A DNA stretch of 64,000 bases, taken from contig JARDVH010000110.1 in NCBI GenBank assembly GCA_030324005.1, positions 40,563,308 to 40,627,307 on the forward strand. The letters run 5' to 3'. The stretch is from Negaprion brevirostris. Lineage: Eukaryota. Position 1 is the first letter of the stretch; each line of letters starts with the position of its first letter. The position numbers and the translations under genes are program-made. Below, one piece after another: positions 1 through 64,000 of this stretch. The notes under the pieces are model-generated. The model saw nothing but the letters and a program-made list of their open reading frames with translations, was not told the origin of the DNA and ran no database searches.

Positions 1-3000
1 CATTTAAGGCTTTGTTATTGGATGAGAGTAGAAAATCTTATTTAGAGTTGGTCCCTGAGCAGGAATGAATCTTAACAACTAAAATAGGATTTAAATATAT
101 TGACCTAAAGAAGTTAGAATTTTAATTGTAGGTTGTTGGGATGCTGCTAACCACTTCAATAGTTTACAGAACTAAATGGAAATAGGATTTAGGCCTTGTG
201 GTTAGAATTAACTCGTATACAATGGGAGAGATGGGATGGAAACTAGAGTTGCAAAGGCTTGGGGAGGGTTTGGTGCAGTGGGAAAGTGGAAGGATGGGAC
301 AGCACTTGACTAGATTAAGAAAAGTAAAAATTAAGGGGGCAGAAAGAAAAGTTAAAAGTACAGAGCATGTGGCCTCGTACTTGATGTGATCTTGCCAAAT
401 TTGACAGGTATTTGGTAGTTTTAAAGTCTATGCATTTTACTTGTATTGTAGCCAACTCCTAGTCTATCTTAGAAAATTCTCTGCCAGATGGCGGCTTGAA
501 GTAATGTGAATGATTTGTTCAACTGCTCAGGCAGCGTGCTTTGGTGCTGCTTTCAGCCAAGCTGTTGTGAAAGTGTAGAGCCATTTTCACAAATTTGGTA
601 TTGTTCTGTTTTGTTGTTGAGGTTGGCTGAGGAAGACATTGGGCCTTGGGAACAGCTTGGAGAAAAGAAAAAAAATCACCTGCTTAGGAACTTTCGACCA
701 GCCAACACTTCAAATCTGCTCTTGACTTATCATTATTGAATCATTTAAGAATATAGGTGTGAGAACTTCATCTCATTAGCCTGCAAGGTTTATCTCCCTG
801 ATAGGGTCATGAATGATATTTGCCTTTGACATTGGTAAATCTTGTTTCACGTCAGCAAGACTTAACTTAAAGGAAATATATAATCTTAACATTTTAGAGA
901 TAGTGAGGAGAAGGAAATTGCTTCAACATCGGCGAATTTTGCGCATTTAAGTCATTCATGAATAATACTATCAGGCATACATTTCAAATCTTAACCGTGT
1001 TTATTTTAGGCACATTATGGCCATGTAAGGCCATCATTTATGTAATTGCATAGTCTGGATCCATTTCTGCTCTTAAATCTATAACTCCAACGGGTTTAAA
1101 ATTAAAAGGCTTTTTAAAAATACATTATTGAACTTCTAAGTAATGGCAAACATTGCCTGTCGGTGTAATATTGCTTATTCCAGTTGAGAAAATACTCCAA
1201 TTTGATTTGTTATATAAGTTTGCCCATTTAATGAATTATACAAGATTCAGTTGCTACTCATTGACATATTTGAAGATTCTGCTTCAAAGGAATAAATCCA
1301 TTTAAAAATAAAATTCAAGAGGAAATTGGTTCTCATCATCTTTTTCCGCATTGAGTAATCATTTCAATTTCATTGTTCTTGTGAATGAATTGCTACTGAT
1401 ATGAGGGCTTAGTATGCATTTACATTTTTGAATGATTTGTTCAGAACTTTTTTGCTCAAACTTTGGGCGTGACAGGGGAGAAAGCGGCACTGGGAATTAG
1501 TAATGCTAATTTAAATTTCTGAATCATATCTCATGAGATGCATGTTTTTCATTAGTCCTGATTCAACTATGAATCTCAAACCCTTGGGTCACAGTTATCC
1601 ATTGCCAGAATTTTGAATCTTTTTATGGGACAATTGCAACATAACCATTACTATATAGTATTTTCAGAGTTTTAAAATTTGAACACGTGTCCATCACTTA
1701 ACATACTTTCTTCAGATCTATGATATGATCAGTTTCCATTGTGTTAAAAGGTGTACTGTAGGTGGCCATTACTGTGTTTTTTCTCATAATTTTTCTCCAA
1801 TGCTGAAAGAGGTAGGACTTCACTTCAACTATTTCTTTCTCTAAATATTAAAAAACAACTTTAGACTTTTTACCTTTAAGTCTTATAGCCACTTGGTTCT
1901 GCTCCACAAAAATCATTGTATATGCTCAGTAATTTTAAACCAGATTTGATCAAATTTGTGATGGACAATGCTGTGATTAATATCCTGGCATGTGGCTGAT
2001 GTAATTTCGTTAAAATTCGGCATTTCCAACATGTGCTACTTTGATTTTTATAAGCACCAAGTTTTTCTCTTTAAATTGGACAAATCATCTAAAGAATTAC
2101 TTTCTCCTGAATCAGTCACAAGCTGGAAAAATTAAGTTTTCAAAAACAGAACAACTATGATTTGACTGAAAATGGATTTTCAGGTGGAGGAAGATTTAAC
2201 TATAATTGTGATGCTAAATTGGAGCGCATATTGAGTCTTCAGCATAACATAAGAATAATGTATTAATGTAGGACCATAGAGATGATGATTCAAAACTTGG
2301 GAGCATTGGCACACTTGTACTGCTCCCAAATAAGCCCCAAAGTGGATCCTTTGGATCTTCAGCTGAATGCCCCATTAGTGAGAGTGTAGTAATTTGTTTC
2401 ACTAACAGATCAGAATCAGACTCTTTCCTTGGCCTATCAGCCTGTACAAATTCTTCTGCACTACATATTTTCTAAAATAAGGAGTTTAGGTTAAATATTT
2501 GAAGTCATTCTACTTATTTTTTTTCTTTTTCCTCTCCTGAAGATTCAGAATGGGAAGAGATATATGGTATGTGTATATTTATGGTCTGTTTGCCCATTGC
2601 CTTGATTTTTGTGTTTGCTGTTTGTGTGAAGATGGTGGTTTTATAGTTTTTTTTGCCCCCAGTGCATTCACTTTCTGTTGCATGTTTTATGGCATTCAAA
2701 ACAGTATGCGAAGTACAGTACAATTCTAAATTCGAGATGTATGAGAAATGAGTCACTAGTAGCATGTGCTTTTAAAGCCAAGCTATTTTCAAGTTTGAGG
2801 TAATATCATTTTAATATGGAAGTAAATTCCTTTATTTTATATTCCCCTCATAGTTTTCAACTTTGGTCACAATAAATATCTGGTCAGTGGCAGAATTCTT
2901 TTGACTTCCTGGATGAATGATTTGAGACCATATTCAAGGAGGTTCTATGATATTGCATAATACACACTGTTTTGCTGTACCATGATGTTCAGAAGCATCT

Positions 3001-3704
3001 GAATTGATATAAAATGCATGTTACTTTCTTTTAGTTGGACAGCAAGCAAGATAATCTGTTTGCTTAATGCAATTATCTTAAAGCCATGCTTTTAGAGAAA
3101 AATACTCCAGTTTGGAGTTTAAGGTTTTACCATGTACCGCATGTTTTGACTCAATGATTTTTAGAAAATAGAATTTTTCAATGGCTTGTGCTGCAGATAT
3201 TTTTAATCTGAGCTCTAGCTTGTTAGGTGGCATTATAAACGCTTGTGGCATTTCAAAATGTAACTTCCTTGGAGTGCAAGTGTTTGAATTATTCCTGTGG
3301 CATGGTGGGTTGGGCATAAGTTATGCTGTTCTAAACATGCCTCTATGGTAGGACTATACATCACTGAAGCATGTCTTTTGAACACAAAAAAGAGTGCAAA
3401 TGTAAATGGTTTTATTTTGATTTCATTATTTTAGTTTCCTCCTTGTCTGCTCCCTTCTACTTACTCATTTTTCCCTTTCATAATATTTGGCATTTTTGTT
3501 GGTTTTTCTGTGTAGTTTATATTGCTAGCTCTGGCACACCGTGAGTAAATCTAGGTGGTACCTTTTTTAATTGAAGTGAACACATTTATTTTTCTTGTTC
3601 CACCGATCAGGTGCAATTTAACGTTGCTTATTTAGTTTCTCCTTGAGTTTGTGAAGTACGGGAGTTTTAAATCCTTGGTTATCAGTTGTGATTCAGTTGG
3701 AATA

Positions 3705-4280
3705 ATGATTTAATTTGACTTATTATTGTCACATGTATTAACACAGTGAAAAGTATTGTTTGTTGTGTGCTACACAGACAAAACATACCTTTCATGGAGA
3801 AGGAAATGGAGTGCAGAAAGTAGTGTTACAGTCATAGCTAGGGTGTAGAGAAAGATCAACTTAATGCAAGGTAAGTCCATTCAAAAGTCTAACAGCAGCA
3901 GGGAAGAAGCTGNNNNNNNNNNNNNNNNNNNNNNNNNNNNNNNNNNNNNNNNNNNNNNNNNNNNNNNNNNNNNNNNNNNNNNNNNNNNNNNNNNNNNNNN
4001 NNNNNNNNNNNNAGAGAAAGATCAACTTAATGCAAGGTAAGTCCATTCAAAAGTCTAACAGCAGCAGGGAAGAAGCTGTTCTTGAGTCGATGGGTACATG
4101 ATCTCATACTTTTGTATCTTTTTCCCAACGGAAGAAGGTGGGAGAATGATTGGGGTCCTTAATTATGCTGGCTGCTTTGCTGAAGCAGTGGGAAGTGTAT
4201 GAGAGTCAATGGATGGGAGGCTGGTTTGCATGATGGATTGGGCTACCTTTACAATCTTTTGTAGTTCCTTGCAGACCACA
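3705..4280 (-). mobile_element. Rex1/Babar-type LINE, 5'-truncated 3' fragment, interrupted by a gap
   Basis: The minus strand encodes SFFPAAVRLLN, a C-terminal motif of Rex/Babar-type ORFs. It shares its 3' UTR with the copy at 11147-12535. Boundaries are approximate. Confidence 0.7.
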
Positions 4281-4569
4281 GTGATCTTTATCCACCAAAG
4301 TTGATGTGTTATCATCAGACTTGAGATTTCTGGGTAATTTGAATCAAATATTATTTCAGATGGGAGATGCAAAATTGTAACTATATGGCTGGAAAATTAT
4401 TGCAGTAGTCATTAAACGTTGATGTCGAAGAAATAGCATTCCAAAATTGGTTGTTCAGAAGCCATCAAGCAGTGTGGTGTGGAGCACTGGACTTTTTGAG
4501 AGGCACTGTTGAACTGCTTTAATACCTGTTGTACGCTGCCTGTAGAATGGTTTCCTTTTCAGTATCTAT

Positions 4570-5610
4570 TTTGAGTCATAAAGGTCTACAGCACAGAAAA
4601 TGCCTTCAGCCCATTGTGCCAGAGCCATTCAAAAACAACCACCTAACTATTCTAATCCCACTTTCCAATGCTTGGCCCATAGCCTTTTAGGACTTGGTGT
4701 CACGAGTGTACATCTAAATACTAGTTGAATTTATGGAGGTCTCTGCTTCACCACTTGGGCAGTGAATTCCAGACTCCCACCATCTTCTCAGTTTTTCCTC
4801 AAATCCCTTCTAAATCTTCTAACTCTTAAATCTGTGCCCCTGGTCAACGATCCCTCCCCCAAGGGGAAATGTTTCTGCCTGTCTATCTATGGCCGTCATA
4901 ATTTTATACATCTCAGTATGTCCCTCAATCTCCTCTGCTCCAAGGAAAACAACCCAAGTCTATCCAATCTCTCTTCGTTACAAAAGCCGTCCAGCCAGGC
5001 AACATCCTGCACTCTTTCGAGTGTTATTACGTTCCTCCTATAATGTAGATTCCAGAAGTGCACAGATTACTTTAGCTGTGGCCTAACCAATGTTTTGTAC
5101 AGTTCCAGCATAACCACCCTACTCTCAAACTCTCTGCTAATGAAGACAAATATACCGTATGCATTCTTAACCACTTTATCCATTTTTCTTGCTACCTTAG
5201 GGAACCGGAGTACATGTGCACCAAGGTCCCTCTGATCCTCGCTGCTTCTGAGGTTCCTGCCATTCATTATTCCCTTGTCTTGTTTGCTCTGCCCAAGTGC
5301 ATCACCCCACACTTATATGAATTGAATTTCATTTGCCACTGATCAGCCCATCAATATCCTACAGTGATCAAAGACTATCCTCTTTGCTACTTAGCACCCT
5401 ACGAATTTTTATTATCCACAAACTTACTGATCAACCCTCCTATGTTCAAGACTAAATCATTTATATAAACCACAACAACAAGGGTCCCAACATTGGTCCC
5501 TGTGTGACCTCACAGGACTCAGGCTTCCAGTCACAAAACAATCGTCACCTTCTGCTTCCTGCCACTCAGCCAATTCTGGATCCAGTTTGTCAAATTTCCT
5601 TGAGCTCTGT
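4570..5610 (-). mobile_element. Degraded CR1-family LINE 3' portion
   Basis: Minus-strand ORF remnant QRDLGAHV...VMLELYKTLVRPQL is typical of the CR1 ORF2 C-terminus; CR1 tail near 4575. Confidence 0.8.
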
Positions 5611-6324
5611 CAATTCCTACTTAGAAATTGTTGAAGTTATTTCTTTGACAAACTAACTTGCATTTTTTTCGAAAATTCATATGAAGCTCTGCTTAAATAC
5701 TGTTAAGAGACCAGTGCATATCTGTTGGCCCCAAAGGTGCAGTGTAAACTTGAGTCCTGCATTGCATTTTCTTTAAAATGTGGTTTGATAAAAGTATGTT
5801 TATTGTGATACGCAGTATGTTTTGTTGTCATTGGTGAGGGTTGGTTGTTTGGGGATCCATTTCACCACCACCACCGCCCCCCATATTTTTTCCTCAGGTT
5901 AAAGACTGGGCTGTTAAGAGACTGTCTGCAGTTTTGCAGTAAGGACCTTTTACATTGTGAATCTAAATTAACCTACAAAGAATCAATAGATGGAAGTGCC
6001 CTGTGGAAACAACCTCAATATTTGTTAACTGTAAATTAAACTTGCATGTAGTTATATTTATTTTTAAGATTTTATTAGCTGGCATCCATAGATCCAAATT
6101 GTTGTTTGGTTTAACCATCAATTTTATCCTTGTTCACATTCCCAAAAAACTGATTGGGAAAGGGAAGCAGAAAATTGAAGCAATAGTGTAAGTTAACGAT
6201 GATATTTTAATCACATTAAAGCTTCCCCCTAAAATATTACTCGGGGGAACAGTCCCTAAGTAACATGGTGTCAAATCATCTACAGTTTTGTCACGTTTGT
6301 TAATATAATTCATGTTGATTCATA

Positions 6325-6430
6325 ACCTTAAGTGGCTTGCTTTCCTGACATTACGACAGTGCCTATACTCAATTATTTTAGTTTTGACGCTCTTTGGGGT
6401 GTCTCAAAGACAGGAAAGATGCGTGCTGTG
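6325..6430 (+). mobile_element. DeuSINE/L2-type 3' tail fragment
   Basis: TTTCCTGACATTACGACAGTGCCTATACTC...GCTCTTTGGGGTGTC resembles the DeuSINE (SacSINE1/AmnSINE1-like) 3' region, from memory. Confidence 0.45.
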
Positions 6431-6459
6431 TTTTTATTTCTTTCTGCATTATAACAAAT

Positions 6460-7270
6460 GCGATTGTGGTCATTTATGGCACTGAAGAAGGCTGTTCAGT
6501 CCATCAAGTTTTCAGCCATTTCTTCGTGAAGCAGTCCAGCCAGTTCCATTTTCTAGCTGTATCCCCTTGGCCTACAAGTTTATTTCCTTCAAGCAACCAC
6601 CCAATTTAGTTTCGAAATCATTGATCATTTATGTTCCCATTACCTTGTAAGCATTGAATTCCAAGGCATATTTCCATTTTCATTAAAAGAAAGCTCTTCC
6701 TTGCATTTCCTCTACCTTACTTGCCCAAAACCTTAAATCTGTCTCTCCTAGCCCTTGTCATCGAACAGGAACAACTTTGCGTTGTCCACCATAATCNNNN
6801 NNNNNNNNNNNNNNNNNNNNNNNNNNNNNNNNNNNNNNNNNNNNNNNNNNNNNNNNNNNNNNNNNNNNNNNNNNNNNNNNNNNNNNNNNNNNNNNNTCGC
6901 GTTGTCCACCATAATCAAGCACCTCTATTAAATATCCCCCAATCTCCCGCCCCTAAGCAAATAATCCTAGCTTCCCCAGCTTACCCTTGTGCTTATTCCC
7001 TGTCCCTGGAACCATTCTGGTAAATCTCTGCTCTCTTCCAAGAATTCTCCTATCCTTTCTAAAATGTGTTGACCAGCACTGGATGTTGCACTGTAGTTGT
7101 TGCTTAACTAGAGCTTTATAAAGGTTTGACACAAACCCCTGCTTTTGTACTCTGACGCCCACAATCCCATGTGCTTTACTAACCACTTTCTCAATATGTC
7201 CTGCTGCCTTCAAAGGTCTATGTATGTACATTGAGGTTCCTCTATACCTGTGTACAGTCTTCAGAACAGT
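6460..7270 (-). mobile_element. Degraded CR1 LINE fragment
   Basis: ORF 6953..7339 remnant LYKALVKQQLQCNIQCWS...QRFTRMVPG. Confidence 0.75.
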
Positions 7271-10084
7271 GACATTAAATCTGCATTTCAAACAATTTTG
7301 TGAGAAATGAAGCCTGTAGAGTTTTGAATTTAGACACACAGCTCAAATTGTACAGAAGTTGGGAATAAACATAGTGAAGAGTTTGGTCAGTGAGTACTGC
7401 ATGCCGTTTTGAACTCACCCATCTTAAGGGTGTTAGTCAAAATATGCCTAATGTAGATCTGCCAAGATAATGTTAACATTGGGTAAACTATCATTATCAA
7501 CAGGGATCTTGCATACCAGGATTATTTCTACAGTGGTAGAGAAAGTTGATCACAGTTAATAGACATCTGTAAAATTGATACATTTTGCTGAAAGTGTTGT
7601 TTGATCCTTGAGTCATTGTGAAGTAGTTGATCTTTGTAAGATAAGCTGACTTGATAGTGGGCAAGGAACAAATCATATGCTGGTCATAATATAACTGGCT
7701 ATGACGATATAAAATTTCACTTTTTGGCTTGGTTTCTCCCAGATACTTAGTTTTGTGCACTTAGCAGTATGGTGGTACCACATTACAAACATAGAATTAT
7801 TTCTCTGGCAGCGAGACTTTTGTCTGCACGCTTCTATGGAACGGTGCCTCTACCGCAGGAAGGTAGAGGAGTAGATCTATAATCAGGTACTAAATAGGTG
7901 TGAAAAAAGCAGGGGAGTAATGGGGATAATGCCCACTATGCTTCAGGTGGTCATGGGATGAATTCACTGAACCTCTGTGATAGCATACATTAGACACATC
8001 TCCAAATGAATGCCAACAGTGTTTGGTGTCCATTAAAATGGTAATGTAAACAAACATAACTTGTTTTAGCTCAAGCATATTCCTCCTCATTTCTAATAAT
8101 TGAGGTTAATTTTGTCTTGCAGCTAACATATCAGTAATTAAAGTATTTCAGATCTAGAGACAGTCCACCCATTTGTGGTGAGAAGGGAGATTTTTTGTCT
8201 TGGTTTTAATAATATCTAAGGACATTGTGCTTGGTTTGCTTGGAATCAAGATTGAGGAGAATGGGGGGAATTTTTGTTCCTGTGCCTGAAGCTGTGCTGG
8301 GATTCCTTGCTGCAAATTGTCGATTAGAAATAGTCTTAAATCTTTGTCAGCTTTGGAACACACTGGAAAATGAAACTTCACTTTTCTCAGCAACTTCACT
8401 AGATCTGAAAATCCTTTTGCCTTGTGGTTACAGGATTTGCTTGATTGAAAGTTCAGATTTTTCAACACGTCATTTTTGATGGTGCTTTAGCTGGAAACCC
8501 CAGACTTCTTGCAACTGCTTAAAACACTCCATTTTCCTGAATAGTGTTATACAAATCCAATAAATTCTGTGTTGTACTTACTACCACCACCACCACAGAA
8601 TCTTCTTTTGTGAGGTTGGTTTGCTGCCACAACCACAGCCTGTAAACAAAGGTGGGTCTTCACTGTTTCAGGGCAATCCAGCAGTTTCCAATCCCCACTC
8701 CCACCGCACCTAATGTGTCTCCCCCACAAATGTTCACTCTGGAGTCAGAAAATCTGAGGGGTCACTTAAGGGGAGGGTGGAAGGGAGGGAAGTTGTAGCA
8801 GCCCTTGCCCTCAACATAAGTGGGGTTTGCAGGAAACATGTCAGTACCTAATAGTAGTGTTGCAAAACAAATCTTTGTAATTCTTGAAATGTTACTAAGT
8901 TACAATATGGATGCTTTAAACATACAATGATTAAATTGATTACCATACTGCTTTTATTCCGAGTAAAACTAAATGCAACTAATAATTTTATTCAATGGCT
9001 TACTCTACCCTGAGTTCTAGAATTGTTTTGGAATCCATTATCGTTTACGTCAAGAAATTCTCAATTTGAAGCATTGGATAGGAATTGATGTTCAGTTGCT
9101 TTGAGAATATTAATTTTTGTTCCTGAGAATCTATTTTACTATAAAATAACAGATTTTTCTGTAACTTTGTCAGAATAAAATCTACTTCTTAAATAGCAGA
9201 ATGTTGCTGCATATTTTGCCAAATTATTTCCAGCCCAAGAGCAGCATCAGCTGACCTATTTATGGTAATTGTGCTTAGATAGTATAATTGAAAGTTGTAT
9301 TGTTGATGATCCATCTGGTAAAACAGAGAATGAATAAAACGTGATGTGTGTCCATAAAGATGTAATTGGAAGTGAATTTATTGATAGCTCAACTGCTTCA
9401 TATTTTATCTTTTGTCCTTTCCTATTTCAGTAAACTTTTGCTGCATACCTCCTCTCCATTCCTCTTACGTTTGTGTTAAATGTAAGATGTTATGTTGTGA
9501 ATGGTGGTTTTCACCAACACTGGTGCATTCAATTCTTGGTTGGCATATGTAATTCATTGTAGCAGTCTTAAATTGTTTTGCGACTGAGTTTTAGAAGACA
9601 TCATAGCACTATGCAAAGGTTTTGCTTCAGTTCTGATAGTGTTAATTTTAAGATTGCACTGCAATTTGAATTCTGTGACTAACTTGTGTAACTAATGTGT
9701 CATGCAAACCATCATCATTGTAGCTTTGGACTGCTCAATTGTAAATTGATCTCTGCCACACTAATGTCAAAAATGCAGTTTGTATGTATGCTATAAAGTT
9801 TTTAAAGGGATTGGTGCAATCATCTAATTCTGACCGTGATGATCATGACTTGAATAAACCTTGACCTCATCATTTTTGATATTTTGTAATTATCTGACTA
9901 CTTGTGTTGCTGAATAAATTTGATTTGGATAAGAATGCATGCTTTCAATTGTAGAAGCTGTTTGTGCTCAATGTTCTTTTTATGATGAGTGAAAATTCTT
10001 AGTCCTGGTATATGCCACTTATAACTTGTTATAAATTATCTTCAAGCTCCCAAATGCATGCTCCGCATCTGCACAACTGAATCC

Positions 10085-10408
10085 ATAGAATAGAATAGGA
10101 TCCCTACACTGCAGAAGAAAGCCATTCAGCCCATCGAGTCTGCACCAACTACAATCCCACACAAAAAGCCTATTCCCACGAACCCACATTTCCCTGTTAA
10201 TCCCCTGACACCTAAAGGACAATTTAGCATGGCCAGTCAAGCTGACCAACACACCTTTGGACTGTGGGAAGAAACCAAAGCTCCCAGAGGAAACCCACGC
10301 AGACACAGGGAAAATGTGCAAACTCCACACAGACACTGACCCAAGGACAGAATTGAACCTAGGTCCCTGGTGCTAAGAGGTAGCAGTGCTAACCATTGTG
10401 CTGCCTGT
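10085..10408 (-). mobile_element. tRNA-derived SINE, HE1-like (elasmobranch), with CR1-type tail
   Basis: Minus-strand head GCAGCACAATGGTTAGCACTGC...GGTTCAATTC (A/B boxes); body TCTGTGTGGAGTTTGCACATT...GCGTGGGTTTCCTC; (TTCTA)n tail. Confidence 0.8.
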
Positions 10409-11146
10409 GTGTAAAATATTTTTGGATGTTCTGGAAGAAACCTACAAAAGGCTCATGGATCATATGTAGTCTTGTTCATTTATAGAGACTTGAATGGAAA
10501 GTAGTAAAGTCTGAAGCCTCTGAGCTGTTCATGTCTGGAAGAAAAAAGGGAATTAAAGCTTCTCCCCCTGACTGAGGTTAATGAGATTTACAAACAGTTA
10601 CGATTTTTGTAAGGACTGAGTTTGAAAAGGAAGAAATTCAAACTTGTTGATAACTGAAATGGTAATAATATTTCACATTTAAGACTTTCAATGTAGCAGA
10701 CAAAGCACTAAACACTATTGTTTTAAGCAGCTTGGACTTTAAACTAAAGAACAGAATTTTTCCATTTACTTTCAACGCAATTGAAAACCACTTTGCAGGT
10801 AGACTGTGTGCACTGTCCCTTTTAGCAGTCATTCGATTTTCCTGGACAGAGTCCAATGTGATTCATAACTTCTCTAAGCTTTGCTTCAGTTCCTTTTCCG
10901 GTCTGGTAACTTTTAACTCCAGAACTATCTTTTCATTGTGTGGGGTTTGCCTGGTGATTCTCTCTAGCTCAAACAAGGCAAATCTAGCCTCACTTTTAAT
11001 TTATGACTTGGTCTTCTCAATGCAAGCACAAGCTCCCACCTGCATTCCTGTACTGTGAACCAGATACTTGCAGTCTCTAGTTGCTTGCTGTTTCAGATCC
11101 TGGCAGACTAACTTGTCTGAAAGCCTCGGTTATATTAAAAACTCTT

Positions 11147-12535
11147 TGATTTGAATTATTATTGTCACATGTATTGGTATACAATGAAAATATTGTTTCT
11201 TGCACTCTATACAGATAAAGCATATTGCCCATAAAGAAAGGAAGGAGTGCAGAATGTAGTGTTACAGTCACAGCTAGGGTGTAGACAGAGATCAACTTAA
11301 TGCGAGGTAGGGCCATTCAAAAGTCTCCCAGCAGGGAATGAACTGTTCTTGAGTTAGTCGGTGCATGTCCTCAAACTTTGTTGTTTTCCCGATGGAAGAA
11401 GGTGGAAGAGAACATGCCTGGGGTGCGTGGGGTCCTTAATTATGCTGGTGGCTATTCCAAGGCAGCAGGAAGTGTAGACAGTGTCTGGGTGAGAGGTTGG
11501 TTTCAGTGATAGACTGAGCTTCATTCATGACCCTTGTAGTTTCTCGTGGTCTTGAATAGAGCAGGTGCCATTCGAAGCTGTGATACAACCAGAAAGAATA
11601 CTTCCTATGGTGTTTCTGTAAAATCTGGTGAGAGTCATAGTGGACGTTACTAAATTTCCTTAGCCTTCTGAGAAAGTAGAGGATTTCTTAGAGGTTGTTG
11701 GGCTTTCTTAATGAAAGTGTCGGCGCCGGGGGACCAGGGCAGGTTGTTGTTGATCTAAACACCTAAAAACTTGAAACTCTCAACTATTTCTATTCCTTCC
11801 CCATTGATGTAGACAGGAGCATGTCCTCCACTGCACTTCCTGAAGTCAATGACTATTTCCTTCAATTTGTTGACATTGAGAAAGAGATTGTCATCTCACC
11901 AGTTCACGAGATTCTCTCTCATTTCTGAAATCAGTCTCATCGTTGTTTGAGATCTGACCCATTATGGTGGTGTCATCAGCAAACCTGAAAATGGAGTTGG
12001 AGGCCACTTAGTCATCGGTGTATAAGGAGTATAATAAGGGGCTGAGGACACAGCCTTGTGGGACACCGGTGTTAAGGATGATTTGTGGAGTGATATTGTT
12101 GTCTATCCTTGCTGATTGTTATCTGAGAGTTAAGAAATTCAGGACCTGGCCGCAGAGGGAGGAGCTGAGCTCCAGGCCGTGGAGTTTGTAGACGAGTTTG
12201 TTAGGAATAATGGTGTTGAAGGCTGAGCTGTAATTGATAAATAGGAGCCTGATTATAGATGTCTTTGTTATCTAGGCATTCCAAGGTTGAGTGCAGGCCA
12301 GGGAAATGGTGTCTGCTGTGGACCTATTGCAGCATTAGGTGAACTGTAGTGGATCCAGGCAATCTGGCAGGCAAGAATTGATTCATGCCATGACTGATGT
12401 TTTGAAGCACTTTGAAAGTCATTAAGGCATGCTACTTGGCTTTTTTGATACTGGGGTGATTGCCTTGAGGAAGATAGGGACACCACATTGTTGTAAAGAG
12501 AGGTTGAAAATATCTGCAAGTACCCCTGCCAGCTG
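11147..12535 (-). mobile_element. Rex1/Babar-type LINE, ~1.4 kb 3' fragment with decayed RT ORF
   Basis: The minus strand reads remnants such as RLLFINYSSAFNTIIP, TGVPQGCVLSPLL and FADDTT. Same 3' UTR as the copy at 3705. Confidence 0.75.
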
Positions 12536-12544
12536 CGCTGCATT

Positions 12545-12820
12545 TATTTCCCACACCTAATAATCCTTAAGAGTGGTGAGCTATCTTTTTAAACTGTTGC
12601 AGACCACGTGGTCTAGATATTCCCACCATGCTGTTGGGAAGGAAGTTCCAGGATTTTGATCCAGCAACGGTGAAGGAACGACAATATAGTTCCAAGTCAG
12701 GATGGCGTGTGACTTGGAGAATTTGCAGATGGTGGTGTTCACACGTGACTACTGCTCTGGTTCTTCTAGATGCTGGTGGTCATGGGTTTGAAAAGTGCAG
12801 CCAAAGGAGCCTTGGGGTTG
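12545..12820 (-). mobile_element. CR1/L2-clade LINE 3' fragment
   Basis: Similar to the repeats at 17000-17370 (opposite orientation) and 61650-62090. Confidence 0.55.
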
Positions 12821-12821
12821 A

Positions 12822-13095
12822 GCTTTTACTAGTGTCACAAGTAGGCTTACATTAATATTGCAATGAAGTTACTTTGAAAATTCCCCACTCCCCACACTCT
12901 GGTGCCTGTTTGGAAACACTGAGGGAGAATTTAGCATGGCTAACGGACCATCCAAACACGCCTTTCGGACTGTGGGAGGAAACTGACGCAGACATGAGAA
13001 AATGCGCAGCCTCTGCACAGTGACCCAAGCTGGGAATTGAACCTGGGTCCCTGGCACTGAGGCAGTGTGGTAACCACTGTGCCACCATGCCACCT
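12822..13095 (-). mobile_element. tRNA-derived SINE (HE1-related subfamily with a TTACTAGTGTCACAAGTAGGC tail)
   Basis: Minus-strand head GGCATGGTGGCACAGTGGTTACCAC...GGGTTCAATTCCCAGC; same family as 34845-35135. Confidence 0.8.
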
Positions 13096-14119
13096 TCCTT
13101 GCAATATTTCCCAAATGACAACTTGTATGGTGTTCTGGCATTTCAAAAAGACAGACGTTTTGTTTTACGTGGATGTCTGGCCATTTCATATTTTATTACT
13201 TGTGGTACAAAGATTGTTCTGCATAATTAGACTTGTATAGTTACTCAAGTATTTAGTTTAAGATCTGTTAATTTGTCAGTGAATCCAAGCAATGGCTGGT
13301 GGTGTCTTACCTCTCTGCCATCTACGTGGTTCAAGAAAAGGTCCTCATGCTCACTTTGAGTTTTGCTGGGGATATTAATTTGCCTAGTCTGTTTACTTGA
13401 GTACGTGTTTCAAGAATGATTTTAATACCATTGAGCCACTTTTGGTCCAGAGGTTTTGTTCTCTTGGCAGCACCTGCCTTCAAAGATTTTTTTAAAGGAC
13501 ACAAAGCTGCTCCTCTACATTTTTAAGCTTTTACACAACCTCACCAATGCCTGGCAGTTGCCATGCGCAACCAGCTAGTGTGTTAGCTGATCATCATGTA
13601 ATTTACAAAATTTAAACATGCAGCTTGTAGGCAAATATTTAAATTTGAGGATGAGGGATGATGGACATGATTAGCCTACAGTCATGCCTGTCAAGTTTCC
13701 TTATCTTCTGTCTTCTCTAAGCCTTGTGGAGTAAACATCCTCTTGGAGGGAACGGGGAAGTATTTGATTGGAATTGATCGAACTTGGCACAGTCACCCGA
13801 TATCTTGGGATAAGTTGGCTATTAAGTATAGAATAATATACTAGGCCAAACTTGTGAACTCTGCAAAGCATTTCAGTGCCAGTCCTGAAGTCCTATTTTC
13901 TATGATTTCTGTGAAAGCTAGTCCCACTGCAGCATATCCTTTAAATGTTCCTAATCTCTCCAAGTACATGTCCACATGGACATCTCTAGCCTCCTTGGAC
14001 CCCTTCCCATTCAAATCCTATGCAATTTTATCTTTTGGCTTGTTTGCTGACATATATTGTCTTAAAATCATTCATTATAACTCCTTTTTCAAAGTTTTTT
14101 TCAAAAAACTTGCTTGCCA

Positions 14120-15000
14120 ACTCTCGGCTATCTCAAATCTTCTTCCTTCTCTAAAATCTTTGAATATGTTGTTAGTTTTCAACTTTGTGTCCATCTCCCC
14201 ATAACACTATCTGATTCTTTTCAACGCAGCTTCAGCCTTTACACTGCCAAAGTAATCCTCATTATCATCAACGATATCCACTGTGGCTGTAATTGAGGTG
14301 GATNNNNNNNNNNNNNNNNNNNNNNNNNNNNNNNNNNNNNNNNNNNNNNNNNNNNNNNNNNNNNNNNNNNNNNNNNNNNNNNNNNNNNNNNNNNNNNNNN
14401 NNNNNNNNNNNNNNNNNNNNNNNNNNNNNNNNNNNNNNNNNNNNNNNNNNNNNNNNNNNNNNNNNNNNNNNNNNNNNNCCCTAAATCTTACATCACTTAC
14501 GTAGTTTCCAAAGTCCTTTCCTTTACAACCCCTGACTCTTCTTGCCTATATCCTGCCTGTAGGCACTACCATTTATAGATGTGGTGCAGCTTATACACAT
14601 ATGCAGTTGTCACCCTGCTCTAATAGTCCTTGGCTTCTTGATTCTCTCTGTGCTGTCAATTAGTCCAACATTTGGTGTGAAATGAGGCTTTGACTTTGGA
14701 TTTCAACAGAATACTGTCTTTATAACCTTCTGGATTCCTGTATCCTCCAAGACATCATCTCTGACTCTTTAGGCATCACACTGTCCCTTCAAGTGAGCTT
14801 TGTTTCTATGCACTTGGAATTTCTTGGCCAATTTCTGCTTCTCCACCCTTCACTTCTTTAAAAGTACCCCTGAACCACATCCTGCTGTCCAATTTCTCAA
14901 TGAATTGTGTCGTTTGCAGTTGCTAAATTTCTCGATACCAAAGGTACTACACGAGGTTGCTTGCCCGCCATGTCTATTATGTTAAATACACTTGCTGTTT
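14120..15000 (+). mobile_element. Old L2-clade LINE remnants, interrupted by a gap
   Basis: Pyrimidine-rich decayed RT-like sequence (SAFTLPK..IINDI-like) and an L2-like 3' end near 14850-15000. Confidence 0.45.
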
Positions 15001-15819
15001 ATGGACGAGTTTCAGGTGATTTATGATGCCTTCAATGTGGAAGTCTGGCATGTAGCCATATAAAACAGTATTACATAAGCCCATTTGGCTTCATAATTTT
15101 GGATTTCCATACACAAATATCGAGAAATATTAGACATTTTTAAAATGAGCAATATAGATGTAAGGAGATTAAAAGGGAGAGCACAAAGTGAAGTTGATAG
15201 TTAACAAAATTGAAGCATTTTCCCACCGAGAATTAAAAACATTTGAATGAATTGAGTATTGATGTATTTAGTGAACTGATTTCTGTTGTACAATTTTATA
15301 CATTCATAGTATGGAGTGGTGGTGATTAAGGGAAACAATGGAGAGAATATGAATATATGCCATGAGCATCCTGGTTATAGGTAAAATGTAGTAATTGCTG
15401 TATTATTATTATTTTCGGTTCTCAAATTCGACATTATAAATTGTCTGAAAATCAGCTGCATTTATTTTTAGTCAGATTAGTGCCTGTACCAAGATAAATT
15501 TTAGGAGCGTGGCTCTGTCAGTGTTTGAGGGTCTTAGCAGTAATCAGTCAAAATTACATTTGTGAAAAGCAGAGTTTGAAATGTGGAAGTAATTTACTCT
15601 TGTTCAGTGCAAATTTTACAGGGTGACTGGTAGTGTTGACTTGCATTCAGAAGGGATACATTTCACACCTACCCTTAGTTAAGCTGTTCTTGGTTTTTTT
15701 TATTAGTTGCTGAAGTGAAACTACTAACATTTAGAGAAACAAATGTTAGAAGACATTAACCAAAGGCTTGGGTAGGAAACCACATGCCCTTGCAACTGGG
15801 GTTTAGTTGTTGCCACAAA

Positions 15820-18800
15820 CTCAACATTTGCTGCGGTTAATTTCTATCATCTGGTAGGTGTTCATTGCTAGGCACTTGTCTGAATGCCATCCAGGCTGTG
15901 ATGTGGGGACCGACTGCTTCATTATCTAAGAAATTGCAGTTGAGACTGAACATTGTGCAATCAGGCAACATCCCCACTTTGACCTTATGCTGGAGGAAAA
16001 GTTGATGATAAGCAGATAAAGATGATTGGGCCTAGAACATTCTTCTGAGGAACTCTTGCAACAATGTCCTGGGGCAGTGCTCATTGGCCTGGAATGTGAA
16101 AAATAAGCTTCAGTGGCTATGACCCCAGTCTGGAGAGTTATTCCCTGATTCCTAGTGACTTCAATTTTACAAGGACTCCTTGATGCTGCGCTTTTATCAA
16201 ATGGTGCCTTAATGTTGGGAGCAGTCACTCTTACCTACACTCTGGAATTCGGCCCTTTTTGTCAATGTTTGAGTCGGGCTGGGACAAAGTGACTCTGGTG
16301 AAACCCGTGTTGCATTTTGATGCAGAAGTCATTGCTGATATAAATGCCACTTAATTGCACTGTTGCTTCCAACACTTCCTGATTGAGAGTAGACTGGGTG
16401 ATAATTGGCCAGATTGAGTTTGTCCCTTTTGTGGAAAGGACATAACTAAGCCATTTTCCATTTTCTTGGGTAGGTATCATTGTAGATAGACTGGAAAGCT
16501 TGACTCAACATGTGGCTAATTCTGCAGAACAAGTCTTTAGTGTTCTAGCCAGAATGTTGTCATGGCATATAGCCTTTGCTATATTTGTTGTACTGGGCCA
16601 TTTTTGATGATATGTAGACTAATTGAATTGACTGAAGGCTGCTTTTCTGATAACATGGATCTCTGGAGTTGGCAGAGATGGATCACCACCTCAGAATTCT
16701 TTGCTCAAGGTGGTTGCAAACAATTCAGTCTTGTACTCAAATGCTGAGTTCTGTCATTGAAGAAGGGGATGTTCATGGAGCTTTCTGTGTTTATTTGATC
16801 ACTCCCACTCAGTGGACATGTGATGGGCTTTACTTGGTTCAGCCAATAACGCATTCCTTCTGCTATGAGGCCTTGTTTCAGCAGCTTGGAGTCTAGGAAT
16901 CCTACAGTAAGAAACTCCTGACTTCACAATCTACAGGGTACAGGTTAGAAGTGTGATGAATGAGGACAGCTCCAACAAAACCTTGAAGCTTGACACCATC
17001 CAGGACAAAACAACTCACTTGATAGGTGCCCCATCCCCAAACATTCACTCCCTCCACCACTGACGCACAGTGGCAGCAGTGTGTACCATCCATAAGATTC
17101 ACTGCAGGAACTCACCTAAGGCTCCTTATCCCCTTTTAAACCCTCAACCATTTCCATCTAAAAATCAGGGGCAACAGAGACATGGAAACATTACCACCTG
17201 GAAGTTCCCTTCCAAGCTGCTCTCAATCCTTCACTGTCGCTGGGTAAAATCCTGGAACTCCCTCCTCAACAGAACTGTGGATATACTAACACCACCACAT
17301 TCTCGAAAGCAATTGGAGATGGGCAATAAATGCTGGCATAGCCAGCAAAGCTCACATCTCAAATTTTTTTAAAAAAGGTTGCAAAGCAAATTGCATTTGA
17401 GTGCGGCTTGCTGCTGATCCATTCTGCCTCATTGATGCCTAGCTTTTAAGCTGTGAGATCTTTTCCGAATCTGTCCCATTTAGCATACTGATAGTGCCAT
17501 ACAATATGATAGAGGGAGTTTGCAGTGCACAGCTGAGACTTTCTCTCCTGCTCCTGCTAATGCTGCCATAATGGATGCATTTGCAACAAGGAATATTAGT
17601 GAGGATGAGGTTGGGTTTCTTGTGTTGGTTCTCACCACCTGCTGTAGTCCCCAGTGCGCAGTGATGCCAATAAGTGCAAAATACTGCAAATGCTGCAAAT
17701 CTGAAATAAGAGCTAAATGATCCCCATCATGTCTGAAAACTGGTGGCTAAATAAACAGTGGGAGGAAGAAACTTCATTAATGTCCTTATTCTCGGTGATA
17801 TGTCCTTCAGATGTGGCTGGCTTGATCGGTTGTTGTATTTTTGAGCCACTCTTGGTGATGGACATTGAGATCTTTTGTTGCCTTCGGTGCTTCTTCCAAG
17901 TGGTGTTCAACATGGAATATTCATGAATGGCAGTAGATGGTCAGCCTTGCTAGCCCATTTTTGACCTGGTGCCATTGGACTTCAGGTCTAGAGTCATTGC
18001 TGAAGAATCCCAGACCTCTGCCTCCAGATTGTACAAAGAACAGCCCAGCACGGGAAACAGGCCCTTCGGCCCAACAAGCCCGCGCCGCCGCATCCTCCTA
18101 CACCTACCCTGCCCTGTGTGTATGTGAGTGNNNNNNNNNNNNNNNNNNNNNNNNNNNNNNNNNNNNNNNNNNNNNNNNNNNNNNNNNNNNNNNNNNNNNN
18201 NNNNNNNNNNNNNNNNNNNNNNNNNNNNNNCAAGGAGAAGAGTCCCAGTTTCTCCAGCCTTTCCTTGTAACTCAGCCCTTCCATGCCAGGCAACATCCTG
18301 GTAAACCATTGTATACCATTGTGTCACCACACCCAGTGGAATAGTATGTTGAGCTGTAGTTTCACTGGTGGAACAGTTCTCCCAATTTTGGCATTACTCC
18401 CCAGATGTAAGTGAGGGTATTTATCAGGGAGGCTATGCCTTTACCAATCCAGTGCCTCAGTCAATCCTGAGTGATTCACCAGATTTTATTCCTATTAAAC
18501 TTCTTTGTAGAAAGTTGAATTGTCTGGTCAGCCATTTTCAGAGGGCAGTTTGAGCCAACTACATTGTTGTTGATCTGGAGTCACATAGGCCACGCTAGAT
18601 AACCATGACATATTTGCTCCCCCAAAGGGCATTAGTGAACCAGTGGTTTCATGAGCCAGTTAGGCCTGCAATGCTCCATACTATTGATTGGCCAGCTGGT
18701 TTGGTCAATGGGCTAAAGGAGAGGAGTGGAGAAGCTTCCAAAGCTGATGGGCTAGGATTCTTCACACACTGTCCCCATATATCCCTGTAAGTTGCATTCC

Positions 18801-18890
18801 TCGTGAATGGGAATCATGCTTTTCCCGACCACCAGCTTTTGACTTTTTCAATGGCCTACTTCTGCTCCTATTTCTTATGTTCTTATGTTC
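15820..18890. mobile_element. Nested cluster of decayed CR1/L2-clade LINE fragments in both orientations
   Basis: Plus-strand KLDTIQDK-like remnant at 16960-17370; CpG-retaining CR1 tail at 18030-18310 (MLPGMEGLSYKERLEKLGLFSL on the minus strand). Confidence 0.65.
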
Positions 18891-21331
18891 AATTAGTAGT
18901 CATTGGCCCAATAATTGCTGTCAGAATAATGAGATGAATAGTCTTTATTATTTAGGTGCAGGAACATAGCAACGTCCAGCAAGGACAGGTGTGAGAACAA
19001 ACACAAAAACATGATGCTCTGACATTGGCTTGATGAAAATTGGCTTTTGCTGTCTGGCTCCCTATAAAATTGCATAGTGGCATGCATTTCCTGTACTTAA
19101 CAGTACATGTGAAGTAAATGCACCACAGAATTTTAAATCTGAGTATTCTTATAACCCTTTGCAGTATCATTACTGGCACTCAACACATTTTTAGTGCCAG
19201 AGAAGTTAATAAAAGTCTCAATCCTTCAGTTTTTGACTGTTGAAAACAAGAATTAAAACTTGTTATTTCTTTCTCTTTGCCTCCAACTTTTAACAAACTG
19301 ATTTAATGTTAAATTCACCATTCTAACTTCTTCCTAGTTCAGACCTTGCATAGTTCATTTCACAATCTTTCAACCCCCTTAGTTAAGATGCACTTGCCTG
19401 CACTGTTTAGTCAAGATATGAGATAAATTTGAGAGTGCCACGTCATTTCCACCTTGGACTTCCAGCAATGGGGAAGGCCAAGTTGGTAACTAATGGCAAG
19501 TGCTGTTGAGTGACTTACAGGAATTTTGGGCTTGTTTTTATTTTGACAACTATAGTGATACTGCTTTACAAAAATTATCATTGACAACTTTGATATTACA
19601 TCAGCATTGTAGCAAAATTGTCGATTTCTGATCCCAGCCAACTTCAAAAGGGTATTTTTGTGGTAACTTCATATTATATGTATCTTGTATGTATAAATAT
19701 GTTTACTAACTTTCAAAAGGAAAAATATTCAAAGTAATTTCACCCAGTTTCCTTGTTACCAACTCTCCTGCTGCAAAGTTTCTCTCCATTAGCTCTATTA
19801 ACATTTTTCATAATTTTAAAATCTTTAAATCTCTTCTTGCCTTATCCTGACTTGGCTAATCGTTAACTAATGGAAAAGCGTGGTTAATTCACATCCTTTA
19901 TGTTTGAATGATGGGTCTCTCACCCAAGTAACAGTATAATGCAAATGATGAAGAAACAGGATAAATTGTGCACCAACCTTCGAATTTCTTCATTTAACTA
20001 CATGTGGATGCTGACTGTTGCTGTCCGATTTTGCTCTGTAATGAAAGTGAATGTTTTGTTCCTATTGCATAATCCAGTCCCATACATTTATGTTGAAGTT
20101 AAACAACCTCTGCTGAGTAACTGCATTATCTGTTTCAGCCAGTGTTCTATTTATAATCCTGGCCGACAGGCAGGTGGGTTTAAAAAATACACTGGAGGTT
20201 GCTGGGACTTAGCACCACCATTTGACAACCATGGTTTAATGCCTCTCAGGAGCAATATTTTGTGGTATCTTAGTAATATCTCTTCCATGCATCCTCACAT
20301 TTTCTTTCTGGATACAAGTCAAAAACTCACTCCAGGTTTCCAGTGCAGTTTAATGTTGCTGTGAAGTGAAAATCACTTTGCAACAATGTAAATGTTAAAG
20401 TAATGAAGCATCTTACTATTACGCTATACTATTTCAAACCTGAAAGTGCTTTTNNNNNNNCACAAGTGAATGCTTAAAGGGTGATCTTTAACATCCTTTG
20501 CAAAGGATGCAAGAATGCAAAGTTAACGGTTGCCTACCATCAAATCAATGGGCTGTATTAGATGCAAAGCTGGAAATAACTTGAGGAAAAACAAGGATCT
20601 GCACAGGTGTAGCAGTTGGTAAAGTTTCTCGAGTGAAACTAACTTTTTTATAGTTTGCTAAAAATATATTTTTAAACACTTAACAGAGCTAGCCACTATG
20701 ATCATTTACCTTAGACTTGCTTTGTAGTATGGAAGAAAGCACGTTAGTTCATCAGGTGTCCAAACATTTTCAGAGGCTTGTTTGAAACTGCTGAAGGTTA
20801 ATTCAAATTTAGTCCCAGGGCTGCTTTTGAATAAATGATCTGTGATTTGCATGCCTTGAAATTTTAATTTCAAGTTGCATAATTCATGATCCAGCACCAA
20901 AGGAAACCTTTTTTAGTTGGCTATATTTCTGACAAATTTAAACAGTGTACTTTTCATATTGGTTCAAAAAGAACAGGAAGGAGTACAAAAATATGTTCAG
21001 AATTCAGATCTAATTTTTGCTTTTTAATAATTGTATCAACCTGTGATGTACATTTGTATTGGGCAGGGTAGAAATTGAAAACTTGACAATTTTTAAAAAA
21101 GCTTGTAATAGTAATGAGACAAGGCAGGAAAGGAAGCTGCTGTCTTCAGAAGCATCTGGCTTAATATATATTCCAATCCCTTAATCAGAAATGTCAAGTT
21201 ACTTTAGTTGTATCTTATTTTAAATTGCATGTTTAGTATGAAATGAAGCTCACTAACCTTATTTGTGCATGAACTGCATTTAATGTATGGCTGTTATGTT
21301 TGTGTCTTTGCATTTTCGCCTGCAACACTCC

Positions 21332-21338
21332 TACTAAC
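21332..21338 (+). promoter_or_regulatory. Perfect-consensus U2 branch point (TACTAAC) for the exon starting at 21360
   Basis: TACTAAC with the branch A at -23 from the acceptor; no AG between it and the acceptor. Confidence 0.75.
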
Positions 21339-21359
21339 TGTGATGAATCAAAACAAAAG

Positions 21360-21516
21360 GAATTGGTAAATTATCCACTGCTGATGGTAAAGCCTTCGCA
21401 GATCCTGAGGTACTCCGAAGACTGACTTCTTCTGTTAGCTGTGCGTTGGATGAAGCTGCTGCTGCCTTGACCCGAATGAGAGCAGAGAATACTTTAAATG
21501 CAGGACAAGCAGACAA
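21360..21516 (+). CDS. ANKHD1: ANKHD1 coding exon (~exon 3), 157 nt: (G)IGKLSTADGKAFADPEVLRRLTSSVSCALDEAAAALTRMRAENTLNAGQAD(N)
   Basis: AAAG|GAATT acceptor and AA|GTATGT donor. The translation matches the MASK-family N-terminal conserved segment. Confidence 0.93.
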
Positions 21517-22319
21517 GTATGTGTTTCTTTTTATTTATGCATTTGTGTGGGGGGTGCAGGGGGAGGTTGAAACTGGAAAGGATGATTTTTCAGCAAAACA
21601 TTAAGTAGTATACAATGCCTCAACTTTAAAACTTTATTCTGTGATTTTGGGATTTTCATTTCAAGTGATTGTATCCTCTGATTCTTTCCATGAATTTATG
21701 ATAACTGAATCAATTAAATTATGTTCACACTAGACAAGTTGCTTTGACACAATGATTTTACTCTTGTGTCCTTCAGTGAAAATCCCAATTAATGGTCTTC
21801 GTATCTAGTGTCCAATTATATTCTACTTTGTATAGTCATTGCATGGCTTCAAAGCACCAGAACAACTAATATGACAATGTTTGACTATTTTAAGTTTATG
21901 CATCTCAGCAGACGTACATAAAAAGTACTTATGTTTGTTCATATTAACCCTTAGACTGGTCACATTAAAAAAACATCTTAACTGGCTAAGGTTTTGTTAG
22001 GGCACAGTGGTTGCTAATTTTAGTCAGTTATAGTCAAAATACTAAACTGATTTCAAAACCAGGATTGTTTTGTCTTGGGTGTTTATGGTTGAATACACAG
22101 AACAAGTATAGAATACCAACAGTGTGAGCCCAGAGCATAGACAATATATTGAATAGATGTGATTTAGAAGGACTTGTAAAGTTAAAAATGTTGGGAAGGG
22201 ATGTTAGGGTGGAAGGTGAATCTAATCTTGTACCTGATTGTTGGAGAGAAAATGCTCATTTTATATTAAAAAACAGAAGTATAGGTGCTTGGGTATATCC
22301 TTTAATAGTGAAGGCACAG

Positions 22320-22625
22320 AAAATTAGATGTACGCCTTAGATTTTGTGGGTTGAGTCAGAAAGCCACCTAACCGATTTTCCTGTTTCTCAGAAACTGGAA
22401 AGGATGAGCTCAGAAAAATGAGAGGGATTTCATTGAAAAAGATAAAATTCTGACAGGGCTGAACAAATTGAATGCAGAGGTAATATTTCCTCTGGCTTGG
22501 GGTATCTGGAACAAAGGTTTGCCTACTCAGGATATGAAGGATGCCATTTAGGATTTCAGTGAGGAGAAATTTCTTCAAGGTGGTGAACCTGTAGAATTCG
22601 CTACAGCTTTCTAGACACTAATATT
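22320..22625 (+). mobile_element. CR1 LINE 3' fragment
   Basis: Typical CR1 ending GGATGCCATTTAGGATTTCAGTGAGGAGAAATTTCTTC...GTGGTGAACCTGTAGAATTC. Confidence 0.65.
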
Positions 22626-23066
22626 TGAGATATAGAATCATAGAAGTGCAGAAGGCGACTGTTTGGCCCATTGAATCTGCATTGACCCTGAATACCTTAA
22701 CCAGGTTTCTTCNNNNNNNNNNNNNNNNNNNNNNNNNNNNNNNNNNNNNNNNNNNNNNNNNNNNNNNNNNNNNNNNNNNNNNNNNNNNNNNNNNNNNNNN
22801 NNNNNNNNNNNNACATACCATCCCCCACGCGCGTACACATACCATCCCCCACGCGCGTACACATACCATCCCCCACGCGCGTACACATACATCTTTGGAT
22901 GCTAAGAAGCAATTTAGCAAGGCCACTTCACCTAACCTGCTCAATTTGGAGCTCCCAGGGTAAACCCACGCAGACACTAGGAGAATGTGCAAACTCCTCA
23001 ATCGCTCAAGACTACAATTGAGCCTGGCCTCCTGGTGCTTTGAGGCAGGTGTGCCAACCACTGTCC
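22626..23066 (-). mobile_element. HE1-like SINE containing an internal minisatellite and a gap
   Basis: Tail ATAGAATCATAGAAG; body CAATTTAGCAAGGCC...AAACCCACGCAGACAC...AATGTGCAAACTCC. Confidence 0.75.
22813..22890. repeat. 24-bp tandem repeat ACATACCATCCCCCACGCGCGTAC, at least 3.25 identical copies abutting a gap
   Basis: Units start at 22813, 22837 and 22861, with a partial unit at 22885. Confidence 0.95.
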
Positions 23067-24267
23067 GGGGGAGAGTGGGAATATGACATTGAGATAGAGG
23101 ATCTCAATGGACCTATACCTCCTATTTTTTATGTTTCTCTTCTGACGACACTAGGCAACGATTTATGATTTCAGTGGATAGTCACAGCATAAATTCTGCT
23201 CTATTATAGAATACTAAATTAATCACTAAACCAAAAGTTGTAATTTTAAACTGACAGAACTCAAGAATAGAGCTCCTACAACACAGGTGAATGCCACTTA
23301 ATAAAAATTTTATTTACTTGATCACTGCGTAACAATTGCCCTGGCAATAGCCTTGATGAATTTCTGCACTTGTATATGCACTGCATACTCTCTTATGCCA
23401 GGCAATGTTGCTTAGATCCTGATAGTGAAATTCTGTGACTGCACTATTTTTATATTCCAGTGAATCTAATTAATGTTTCATTGTTTTATTTGTGGGATAT
23501 TGTGCATAAAGAGATTGTCAAGCTAAACTGTCATGATGAATTAACCCAGGAATCCACAAACGAGGAAAGCTGAGACATTTGGAATCTAGGAAGTGTTTTT
23601 TTCACCTTCCACTGCCAGAGAAAATGAACTTCAATTTATGGCAATCCATCCATCCATTCTCTTGTAAATTACTACCTGTTAATGCTCATTGAGAATTAGT
23701 GTGCCAGTTCCCTAATCCAGGATTGGGCCCAAGCAGCAGCTGGTCTTCATAGGATTCTTATTACTGTGCCATTTGTAGAATTTTTATTGTTGCACCATTG
23801 GCCTTTAAGATGTGGTGGTTTTAATATAGTTGAGACTGTAACATATTGTGGTTGACAGATCACTATCATGACTAATTTTAATGTTGCAATTTTCTTTTAT
23901 TTACTCCTTGTACATGTGCCATCCTCCGCCTGATTTTAATGTTTTCCTTTTTTGGCAAATGTTTACATTCAATATAATTTAAAAAGCTGAGGTTTTAAAC
24001 TGGTAAATCATACTTTTTATTAACCAGTAGAATAATTAACTGCAAGAGCAATTTATGCAGAAAACCCATGGCATCAGTAGCTATGACTAGTAGTGAATAT
24101 TTTAAGATCAAATGTCTTGTTTCAGGTTTTTGAGCCACACTTGCCAGATACAGATGTGTTTTTTTACACTTCAGCTAGAGTTCAAAAATGAAACCTATGG
24201 AGTATGTATTTCTATAAAATTTGATGACCTGTAAGAATAAGTTATTTAAATTTGTTTCCTGATTTAG

Positions 24268-24415
24268 CCGAAGCTTAGCAGAAGCATGCTCAGATGGAGA
24301 TGTAAATGCGGTCCGAAAACTGCTAGATGAAGGACGAAGTGTAAATGAGCATACAGAAGAGGGTGAAAGTCTCCTTTGCTTAGCATGCTCTGCCGGCTAC
24401 TATGAGCTGGCACAA
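24268..24415 (+). CDS. ANKHD1: ANKHD1 coding exon (~exon 4), 148 nt: RSLAEACSDGDVNAVRKLLDEGRSVNEHTEEGESLLCLACSAGYYELAQ
   Basis: TTTAG|C acceptor, CAA|GTAAGT donor; ankyrin repeats; phase continuous with the neighbouring exons. Confidence 0.95.
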
Positions 24416-26418
24416 GTAAGTATTGAGTAACCCAATTGTTTTACAATAAACAAACGTACAAAATTTCTTCTTCCTGCTGCACAGTACTGCATTCAAGCCA
24501 CGAAGATTTTCATTTATCCATATTTCTGTAGCATTTTGGATTGAGTAATATGAAAATGAATTGTTTGGCCATGTGGCCACTACATAGCTACATGAGCCTA
24601 TTGGCAGTATTTCATTTAGATTTGCGTACAGTCTGTATTTCTCTATTGTGGTAACTAATCTTAGTTGACATTAAGACAGCACTCTAGTATATATCTGTGT
24701 ACAGTATATAGTTGCTCAAGTCTTGTAAAGGTATTTTGATCAGTCCTCAGTAAGTATTAAGATTTGCTCTTAAACTTTACATGCACAACATGTGCCAGTT
24801 GCTTTTATGAATTCTGGTTGCAACCTGGAAGAAATTCCAGTGATTAGTCAATCCTGGAAATATAGACAACTTAAATGCGCAAACATATTGGCGATGTATT
24901 ATTGTCCTTCTTGCCTTAGATGGCAGGATGGGGAGTTGTGGGGTCGACAAAGGAGGAGACTGAACCATGCTCAGTACAGTGGATTGAATAAACTTTATCA
25001 GTATATCTGAGCAAAAATTATCAAAATGTACTTCTTCATTATATTTTAAAATCTTTTTTGTTGTACGTACAACCATTTTACTAGAATGGTGTTGATTTTA
25101 AGTTTATGGAAACAGGTGGTGAATTTGTGTCTGATCTTCCCTGTTTGCCAATTTTTATTACCATTTCAATTGTAAATCCCCTGGATTAAAACACATGCAG
25201 AAATGTAAAAATAAAACTTGTAGTTGTAAAGTTCTGTTGAGAATTGGTGGAATAAACAAACAGCTGTCCCAGTGCACATTTGTATAATAAGCCCATGTTA
25301 AGCTATTGTGGATACCATATGTTATTAATTCCTCTAAAATTAATTGTGGGCATAACAGATTAATTTTGGCAAATCCTCAAAACCAAAACAATGTCTATTG
25401 CTGCAAAATTGAACCTTTTGTTTTTACTGGGTGTTGTGATCACTTAACAGACATGCGATATAATCAGGTGAAAGATTGCTGTTGCAATATATGTTGAAAA
25501 TAATTCCATGATCTGGGAATGATTGCAGGAGAAAACCGTTTTAATCAAGTAGGCACATGGTGACCAAGGAGATAGATACGGATTAAGTGAAGGACTATGA
25601 TGAAGAGGAAGATAGAGAAATCAGCTCATTAAAGTGCGTGCTAAAATCACTGAGGTTGAGGAGTTCCTTGGTTTGCAGTTAAGTAATGAAGAAGGAAAGA
25701 AATATTAACATAAAGATAGTGAGGTGGAGATGTAGTAGATGAGAATCTAGAAGGAGAGGTGGTCGAAAATTAGATGTACAAACATGGAAAGATTAACTGA
25801 ACAGTATGAAGAGGAGCCAAAATAAAAACTAACAATGCTGCAGGACCACTGTGGTTTAGGTGGGAGGTATGGTGTAATGTGGTGAAGGAGTGACAGCCGT
25901 GAGCAGGAAGGTTAACCTTTTGTGAGCTGAGTTTCATTAGGGCTTGGATATCTGTGCACGTGAGAATGAATATATGATTGAGGATGCTGAGAATATACTT
26001 TTAGGTGATATAGGGGTATTGACAGCAAGAGGTTGGACTTATTGCAGCCTGAGGAGCTTTAGAAAGGCTGCAAGAGAAGGAAACCCTTTCCCTAACCTGA
26101 TCAACCAGATCATATATGACATTCTGTTCTTGTACATAAATAGAATTCCATGACTCCTCCAAGTCTGGAAATTGGATGTGCAACATAATAGTGTAAATCC
26201 AGAGAGCCATACACGAGATTTAGCATTGGTAACAAGTCTCAAGAGAAAACAAACTCAACTGTGGGAATGGTCTGATCTTTCCCCAGTGACGGGTCAATCA
26301 GGAGCCATTGATGATATGCCCCATGCTTAAGTTCTGAGCTACCAATTGAAGCTTTAATTTGTTTTGCTGAATAGAAAATCTACCCTTTTTGAGCTCCTGT
26401 TAATTTCACTTTATTCAG

Positions 26419-26566
26419 GTTTTGCTTGCGGTGCATGCTAATGTTGAAGATCGTGGCATCAAGGGAGATATTACTCCATTGATGGCAGCTGCCAGTGGAG
26501 GCTACGTAGACATAGTAAAACTGCTACTGGCCCATGATGCTGATGTAAATGCTCAGTCTTCAACTG
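26419..26566 (+). CDS. ANKHD1: ANKHD1 coding exon (~exon 5), 148 nt: VLLAVHANVEDRGIKGDITPLMAAASGGYVDIVKLLLAHDADVNAQSST
   Basis: TTCAG|G acceptor, CTG|GTAAGT donor; overlaps ORF 26422..26622. Confidence 0.95.
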
Positions 26567-26660
26567 GTAAGTTGTTTTCAACTGGTATGGTATTTAGTTA
26601 TCTAATCTTAGTTTCTGTGTGAAGTGAGATGACACTTTATACTTTTTAATTTCTTTTTAG

Positions 26661-26894
26661 GAAACACAGCACTAACTTATGCCTGTGCTGGCGGGTTTGT
26701 TGACGTTGTAAAAGTACTTCTGAAAGCAGGAGCCAATATTGAGGATCACAATGAAAATGGTCATACACCTCTGATGGAAGCAGCAAGTGCTGGCCATGTG
26801 GAGGTTGCACGGGTGCTTTTAGAATATGGAGCTGGAATCAATACCCATTCGAATGAGTTCAAGGAAAGTGCACTTACACTGGCATGTTACAAAG
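26661..26894 (+). CDS. ANKHD1: ANKHD1 coding exon (~exon 6), 234 nt: GNTALTYACAGGFVDVVKVLLKAGANIEDHNENGHTPLMEAASAGHVEVARVLLEYGAGINTHSNEFKESALTLACYK
   Basis: Poly-Y TAG acceptor after a 94-nt intron; AAG|GTATGG donor. Confidence 0.95.
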
Positions 26895-27875
26895 GTATGG
26901 ATTTAACATTTCATAAGCTATGAAATGTGATAAAACATGTTCTTTGAACGTTGAAAACACTGAATTTAGTTTAGATATTTTCTAAGTGGTTAAAACTAAA
27001 GCAATTGGTCATGTGATGTTTGGTTTTTCTAAGAAGATTTAGTTGAGATATCCTTAGTTATAGCAAGGTAAAGAGAAATCAGTAACTTGAAAAACTAGTC
27101 TGTCCAGGGCAATTGGAATAATGCATAATTTTTATAGCAAAATTTGAAATCAGGAGTATTAAGAGTTGCAATATAGTTCCACCATAGGACTTTGAAAACT
27201 TGTGGTGCTGTTTACCTATATTAATAGTGTTTTTAACACGAGTAATATAAAGGCTTTCAACATCAGCCCTTCAAAGCATAGTACCATTTTCTTTCAGCCA
27301 CATTGGTATATTGTGCAATCATTATCTTTTCTCCCCTTCTCAAAAAAAGTAAGCATTTGAAAACTGAGAGCTTTGAAATATAAGTCTTGTTTGTATAAAA
27401 TAAATACTTGTTTGCATAAAATAAACACAGCAAAATAAATACTTGGACCTCCTCCAAGATTTGCCTCTCTATATTCTGCTATATGACCAATGCTTCCTTT
27501 GTTTCCTTTTTCATGTTCCATAAAACCAAATAAAGGACCCTTGTTGTCCTCAAGCCTTTTCTGAGTAAGAATTCACTTAGATCATGATTAATCTTCTACC
27601 TCAACTCTANNNNNNNNNNNNNNNNNNNNNNNCTCAGAGTTCAAAAATTTAATGATCTTAGCCTTGAATATACTCAAGAACTGAGCAAATTACAAATCTC
27701 TGGAAAATTCTAAAGAATTCAAAGAATTGAGCAATGCACCATTTTATAATCAAACTTATGCAGAGAGCAAGTGCATACCTCGTTTTCTGAAAAAAAAACT
27801 GATGTTTTAAATACACTTGCAAGTTGACACACATCAGATTTTTCTGTTAATATCCTGAATGACCTGTGTATTTAG

Positions 27876-27970
27876 GGCATTTGGAAATGGTGCGGTTTCT
27901 TCTTGAAGCTGGTGCTGATCAGGAGCACAAAACAGATGAAATGCATACAGCTTTAATGGAAGCATGTATG
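27876..27970 (+). CDS. ANKHD1: ANKHD1 coding exon (~exon 7), 95 nt: GHLEMVRFLLEAGADQEHKTDEMHTALMEACM
   Basis: TTTAG|G acceptor, ATG|GTAAGT donor; ORF 27866..28063. Confidence 0.95.
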
Positions 27971-28485
27971 GTAAGTGTTTTTGTGAATCTCATCTTTCCC
28001 GTTCCTCCTCAAATTACTGCACCTTTTGGATCTCAGCTTGTTACATTTTGCCTCATGCAATAAATGCAATGTTAACTCTTTTGAACACAACATTTAGTAC
28101 ATTTAATCACAAAATGTAGATTGTCAACCACTTGATGTCTGAGACGAACATGCCATTCAAACTCGAGTTCAAAACACAGGGATGAGAAAACTATACAATT
28201 TTCAAAACTGTTTTTACACAGTGACTTGATTTGTTTTTTGATTGCATGTTCATGAATATTTCTACAGAAATCTGAAGATTTTTAAGTTAAACAATGAGTT
28301 TGGATTGTATGAAAAAACCAGTGTGATGATCAGTGTTCACTGTTATATTAACTTTGAATACAAAATTGAATGTCAGCAATAAAATAAAGCAAGGCTGGAT
28401 TTGTATTTGATTTGTTTTCTATTTTAAAAACAAAGTACCAGTATTCTAACATATTAAAGTGCTGATAATTGTCTTTATTGAATAG

Positions 28486-28723
28486 GACGGCCATGTTGAG
28501 GTAGCTCGGCTCCTTTTAGACAGTGGTGCACAAGTAAATATGCCAGCTGATTCTTTTGAGTCTCCATTAACTCTTGCTGCTTGTGGTGGTCACGTGGAGT
28601 TAGCAGCTTTGCTTATAGAACGAGGAGCAAACTTAGAAGAGGTAAATGATGAAGGATATACACCATTGATGGAAGCTTCACGAGAAGGTCATGAGGAAAT
28701 GGTAGCTTTGCTGCTTGCTCAGG
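28486..28723 (+). CDS. ANKHD1: ANKHD1 coding exon (~exon 8), 238 nt: DGHVEVARLLLDSGAQVNMPADSFESPLTLAACGGHVELAALLIERGANLEEVNDEGYTPLMEASREGHEEMVALLLAQ
   Basis: ATAG|G acceptor, AGG|GTATGT donor; ORF 28540..28731. Confidence 0.95.
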
Positions 28724-29687
28724 GTATGTAATGTCCCGATATTTAACTTTATATTGAACAAGGATTCATTGATATAGCATTGTACTGGAAGAATTGTCTA
28801 TTTACTGACTATGTTGTGTGAATATAGCTATCTAGAGAAACTTGTATTATTTGGCTCTTAATTTAGCATTATCTTTTAGTATTTGAGCAGGGTAAATAAG
28901 AGCTGAAGAAATTAGGCTTCTATTCAGAGGGTCATTGGTGTACCTGTTCTCCATTAACATCCCATCACCCTTATGTTATCAGAAGATAGAAAATTACAAT
29001 CAGCAATAGCTGTTGTGCTGATAGCCTGACCACAAGGTTTTACAGTGCATCTTGTGGCTGGCCATGAGCTGTCTATTGTCTGTTTTATCTTGGATGGTTT
29101 CAGACAGATGAAATAAAATTGAAACTATTTTAAATGAGAGAATTTTTTAGCATTTGTCTCAAAATCAAGAGTTGCTTAAAAAAAAACATCTTCAGACAAT
29201 TCAGAAAAAATTGTATTTGAACTGACTAGCTTTATCTTTTCCTCCATATCTGATGGTGTTTATTCTGGTTCCCTTAAGCTGAATCATTTTCTGTCAATGA
29301 GGATGGTTTTAACTATTCTAGGCACTGTAGTAGAAAGTAAGAAACAATGACTTAGCCCCATGTATGGCATGACTAAAAAAACTGCTGAATTGAAATAGAC
29401 AAAAATACTTTTTATTTGTCTAATCTTTTATTCTCCCCATTGAGTTTCCTCTGTCTCCAGTCACACTTCATGCCAGTGATTACACATTGCATTGGAATTC
29501 CTTGGACAATGTCAACAATTTTGGTTGTAGGTCAGCTAGCTTTTATTTAGCATTTGTGTAACATACCAAGTTCCATAATAAAGTTGCCAAACAAAAACTA
29601 TTATCATACCGTAATAAATTAAAATTGTAGGGGTCCAGTTGAGGAAACTGTTCATTAATTATGAATTGCTGCCTGGACTACTTATAG

Positions 29688-29879
29688 GAGCCAATATAAA
29701 TGCACAGACAGAAGAAACCCAAGAGACGGCCCTGACTCTAGCTTGCTGTGGAGGCTTCTTGGAAGTTGCAGACTTTTTAATAAAGGCAGGAGCTGACATT
29801 GAATTGGGTTGTTCAACACCATTGATGGAGGCTGCTCAAGAAGGTCATCTTGAATTGGTCAAATATTTACTTGCAGCAG
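29688..29879 (+). CDS. ANKHD1: ANKHD1 coding exon (~exon 9), 192 nt: GANINAQTEETQETALTLACCGGFLEVADFLIKAGADIELGCSTPLMEAAQEGHLELVKYLLAA
   Basis: ATAG|G acceptor, CAG|GTGTGT donor; ORF 29639..29899. Confidence 0.95.
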
Positions 29880-30956
29880 GTGTGTTCCTGATTTTATAGT
29901 GATTATTTACCCAGTGTCTAATATCCCAAATAAGGTTTTACTATTTTACTTTAGAATCCAGAAGAATTGTGTAGCTTAGAAGTGTAAAAGTACTATCACA
30001 AGTTAGTGCAGTATACAACTTTATGTATCATGAGCAATATAGTATGCATCCTTGTCTCTCCACATAAACTAGTTGCACATAGTAAGTTGCACAATACAAC
30101 CAGCTGTTATAGAGTAATGTAATTAATTAAATCAAATTTCAGTTACAAGATAGAAAATTCAATTCTGCATTATTGAGTAGATTTGTAATGAGATCCTTTA
30201 ATAGTGAGTATTTATTAGTACTTTTAGCCTCTTCACCTATGCTGCAAGCAGCCCACAAAATAATAGTGCTTGGGTAAACACTTAACTGGATTACCAATAA
30301 TTGCAGACAAAATACAAACAAGTTTTTTTAATTTTTACTGCTTTGTTGCTTATTTTGGCAATCTTTTTAGATTTATTTTCCTTACTTCTACAATTTTGAT
30401 TACTTAAATCTAATGTTTAATCCAAACATGCACACACTTAATATGGGCACTCATTTTGATCATTGTAAGTTGTGGATTCACAGATGAACAAGAATTCCTT
30501 GCAGTAAATTAATTATCTTTTTGTCACTTTAGAAGGAGTTCAGTCACAATCACAATGTATTTAACATGGGAAAGTATGTGTATTAATTATTACTGGTGCT
30601 AACCAACTCTGAAAATTCTATTAGAGGGGTAATGGATGGAGGACCATCAATTTCAAGCATAAAACATTGTGTAGTTTTTGAAGGCCTATCAGATGTCAAA
30701 TCTAATTTGTGGAACCAAACACTTCAAGCCTTGCATCTGAAACAGAAATTGCACCTGCATTTACAAATGTTTCACTTTAATTACTGCTTAAATTATTTTG
30801 TGCGTTACAGTAATTATTCATTTAAAAACATGTTGTATTTCTAAATGAAGTGATAAAGTATTTACAGGATAGTCTTACCAGACGTTTTAAACATCCAAAA
30901 TGTTTTTAGTATCACATGTTATATTTGAAATGTTAAAGAATTCTTGTCTTTATTAG

Positions 30957-31066
30957 GAGCAAATGTGCATGCCACTACAGCTACAGGAGATACAGCCTTA
31001 ACATATGCCTGTGAAAACGGGCATACTGATGTTGCTGATGTTCTCTTACAAGCAGGAGCTGATTTG
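30957..31066 (+). CDS. ANKHD1: ANKHD1 coding exon (~exon 10), 110 nt: GANVHATTATGDTALTYACENGHTDVADVLLQAGADL
   Basis: TTAG|G acceptor, TTG|GTAAGA donor; ORF 30944..31138. Confidence 0.95.
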
Positions 31067-31346
31067 GTAAGAATTGCTATATTCTGTGACAATGTTGTAG
31101 GGTTTGGCCAATGGGGAGATGTGAATATGATCATTTAGTTGACTACAATCGGCAAATCTCTGCAAAGATTATAAATAACTTTCAAATAAAATATTTTTAT
31201 TGCAAGGTTAAATTACAAATGTAGTAGGATCTGTATAGTTATGTTTAATGGAATTTTGAAGTTTGCTTATTGGAATTAGCATTCTACAATTAGCATTCTA
31301 GTTTTTGAACACTTCTGAGGTTCCAAAGCTGTCATCCTTTTTTTAG

Positions 31347-31434
31347 GAACATGAATCTGAAGGTGGGAGGACGCCTTTAATGAAAGCTGCGAGAGCTGGC
31401 CATTTGTGCACAGTACAGTTCCTCATCAGTAAAG
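31347..31434 (+). CDS. ANKHD1: ANKHD1 coding exon (~exon 11), 88 nt: EHESEGGRTPLMKAARAGHLCTVQFLISK
   Basis: Poly-T TAG acceptor, AAG|GTGAGC donor. Confidence 0.95.
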
Positions 31435-31994
31435 GTGAGCCTTTGTGTTCCTCCCACAGGATGTTCCAAACTTTCCCCAATGTAAAATTTTGAGTTTAAA
31501 ATTGTGATCTATGATGGGCAGTTTTTCTCAACTATACTTTGATCAATCGCTGGTTGATTTGGTGGGTGAAGTGTGGAGGACGAGTGCGCATGGGCACGTA
31601 TTTTATTAATCTGGAGGAGGAGTTACAGGGCAGCTGCATTCAAGCATTGTGAAACACCCTGTTGCTATTAATTGTTTTGAATAATTTCATTGTCTTTTTG
31701 GCTGGCCTAACCCTCAGTAGCTGACAAGTCTGCAAAGCCTGAAACGTGGGTCCTAAGTCCCTTGTAGCCAGTGACTGGTGTGACTGTCCCATTTGATTTC
31801 CACCCCCCCTTGATGCCCTCTTCTTCCTACCCCACTCCATGACCCTACTAAATCTGGTGGGTGTGAGACATTTCAATTTCTGATGATGCATGTAAGCAGA
31901 GATCGTAATGAGGAGTAGGTCTTGTAATTATGTCTATTCAAATGCTCTGTCTCCTGTCCCATAAAATAATTGGCGATAATGAACAGCAGAAGAG

Positions 31995-32099
31995 TCCATC
32001 GAATCCCTACAATGCAGTAGGAGGCCATTCAGCTCAGCGATCTGCACTGACTCTCTGAAAGAGCACTCTGCCTAGGTCCATTCCCCTCCCCTATCCCCA
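31995..32099 (-). mobile_element. SINE/CR1 3' tail running into a ~800-N gap
   Basis: ATCGAATCCCTACAATGCAGTAGGAGGCCATTCAGC matches the tail of the SINE at 10085. Confidence 0.65.
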
Positions 32100-33704
32100 N
32101 NNNNNNNNNNNNNNNNNNNNNNNNNNNNNNNNNNNNNNNNNNNNNNNNNNNNNNNNNNNNNNNNNNNNNNNNNNNNNNNNNNNNNNNNNNNNNNNNNNNN
32201 NNNNNNNNNNNNNNNNNNNNNNNNNNNNNNNNNNNNNNNNNNNNNNNNNNNNNNNNNNNNNNNNNNNNNNNNNNNNNNNNNNNNNNNNNNNNNNNNNNNN
32301 NNNNNNNNNNNNNNNNNNNNNNNNNNNNNNNNNNNNNNNNNNNNNNNNNNNNNNNNNNNNNNNNNNNNNNNNNNNNNNNNNNNNNNNNNNNNNNNNNNNN
32401 NNNNNNNNNNNNNNNNNNNNNNNNNNNNNNNNNNNNNNNNNNNNNNNNNNNNNNNNNNNNNNNNNNNNNNNNNNNNNNNNNNNNNNNNNNNNNNNNNNNN
32501 NNNNNNNNNNNNNNNNNNNNNNNNNNNNNNNNNNNNNNNNNNNNNNNNNNNNNNNNNNNNNNNNNNNNNNNNNNNNNNNNNNNNNNNNNNNNNNNNNNNN
32601 NNNNNNNNNNNNNNNNNNNNNNNNNNNNNNNNNNNNNNNNNNNNNNNNNNNNNNNNNNNNNNNNNNNNNNNNNNNNNNNNNNNNNNNNNNNNNNNNNNNN
32701 NNNNNNNNNNNNNNNNNNNNNNNNNNNNNNNNNNNNNNNNNNNNNNNNNNNNNNNNNNNNNNNNNNNNNNNNNNNNNNNNNNNNNNNNNNNNNNNNNNNN
32801 NNNNNNNNNNNNNNNNNNNNNNNNNNNNNNNNNNNNNNNNNNNNNNNNNNNNNNNNNNNNNNNNNNNNNNNNNNNNNNNNNNNNNNNNNNNNNNCTATTT
32901 GGGCATGTATTGTTGTTGGAGCACAGCATCCTAGTAAAATACTGGTAACCTGGGTCAGGAGAATTAAAGTTTTTGGATGAATTTTAAATCCAGTATACAC
33001 TTGTAAAGGGTGCTTTGGAGCTGGAGGCAGCAAAGTGCTGCAGGAGGGACGCTCAGTGGAAATATGTGTTTTCTTTTTGGAGTCAATTTGATTATGAAAC
33101 GTGGGTGACTTCTATCTGAACAACTTTGAATTCTTGAAGACGTATTATCAATGGACATATTCTGCTCATCCCCAAAACAGTGCAGGTTATTTAAAATATA
33201 CAGCTGCCTGATGAAGATTGCAAAGCAAATGCCTCCCATTCCCAGTGAAAAGTAACCAGAAATGACTGTGCCTAGAGGTTTTATATATCTGTGACGGATA
33301 AGATGTAGTATTATTGTCCCAGAAGTTATTTTATAATTCTCAGTTGACTTTGCTTTCCAAGAGGTATGGGATCTTGAAGCGTTACAGCTGGTGAAATCAC
33401 AAGCAAATTATCCTATATGTAGGAAAACCTGTAGTCCAACTTTTTTGTAACCTTATTCAATGCTGTCTCAATCCTTTTGATTTCTTGCCCATTTTCCTGT
33501 CCCTTGAATGTCAAAAATATTGTAGATTTTTGCAATGCATTTTTTAAAAAATGCTGATTTTTATCAGTGAAAAATTCAGGAAATGCTGCGAGACTTGCAG
33601 CTGAAACAGAGTGATCATGGAATATTCTATGTTCCTGATCACTAGATTTGACCAGAATAATCCATTTTGTTGACATCCTTCAAGCAGCTGTTGTTGTAAA
33701 GATC

Positions 33705-34835
33705 CTCAATAGGAATAGGCCATTCAGCCTACTGGAACTGACCTGCTATTTAATAAGATCATGGCTGACCTGTTAGGTGGCCTTAACCACACTTTCCTGC
33801 TTGCCCCATAACCCTTGACTCTGCTAATCAAAAATCAGTCTAAAACAGCCTTGAATATGTTCAATTCCCCATCCTCCACTGCACTATGGGAAGAAATAAC
33901 AATTGTGAAAGAAAAACTTTCACCATATCTGTATCTTGAATGGAAGATACTTTGAATGTTTCAATAAGATAATCTCTCGTTCTTCTAAGTTGAGTGTAGG
34001 TCCATCCTGCTCAATTTTCCCTCGACAACCATTTCGTATCAGGAATCAGCTTAATGAACATTCTTTAAACTGTTTCTCATGCAAGTATATCCCTTAAGCA
34101 AGACAACCAAAGCTATAGTCTGGTCTCACTAATATCTTGTACAGTTGTAGGAGGACTTTCCCTTGTTTTATTCTCCATTCCCTAGCTATAAAGGCCAACA
34201 TTCCATTTACCTTCCTAATTGTACTACACCTGTATGGTAACTTTCTGTGATTCATGTAGAAGGCCATCCGGATCCCTTTTATAGTGCAGCATTGTATAAT
34301 TTGTCTCCATTTAAATAATTTGCTGCTTATCTATTCTTCCTTCAAAGTGGTTAATCTGTTCCTACATTTTACTCCATCTGTTAAATCTTTGCCCATTTAC
34401 TTAACCTATCCATAGTTCTTTGCAATCTCCTCCCTCCTCACAGCTTGCTCTCCTACCTATCTTTGGATTGTCAGGAAATTCAGCTACAACAGTCAGTTCC
34501 TTCATCAAGTTCATTAACATGGATCATAAATAGTTGAGGCTCCAGCACTGATCTGTGTGACACTCTGAGATACAGTATGCCAAGTTGAAAGTGAAGCATT
34601 TCTGAAATGATCTGCCATCTATACTTACGTATCACCCCCAACAGCATGTATCCTATCTAGTGTGGTATCCTTTTAAGTAACACTTGATCAAATGCATTTT
34701 GGAAATCCAAATATTCTATTTCTACTGAGTTTCCTTCTATCCATCCTTTTTGCATCCTCAAAAATCCTGTAAACAAATTTTTCAAGTACTATTTCCCTTT
34801 AACAAAGCCACATTGAATTTTCCTAATTGTATTAT
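33705..34835 (-). mobile_element. Degraded CR1 LINE 3' portion
   Basis: CR1 tail AGGAATAGGCCATTCAGCC...AAGATCATGGCTGA; antisense LDFQNAFD-like motif near 34690. Confidence 0.75.
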
Positions 34836-34844
34836 AATTTTAAG

Positions 34845-35135
34845 TTTTAAAGTTTATTTATTAGTGTCACAAATAGACTTACATTAACACTGCAATGAAA
34901 TAACTTCATTGCATTTTCACAGTAATGTAAAATTTCCTAGTCGCAACTCACAGAATTTAGCATGGCCGATACACCTAACCAGCATGTCTTTGGGACTGAG
35001 GAAACCGGAGCACTGGAAGGAAACCCATGCAGACGTGGGGAGAAGTTGCGGATTCCCCACAGGCAGTGACCCAAGCTGGGAATTGAACTTGGGTCCCTGG
35101 AGCTGTGAGGCAGCATAGCACTGTGCCACTGTGTC
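34845..35135 (-). mobile_element. tRNA-derived SINE (same family as 12822-13095)
   Basis: Tail TTATTAGTGTCACAAATAGACTTACATTAACACTGCAATG; head GACCCAAGCTGGGAATTGAAC...TGTGAGGCAGC. Confidence 0.8.
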
Positions 35136-35450
35136 CTACTACTACCACCTTAATAATGGATTGCAGCCTACCTTTTGAAGTAATAATAATACGTTTATCA
35201 AGTGTTATTCACCTCAAAAACTGCTGAGGAGGAGTATATAGATGTTTTACCTTTCTCCATCTTGCCTATTCCAGAAAAATATGTATTTTTAATTGAAAGT
35301 TGCTTTAGAGAATAGCTGTGGCATTAGAAGTTATTGCGTGCATACTAAATTATGTTTAAGGTATTACTGGAATTGATGCAAAATGTGTGCAGATTGTGTA
35401 TTCAGCCACAAATGTTCCACATGAACCAGGCTCTCACTTTGTCTTTGCAG

Positions 35451-35578
35451 GGGCAAATGTAAACAGGGCTACAGCTAACAATGATCATACAGTGGTCTCT
35501 TTAGCATGTGCTGGAGGGCACCTTGCTGTTGTTGAACTCCTTTTGGCACATGGGGCAGATCCTACACATCGATTAAAG
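35451..35578 (+). CDS. ANKHD1: ANKHD1 coding exon (~exon 12), 128 nt: GANVNRATANNDHTVVSLACAGGHLAVVELLLAHGADPTHRLK
   Basis: TTGCAG|G acceptor, AAG|GTATTT donor; ORF 35387..35638. Confidence 0.95.
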
Positions 35579-35708
35579 GTATTTAAATTCTCCTTCACAA
35601 GATCTATTTTTAAAGGACTAAACTGTACAGCAATTTGACACAGCAAATATCCTTTTAGAAAATTTATCTTATGAAAAACAAGAGCTGGCTTAATTTTGTG
35701 TTTCTTAG

Positions 35709-35852
35709 GATGGTTCCACTATGCTCATTGAAGCTGCTAAAGGGGGGCATACAAATGTGGTTTCGTACTTATTAGACTACCCGAACAACATCTTGCCTGT
35801 ACCGGGATCAGATGTGGCTCAGCTCACACCACCTTCACACGACCAGTCTCAG
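35709..35852 (+). CDS. ANKHD1: ANKHD1 coding exon (~exon 13), 144 nt: DGSTMLIEAAKGGHTNVVSYLLDYPNNILPVPGSDVAQLTPPSHDQSQ
   Basis: CTTAG|G acceptor, CAG|GTGAGT donor. Confidence 0.95.
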
Positions 35853-36789
35853 GTGAGTTTACCAATTACTTGCAACCTGCTGCACCTCATTAAAATTTAA
35901 ACCACTAACTTTCGTCAGACTGATACGACAGCTAGCTTATCTGCTTTTTAAGCAGGTGCTAATAAAAATGCAAACTTGAAGCAAGGAAATTTAGTTAATG
36001 TTATCTTGTGGGGTGTAAGTCTGAGCAAATTTTGTTTTTTCTGATTTTATATATTTCATTTTAACATGCTATGTAAGTTCTAATTACAAAACTAATGTCC
36101 GCATGAAACAAAGTTGCACATGATTTGAGAAATCACAAATTGCAATTGTCACACTTTGAACAAGACTAAAACTTTTACATCATCTTATATGCTTTTAAAA
36201 CTTTTAATATCAGCTACAGCCTGCATTCCTTTTATTTTTTAAATGATAGAATTTCAACTTTTAAATTCTATCAGGTATATTGGCATAAAGTCTCCCTAAT
36301 GTGGCTCCTAATTAAGTTACAATCAGGGCTAGTCATGCACATTAGAATTTGAATTTATTTTTCAGCTTTTTTAATTTCCTAATCTCAGTCTTCTGGTAGC
36401 ACCCCTGCTAAACTGATTACATTTACTGAATCTCATAACTGTTCCGGTTTCCTTCAGAGTTTCAGATCCCTGTCTTCTCTGTCTGACACAATACTGCGCT
36501 CCTTCTCTGAAGTCCTGTGTATTTTTATGTCGGTGCCCCTGAATCACTGTCACTAAGCAACAGTAAAGTTTCCCCTTTTTCTCCCTCACTGAATTATCAA
36601 CCCTATAACTTCAGAGGTTGTAAAATCTCGTGTGTTTTTAAATATATTTATAGATATATGTAATATATTTAATATATATTACATAAAACCCAAATGACCT
36701 GACTTTTCAGTCACATATTACAGTTCATGAACAGAACTTAAANNNNNNNNNNAAAGGGACTGTGATGCCAAAGAATAACTGACATTAGA

Positions 36790-37280
36790 ATATTACAAAG
36801 AATGAGGGACCTGAATTATGTGCAGAAACTGGGGAAATCTCCTTGGAGTAAAATAGGTTAATAGGTATAAACAGCTGTGATATGTAAGAAGAAACTGTTT
36901 ACATCTAGAGGACATACCTCAACTGGCAGAAAATGTAGAGCGCTGTGGGAAAACATTTTTGTGTATTGAGTTAAATCTGAAATGCACTTCCTGAGAGAGT
37001 GGTGCACAGAGTTGGAAGCGATGCTGTCAAGTAGCATAACTTGCTCATGGATGCTGAGTTTGGGTTCCTCCAGGGTCATTCAGCTTCTGACCTCATTCCA
37101 GCATTGGTTCAAACGTGGATAAAAGAGCTGAACTCCGTAGGTAAGGTGAGAGTGATTTCCCCTTGATATCAAGGCAGCATTTGACTGAAGGTGGCATCAA
37201 AACTGAAGTGGAAAGGGGCTGGACATGGGGTACTCCACCTTTCACAAAAGAAGATGGTTGTGATTGTTGGTGATCAATCA
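36790..37280 (+). mobile_element. Decayed CR1 fragments
   Basis: CR1-like 3' sequence at 36800-37020; LDIKAAFD-like RT remnant near 37160. Confidence 0.55.
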
Positions 37281-38199
37281 TCTCAGTTCTAGAATATCAC
37301 NNNNNNNNNNNNNNNNNNNNNNNNNNNNNNNNNNNNNNNNNNNNNNNNNNNNNNNNNNNNNNNNNNNNNNNNNNNNNNNNNNNNNNNNNNNNNNNNNNNN
37401 GAGAGAGAAACACTTCCAGTTTAATGTCCCTTCTAAAACCTCAATCCTGCAGCTCAGAACTGCAAATGAAAGAGCCCCTGTCACCTGATCTGCCGACTAG
37501 TTCTTCTGACAAAGAAGAACCACAAGTTCTCAATAAAAATAAACCCCCGTTTCAGTAGCCTAAGGAGCAATAAAAGGACATCTGGTAGATAGCTAGACAA
37601 AAATGACAAACATTGAAGCTGAAAGCTCCAGAGATCATGATTTTTTTAAAAAAAACTTAAAGGTACACTAATGTCACACTTTCAAAAAGATATTTGAATT
37701 CGGATGACCGTCTTAAGGTCTCATGACAGCTACAAGTTTGAAGATTTACTGTAAAAATCAAGCTAAAAGCAGCAGTAACTGAGCACTACTTTTTTAAAAT
37801 AATTTGTAATCTTAAGAGGCTTCCCCATTTAAGTTTTAAAATGGCCAGAAATCCCTGTCACGTTTATACTTTACACAGTCCCTTAAATGGGACTATTCCC
37901 CAGAACTAATCCAAAGCTGCTATTGAATCCTGATGTCCATTTCCATTTTTCTTTCCCAGCTGGGTGACGTCTAATCCCAGAACTAACTTCCACTGAGGGC
38001 TACACTGGAGATTGTTTTACTGCCAAAGTCAGTAAAACTTCTAGCCTGCTTTAAATCCTCGCATCACAGTCTTCCCACTTTGTGTGTGAGCTCCCATCTA
38101 TGCTCTGTGCCATGAACCATAGGGTCAATATTTTCTTTGCTTCAGGTGCAGGATTGGCTGCTAATTTTTCTGTTTTCCTGCTGCCTCTCCATTCATGCA

Positions 38200-39270
38200 G
38201 ACTGACAGAGTCAGAGTTTTATAGCACAAAAAGAGGCCCCTCATATCTGCACTGGTCATCAAGCACCTATTTATTCGATCCCATTTTGTAGCATCTTGTC
38301 CAAAGCCTTGTATGCTGTGGCATTTCAAGTACTTATCTAAATGCTTCTTAAATGTTGAGGGTTCATACCTCTACCACCCTTTCAGGTAAAGTCTCTCACC
38401 ATCCTTTTGGTGAAAATGTTTTTCTTCAATTCTCCAATAAATCACCTTAACTCAAGTCAGTCCTCCTTGCTATTGACCCCTTTGCTAAGGAGAAAAGTTT
38501 CTTCCTATCTTGCCTATCCATATCCTTAATTTGGTACACCTTTGAGGTCCCCTCAGCCTTCTCTGTTCTTAAGAAAAACAACTCCAACCTCGCCAGTTCC
38601 TCTTCATAGCTGAAATGCTCCAGCCCAGGCAACATCCTGTTGAGTCTCCTCTGCACCCTTTTTCATGCAATCACATCCTTCCTATGGTGTTGCCATCAAG
38701 ACTGCACACTGTGGCCTAACGAGCATTTTATACAGCTCCATCGTAACCTTTCAGCTCTTTTTATTAGCCAAGGCATAGAATATAGACAAGTATATCATAT
38801 GCCTTTTTAATCACTGTGTCCTGTTGCCTTCACGGATTTTTGGATGTGCATCCCAAGGTCCCTCTGGTCTTCTGTGCTTCCCAACATCCTACTGTTTGTG
38901 AATTCCCTTGTTTTGTTATGCATCAGCTCACTCTTTTCAGAGTTAAATTCCACTTACCGCCATTCTGCCTATTTGATCGTTTTCTGCTTATATCATCCTG
39001 TCCAAGGCTTTCCTCCTTGACCCCTCCCCACATACCCCAACATTCATGCCTTGATCATTAATGTACACTGCAGATAATAAATGATTTCAGCACTGATCCC
39101 TGTGGTACACCACTGGACACCAGGCACAAAAACAACCTTCAACTGTTACCCTCTGCCTCTTGCCACTAAGCCAATTTTGGATCCAGTTTGGCAAAGTGTC
39201 CTGGATCACGTGGGCTCTTATCTGCTTGATCATGTGGGACCTTGTTCGAAGCTTTACTGACGTTCATGCA
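38200..39270 (-). mobile_element. Degraded CR1 LINE 3' portion
   Basis: ORF 38447..38656 QRRLNRMLPGLEHFSYEEELARLELF; antisense SGVPQGSVL near 39090-39115. Confidence 0.8.
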
Positions 39271-39271
39271 T

Positions 39272-39385
39272 CCAGAGGAAATGCACATGCAAATTCCACA
39301 CAGGCAGTCACCCAAGCCCAGAATTGAATCCAGGTCACTGGCACTGAGGCAGCAGTGCTAACCACTGTACCATCGTGCCTCCCTC
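39272..39385 (-). mobile_element. HE1-like SINE 5' head fragment
   Basis: TGCAAATTCCACACAGGCAGTCACCCAAGCCCAGAATTGAATCCAGGTC...GCAGTGCTAACCACTG. Confidence 0.75.
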
Positions 39386-40119
39386 GTTTGGACATGGGGA
39401 TTTATCCACTTAAGTCTGCAAGTCTCAAAGATTGTGATATTTTAAGGAATTCTACAACTTGATACTACAGTGGCTTGCTCTGAACTTTTTCCCTTTTCAA
39501 AGTCTACCTGCAAGGCAACATGTATCATGTGGAACTTCTGACCAGATAGAAATACTAATCAACTGTTCTCTCGACTGCCTCCCTCCCCAACTCCATTCTG
39601 TCTTTGAATTATTTAAATAAATAAAGTCAGCACAGAAGTTCTTCCCATGGGGATATTAGCATATTTTTCAGCAAGGCTCTTGATTTGGGCCTATTGCAAC
39701 CAAGCTGCAGAGACTTGTCAGGCAAAACTCAAAGCAGGCCACGTAAACTCCTTCATTTCTTAAGTGGCAATGCTAAACATTAACTTAGTTTTTGTAACAA
39801 ATGATCAAAGAAATTTTGAAGGTAGAAAGCTGAAAATTCATTAACTAATCAAACCTCAAGGATAAAGCCACTAAATGAATTCCATCTGCACATATTAGAT
39901 GCTTGGAAAGCTATACCAGAGGCAATATTACACTTATAAATTCTTTATAAGGCAAATAGTACCTGCATATCAGCAATGAACTCATGTGATTTCTCTATAC
40001 AAGCAGGATGATAAGTCAAAGGAACTAGACTGTTGAACATCAGTGATAGGAAAATGGAATTATTACTCAAAGATGTAATTGGATTAATATTTCTAGTTTC
40101 TGGATGTTTTTGAGTGGTT

Positions 40120-40765
40120 AGCATGTTCAAACATGAAAGTCATGCTTGACCAATCTGAACTTGTATGAAGAAGTAATAGAAAGGATAGATAAGGTTATTG
40201 TTCAAACAAGTGTCTGGATTTCCAAAAGCCCTTTAAGGTACGGAACTTAGTTGATTCTAGGTCAAAGCGTGTGGAATCAGAGAATAACTGGATAACAAAC
40301 TGGCTACAGAACAACAGTGGAGGTCAATAGCAATTACTCAGATTAGCAAAAAGTGGTGTTCAACAAGGATTAGTCCTTGGACCATTATTGTTCACTATTT
40401 TCTTACATGTTTTGGAACTGAGAAAACAATTTCAACATTTGCAGGTGATATCAAATAAAGGGTTAATACAGAAAGTTCAGTAGTGTGGACGTAAAGAGGA
40501 TATTTCCACTTCCAGTAGTAAGGATCATAGATATGAGTCACTAATAAGCTTGAGAGGAAATTTTTTACCCAGAAAATAGTTGGAATGTGGAACTCCTCAG
40601 GAGGTAAGTTGTATATGTGTATTTGAGGGGAGTCCAGATACTCGCACAATTGAATGTAGTGTTAGGGTATCTTGATGTGGTTAGATGGAGAAGGATAGAA
40701 GGAGACTTATGTAGAGCATAAACTTGTAGGGCCAAATGGGCTGGTGTGTGCTGCAAGTAATATGT
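40120..40765 (+). mobile_element. Decayed CR1 LINE fragment
   Basis: LDFQKA-, GVQQGLVLGPLLF- and FAGD-like remnants; CR1 tail GGGCCAAATGGGCTG. Confidence 0.7.
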
Positions 40766-41384
40766 AGTGTCTGTTCAGTTGTTGAATAGTCTTATCAGAG
40801 GTGGAGGAATCAAGACCATGACTCTTTCCACCCCCAGCCTGGCCCTCTGTTGTCTTGTATGATGTGTTGCATTGTGTATCTTTATTTGGAAAGAACAGAC
40901 AGATGACAGGTGAGGCTTGCAGTTGATTATGATTGATCAGCTGTTAGTTGTGGCTATGTGCATGAGGTGGACGTATGGAATTTACTGTCCGATTAGGAGT
41001 TGCACAGAGATGCACGCTGCAGGATTGGGTGATAGAGCAGCTCTCATAGCAAGTATGGTCAGAAGTGCCTATTCTCAGTTTTGTTTTCAGAGTTGTGTGG
41101 CAATATCCTGGCTGGTGGACAAGGAAACTTATCTTTCCAGCTCTAGGTAGGTCATTAAATTGCTTCCTATACTTTGTGAACAGTTTGAAAAAGATTATCC
41201 AATGCCATCTCCCTCCAGACTACAGACTGGCAGGAAGTTTAAACCATTATTTTGAAATCTGTTCTTTTCCTGACCCATTTTAAAACTCCAGTGTCATAAA
41301 CATAGTGTATGAGAATAGATTTGGGACTTTCATAAATGGGAATGCCAATGTCATAAACATAATAAAAAGGTACTCAAAGGAAGC

Positions 41385-43480
41385 TTGGTTTATTCATGGG
41401 ATGTGGGCATTGTTGACAAGACTAGCATTTGTTGCCTACCCCTAATTGAACTTGAATTGAGTGGCTTGCCCCACTATTTCAGAGGGCAGTTAAGAGTCAA
41501 CCACGTTGTTGAGTCTGGAGATGCATGTAGCTAGAACAGGTAAGGATGGCAGATTTCCTTTCCTAAAGGACATTAATGAACCAGATGGGTAATCACAGTG
41601 GAGGAAGTAATAGAAAAAGTTGGCAGGATTTAAATAGAGATACCTAAAAAGTTGACATTGCTCCAAGTAAAAGTCATCTGGTTCAGTTGAAATGCACTTG
41701 TGTGATGAGGGGAGTGTACGTTGAAATCATGGAGGCTTTGGCCAGAATTTTCAAATTGCCGGGTATGACAGCAGTGCAAAGGACTATAAGAATGCAAAGG
41801 TTATGCCCCTGTTCAAAAAGGGTAGAGGCATAAACCCAGCAACTACATACTATTCTACCTCATGTCGGTGGGAAATCTTTAGGTTTGATAAACCAAGACT
41901 AAATTAATATGGTAAATAAACCTAAATGATGAATTTGTTAAGCCAAATGGTAATTGTTAGGTAAATATTCTAAAATATGTAGCAGTAAATAAACAGAGGA
42001 AAACATTTAAAACACTTCAAAACATTCAACAAAAATACATTCTATTGAAAAACAACCTTGTTAAAAAAGACCCATCCATGGCTCACTTAGGAAGTTGAAG
42101 ATAGTATTAGATTTTAAAAAGTGTATTAGATTTTAAGAAGTAACTTAGAGGCTTAAAATGTTTGAGAGAACAGTAACAAGTCTGAGGATTGGGAGTGTTT
42201 TAGAAGCCAATAAAGGGTCACCAAAAAGTTGACAAAGGGAAAAATTGCATGAGAATACATTGGTCAGAAATATGAAAACAGATTGTAAGAACTCCTGTAA
42301 GTATGTAAAAGGGAAGAGATTAGTTAATGTAAATATTGGTTGGAAGCAGAAATGGAAGAAATTATCATGGGGGTAATAAGAAAATGGCAGAGACCAAAAG
42401 AGAGAATGCTGGAAAATCTCAGGAGGTCTGGTAGCAGAGAGAAAAGAGCTGATGTTTCGAGTCCAGATGACTCCTTGTCAAAGCTCAATTTGCTCAATGT
42501 CTCTGCCAAATGGCTAAAATATGAAGAAATTCATGTAATCATGAAGGAAAAGTACTGAAGAAATTTAGGACAAAAATCCGTAAAGTCCCAAAACCTAGTG
42601 ACCTACACCCTACAGTTCTAAAAGATTTTACTGCAAAGATAGTGATTGCACCAGCTGTGATTTTGAAAAATTCCTTTGATTCTGGAACACTCCCATAGGA
42701 TTGCAAATTGGCTACTGCAATGTGGCTTTTCAATAAAGGAGGGAGAGATAATGGGGAACTGCAAGCTTTTTATCCTGGTGTCAGTTGTTGGGGCATTGTT
42801 GGAATCTACTTTTAAGGAAATCTTAGTGCACTTAGAAAAGCATAGTATGATTAGAACTCATCAACATGGCTTTATTTAAAGGAATGTCTGATTTGACACT
42901 GTTAGATTTTTTAAAAATGTAACTTGTAGGGAAAATAATGGAGAACCACTAGATGTGGAATACATGGCTTTCCAAATGGTATTCGATAAAGTGCCACAAA
43001 AAAATGCTAGACGGTTCAAACATAAGGGATCTGAGTACAAAAGAAAAAGTTTAGCACAGCCCTTTTCATGAATCTGGTTAAGTGCTACCTGGAAAACTAT
43101 GTCCAATCCTGAACACCATACATGAGAACAACAGAGGAAATTTCCAAAAATAGTAGCAGTGATTGACGTGTTCGGTTACATAGGCTGGAGAAATGGGCTT
43201 GCTGTTTTACAGCAGAGACAGTTAGAGAAGATTTAGTCAAGGTGTTCAAAAACATGCAGTGGCAGAAGGGTCAATAATATCTCAAATTTAAGTTAATTAG
43301 CAAAAAAAAACCAGAGGGGAGATGAGTTTTTTTTCTACTCTATTGTTGCGAACTAGAATATATTGTGTGTAGGATGCTCAAAGCAGACTCAATAGCAACT
43401 CGAAATGAAATACTTGAAGGGGAAAAATGTGCAGGGCTAGGAACAACATTAGATTGGTCTTTTTATTGAAATTGAGGCTT
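41385..43480. mobile_element. Nested CR1-clade fragments (mostly + strand), with an antisense LINE tail at 41385-41590 and a short insert at 42392-42485
   Basis: PLFKKG..KPSNY, HQHGF and FQMVFDKVP remnants of CR1 RT. Confidence 0.7.
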
Positions 43481-43599
43481 TGGTAAACATTAGAATTTTA
43501 CTTTGAATGAAAATTTTGTGAAGTTGGGCGTCACTTACAGGAGTATAAGTTTGTGACTGTTGTGCTCTTTGCAATTGAATTGTTGATTGTTTTTTTCAG

Positions 43600-43702
43600 G
43601 TTCCCAGAGTACCAGTGCAAGCACTCGCAATGGTAGTTCCACCCCAGGAACCTGACCAGTCTCCAGCAAATGTTGGAGCTACGCTTTCTGTCATTAATAA
43701 AG
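43600..43702 (+). CDS. ANKHD1: ANKHD1 coding exon (~exon 14), 103 nt: VPRVPVQALAMVVPPQEPDQSPANVGATLSVINK
   Basis: Poly-T CAG|G acceptor, AAG|GTGAGG donor; conserved VVPPQEPD motif. Confidence 0.93.
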
Positions 43703-46700
43703 GTGAGGGTCTCTTGTTTTCTTATTAGTTGAGGGAGGAAGTTGATGTGTTTTTCTGTGGATTTTAAGTGTATAGTTTCCTTCCCAATTACCATCCCTTA
43801 GGGGCCTGAGTCTCAAACGACACTGAAGGAACCATGAAGGAACATGTAGGAATTGTACCTAACAATTCATTTGATTTCATAAATTAAGCACATGATTTCA
43901 TTTGAGGCAAGTTTAATTCCTAATTTTATTTTTGCATAGATTATTTAGTATTTGTTGAGTGTAACTCAGTTCAAACACTACTTGTGCCCTTTGAAAGTCA
44001 AGATTTTCTGCCTCTTATGGTTTTGATCACTTTTCATAGATGGTCACCTAGCTAATGGCAGGGAACTGGTTTAGGTAGGTTTTGTGTGTAATTCCTAAAG
44101 CTAGAGTTCTAGGGTGAAAATTTTCAAGGCTGAGGCAACCTGTTAGAAAATGCCAATTTACTTTGCTTTTTGAGGTGAGAGAATAGGGAATATTTTGTTT
44201 GAGAGAGACATGCCATTGATATTTTAGCACATAGTCATGATTTCTATTTATAAGGGTTTCAACTGAGACCAGAAAGCTGTTTAAGAAAAAAAACTTGATG
44301 TTACTCATGTCTCTGAAATGGTTCTTAAGGCCATTACAGCATGTATATTGGCTGCTTGGGTGGCCCACGGAGTAAGCAAAATATTGGTCTTGAGAAATGT
44401 GTAGTGTAGTCGATTGTATGTGAAGCTACAGTGTTCTAAAGCTGAGAGAAATTGCATTCCTAGATCATTTTAACTTAGTGCCTCACACAGTCCCCATGAG
44501 GAAGCTGGAAGCTGAGAGAGTACATAAGATGTGTACTCCAAATCCAAGATTCATAATAAAGGTAGTTCAGAAATTTACTGAACTACTTTGCCTAATAAGG
44601 AGTCAAGTATAATCACTATTGCCCATTTCATGCAGTGTCACCATCAATGTTTTGTAAAATGACTTGAGTGCTTTCCAAGAATTGCTGTGCCTTCCAGGCA
44701 TTGCTGAAAGAATTAGTTTACCTTTATAAAGATGATTTCTTGTGATATTGGTGAATTTGTGAATTTATCTGGGGATACAATCTGCTTTACTTAAACAATG
44801 TTGAACCATGGGTCAACCAACACCTNNNNATTAGCAGATATCTCTTAAGAGCAGTATTATGACTGAGGTTTGGCCCTATTTGCTCTTTGATATAAATACT
44901 GGGCTCATTGATGTCAACTTGATCAGGTCTATGGGGAGGAAAAGTATTGAACATTGGATCTAATGACCTCAAAATCCCATGCCTAATAAAGCTTATGGAT
45001 GCTTGAGGTGTGTCCTGAAAATTTGTCATGTTTTCACCCCCTACTTGTGCAAAAGAAGGATTTCCTTTGGTTCACTTGAAAAGTCCAGATCCCATAGGTG
45101 GATTTGTGGCATAAAGGGAACATAGTTACTTCAAGGAATTTTTGTCTAACGTTAAGTACTTTGGAGGTGGAATAATTCTTGTTGCACAAAGGATTTCTGC
45201 TAAAACTGTTAAATGAAGGCCTAGATTTAGCAGTCGATGAGGAAGTCTGGTACATAATATTGGATTTAGATATGTACAATATCAAAATGGTATGTATGTT
45301 GCCAGCTGTCCTACATATTTCCTTCCACATGCTGAAAGCAAGTAACTGTGGCTAAGGAGGAAACTGAGACCTCCATCTTCAATAACTTTCTCAAAATCCA
45401 TTTGTTCAATCAAACTGTAATCACCTCTATCATCTTGGCTCAATCATTTTTCTTTGACCACCTGTGAGCTTTGGAACATTTCATCACATTGAAGATTCTA
45501 TAAAATATAAGGTTCTGTTGATGATAGGAAATGCATTTTTGTATGTCCAAAACTTATACCCATGGTTTGTTTTGTAGTGAGGCAAGCAGTTAACACTGAA
45601 GTTATGCACCTCAAATTGAGGTATGGTGCTCATGCTATAATCAGGCAAACAATGGCATTACATTCAGTTTTACTGTTCACCATGCTGTTCCCTGGTGTCA
45701 GCTGAATTGTAGGGAGTTATCAAGACTGCACTTGTCAGTTAGTGCTCAACCAAAAACAATCCTCCTTGGGAAGGTTTTATGGAAAGATAACTAGGATGTC
45801 TTTGTTTCTGATGTGATGATCCTTGTGGTGGAAAAATAGANNNNNNNNNNTCCATTCCTGATTTAGTAATTCAATACCTGGAGTCTAATAGATTTCCAGT
45901 TGGCATAGCTGATGCTTGACCAACAAGCTTAGCTGCTGAGAGGCCTGTTTTGGAGGTGGGCAGCAATTCAGTTTTACATAGCACAATATAAAAAGTTGCC
46001 GCCTTTGGGTAGTAACCCTAACTTGACAACTGGAGGAAACTTACCATGTTCTGTCCTGGTAAGATATGCAGCACTGGCATAATTAAGCTCCAGCACAACG
46101 TTTAGGCTAAGAGGAAAGATTGGGAGGGTCTTCTCCAAGTCTCTGTATTTAGGCCATTATAGCATTTCCCTACAATGTTCAGCTATATCATGTGAAAAGA
46201 AACTGCTAGTGTGGATTCCTTAATAGCATGATTCAGAGCTGTAACCTTGGTAGTGGGTTTCAGTGTATATCAGGGTACACAACCATTAAAAAAATTGGAA
46301 ATTTTCAGTTTGATTTAGTCTTAGAAATATTATATTTTATGACACAGCTCTCAAATGTGGTCTAATGTGTATCTCAGTATTTTTAAGGATTTAAAACTAG
46401 ATAAAAGATTATTTTAAAAGTGAGTTGAGTGAGAAACATACAAAAGATAGTGGATTTAACATTTACTAGAGTTATTATTCCTAATGCTAGCTACTTATTA
46501 TTTTGGAATGCTTTCATATCTGAATTCATATTAAACTTTGCAGTAGTAAGCTATACTTCTCTATGTATGAAGATAACCAATAACTAGGGGCTCCTTAGTT
46601 AAAGGAAAGCTGAAGACACTGCAGCAATTCTGTTAGTGATCTGAATGACCTCCGATCACCTGAAGGGATTGTTCAGTGGCCCCATGCTAACTTAAGCGCT

Positions 46701-49189
46701 TGCTTTTGTAGGCGAGGATGGTGATTAGTGTATGAAGTATTTTTGCAGGTGTACGGCTGGAATTGTAAGCAAACGTGTGGCATGTGAGATCAACTACTGC
46801 AGTGCCTGCTGACTAACGGCAGGAGGTCTGCTACTGCAAATTTCTATAGTCAGAATTTTTTTCTGGAAGGAGAAACCAATGCTGCCACAAATTTTCAAAT
46901 GATTAGAACAATGATAATTGAGGCTCCATTGTAATGCACTACTCTATCTAGCCTAACTTTTTAAAAAATATCTTTAACTTATTGTTAACAAATACCTGCT
47001 GGGATTGAAATCAACCAAAAGAGCTGTCCTTTTCAAGATGGCTGTTTTAGACTCTCTTAACAAGCCGATGCCTGCAGCTGCCTTTATTGCGAAGTACATA
47101 ATTTTAAACTAGATTAATTAGCAGTGTAGGAATGCATTTAACTGTTGCAAAAAGTAACCTTTTTACATTAAAAGAATTCTCAAGTTATCAAAATATTTTG
47201 TTAGTGTCTTCCAGGGGGATATGCAAGTTGCTTAGTCTGTACAACTAATGGTCCAGACTTCAATAAAGAACTTCTTAATGCTTTCTGCTTAAAGCATGTC
47301 CATCTATATAAATTATATTTTAAGACTTGGATTGCAAACTTCGCTACTTCCGTTTTGTTGTACTAATATTGTTAGTGTTGCCATTTCTCTAGGTGCAGCA
47401 ACCCCAATCAGGACCCAGTTTCAAAAAAAAACACGTGGACAGGTTTTGCTGATCCCAGCAGGTTTAGTTAAGGATTGTCATCTGCTTCATGAGATCTGTG
47501 CTTTGGAATTGGTAAAACTATTAGAGTAATACAACAACAAGAAAGCAGGTGTTGAAGTCATAAGCAATGATCAACATATTGCCCTTTCAATGTTAATTTA
47601 GGATATCCAATTTTTAAACAATGGAATAGGAGCATTATCACCAGCATCCTGTTAGTCACAGCCTTTTCTCAATCGCTTGAAATAAATTTAGCTAAATATA
47701 TAAATATAAAATTAAATCCAGAATTGTTTAGAAAATCCTGATCTTGGTCAACATTATGAATAACGTTACTAATTTACCTGTGTAAATTTTCCTTGCATCT
47801 AGTTTTTGATGCATAATAAGCAGGTGACTGCATATTTTTAAAATATTTTTGAAAAGATTGAGACATTGGAAATGAGCTGTTGTATTTTCATCAACTTGCT
47901 TACAATTTTAAAATGACTTTAATAGTAGTACTAATACAATGAACCAACTGGCCACCATCTACTGTGCCACTCTTCATTCTAGCCAATTTCAGTCCCTTTT
48001 TTTGGATTATTACATGATTGACATTAAATGTTATATGCTAGAATAAAAATAAAACAAATTAGTAGCTAACACTTACTATTGCCCTGTTGTTGAATTAGTT
48101 TTACAAAAATGCAGCTAATATTGAAAAAATATATTGACAGTAAAATTAATATTACTGAAAAAATTAAGTAATTCCAGTCGATAACTGAGCTACTGGACTA
48201 TTATCTAATCTTTTAGCTGTAAAAAGCTTGTTTTTGTTTAAGACATCCAGTTTTCATCACAATATAGCACTGCTCCAAAATTAAAATGCAATTTTTCTGT
48301 GAAAGGTCACTTTGTTATATAATCAAAGGATGTCTGGAAGAGAATTGCAATTCAGATTTGTTTTGGATCACAGTTCATGGGTGTTTTCATGAATAACGAT
48401 ACGCAAATCCTTTTTGTCATTTGTGTAAACACAGCATAGAAGTCATCACATTTGTATGTATTGTTGCGGCAAATGATGTAGTGTTCTTTTTGCCAGGTGC
48501 TTTCACTTGAGGATGGTGTCTTGTAAAACAGAACACTTTCATCTTCTAAAGAAGCAAAATTCCACGAAGTTGTTTGCTTTGGGTCATTGAAGGTAGCTAG
48601 TTGTTAATTGGCCACACGCTGGTATTAGGTCTTACAAACCCAGTGTAAATAGGCATTGCGTGTCCTTTTTAAAAGTAGCTATTTTAAAATGTTTAAAAAT
48701 CCCTTTTTTCAGGCAGCAGAATCTTGTGTGCTGTCCTGCTTTTTGCTTTGACACTGATTAAAACTTATCAGAAAAATGAGATTTGAAAGTTTGAAGATTT
48801 TTCTCCTGGAGTATACAAGGATAATTAATGGATTGTTTAAATTTCCAACAGACCGATATATTTCTATAGGTTTTGAATTTGAGAACTAAGACCAAAGCTT
48901 CAGTATCCTCCTTGTTTTCTTTGGTTTGCCGTTTGTAATACATTTTGGCTGTTTTCAGACTGTCCATGATGCGCCTGCTCACTGTTGGGTGCATTCTTCG
49001 TCCTCCTTACCCCACTAAAATAAAACACTTTTCAGAAATTAGGCTTAAGAAGCATCTTTAATTTTTATTACTGACTAAAGGTCTTTCATCTTGGGATAAT
49101 TTTTAGTATGTTCAATTTTATGCCTTTTCTGAAGAGTGTTTATTCTAGATTATAATTTATTGAGTTCAGGTTCCATCTGCAGTCTTGTC

Positions 49190-49620
49190 CCTGCAGTGGC
49201 TCTCTCTGAACATAGATTTATGGTGTGCCTTTAGCTTAGCTAAAGCACCCAAGGTGCTTCACAGGAGCATTGTGAAACAGAATTTGACAGTCAGGTAAGG
49301 AAATGTAGGGACAGATGATTTTTTTAAAAGCAATAGATTTTATGGAGCTTGTTAAAGGAGAAGGGAGAGAGACAAAGAAGTTTAGGGAAGCAATTTCAGA
49401 GCCTGCAGCTCAAGGAATGGTGGAACGATCAGAAACATAAATTGGAATTGGAGGATTGTAGGGTTAAAGTGGTGCTGAGATGGAAACTGGTGAGGTCATT
49501 GAAGCATTCTATAACAATTTTAAAGTAGAGGTGTTGCTGGATCAAGAAGCAATGAAGGGCACTGAGCATGTGATGGGTGAAAGGGATAGACGTTGAGATG
49601 TGATATGGATAGAAGTAGAT
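49190..49620 (-). mobile_element. Old L2-clade LINE 3' fragment
   Basis: CCCAAGGTGCTTCACAGGAGC...AAAGGAGAAGGGAGAGA...TTTAGGGAAGCAATTTCAGAGC resembles an antisense L2 3' end. Confidence 0.55.
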
Positions 49621-50755
49621 ATGTCAATACACTTTTAATTTGAGAGCTATTAAAGATGAGTTTAATCTGCCTATACCCAGTGACCCTTGTTGGGAAATAA
49701 TAATCAGNNNNNNNNNNCTTCCTGCTGTTCCAGCTGAGATCAACTAAAAGACTATAAATTAAGCTTTTTGTTCAGTATCACCAGGAGTTTTATTGGATGA
49801 AACTGTGGAATCAAGGGAAATTTACCTGTCAACTTGAAATAGCTTTTTGTGAAAAATTAATTTGGAAACCTTAAATATTTGTGTATTCAAAGTTCGTTAG
49901 CATCTTGTTCTTTGTGGTGTCAGCATATGGAGAATGCTGGGAGGTTATAGTATTCAAAGTACATGCATGATTTCTGTTGTACAATTCTTTAAAAAGAGAT
50001 CTGGAGAAACATGGAACAGTTTTTTGAAATGTTACAAACATGAATCAATTATTGTAATTATACAATTGTTAATGTGATTTACCAAGTATCATTCAAAATG
50101 AAAAATAGATTGGGGAATTTTAAGTATTACCATTGGAAAATTTTGGCCAAAGTTCCTTCAGATAGCCATTTTCAGTTGTATCCTGTAACATTTAATCTAG
50201 GTCTTTAACAGAAGTGGTCCAAGTGTAAATGATCTAAATATGATTCGGAAAATTTGAATTTTTACAGTTGAATTATTTGGCAACCTCTTCAGTTGTCCTG
50301 AGCCACTTAAGTTTGATTCAGATATTTCTTGCTCCCAAATATTATAAACTTCAATAGATGTAGCATTCGAACATGGGAATGCACAATTGCTTAGATTAGA
50401 ATATTATAATACTTATTTTTAAAGATGTCTTAATGTTGGTTAGCCATCATGCTATTTTTGTATCTCTGCCCTATATCCAAGTTTAACATTTTCTAGAAAT
50501 ACCATGAAGGAGATACTATTTAATGTAATTTTTTTCCTTTCCCTCTTCCTCTCTGACAAAAAAACATGACATAATTTCAGATAACCCTACAAAAGTGATA
50601 TCTGGAATACAAATACTTCATTAGATTAAACAAAGCAAATGTAGAATAGTTTGTGTTCAGTGCTAGACTGAATAAAAGCCACAAAGTTTACACTGGTTTC
50701 ACATGGGTAAGTAATTTTTGCATGGCATTTTTTCAAACATTTTTCGTGTGCTTAG

Positions 50756-51499
50756 GTACATCCAAGCAGAAGTCCAGTCCCCTGCAGGTAGCGGAACAGG
50801 ATGTCCAGCCCTTCCACGAGTACCAGCCTTTAGAATGCATTGTGGAAGAGACGGAAGGCAAGCTGACAGAGCTGGGACAAAGAATTAACGCAATTGAGAA
50901 GGCACAATTGAAGTCACTAGAGTTGATTCAGGGAGACACTTTAACCAAAGACAAGATAGAAGAACTAAAAAAGAGCAGAGAAGAGCAAGTCCAGAAGAAG
51001 AAAAAGATTTTGAAAGAGCTGCAAAAAGTTGAAAGGGAATTGCAGCTGAAAACTCAGCAGCAGTTTACCAAAGAGTACTTGGAAGCCAAGGGTCAACAGC
51101 AGACACTTCAGCTCCAGCAACAACAGCAGCAGCAATGCCCACAAGGAGGACTGTTCCCCCAGGTGGGGACTGGTGACTGTCTGCCAGAGGAAGACTTTTC
51201 AAAGTTGCCTCAGGTGGACACCATCTTGCACAGAGATGGCCAGCAGCAGCCACCTGCAACCCAAATGGGGTTTGTTCCTATCCAACCTTTAGCAACACAA
51301 GTGTCTCCAAACTTTACTAGTTCTGTTTATCCTATCACTAACGTACCTGATCTACAGAGAGTAATTGTGAACCAGCCTTTGTTAGGACAGGCACAACTTG
51401 CTGGACTTGGACAGGGACTCTTAGCTCAAGCACCTGATGGATTAATGGTTGCAACTCCAGCACAGACGCTAACTGACACTCTTGATGACATCATGGCAG
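50756..51499 (+). CDS. ANKHD1: ANKHD1 large linker exon (~exon 15), 744 nt, phase 1-1 symmetric: GTSKQKSS...coiled coil/Q-rich...TLTDTLDDIMA
   Basis: CTTAG|G acceptor, CAG|GTGGGT donor; ORF 50653..51558; conserved KDKIEELKK.REEQVQKKKKILKELQKVE segment. Confidence 0.95.
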
Positions 51500-53348
51500 G
51501 TGGGTTAAGAATTGGTCAACTTTACCTTTTACTTTTGCTCACATCTACTAGCTTTTAGGTACAAATGGACTTTTTGTTAGATCCATTGAGACACTGAACT
51601 ATACATTTAACAGCACACTAATGCTTTAATCAAACTGTTGCAATAGCAAGGCTGTTTAAGCCAACTGACTAATGCCATACCTTTTCAAATAGTTCTTGAT
51701 TTTTAAAATGCATATGTTGGAAGTGCAGAGAAGGTAATCATCTGAAAGCAAAAATAAGACTAATGTTTTAACTATTCATCACAACTAAAGAGCCCTTCTG
51801 AGAACCAAATCTCAACTGTTAACTTTTTTCTATCAGATGCTTGTTAACTTGCTGTGCATTGTCAGCACTTTTATTTCAAATTTCCAGATTTCATGTGATT
51901 TATAATTTTTCATTGACACTTTTATAAGATGAAAAATAAAGTGGGTTTGAAATCACAGACATTAACTTTAAAATGCAATCAGTTTATTTTTGCTAGAAAT
52001 GGACATGTTTTGCCATTTACATAAATGCATGGGGCAGGATCTCAATTTTTGATTACCCTTCTGCCCCTTTGACCTTTTTGTGGTAATTTTGTAACTGCCT
52101 ATCATTTTTATTAACCATTGTCCTGCGATTGTTTAATCCATATGAAGTTGAAATAGAGTACCGTACAACTTGGACAGTTTTATTTCATGTTTTGTCACTG
52201 CAAAGCCAGTGCCTCTGAGTAATGTAATCTGGGACATATAGCTGCAGTTAAATTGGAATAAATCTGGGATTCAGCTTTGAATAAGAAACAACTCCAAGGA
52301 GACTATTTCACACCTATGGCTTTGCACCAGCTTAAACCTGGCTGCCAAAAACTATTCCAGCCAACCACTAGCTTAAAAATATAGTATTTTATCTTTTAAT
52401 ATTATTCACCGGCTGTTTGTCTTATTGTAGAGTGAACAGTGAAGCTCACTTACTCTATAATTGCAGGTACTACCATTAAACAATATAAATGGAGCACTTC
52501 CATTAAAAGTTAAAAATCAAAAACTATATATATATTTATATACCAAAACTGAGCCTCTTGTTTCTTACAAAGCTGATATTCTTCAAGAACTCTTGTAAGG
52601 TATTACCATCTTCTAATCCAAATGCTTTTCTCTTAAAAATATGATCTGAAATGAATCGATTCTCTCTCTTCTGAGTTAACCATTTTATGAAGGGCTAAGC
52701 AACTATGTAATTTTATAAAATGGACAAAACTTTAAAGCATTGTTTCATCAATCTGATCCTAGCCTTAAGAGTTAAGGTAGTTTGTCATTTGATGGAAGAT
52801 CTCGTTTGGAAATAACAACACAGTTGTTTTTTGTCAACTGTGGCGAATACTTTGTGTTATGACGTTGAATTGTGAAAATGTCAGAAGTTAGCCTTTTTTT
52901 AGTAGTGGTGTGCATAAATATGAAAAATTGAATGTTCATAAAATTTTGCAGAAAGTAGATTGAAGTCAACGTGATGCTAATTGAAATTTTTAGGCCATAT
53001 CTTCTAATATCACACTAATTTGAAGTGTCCAAGCAGAAAATAATTGAAATTACCACAGTAAAGTTTTCTAGATTCATAAATGTGGTTCTTTAATATCTGA
53101 TTATATTTGGTATTTGAAAAAATTTTGATTCAAAATTCCAAATATTAGATTTTGTAAATGGATATTTTTGGAAAGCTGCTGAATAGTTTAGTCATAAGGA
53201 ATGCAGTTTGCTTCTCAGACTTAATTGGATTTTAGTTCTAAACAGTGCCCGAGACTCAATCTTACTGAATTTTTAGTGAGCTCTTAGGTGGCCGATGATA
53301 AATGTTTGTAGTTTGTTTTTGTGCTATTGCTGCAATGGTAAATTATAA

Positions 53349-53367
53349 TAGTGGCACCTAGTGGTGG
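53349..53367 (-). promoter_or_regulatory. Candidate CTCF motif
   Basis: The minus strand reads CCACCACTAGGTGCCACTA against the consensus CCACYAGRKGGCRCTA, with one mismatch. Confidence 0.4.
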
Positions 53368-53919
53368 TATGATGACATTTGAGGATTTTGTTCTAAGCAA
53401 AATGTCTTTCACGACAATAAAAATGCAGCCAGTCACTGAGCAGAGTTAGGCCTAATCTCTTGTAATTTCATGTAGCTCTCTGCATACTAAATGTGTTGTG
53501 AATCTGTTAACTTGGGCCAAAGTTGTGAGAAAATGAGTTATGATATTTTTAAAATTCTAATTCTGCCAAATAAAAGGCAATTTCCTTTTGATAGCTGAAT
53601 TACGCTATTTGCAGAAACTTGGCATGGATACCAGTTACACTTAAAGTTTACTTTTTGCTGCGGCAGGAGAGGTGAGATTCCTGCTGCCCTCCTATGGAGA
53701 TGAGATTATCACTTTAAAGTATTTATTCTCTTCCTTGCATTGTCCTGTACCATTCATTATCTGCAGATAGGAAAGCTGAAATCAGCAACTGCAAGCCGCA
53801 CTGAAGATTCTGGGTAGGTAAAGGAGAAGACAGAATACAGTTCTTTTTTAATTGTTCTGATTAACTGGACTTGAAATTGAATTAAATTCAAAATGAATTG
53901 ATCCCTTTTTCAAAATCTA

Positions 53920-54270
53920 TAGTCTGCATTAAAACACTCCCAGATCAGGTACAGCACAATCAGATTAGAATAAGCTTCCTATCATCCTGTTTGTCAGCCT
54001 TGACTGCAGAAGAACACTCATTGCTTTTAACGATGTGACACTTTCTATGCTACTGATCCAAGTTTCTTGATGAGATTGCTATATTTGGGTACAATTTTGT
54101 ACTATGGTTCCTGTCCACTTTGAATTTGGACAGATGCTGCTTAAACTAATTTCACACAGGATCATTCCTGTGAACTGCAAAGGAGAATTTTTCATCCCAT
54201 CAGGCTGGAGCTGGACTTGAAGTCAGTTTCTAAAGTTCAAAAACTGAGATTTTATTCACTATTAGCCCTC
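53920..54270 (-). mobile_element. Ancient LF-SINE-like element
   Basis: Four colinear blocks resemble the reverse complement of the LF-SINE consensus as I recall it (see findings). Confidence 0.55.
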
Positions 54271-54874
54271 TTTGCCTATATCATTACAATTCAAGAGGCA
54301 AAATTAAACTAGCCTGTATTCTGGCATGTAATTGCTGTTGTGAATTTTTTTTTGCTGGAAAGTGCATGCTTTGATATAATTTCAGGTTAGAAGGCTCAGA
54401 TATGATTATTCCCATCATACACACGCACTTGCAGAAAAAGACTTGCATATTCTGTCCAGACTTGAGTACAAAGAATGGTCACTTAATAGAAAATTCAGGA
54501 CTGTTTGCCTGGTTTGGAGCAATGGATCCCATCCTGAATGGGAAGGGTACTGAAGGTTGTTTAATTTTGGCAATTTGTGAGAGACTCCTTTTGATCAGAC
54601 TTTCAATTCTGCAGGAGGGTAATTCCCTAGCAGTACTACTATAATTTGCAAAAGACAATATCAGTTACCCAAATATAATTGCGTTTTAATGCACTGACAA
54701 CGTGTGCTAGTAAAATAGTTTTTCTAATTCTTGCACAAGAAGCAAATTGGTGCTCAGACAGGCAGAAGCTATTGATCCATTTCCAATCCTGGAATTCAAG
54801 AAAGTCTTGGTGTGTGGATCCCAAGTTGAAGATCCAGTTCTCCCCATCACCTGGCTAGAAAATTAAAAATTTTG

Positions 54875-54965
54875 AACACCAAAACAGATTATCTGGCCAT
54901 TTGTCTTATTGTGTGGGGGAAGTTGTACAGATTGGCTGCAAAGTGTAGAAGTAACTATTTTCAAT
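54875..54965 (+). mobile_element. DeuSINE (SacSINE1/AmnSINE1-like) fragment
   Basis: AAACAGATTATCTGGCCATT...ATTG...GTGGG...ATTGGCTGC resembles the Deu-domain 3' region. Confidence 0.6.
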
Positions 54966-56559
54966 ATTTAGATCAATTTAGTTAACTTTTACACCCATTT
55001 TCTAAGAAAGATTGCAATGCAGCTCTTGTTTAGCTTGCAAACTCAATCCCCCAGGTTAATCTTTTTTACTATTCAGTTAAAAATTTATTGGTTTTTAATT
55101 TATTTGTTTGCCTTTTTGGAAAGGGTGATTAAGAAAAGATTTTCCATTTTGATACGCAATTTTTGAATAGTGCTTGTAGCAGCAGCAGTTTTTAAAAAAA
55201 CATTTTAAATTTCTTTCTGCACTTTTATTTATACTGAAGACTACTGAAAAACATACACAAAACTGAAACATTTTAATTCAGAAAAACTGTGGAAAATATA
55301 TCTTTCAAACCTCTTTTGTAACCGTATTTTATTCAGAGTTTGCAAATGTCAATGGTATTATTTTCACTTGCACTATGTAGGTGTTTTGTAAATAAACCCT
55401 GTCTTTTGACCATTTTTCCCACCAAATTGACCAGTTGTTAATCTCCAAGTGTGAGGAAATTTTATGCCCTTTTGTCCTGGACTGATGTATCCAAATTTTC
55501 ATTTGCTTTACTTTCACTATTGAGTTAAATATTTTGTGCACATTTATTAAGTTTGTTCTGAGGTTTTTTTGAGGATGAAGAATCCTAGTTTATTGAGATA
55601 TTCCTTGGAAGCTTTTTCCCCTTTACCATTGGGGATCAGCCGTAACACAGACTCCAGGTTACAATAACTCACGTGACAATGTCAGGTATAGTAAATGAAG
55701 GAATTTTATACTTGGCTTGAATTCTGGAAATTTACATTTAACTGATTCAGTATCCCATTACTTTGTGTTTGTATTATTTGGACATAGTCAGTGTTAAATT
55801 AACAATCCCCTTTCGATCTCTTTCAACTCATTCTTTTACTCCTCTAGTGGTATGTTCTACACAACCTATGGGATACCATGTCTGTCCTCATTTCAAGTAT
55901 GAATTACGTTGCATTTGTCTTTATCGAGTTTCATTTTTCACCGATCATCTTGGGTCCAAATTTTATTTGTGACCTCTTAACTGCCTTGTTGCTTGGTGTC
56001 ATCTGAAAAAATTTCAATTACATTTTTGAGGAAAAGGAGGGATCCTGCTTTCAGCTCTAGCATTCCATATTTTTCCCACTCTATTGTGATCTGACTCCTG
56101 TTAACTAATTCAGTTCATTGTTTGTATCCAGTCACTTAATTTGTAAAGGTGTTTTTCATGTAGTACTTTACAGTAGGCCTTTTGAAGTAGAGAACTCTGC
56201 CATATGCCTTATTTCCCTCCCCAGAGTTTGATGCAGAACAACATTAGTTGAGAAAGGAAGGTCTCAAGTTTAGCTCTTGTCTTGTACTGAGTTCATTAAT
56301 CTCAGCAAGGAAGCAATAATCTGTATAAGGCAGAGTATACATTAGCCAGGATACTAACTCTGAAGTTTGAGTACCTTGTGGAAATGCTCATCTGTTCATG
56401 TGGGGCTGAGCAGTGAAGCTGCACATAGTCAGGTATCCTGCTATTTGTCCATACTTGCTGAAGCATAACATTTTAGATGACATACTGGAGACTTAACATC
56501 CTCTTGAAGGAAAGATCTTCAGCGTGTGAAACCCTTTATTTTGGGAGAAAAGGGCTTCA

Positions 56560-56690
56560 TAGCAATTGAAGTACTTTTGAAGTGTAGGCAAATACAGTAG
56601 CCAATATTCATCATAAAGACCCCACAAAAACAAATGCGATAAATGACCAGTTATCTTGCTTTTGGTGATTTTTAAGTGCAGCGCTATTAG
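56560..56690 (-). mobile_element. DeuSINE fragment, antisense
   Basis: GAAGTACTTTTGAAGTGTAG...AGCCAAT...CCCACAAA...AATGACCAGTTATCT is the reverse complement of the same Deu-domain region. Confidence 0.6.
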
Positions 56691-57084
56691 CCAGTAATAT
56701 TGTTATTATCGGGGTCATTGCCCTGATTTGGACCTTCAAGCCTGAAAAAAATGGTGATTATTGGCACATTGACCACCAAGAATATCACAATCTAGCCCAC
56801 TGTCTGTGCTAGTACTCTTCCAGCAGATAGTGATCAGAATGCTTTTTTTCCTCAACTAAATAAACTACGTACTCTCTGCCCCCATCTCACCCAAAGATAT
56901 GATATACTCATAGATGCTGAGGTATAATTGCAGGGATATACTTGGATTCTTAAGAATGAGGTGAAAATTTGTAGCTTTTTGGTTTGCTTAGTTCAGTAAA
57001 TGTTACATCAATCTACTGTCTTATTGGAGACCCATATTTTCAATATTTAAATTGCATTATTAGGTATTCATTTATTGGAATTGT

Positions 57085-57735
57085 CAGTCATTCAGTACAG
57101 AAGAGGCCCTTTAGCCCATAGTCGTCACTGACAAAATTACACTAAATTTACACAAATCCCACTTTCCAGTGCGTGGGCTATGGCNNNNNNNNNNNNNNNN
57201 NNNNNNNNNNNNNNNNNNNNNNNNNNNNNNNNNNNNNNNNNNNNNNNNNNNNNNNNNNNNNNNNNNNNNNNNNNNNNNNNNNNNNNNNNNNNNNNNNNNN
57301 NNNNNNNNNNNNNNNNNNNNNNNNNNNNNNNNNNNNNNNNNNNNNNNNNNNNNNNNNNNNNNNNNNNNNNNNNNNNNNNNNNNNNNNNNNNNNNNNNNNN
57401 NNNNNNNNNNNNNNNNNNNNNNNNNNNNNNNNNNNNNNNNNNNNNNNNNNNNNNNNNNNNNNNNNNNNNNNNNNNNNNNNNNNNNNNNNNNNNNNNNNNN
57501 NNNNNNNNNNNNNNNNNNNNNNNNNNNTGCATCCCCTCCAGTACTATCACATCTTTCCTGTACTGAAGTGACCAGAATTGCGCACGCTATACCAGCTGTG
57601 GCCTAACCAAAATTTTGTACTGCTTAAACATAACCTCCCCACTCTTATAATCTTATGCCAAGACTGATAACGGCAAGTGACCCATATGCCACCTTAACTA
57701 CCCTATTAACCTGTCTTGCTGCCTTCAGGGATCTT
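57085..57735 (-). mobile_element. CR1 LINE 3' fragment spanning a gap
   Basis: CR1 tail AGTACAGAAGAGGCCCTTTAGCCCAT; antisense YKILVRPQLV motif near 57590-57625. Confidence 0.7.
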
Positions 57736-59529
57736 TACTATCATGTGGAAAATGACAAGCTGAGTCGCACTTATTTTGCATTTAATTCTTGTGTAGTTGT
57801 CAGTTTTGGATTGGGCCGCCAGACCACCTTCAGGAATAATATCTGGCATTGGGACAGCAACTTGAAATTTCAACAATTGCATATTGTGCCTAAGAATTAT
57901 ATAAATCAGTCTGCTTTAGTTGGACTTCTATTTTCAGGTGATTTGGAGGAAATGAGAGAATTTTCCCATCCAAACAATATTTCCATCTGAGAAAAACTGC
58001 ATCAAAGAATTCTTGTAGTTTTGTCATCCCACAAAAGTAACTGAAAAGTAACTGCATTTTTTTGTTCCTAAACGATATGAATTCAGCAACAGAAGAAATC
58101 TGCAACATCTGAACTTTGGCATTCCTAATGTACCACCTTTTTAATATAAGATTGTAAATGGATACATTTGATCTCGTGGCAACTAAGTCATCAAAATGAG
58201 CTGGAGATTGTGGTTTATGAACAAAATTTGATGAACAGGCCTAATCGACAAAAAAAGACACACCTTTTCATCGTTCTACCCATTCTAATGTCAAACTTTT
58301 TTTCCTAAGATTAGTTATAAAACAGTTGGTGAGAAGTTGGGGTAAAGTGGAGGAGCCCCTCACTGACTCGTGTCATCCTTGTGATGGTGCAGTGGAAAAG
58401 ATCTGGCATCCCTAAAATGTCACAACTGTAAAAATTCAACCCCATGCCTGTATTCCTATGGAGCAAAGAGACAATTTCTAGCAGATTTTACCTAGTTCCC
58501 ACTGTATACCTCTCAAACCCTTGGGAATCCAGCATTGTGATCTAACTCAGTCGTCAAGAAGGGATGAAGTCAACTTGAAGTAGTCAGGCCACCATCTTGT
58601 ACATCCAGTTTCCAAATGAAAGGGATCAGTTCACTAAAAATTTTCAGTGCGAGCTTTTTGTGTTAACAATTTTCAACAAAACAAAAGGTATAAAGTGAAT
58701 TTTGGCATTTGAATGGAGTCCAGGATAATTGGATGGTTGCACAAAATGAACTAATTTGGGTTTCCTTACATGAAACCACGTAGATCCTCTAAATTATTTT
58801 GCTTCCAGATTAGAGCACTTGTTTACAGGGCAGTGAATACCGTAATTGTTTCAATTGCAGCAACTGTAAAGACCATTTGACTGACACTTTCCTTTGTAAT
58901 TGTGATTTTAAAAAAGTGTTTGACTTTTCAGCTTAACCAAAGAGACCTAGAGCTGAACAATTATTGTAGAACTTGTGGAAGTTTTTATTAGAATATTAAT
59001 ATTCTTTATTTCCACCGTGCAAATTCTGTTGCTATGCATTCAACTTTTTTGTTTCATAATTTGAAAGTCCTCAGATTTTCATGTTAGAAACTTGCTGGTT
59101 ATTTCAGGAGCAAGGTTAAAAAAGTGCCATCCCTGACAGAATTTGGGTTGTAGTTTGAAGCCATTAAACATCTTGAATGGAAATTCTTCAATTTTCTGTA
59201 GTTTCTAAATATGTTGCCTCTTCATTTCAGTATGTTATGTGATACTGTTTTGTAAAATTACTGGCACAATAATGGAATAACCTTCTGAGGCACTGTTGGC
59301 CTATGTTCAATTTTTATTGAACACTTTCAATATTACATTTTAAACAATGATAGAGTCTTATTTCTTAATTATTCAATTCTGGTTTATATTTGTAAAATGC
59401 TGAAAGTGGCACTATTATAAATTATGTTCTCACTTTCCAGAATGTGCTCAGTCTTTGGTTGCATGCATCTAGCAAAATTCTATAGCTCTTTCTCATTTTG
59501 AGGAAATGACAACTGATTTTGTTTTGCAG

Positions 59530-59678
59530 CAGTGAGTAGTAGAATGCCTTCTGGACCGAATCCTCCTTCCCACACTACAACACCCCCTACTCCTCAGCCT
59601 CGCACTCAAACTCCCAGTCCAGTTGTTTCTCCTTCATCAATGCTGCCTCTCTATCCTTCAGTTGAAATTGACGCACAG
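59530..59678 (+). CDS. ANKHD1: ANKHD1 coding exon (~exon 16), 149 nt: AVSSRMPSGPNPPSHTTTPPTPQPRTQTPSPVVSPSSMLPLYPSVEIDAQ
   Basis: TTTTGCAG|CAG acceptor (NAGNAG), CAG|GTAAAC donor. Confidence 0.92.
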
Positions 59679-59834
59679 GTAAACAGTCCATAAACATGTA
59701 ATACACCACGCAATAGTAAAATCAAATTTTTTGAGCATTTTATGAACAATATATACAGTATTTTAAATGCAGCTGATGCTTGAGATGCTAAGATTTGGAT
59801 GGTTATTTTACAAAATGAGTATGTCTTAAGATTA

Positions 59835-61100
59835 TGGCCAGATATCAGTAATAGGGAAAATGCTAGAATCTATTAAGTGAATGATATTGGGGCATTTAGA
59901 AAATCTCAACATGAATGCTCAGAGCCTTCACAGAGTTACGAAAAGGAAATTGTTTAGAAAATTTCTATTTTTGGTGATGTGGGTGAGGGAGAAGCGATAG
60001 ATGTAGCGTATTTGATTTTTCCTTCCAGTAAGATGCCGCGGAAGAGTTATTACACAAAATTGGGGCTTGGGGTAATTTATTAGCACGGATTGAGGAATGG
60101 TTAACCAACAGAGAGTAGAGTAGGAGTACTTGGGTTATTTTTGGATTGGTAGATAGTGAGTAACCAGTAGAGCATAAGAATCAGTGCTTGGGCCTCAGCT
60201 ATTTACAGTTTGTATCAGTAACATGAGTGTAATGCATACAATTTTGCTGCTGATGGGAAAATGGGCTGTGATGACAATGAGACTGCTAAGGATTTAGATT
60301 AAATGTGCAATAATATGATTGATGGAGTACAATGTGGAAAAATGTAAAATTGGAATTTTGGTTGGAATAATCAAACTGATTCTTAAAAAAAAATTGAAAT
60401 ACATTTCAGAAGGATCTGGATGTCCTTGTACACGAACCACAAAGTTTGATGTGTGTGTACATCAAGTGCTTAGGAAAGAAAATGGCATGTTAGACTTGAA
60501 AGGATTGAACTTTAGTGGTGAAGTCCTTATTGCATTTGTGTATAGGGCCTTGATGAGATACCTGGGCCTTTTTTGTGCAGCTTTAGCCTCCTATCCAAGG
60601 AAAGATATACTTACCTTGAAGTGAGTACAACAAAGATTCACTGGACTGTAATGAGGATTATGCTTGGAAGGAAAATTGAGTAGACTAGGCCTGTATTCCC
60701 TTGCGTGTAGGAGGATAAGAGGTGATCCAACTAAACTTATAGAATTCTGAAGAAACATGATAGAATAGATGTTGGGAAGATGTTTCCCCTTGTTGGAGAG
60801 TCTAGAAGGGTCACAGACTTCGAATGTCCAGCCAACCCTTTATGACTGAGATGAGAAATTTTCTTCACCGAGTGCTGTGAGCCTTTATAATTCTTTGAGA
60901 TTTGTGAATCCTTAATCATAGAATATATTTAAGTTAGAGATCATCAGATTCTTAGATACTTGAGGAATCAAAGGATATGAGAATTGTGCTGGAAGGTGTG
61001 ACTTGAGACAGAAGATAAGTTATGATCCTACTGAGTGACAGGGCAATCTTGGTGGGACCCACTACTCCAATTGGCTCACTTCTCCAATTTCTTGCATTTT
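59835..61100 (+). mobile_element. Degraded CR1 LINE 3' portion
   Basis: ORF 60319..60624 MEYNVEKCK...VYRALMRYL...YPRKDILTL; SVLGPQLF remnant. Confidence 0.8.
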
Positions 61101-61191
61101 ATGAATGTTAATGACTTTTGTAAATATTACTGCTTCCACATTATATAGTTGATTGAACTTTCATTGTTCAATGTCCTTTCTTTCTATATAG

Positions 61192-61303
61192 ACTGAGAGT
61201 AACCATGATACTGCATTAACATTGGCGTGCGCTGGGGGACACGAAGAACTTGTTTCAGTTTTAATAGCTCGTGGTGCTAACATTGAACACAGGGATAAAA
61301 AAG
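61192..61303 (+). CDS. ANKHD1: ANKHD1 coding exon (~exon 17), 112 nt: TESNHDTALTLACAGGHEELVSVLIARGANIEHRDKK
   Basis: Poly-Y TAG acceptor, AAG|GTATGC donor; start of the second ankyrin cluster. Confidence 0.95.
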
Positions 61304-61649
61304 GTATGCATCAATTTGCCAGTTAGATCAGCTTTCATTTAATGGAGTGACGTAGACAAGATCTTGAAGCTGCTGAGTTCAGTAGTGAGTATACGTTTGT
61401 AAGTATACATGTAGTCCAGCATAATGGGGAATCTTATTCTTGGATAGTGTTGAGAAATCATGTATTGATTGCTAATTGCACGCTTTACAAGGATAAAGCT
61501 GGTTGATTTACACAGGTATCATTGTATCAGCTGAATGCAGCTCCATTTATCAGGAAGGTTCTTTTGCTTATGATTTAACCACCTTTTCAGTTTTTCCTCC
61601 TGCCTTAAAAATTCTTAATTATTTTTATGATTACTCCTTGGGATATGAA

Positions 61650-62095
61650 CCCGATTGTCATCAAGAAGGTGGCGGTAGTGAACCACCACCTTGAATTACT
61701 GCAGTCCATGTACTGTAGGTGCACCCACAATTCTTCTTCCTTTTATCCTGTAGAAATTTAATATCTGTATGGCTTGCTACGTCATTTGAGTGCCTTCAGG
61801 AATCAACCATATTACTCTGGGTTGTATGTTTACTAGGCCAGGTAAGATTTAGGGTTAAGGTTAGGCTAACCCTAACCCTCTTACTGACATTAATGAACCA
61901 GGTGCGTTTTTAACAAGAATCCCAGTAATTTCATGATCATTATCAATAAGACTATTTTATTCCAGGATTTATTAATTAATTGAATCTAAATTCATCAGCT
62001 GTCTTGATGGGATTTGTACCTAACAGTCCAGAGCAGTGGTCCAGGAGCCTGGATTACTTGTCCAGTAACATTACTATTAAGCTACTGTGTTCCCT
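61650..62095 (-). mobile_element. CR1/L2-clade tail and SINE remnant carrying a telomeric insert
   Basis: Homologous to 41440-41590 and 18530-18645 (AATCAACCA...GGCCAGGTAAG...GACATTAATGAACCAG). Confidence 0.55.
61849..61879. repeat. Short head-to-head interstitial telomere-like repeat, TTAGGGTTAAGGTTAG-G-CTAACCCTAACCCT
   Basis: 14-bp inverted repeat with 1 mismatch and a 1-nt spacer, built from TTAGGG/CCCTAA units. Confidence 0.8.
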
Positions 62096-62309
62096 TGTGT
62101 TGTTTAATTTTGCAAAAATGGGATGTTCATTTGGAGGATGGAAATCATGATCGTGTTTTGAAGCTATGAATCTGACCACCATACTTTCCATACCAGGAAA
62201 TGCATATAGGCCAAATTTGCGCGCACTTTGATACCTTTGGTCAAATGGTTTGCATCCATGCTATAAACTGATTCATACTAGTATTTATATTCAAGTTTAT
62301 TTTCTTTCC

Positions 62310-62460
62310 AACAAAAACAGAAAACGCTGGCAAATCTCAGCAGGTCTGTGGAAAGAGAACATTTCGAATCTGGATGAGTTTTTGTCAAGAGTTGAAGGCA
62401 ATTGGAAGTAGGATGAGATTTATACTGTTGTGAAGGGGATTGAAAACAGGAAAAGATTTG
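62310..62460. repeat. Short interspersed repeat (AAAACAGAAAACGCTGGCAAATCTCAGCAGGTCTG...), possibly a Penelope-like terminal fragment; related copies at about 17680-17830, 42392-42485, 51770-51890 (reverse) and 63080-63170 (reverse)
   Basis: Repeated similarity within the window. The family assignment is tentative. Confidence 0.5.
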
Positions 62461-63585
62461 TTATCTTTCCACCTTACTTAATCTCACCATTTAATCATAT
62501 TCTATCTCTTTCTCCCTTCCCTATGAGCATGGAACTGCCTTACAGGACTGCACAGAATGAATTTTTTAATTCACCAATCAGTGGTCAGCACACATGATGA
62601 CTTACAGATATTCTGTGTATTACTAAAGGCCATTGTCTCTGGAAGTAACCACCACTTTCTTTGGAAACAGCACTGGTGACTTATCTATATGTAGTTTGGG
62701 GATGGGTTTGTTCCTGAAATTTCGAGATTAAAATACTATCAATTCTATCTATATTACACCTCATCCAACCTTTGAGACAGAGAGCTATTTTCATCATTGC
62801 ACTGCTAAGCAAATCTTGGCATTGTGCTTTGGGAAGTCCAGAGTTTAGTATAACTAATTAGCTAGTTGATAAAATTCACATTCAAGCGTCTCTTTGTATG
62901 GAGACTAACCAAATGAGTGAGTGTAAACTTCATTACTAATTGGTTGATGAGGATTATGGAATATTCTATAAATGGACAATTATAGGCAAAGTTCAAATGT
63001 GAATTTAAAATCCCTGTAAGATTTCAGCATTTTCATTCAAACAAATTGGACATAATACACACATAATTTAGGGGCCATCTCTGACCAAAGGTCATTGTGA
63101 GTTGAACCATTGGGTGTATTTGTGCACAGATGCTGTCAGATCTGCTGATGTTTTCCAACATTTTTGTTGGTATTAGGAGTCATTATTGTTCATTAACCTG
63201 CCCTTAATTAAGGCAACAGTTAGCAAAAAGCTGCTTCCCAGGTTGAGATGAGATGACCAATACAAGACATTGGACTATGTTATTTGCGCACCTAGGTGTT
63301 GAATCTTGTGGAACGTTTACTCTCAGAAATTATCGAATGACATCCAGAAGTTTGTTTTTTATTCGCGAGAAAGTCAAAAGAGGATCAATGTTAAAACAAG
63401 TCCTATAGCAACCCAGCAAAGATCTCTTGTTTATATTCACTTGTTGTTTTCCACCATGGGGATGTTAAAATCAAGAATTCAGAGTATAGATGCGATTTTA
63501 TTGATTGCTGTAATGTTGCATGTTGATCATTAGATTCATTTAAATTTAATCTGTTAACATGCTTGTCTATCTTCCTTCCTGTTAG

Positions 63586-63731
63586 GTTTTACTCCACTTA
63601 TTTTGGCTGCTACAGCTGGCCATGTTGGGGTTGTAGAAATTCTATTAGACAAAGGTGCAGATATTGAAGCACAATCGGAACGCACCAAGGATACGCCATT
63701 GTCATTGGCTTGTTCTGGAGGAAGACAAGAG
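63586..63731 (+). CDS. ANKHD1: ANKHD1 coding exon (~exon 18), 146 nt: GFTPLILAATAGHVGVVEILLDKGADIEAQSERTKDTPLSLACSGGRQE
   Basis: Poly-Y TAG|G acceptor, GAG|GTGAAA donor. Confidence 0.95.
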
Positions 63732-64000
63732 GTGAAAGACCTTTCCGTTAACTGTTCTGTTAACTGTCCATACCCAGTTTACTTGAATGAGCATGCACTG
63801 TGCGGTTTCAGAACAAACACTAGCCTAAATTGCTCAGTAGAAGCTCGTAATCTGGGCACAGACATAACTGGGGTAGTTTACAAGGGAGCAGGGAGATACT
63901 GTCTCACCACCCCCCTGAAACAATATCAGTATGGCGCGACACATTGTAACATTACTAACACTACATTCTGTATCAAACCAGGGTGGGCCTCATTCACGTA

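Follow-up and report, generated by a model that had tools for sequence, protein, structure and literature searches.

The ANKHD1 locus of Negaprion brevirostris raises the question of whether a very short element in a long intron is a microexon that can be spliced into the message. The window, i.e., the whole stretch of 64,000 nt that was analysed, encodes ANKHD1 from the exon at 21360 onward, as mapped by tblastn. The diagnostic residues match ANKHD1 and not ANKRD17, in agreement with a preliminary description of the sequence. The same description placed the element between exons 2 and 3 of the gene. The downstream border of this placement stands: the next ANKHD1 coding exon lies at 21360..21516 on the + strand, begins in phase 1, and is here called exon 3, a number that we presume from the human gene. 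The upstream border does not, as exon 2 lies outside the window, and the phase was therefore taken from the downstream exon and from homologues. As there is no upstream coding exon inside the window, the intron is longer than 21 kb and its first part lies beyond the window.

Exon 3 is almost identical to that of teleost ANKHD1. The long exon of the window gave its top score with a caecilian protein among the proteins compared, and a sequencing-run search recovered it in 22 of 24 rows, with a word share of 0.71–1.00 and always as contigs; no RNA data set was among the records listed. All nine window ORFs submitted to a cluster look-up were absent from the collection, and a search of the ESM Atlas gave no usable match. 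Two identical 66-base copies at 3847-3912 and 4013-4078 flank a gap of 100 N and are probably an assembly overlap. The acceptor of exon 3 has no adjacent pyrimidine tract, scores −4.5 bits and has an AG-exclusion zone of 109 nt. The region upstream of it (21226-21359) has ACTAAC twice, at −108 and at −27, as well as TGCATG at 21226 and 21266. Of 47 ORFs on other contigs that read through the intron, 13 have a Thr-Asn pair, which is compatible with ACTAAY, 37–44 codons upstream; this hints at a distant branch point or a QKI site that may be conserved.

The candidate microexon is preceded by a nearly pure pyrimidine tract of about 25 nt at 2513..2538 (+ strand; 24 of 25 pyrimidines at 2513-2537), which had been pointed out before. 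It is one of two such tracts outside exons on the sense strand, and the antisense strand has another two. The sole other 24/25 tract on the sense strand, at 50528-50552, lies ∼230 nt upstream of a 744-nt exon; some isoforms of homologues may lack this exon, as P0062, P0064 and P0065 have no match there. The motif list suggests a candidate branch point of the form yUnAy at 2513..2517 (+ strand), with the A at 2516. The last AG upstream of the candidate is at 2503-2504, leaving an AG-exclusion zone of 36 or 42 nt depending on the acceptor.

Splice sites were scored with weight matrices that approximate the textbook ones, with thresholds set post hoc, after the site had been seen. Both of the tandem acceptors that had been described were found, AAG at 2540..2542 and CAG at 2546..2548 (both + strand), with scores of 10.1 and 14.2 bits, respectively, compared to a maximum of 7.2 bits among 14 real ANKHD1 acceptors. 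We favor the CAG because of its higher score and because thymine tends to be set back from the AG in alternative microexons, according to PMC4317164. For the donor GTATGT at 2567..2572 (+ strand), which had been called strong, the sequence and position (ATG/GTATGT, cut at 2566/2567) were correct, but its strength is moderate at 3.0 bits. It is outscored by 8 of 14 real donors, a count that depends on an approximate matrix and on script-placed borders of which at least one is misplaced. The intronic hexamer is identical to that of the donor of the next real exon.

Use of the AAG acceptor would give a microexon of 24 nt (2543..2566, + strand) encoding DSEWEEIY, and use of the CAG one of 18 nt (2549..2566, + strand) encoding EWEEIY; both lengths lie within the limit of ≤27–30 nt between AG and GT that was set as a size test. 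As had been claimed, both preserve the reading frame and contain no stop in phase 1, and the final G of the candidate together with the first two bases of the exon at 21360 regenerates the Gly codon. An alternative first coding exon was rejected, as neither of the two ATGs in the body is in frame with the exon that follows. A recursive splice site, in which an AG is immediately followed by GT, was rejected as well, since the two acceptors read AAG/ATT and CAG/AAT.

The downstream intron is UG-rich, as originally noted, and the RBFOX-type motif TGCATG (predicted binding) is present at 2679..2684 (+ strand), 112 nt downstream of the donor; this motif occurs in 4.5% of background windows of the same size. 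The flank at 2573..2696 (+ strand, 124 nt) has a T fraction of 0.50 and contains 20 TG, values that are each matched by ∼0.1% of 11,036 overlapping background windows. It also contains four YGCY motifs (2591, 2598, 2616, and 2654), a count reached by 4% of the background windows. No ACTAAY (QKI) motif was found in the 200 nt downstream of the candidate, and one is present upstream at 2401. In a hairpin predicted at 2524..2560 (+ strand), the purine-rich body pairs with the pyrimidine tract, with pair probabilities of ∼0.9. In the predicted fold the CAG is buried in the stem and the AG of the first acceptor is unpaired and exposed in a tetraloop. The hairpin is non-significant (z −1.3), with 19 of 200 shuffles folding equally well.

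The candidate site had been picked beforehand out of the whole window. Among the short-exon candidates, 33 on the plus strand and 28 on the minus strand, its 18-nt form ranks first with 17.2 bits, followed on the sense strand by a locus of 13.2 bits; the best antisense control attains 15.5 bits. That locus, the second-best candidate of the same intron, is a 51-nt element at 9431-9481, which would create a stop codon at the junction when joined to exon 3 and is possibly a poison exon or a pseudo-exon. Markov models, which under-produce long T runs, reached 17.2 bits in 3 of 36 simulated 60-kb runs, and in 0 of 36 if the site was required to be in frame and stop-free. The combination expected after a tract, an AG and a donor of at least 3 bits, in frame and within 27 nt, occurs at 0.38% of 18,463 intronic positions. 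With two sense tracts this gives a rough chance rate of ∼0.8% per window, before the downstream motifs are considered. T-richness on both sides of the candidate may represent a single simple-sequence patch, so that the features are not independent. The splice-signal and flank tests are post hoc and partly correlated; they make the site unusual and are compatible with a pseudo-exon among very many windows.

To compare the exon junction between species, we assembled 372 homologous proteins, including the best 120 of 215 matches and the best 120 of 1457 matches, the latter from tetrapods only, and at most 15 members per cluster among the matches listed. Turtles, birds and mammals are represented in the set by many RefSeq isoforms, teleosts by few proteins, and no protein has a chondrichthyan name. 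An EWEE-like insert was found in 0 of the 272 junction-spanning homologues among the matches listed, none of which is chondrichthyan-named. The spacing of the junction is standard in 260 of the 272, shorter in seven and longer in five, and is thus almost invariant over the bilaterian homologues among the matches listed. The five longer inserts (P0056, P0076, P0085, P0096, and P0103) show no sequence relationship to the candidate and resemble gene models that run on into the intron; they sit within the 272 and were not counted as support. Because of the composition of the set, this null result argues against an annotated pan-vertebrate exon and not against one in sharks.

Neither ankhd1 nor ankrd17 is present among the rows listed in the zebrafish neural-exon table (PMC12626424, 12 files) or in the vertebrate retinal exon tables (PMC9303857, 18 files), which do list the positive controls (itsn1, apbb1 or other ankrd genes). 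A search of the full-text literature, with subscription papers, VastDB and bioRxiv supplements outside its scope, did not find an ANKHD1 microexon, and literature on ANKRD17 and microexons yielded nothing relevant. The exact candidate pattern had 0 matches in metagenome contigs, and a search for related loci returned eight, all invertebrate-like. An antisense ORF over the site had one match at E 6e-4 among 1.84 billion proteins, which we take as chance and not as a real homologue.

At the protein level, the insert would fall in a conserved block predicted to form a helix-loop-helix, ∼55 residues N-terminal of the first ankyrin repeat. A goose homologue modelled with AlphaFold2 has the junction (G78) just after a helix (64-76), at the start of a loop (77-92); as the pLDDT is ∼45–57 around the junction, this placement is tentative. 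No Pfam family covers exon 3, and in the PDB the best stretches among the 60 matches listed belong to ankyrin repeats; none of these matches spans the junction or covers the block as a domain of its own. We regard the position in the loop, together with the flank statistics, as circumstantial support for a microexon.

Spliced variants of this junction exist elsewhere. An in-frame AG lies 33 nt into exon 3 at 21391..21392 (+ strand), matching an acceptor that would give an isoform shorter by 11 residues, and another lies 42 nt into the exon at 21400-21401. These AGs match the shorter junctions of elephant isoforms (P0151 and others) and of a whitefish model (P0088). The change in ANKHD1 splicing in SF3B1 mutants presumably concerns the acceptor pair of the 11-residue difference. 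Such differential splicing of ANKHD1 is described in PMC4643177. In human ANKHD1 isoform 2, 11 aa are missing at position 152 (PMC10454556), and five elephant isoforms, e.g., XP_064133175.1 (P0151), lack exactly those residues. The candidate shares with the human (PMC10454556) and elephant isoforms the exon junction and the predicted loop, and the corresponding AG is present here at 21391-21392. The human and elephant isoforms remove residues, most likely by an alternative acceptor, whereas the candidate would add them through a separate cassette.

Taken together, we tentatively favor, at close to an even chance, a lineage-restricted, regulated in-frame cassette microexon of ANKHD1, with the 18-nt form as the preferred one. 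A substantial possibility, somewhat short of this, is that the site is a pseudo-exon: the intron, >21 kb long, would contain a simple-sequence patch, rich in T, that is followed by AG and GT by accident and is never meaningfully spliced. This would agree with the insert being found in no homologue among the matches listed and in no paper, and with the nearly invariant junction spacing of the bilaterian homologues among the matches listed. The 15.5 bits of the antisense control point the same way, and a chance rate of ∼0.8% per window is not negligible over very many windows. However, no simulation produced an in-frame site of 17.2 bits, and T-richness alone leaves TGCATG and YGCY unexplained. 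Nor does the site match the dispersed repeats of the window, and the antisense ORF has no real homologue.

The site could also be a decoy or a low-level cryptic unit, possibly together with an acceptor at 2662/2663, that affects processing or decay of the intron and not the protein isoform. The second acceptor-like site, at 2641-2662, scores 7.2 bits and lies 96 nt after the candidate donor; any long exon that starts there would carry stops, and the read-through contains stops as well. In addition, the acceptor of exon 3 is so weak that a strong intronic acceptor could compete with it. We nevertheless consider a decoy improbable, as the two short forms are in frame and contain no stop, and the acceptor at 2663 lacks a strong partner donor (2.5–3.0 bits). 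Least probable is a classical pan-vertebrate neural microexon dependent on SRRM3/4. The candidate resembles this class (bioRxiv 10.1101/2024.09.17.613571) in its length of ≤27 nt, its frame and a tract set back from the CAG. In the same work, UGC between branch point and AG is reported for 74–79% of SRRM3/4 targets, i.e., it is usual and not obligatory. The candidate differs in having no TGC between 2457 and 2591, and hence neither AG has a UGC between it and the presumed branch point, which makes the class unlikely. Its donor is only moderate where a strong 5′ splice site is expected, and no zebrafish counterpart or retinal exon is among the rows listed in the tables above.

The favored cassette microexon can be compared with RBFOX-associated micro-exons. 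In the analysis of Li et al. (2015, PMC4317164), the only motif with enrichment in the downstream flank of alternative microexons is TGCATG, and thymine is shifted >20 nt upstream; this shift fits the 18-nt form. The candidate resembles the micro-exons of that analysis in being ≤51 nt and a multiple of three, with a pyrimidine-rich upstream flank and TGCATG downstream. Junction reads and conserved flanks served to define them, whereas the candidate is known from its sequence. In the 33-nt striated-muscle microexon of Snap23 (PMC12064062), downstream RBFOX2 rescues a weak donor, and MBNL adds a minor layer. This microexon is like the candidate in its frame, its weak donor and its downstream motifs of RBFOX2/MBNL type; the candidate differs in having no ACTAAY (QKI) within 200 nt downstream.

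A microexon of this kind would be poorly defined and skipped by default, given that it is very short, that its donor is only moderate and that its tract is predicted to pair in part with the exon body; the predicted hairpin, by burying the CAG, would favor the same outcome. Binding of RBFOX at TGCATG and of UG/YGCY-binding factors, which we take to be of CELF/MBNL type, to the downstream flank might raise inclusion in muscle, heart or neurons. When the exon is included, the CAG would most likely be used, placing EWEEIY at the start of the predicted inter-helix loop, and the AAG would give DSEWEEIY. The acidic/aromatic insert would thus lengthen the loop that the +33 acceptor shortens by 11 residues, and may tune a protein contact. 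A bolder version, which we consider unlikely, is that of an ANKHD1 microexon of cartilaginous fishes which bony-vertebrate annotations lack and whose own acceptor would be hidden in the hairpin and opened by RBFOX/MBNL-type factors. Together with a conserved +33 acceptor, one ancient Mask/ANKHD1 inter-helix loop would then be made in four spliced lengths (−11, 0, +6, and +8 residues).

If the microexon is not real, the site is an example of how convincing a pseudo-exon in a long intron can look. If it is real, the gain is modest, being one exon of a well-known class, and a lineage-restricted microexon would be added for a group with little microexon data. The ankyrin repeats of ANKHD1 dimerize, according to PMC6606961. 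The nearly invariant and structurally unsolved helix-loop-helix that precedes these repeats would then be a surface tuned by splicing.

Follow-up and report, generated by a model that had tools for sequence, protein, structure and literature searches.

The exon-3 acceptor of ANKHD1 in Negaprion brevirostris lacks a polypyrimidine tract and may be defined by its branch site

Layout of the exon-3 acceptor

The window, by which we mean the whole 64,000-nt stretch of DNA that was analyzed, contains part of a Mask-family gene, 16 coding exons in succession on the plus strand, and all 16 donors are of GT type. Judged by its sequence, this gene is ANKHD1 rather than the paralogue ANKRD17, as the initial annotation had identified it, because both the exon identities and the likeness of the intron end favor ANKHD1. 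The translation of the exon at 21360-21516 is 100% identical to a named fish ANKHD1 and 94% identical to ANKRD17; neighboring exons reach 98-99% against ANKHD1 and 92-94% against ANKRD17. Further, the 3′ end of the preceding intron is similar to that of an ANKHD1-type locus (L006) and dissimilar to that of an ANKRD17-type locus (L008). We refer to the exon as exon 3, following human numbering; exons 1 and 2 lie upstream of the window. The features of the exon and its acceptor are listed here, with negative positions counted back from the exon.

21226..21231, plus strand: upstream copy of TGCATG, an RBFOX-type motif; the GCATG core alone has a counterpart in L006
21249..21357, plus strand: AG-free zone of 109 nt on the 5′ side of the acceptor; the preceding AG is at 21247-21248
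21251..21257, plus strand: distal CACTAAC, with its A at -104; ACTAAY is retained in L006 at -94
21265..21271, plus strand: GTGCATG, with the same letters in L006 and encodable in 8/13 fish-type read-throughs (described below)
21288..21293, plus strand: TGGCTG block, unchanged in L006
21296..21331, plus strand: interrupted U-rich tract on the 5′ side of the branch site, 69% pyrimidine
21302..21315, plus strand: 14-nt block, matched exactly in L006; the longest exact match in 500 random controls was 11
21332..21338, plus strand: TACTAAC, predicted branch site, with A21337 at -23 (-26 in L006)
21339..21357, plus strand: purine-rich spacer in the usual place of the polypyrimidine tract
21341..21347, plus strand: TGATGAA, at exactly -19 in both the window and L006, with a second branch-like adenosine, A21343, at -17
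21358..21359, plus strand: AG1, the main acceptor (AAG/G), placed from the sequence and from orthologous proteins
21360..21392, plus strand: AG-free exon segment of 33 nt coding for GIGKLSTADGK, with a candidate exonic branch-like A at 21369
21391..21392, plus strand: AG2, a candidate in-frame alternative acceptor whose human counterpart is the SF3B1-mutant junction
21360..21516, plus strand: ANKHD1 exon 3, 157 nt, the same length as in human, with a GT donor at 21517

Every motif named in the initial annotation stands where it was placed (TGCATG at 21226 and 21266, CACTAAC at 21251, TACTAAC at 21332, and AGs at 21358-21359 and 21391-21392), and the described inversion of purines and pyrimidines is borne out. 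TACTAAC and the AG are separated by 19 nt, of which 32% are pyrimidine and 53% are A, against 69% pyrimidine, with a longest pure run of 5, in the 36 nt on the 5′ side of TACTAAC. AG2 does lie 33 nt downstream and in frame; given a phase-1 end of exon 2, the phase indicated by orthologues, splicing to it would take out GIGKLSTADGK. Beyond the motifs named there, we noted that the acceptor is an AAG, that a zone of 109 nt upstream of it is free of AG, and that blocks at 21288, 21302-21315 and 21341-21347 are conserved.

Compared with the other 15 acceptors in the window, this one is exceptional in several respects. Its pyrimidine share at positions -20 to -4 is 0.29, with a longest run of 2, where the others range from 0.53 to 0.88. 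It alone of the 16 has AAG (the other 15/15 have YAG) and it alone has a perfect 7/7 TACTAAC; no ACTAAY occurs within 140 nt of any of the others (0/15). Its AG-free zone is the longest of the 16 (109 nt, the others spanning 16-50 nt), a length attained by only 4 of the 3931 gaps between successive AGs in the window. Of 5000 shuffles of the 140 nt with dinucleotides preserved, 8 produced a proximal TACTAAC, 47 had two ACTAAY, 131 had two TGCATG, and 0 had the full set. These measurements confirm that the tract-less layout is real and more than chance.

Relative to a canonical metazoan U2 acceptor, the site lacks both a pyrimidine tract between branch site and AG and a YAG, and its sequence does contain a branch consensus within 18-40 nt of the AG (TACTAAC, with the A at -23). 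Two other acceptor types were considered and rejected: no TCCTTRAC-like branch site of a U12-type intron is found near 21359, and the spacing of the two AGs is 33 nt, not the 3 nt of a NAGNAG tandem acceptor.

Conservation in orthologous loci

A motif scan of metagenome contigs returned 12 loci, 9 of them distinct and usable; L003 and L007, whose upstream sequence equals that of L002, and L012, with 30 nt equal to L009, were dropped before counting. The nine comprise L006, which is bird/reptile-type ANKHD1, L008, which is of ANKRD17 type, and seven invertebrate-type loci, and the comparison of orthologous vertebrate intron DNA is with one locus, L006.

The window and L006 have six collinear blocks in common: ACTAAY, GTGCATG, TGGCTG, the 14-mer, TACTAAC and TGATGAA. 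Their alignment scores 60 vs 26.9 ± 6.5 at random; a score of 60 is reached by 1/3000 random window stretches and by 0/15 other acceptors, and similarity is at background further upstream in the intron and at the start of the next intron. The acceptor of L006 is likewise AAG without a tract (0.47 pyrimidine). The two ACTAAY stand at -108 and -27 in the window and at -94 and -30 in L006, where AGs at -87 and -62 intervene between the upstream ACTAAY and the acceptor. The AG-free zone of L006 measures 59 nt, and a zone of at least 100 nt, as in the window (109 nt), is not conserved there.

The paralogous L008 has a similar layout, with an upstream tract, TACCAAT at -24, a spacer of 40% pyrimidine and AAG, and no significant sequence similarity to the intron end of the window (661/3000 controls align as well). 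Aligned at their 3′ ends, neither vertebrate locus shows the ordinary tract that would have spoken against the initial annotation. All 7/7 distinct invertebrate-type loci have ordinary YAG acceptors with 0.59-0.76 pyrimidine at that intron; because of this, the intron position must predate the unusual acceptor, whose origin, to judge from the layout of L008, likely lies before the separation of ANKHD1 and ANKRD17. The description of the acceptor as ancient thus stands for jawed vertebrates, by the blocks of L006 and the layout of L008, and fails beyond them.

A wider sample came from read-throughs, that is, protein-search matches whose open frames run from the intron into exon 3. CTAAY can be read in two ways, as T-N or as [LVI]-L-T, both worked back from peptides of related, non-independent sequences. 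One or the other is present in 24/31 ANKHD1-type read-throughs with at least 25 upstream residues, and by the same test in 2/14 invertebrate-type and 0/3 ANKRD17-type read-throughs; downstream controls encode them in 5/35 cases in one set and 3/37 in another. Four of the 7 ANKHD1-type misses begin downstream of the place that the motif occupies in their relatives.

Fish-type read-throughs carry the CTAAY-compatible motif 52-147 nt from the AG, and these orthologues appear to keep TACTAAC farther from the AG. Their spacer contains 3 K/E/Q in 750 residues vs 159 in 1482, a dearth expected of an AG-free, A-poor zone. Upstream of the motif the residues are rich in F/C/V (U-rich), and a TGCATG-compatible triplet occurs there in 8/13 fish-type read-throughs vs 4/37 controls. 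Mammal-type frames have a CTRAY-compatible site at about -13; one of them (P0053) fits CTGAC at about -21 rather than TACTAAC, and a camel gene model (P0054) has 166 read-through residues with neither T-N nor L-T. A perfect TACTAAC may be absent in mammals, the source of the SF3B1 data described below. Overall, the peptide evidence supports conservation of the motif without proving it.

The second AG and the human SF3B1-mutant junction

In SF3B1-mutant uveal melanoma, the human ANKHD1 junction chr5:139815842-139818045 falls (log2FC -1.26) and 139815842-139818078 rises (+3.03) (PMC4743009). Because these junctions lie 33 nt apart and the human exon ends at 139818202 (PMC5029572), the long form of the human exon is 157 nt, as in the window. 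The AG 33 nt on, proposed as an alternative acceptor in the initial annotation, is therefore in use at the human orthologue, with junctions to chr5:139818045 and 139818078. In MDS cells, inclusion of the long form of ANKHD1 is 0.95 in the wild type and 0.35 in the SF3B1 mutant (PMC5029572), where the title of the sheet, together with the signs shown by known upstream events, indicates which group is which. Normal cells make little use of AG2, at about 5% in human wild-type cells. The published tables thus place the human orthologue among SF3B1-sensitive acceptors, which shift in mutant cells. ANKHD1 is also said to figure in the reports of Furney 2013 and Darman 2015 on SF3B1-mutant tumours.

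Most SF3B1-mutant events are reported as upstream shifts, by about 15 nt, from tract-bearing sites. The human ANKHD1 event is an exception among them: the induced AG lies 33 nt downstream, and not, as in the majority class, just upstream of a tract-bearing canonical AG. The known trigger of the shift is SF3B1 hotspot mutation, and perhaps also loss of PRP5/DDX46, since a preprint lists ANKHD1 as moving to a cryptic acceptor when PRP5 is knocked down (10.1101/2022.11.07.515429). ANKHD1 is listed as a known target in PMC9131920, and a qPCR study places cryptic forms mostly 10-1000-fold under canonical ones (PMC7880055). The supplements of PMC4358997 contain no ANKHD1 rows, and PMC6344872 has no mention of ANKHD1.

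The initial annotation mentioned human ANKHD1 isoforms differing by 11 amino acids; the 33-nt junction pair agrees with this, and no such protein was found. The 11-residue deletion occurs in 0/191 spliced protein models, a sample ranked by the long form and biased accordingly, and a deletion-bearing query, in what was a weak search, returned no protein shorter by 11 residues among 47 clusters. The predicted structure of a bird orthologue (mean pLDDT 69) places the 11 residues in a low-confidence loop between helices 38-50 and 67-100, and these two helices precede the first ankyrin repeat. Counted from the start of the exon, AG2 is the first AG in the two ANKHD1 loci and the fourth in L008.

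Definition of the acceptor and relation to known systems

We favor, with confidence somewhat above even, an explanation in which the exon-3 acceptor is defined by U2 pairing at TACTAAC and the first AG is taken, a slipped branch leading to AG2 and the loss of 11 residues. Pairing of U2 with the perfect TACTAAC, 23 nt before the AAG, would define the acceptor without a tract, and A21337 would be the branch point. The upstream blocks (the 14-mer, TGCATG and ACTAAY) likely bind helper proteins, which would replace U2AF2 on a tract, leaving the acceptor weakly dependent on U2AF2; the first AG downstream of the branch would then be selected. Under branch-first recognition, with the first AG then selected, one expects a fixed, perfect branch motif, a variable AG-free spacer and a poor AG, which is the combination observed.

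With mutant SF3B1 or less PRP5, the branch would slip to a weaker adenosine near AG1 or inside the exon, AG1 would be bypassed, and splicing would go to the AG that follows 33 nt later, with removal of the 11 residues. Both first-AG selection and the bypass of AGs within 12-15 nt of the branch are described in PMC1431707. The best bypass candidate would be the adenosine of the conserved TGAT, at -17 here and at about -13 in mammal-type frames, which stands at the edge of that range; other candidates are the A-run before AG1 and the exonic A21369 (-24 from AG2, retained in L006). A tract-less acceptor recognized through its branch site would account for the human slip to an AG 33 nt on in SF3B1-mutant cancers. 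Mutant SF3B1 is, on the other hand, reported to favor stronger U2-pairing sites, which argues against a simple slip if the human site is perfect. Among the lariat rows listed in PMC5959240 and PMC4315302 (7/8 supplement files each) and PMC5378181 (without files 1 and 25-27), none is for ANKHD1.

Three other accounts of the acceptor share much of this evidence. The initial annotation saw a switch operated by QKI-SF1 competition. In its broader form, such competition at the two ACUAAY, with RBFOX at UGCAUG, would regulate the choice between AG1 and AG2, or else, closer to the published model, cause the 157-nt exon to be skipped or the intron to be retained. L006 keeps GTGCATG and both ACTAAY, no other window acceptor has ACTAAY nearby, the fish-type read-throughs could encode TGCATG well above the control rate, and QKI/SF1 competition at ACUAA has been published (PMC13004596). 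However, the ACTAAY pair is 81 nt apart in the window and 64 nt in L006 vs 9 nt in RAI14, there is no TAAY half-site within 20 nt, L008 is without any ACTAAY, and the RAI14 model yields skipping, not an acceptor shift (PMC13004596). ANKHD1 is absent from the main text of that paper, and our literature search returned no title or abstract start tying QKI to ANKHD1 exon 3. A QKI/SF1 acceptor switch thus finds no support beyond the conserved motifs, and we consider regulation of this kind rather unlikely. It can coexist with definition by the branch site, and were QKI, SF1 or RBFOX at work on this acceptor, loss of the 157-nt exon with a frameshift would be as probable an outcome as an acceptor shift; skipping or retention, if true, would shift the frame and lower expression.

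A more distant branch, at A21256 in CACTAAC, would make the U-rich stretch its tract, with scanning to the first AG and TACTAAC left as a regulatory or backup element; no tract would then be missing. The beginning of the AG-free zone lies 8 nt before A21256, and downstream of that adenosine comes the U-rich tract, as in the exons of PMC1431707, and the fish-type orthologues resemble distant-branch introns. In L006, however, the AGs at -87 and -62 that follow the upstream ACTAAT would capture the scan, and in that locus no perfect site other than the proximal TACTAAC can reach AG1 without an intervening AG. Further, U-rich and TGCATG-compatible sequence precedes the far fish-type motif, which thereby matches the proximal TACTAAC. 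Because those AGs block the distal path and the fish-type motif aligns with the proximal site, A21337 would be the preferred branch point, in line with the initial annotation's choice of the proximal TACTAAC as the likelier site. We regard a distant branch as unlikely; the distal CACTAAC is likely a protein site or a decoy rather than a working branch site.

The U2AF2-related factors PUF60 and RBM39, or U2AF2 itself, might instead bind the U-rich block on the 5′ side of the branch site or the exon, in which case AG2 would be a leak arising from Lys-Ala codons. Consistent with such binding, the best-conserved element is the U-rich 14-mer, and wild-type use of AG2 is low. AG2 requires an AAA lysine codon and stems from AAA-GCN, present also in 2/7 invertebrate-type loci, and the 33 nt show no excess of synonymous conservation (8/10, vs 10/12 just downstream and 6/10). 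Yet AAA is present in 3/3 vertebrate loci, the 33-nt segment is free of AG in the two ANKHD1 loci, and recruitment by such a factor does not by itself account for the retention of a perfect TACTAAC at distances from the AG that range between 23 and about 147 nt; we think it quite improbable.

That the conserved blocks represent RNA structure or a C/D-box-like small RNA (from GTGATGA) is barely credible. A SNORD65 match at 21338-21420 scores 16.3 bits, under threshold, vs an Rfam gathering score of 41 (E 0.71), and the downstream CTGA is not retained in L006; folding z-scores are +1.89, +0.37 and +0.79, with no helix shared with L006. A duplex between the 14-mer and the exon end was also considered and rejected, as it is not common to the window and L006.

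Definition of the acceptor by its branch site could be carried further. The inverted order of U-rich sequence, branch site, purines and AAG, with a perfect TACTAAC stacked on a weaker TGAT at the limit for AG bypass, might make exon 3 a built-in read-out of U2/SF3B1/PRP5 branch-site proofreading in jawed vertebrates that toggles an 11-residue linker joining two conserved helices upstream of the ankyrin repeats; the cancer marker would then be this switch thrown and not a cryptic error. We hold this extension to be doubtful.

ANKHD1 is a recurrent marker of SF3B1-mutant mis-splicing, in the downstream-moving minority that falls outside the usual model of upstream cryptic AGs, and a conserved tract-less acceptor offers a concrete explanation in cis and a short natural minigene. 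It bears on how an acceptor with almost nothing for U2AF2 to bind is defined by the spliceosomes of vertebrates, and on the effect that mutant SF3B1 or PRP5 loss has on the choice of branch. Natural variants are at hand in spacers from 19 to more than 100 nt, a degenerate paralogue and ordinary invertebrate versions. The architecture also predicts that variants across about 110 intronic nt, remote from the AG, could disturb ANKHD1 expression.

The human splicing event is already known; in a search outside subscription papers, we found no description of the conserved, inverted, tract-less architecture. The human ANKHD1 exon-3 acceptor of SF3B1-mutant cancers is, by gene, 157-nt exon and 33-nt offset, the orthologous site, and in the available parts of PMC4743009 and PMC5029572 it is treated as a mis-splicing marker, its layout in cis and its conservation undescribed. 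Weak-tract introns with upstream intronic enhancers (PMC2481429) resemble it in their weak tract and candidate compensating upstream motifs; ANKHD1 differs from them in its perfect branch site and U-rich upstream motifs. RAI14 exon 11, under QKI/SF1 (PMC13004596), likewise has two ACUAAY upstream of the exon, but with 9-nt spacing and cassette skipping, compared with a spacing of 64-81 nt in ANKHD1. The distant-branch, AG-exclusion exons of alpha-tropomyosin and PTB exon 11 (PMC1431707) share with it a long AG-free zone, a consensus branch site and expected selection of the first AG. In those exons the tract follows the branch site (PMC1431707), whereas in ANKHD1 the U-rich block precedes TACTAAC, which stands at a normal distance from the AG in the window and L006. 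A branch site and tract at the 5′ end of an AG-free zone are found in the window, are interrupted by AGs in L006, and are indicated by the peptides of fish-type orthologues, which fit the distant-branch, AG-exclusion class well. The acceptor behaves as a branch-driven, AG-exclusion acceptor would, but falls short of the complete definition of distant-branch exons. Budding-yeast 3′ ends have an invariant UACUAAC and little tract. The ANKHD1 acceptor resembles them in layout, but as a state derived in vertebrates, the invertebrate-type orthologues being ordinary.

Gene models and transcript-like frames at exon 3

The acceptor of ANKHD1 exon 3 (AG at 21358-21359) is mis-joined or extended in seven named vertebrate gene models: P0012, P0046, P0050, P0054 (from camel), P0063, P0077 and P0091. 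Faults falling exactly at this acceptor are what would be seen if gene predictors gave it low scores throughout the vertebrates. Four transcript-like frames are spliced on one flank of exon 3 and keep the intron on the other; P0041 retains intron 2, upstream, and P0271, P0273 and P0285 retain intron 3, downstream. Judged from these one-side-spliced frames, splicing around exon 3 may be slow, or introns there may be retained.

Other features of the window and assembly quality

TACTAAC occurs seven times on the sense strand of the window and never on the antisense strand, with copies at 56352 and 63953-63959, among others. Further features, in forward-strand window positions, are as follows.

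26567-26660: intron of 94 nt among introns of kilobases; a near-repeat of its donor, also bearing GT, lies 19 nt downstream, and TCAACTGGTA is present twice
50755-51499: long exon with a glutamine run (QQQTLQLQQQQQQQ), which falls in the region separating the two ankyrin blocks
59527-59532: CAGCAG tandem (NAGNAG) acceptor, at an exon later than exon 3
22618-23100: short tandem repeat
3913, 6797, 14304, 18131, 22713, 32100, 37301, 57185: runs of N (gaps or masked)

A draft assembly is suggested by the tandem repeat and by the N runs, some of them bordered by duplicated stretches (3830-4080, 6780-6915). The exon-3 acceptor feature does not overlap the run of 7 Ns at 20454, which is located 900 nt upstream.

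The intron end of the ANKRD17 paralogue

One translated frame, P0284, joins an ANKRD17-like intron end and an ANKHD1-like exon end in a single sequence, and is probably a chimeric assembly. When the ANKRD17-type metagenomic locus L008, of bird-type DNA, is set against the mammal-type read-throughs P0041 and P0284, the ANKRD17 intron end appears to carry its own conserved block, a tract followed by a TACCAAT-like site. On this sequence comparison, ANKRD17 seems to retain a separate conserved block upstream of the acceptor, from bird-type DNA to mammal-type read-throughs.
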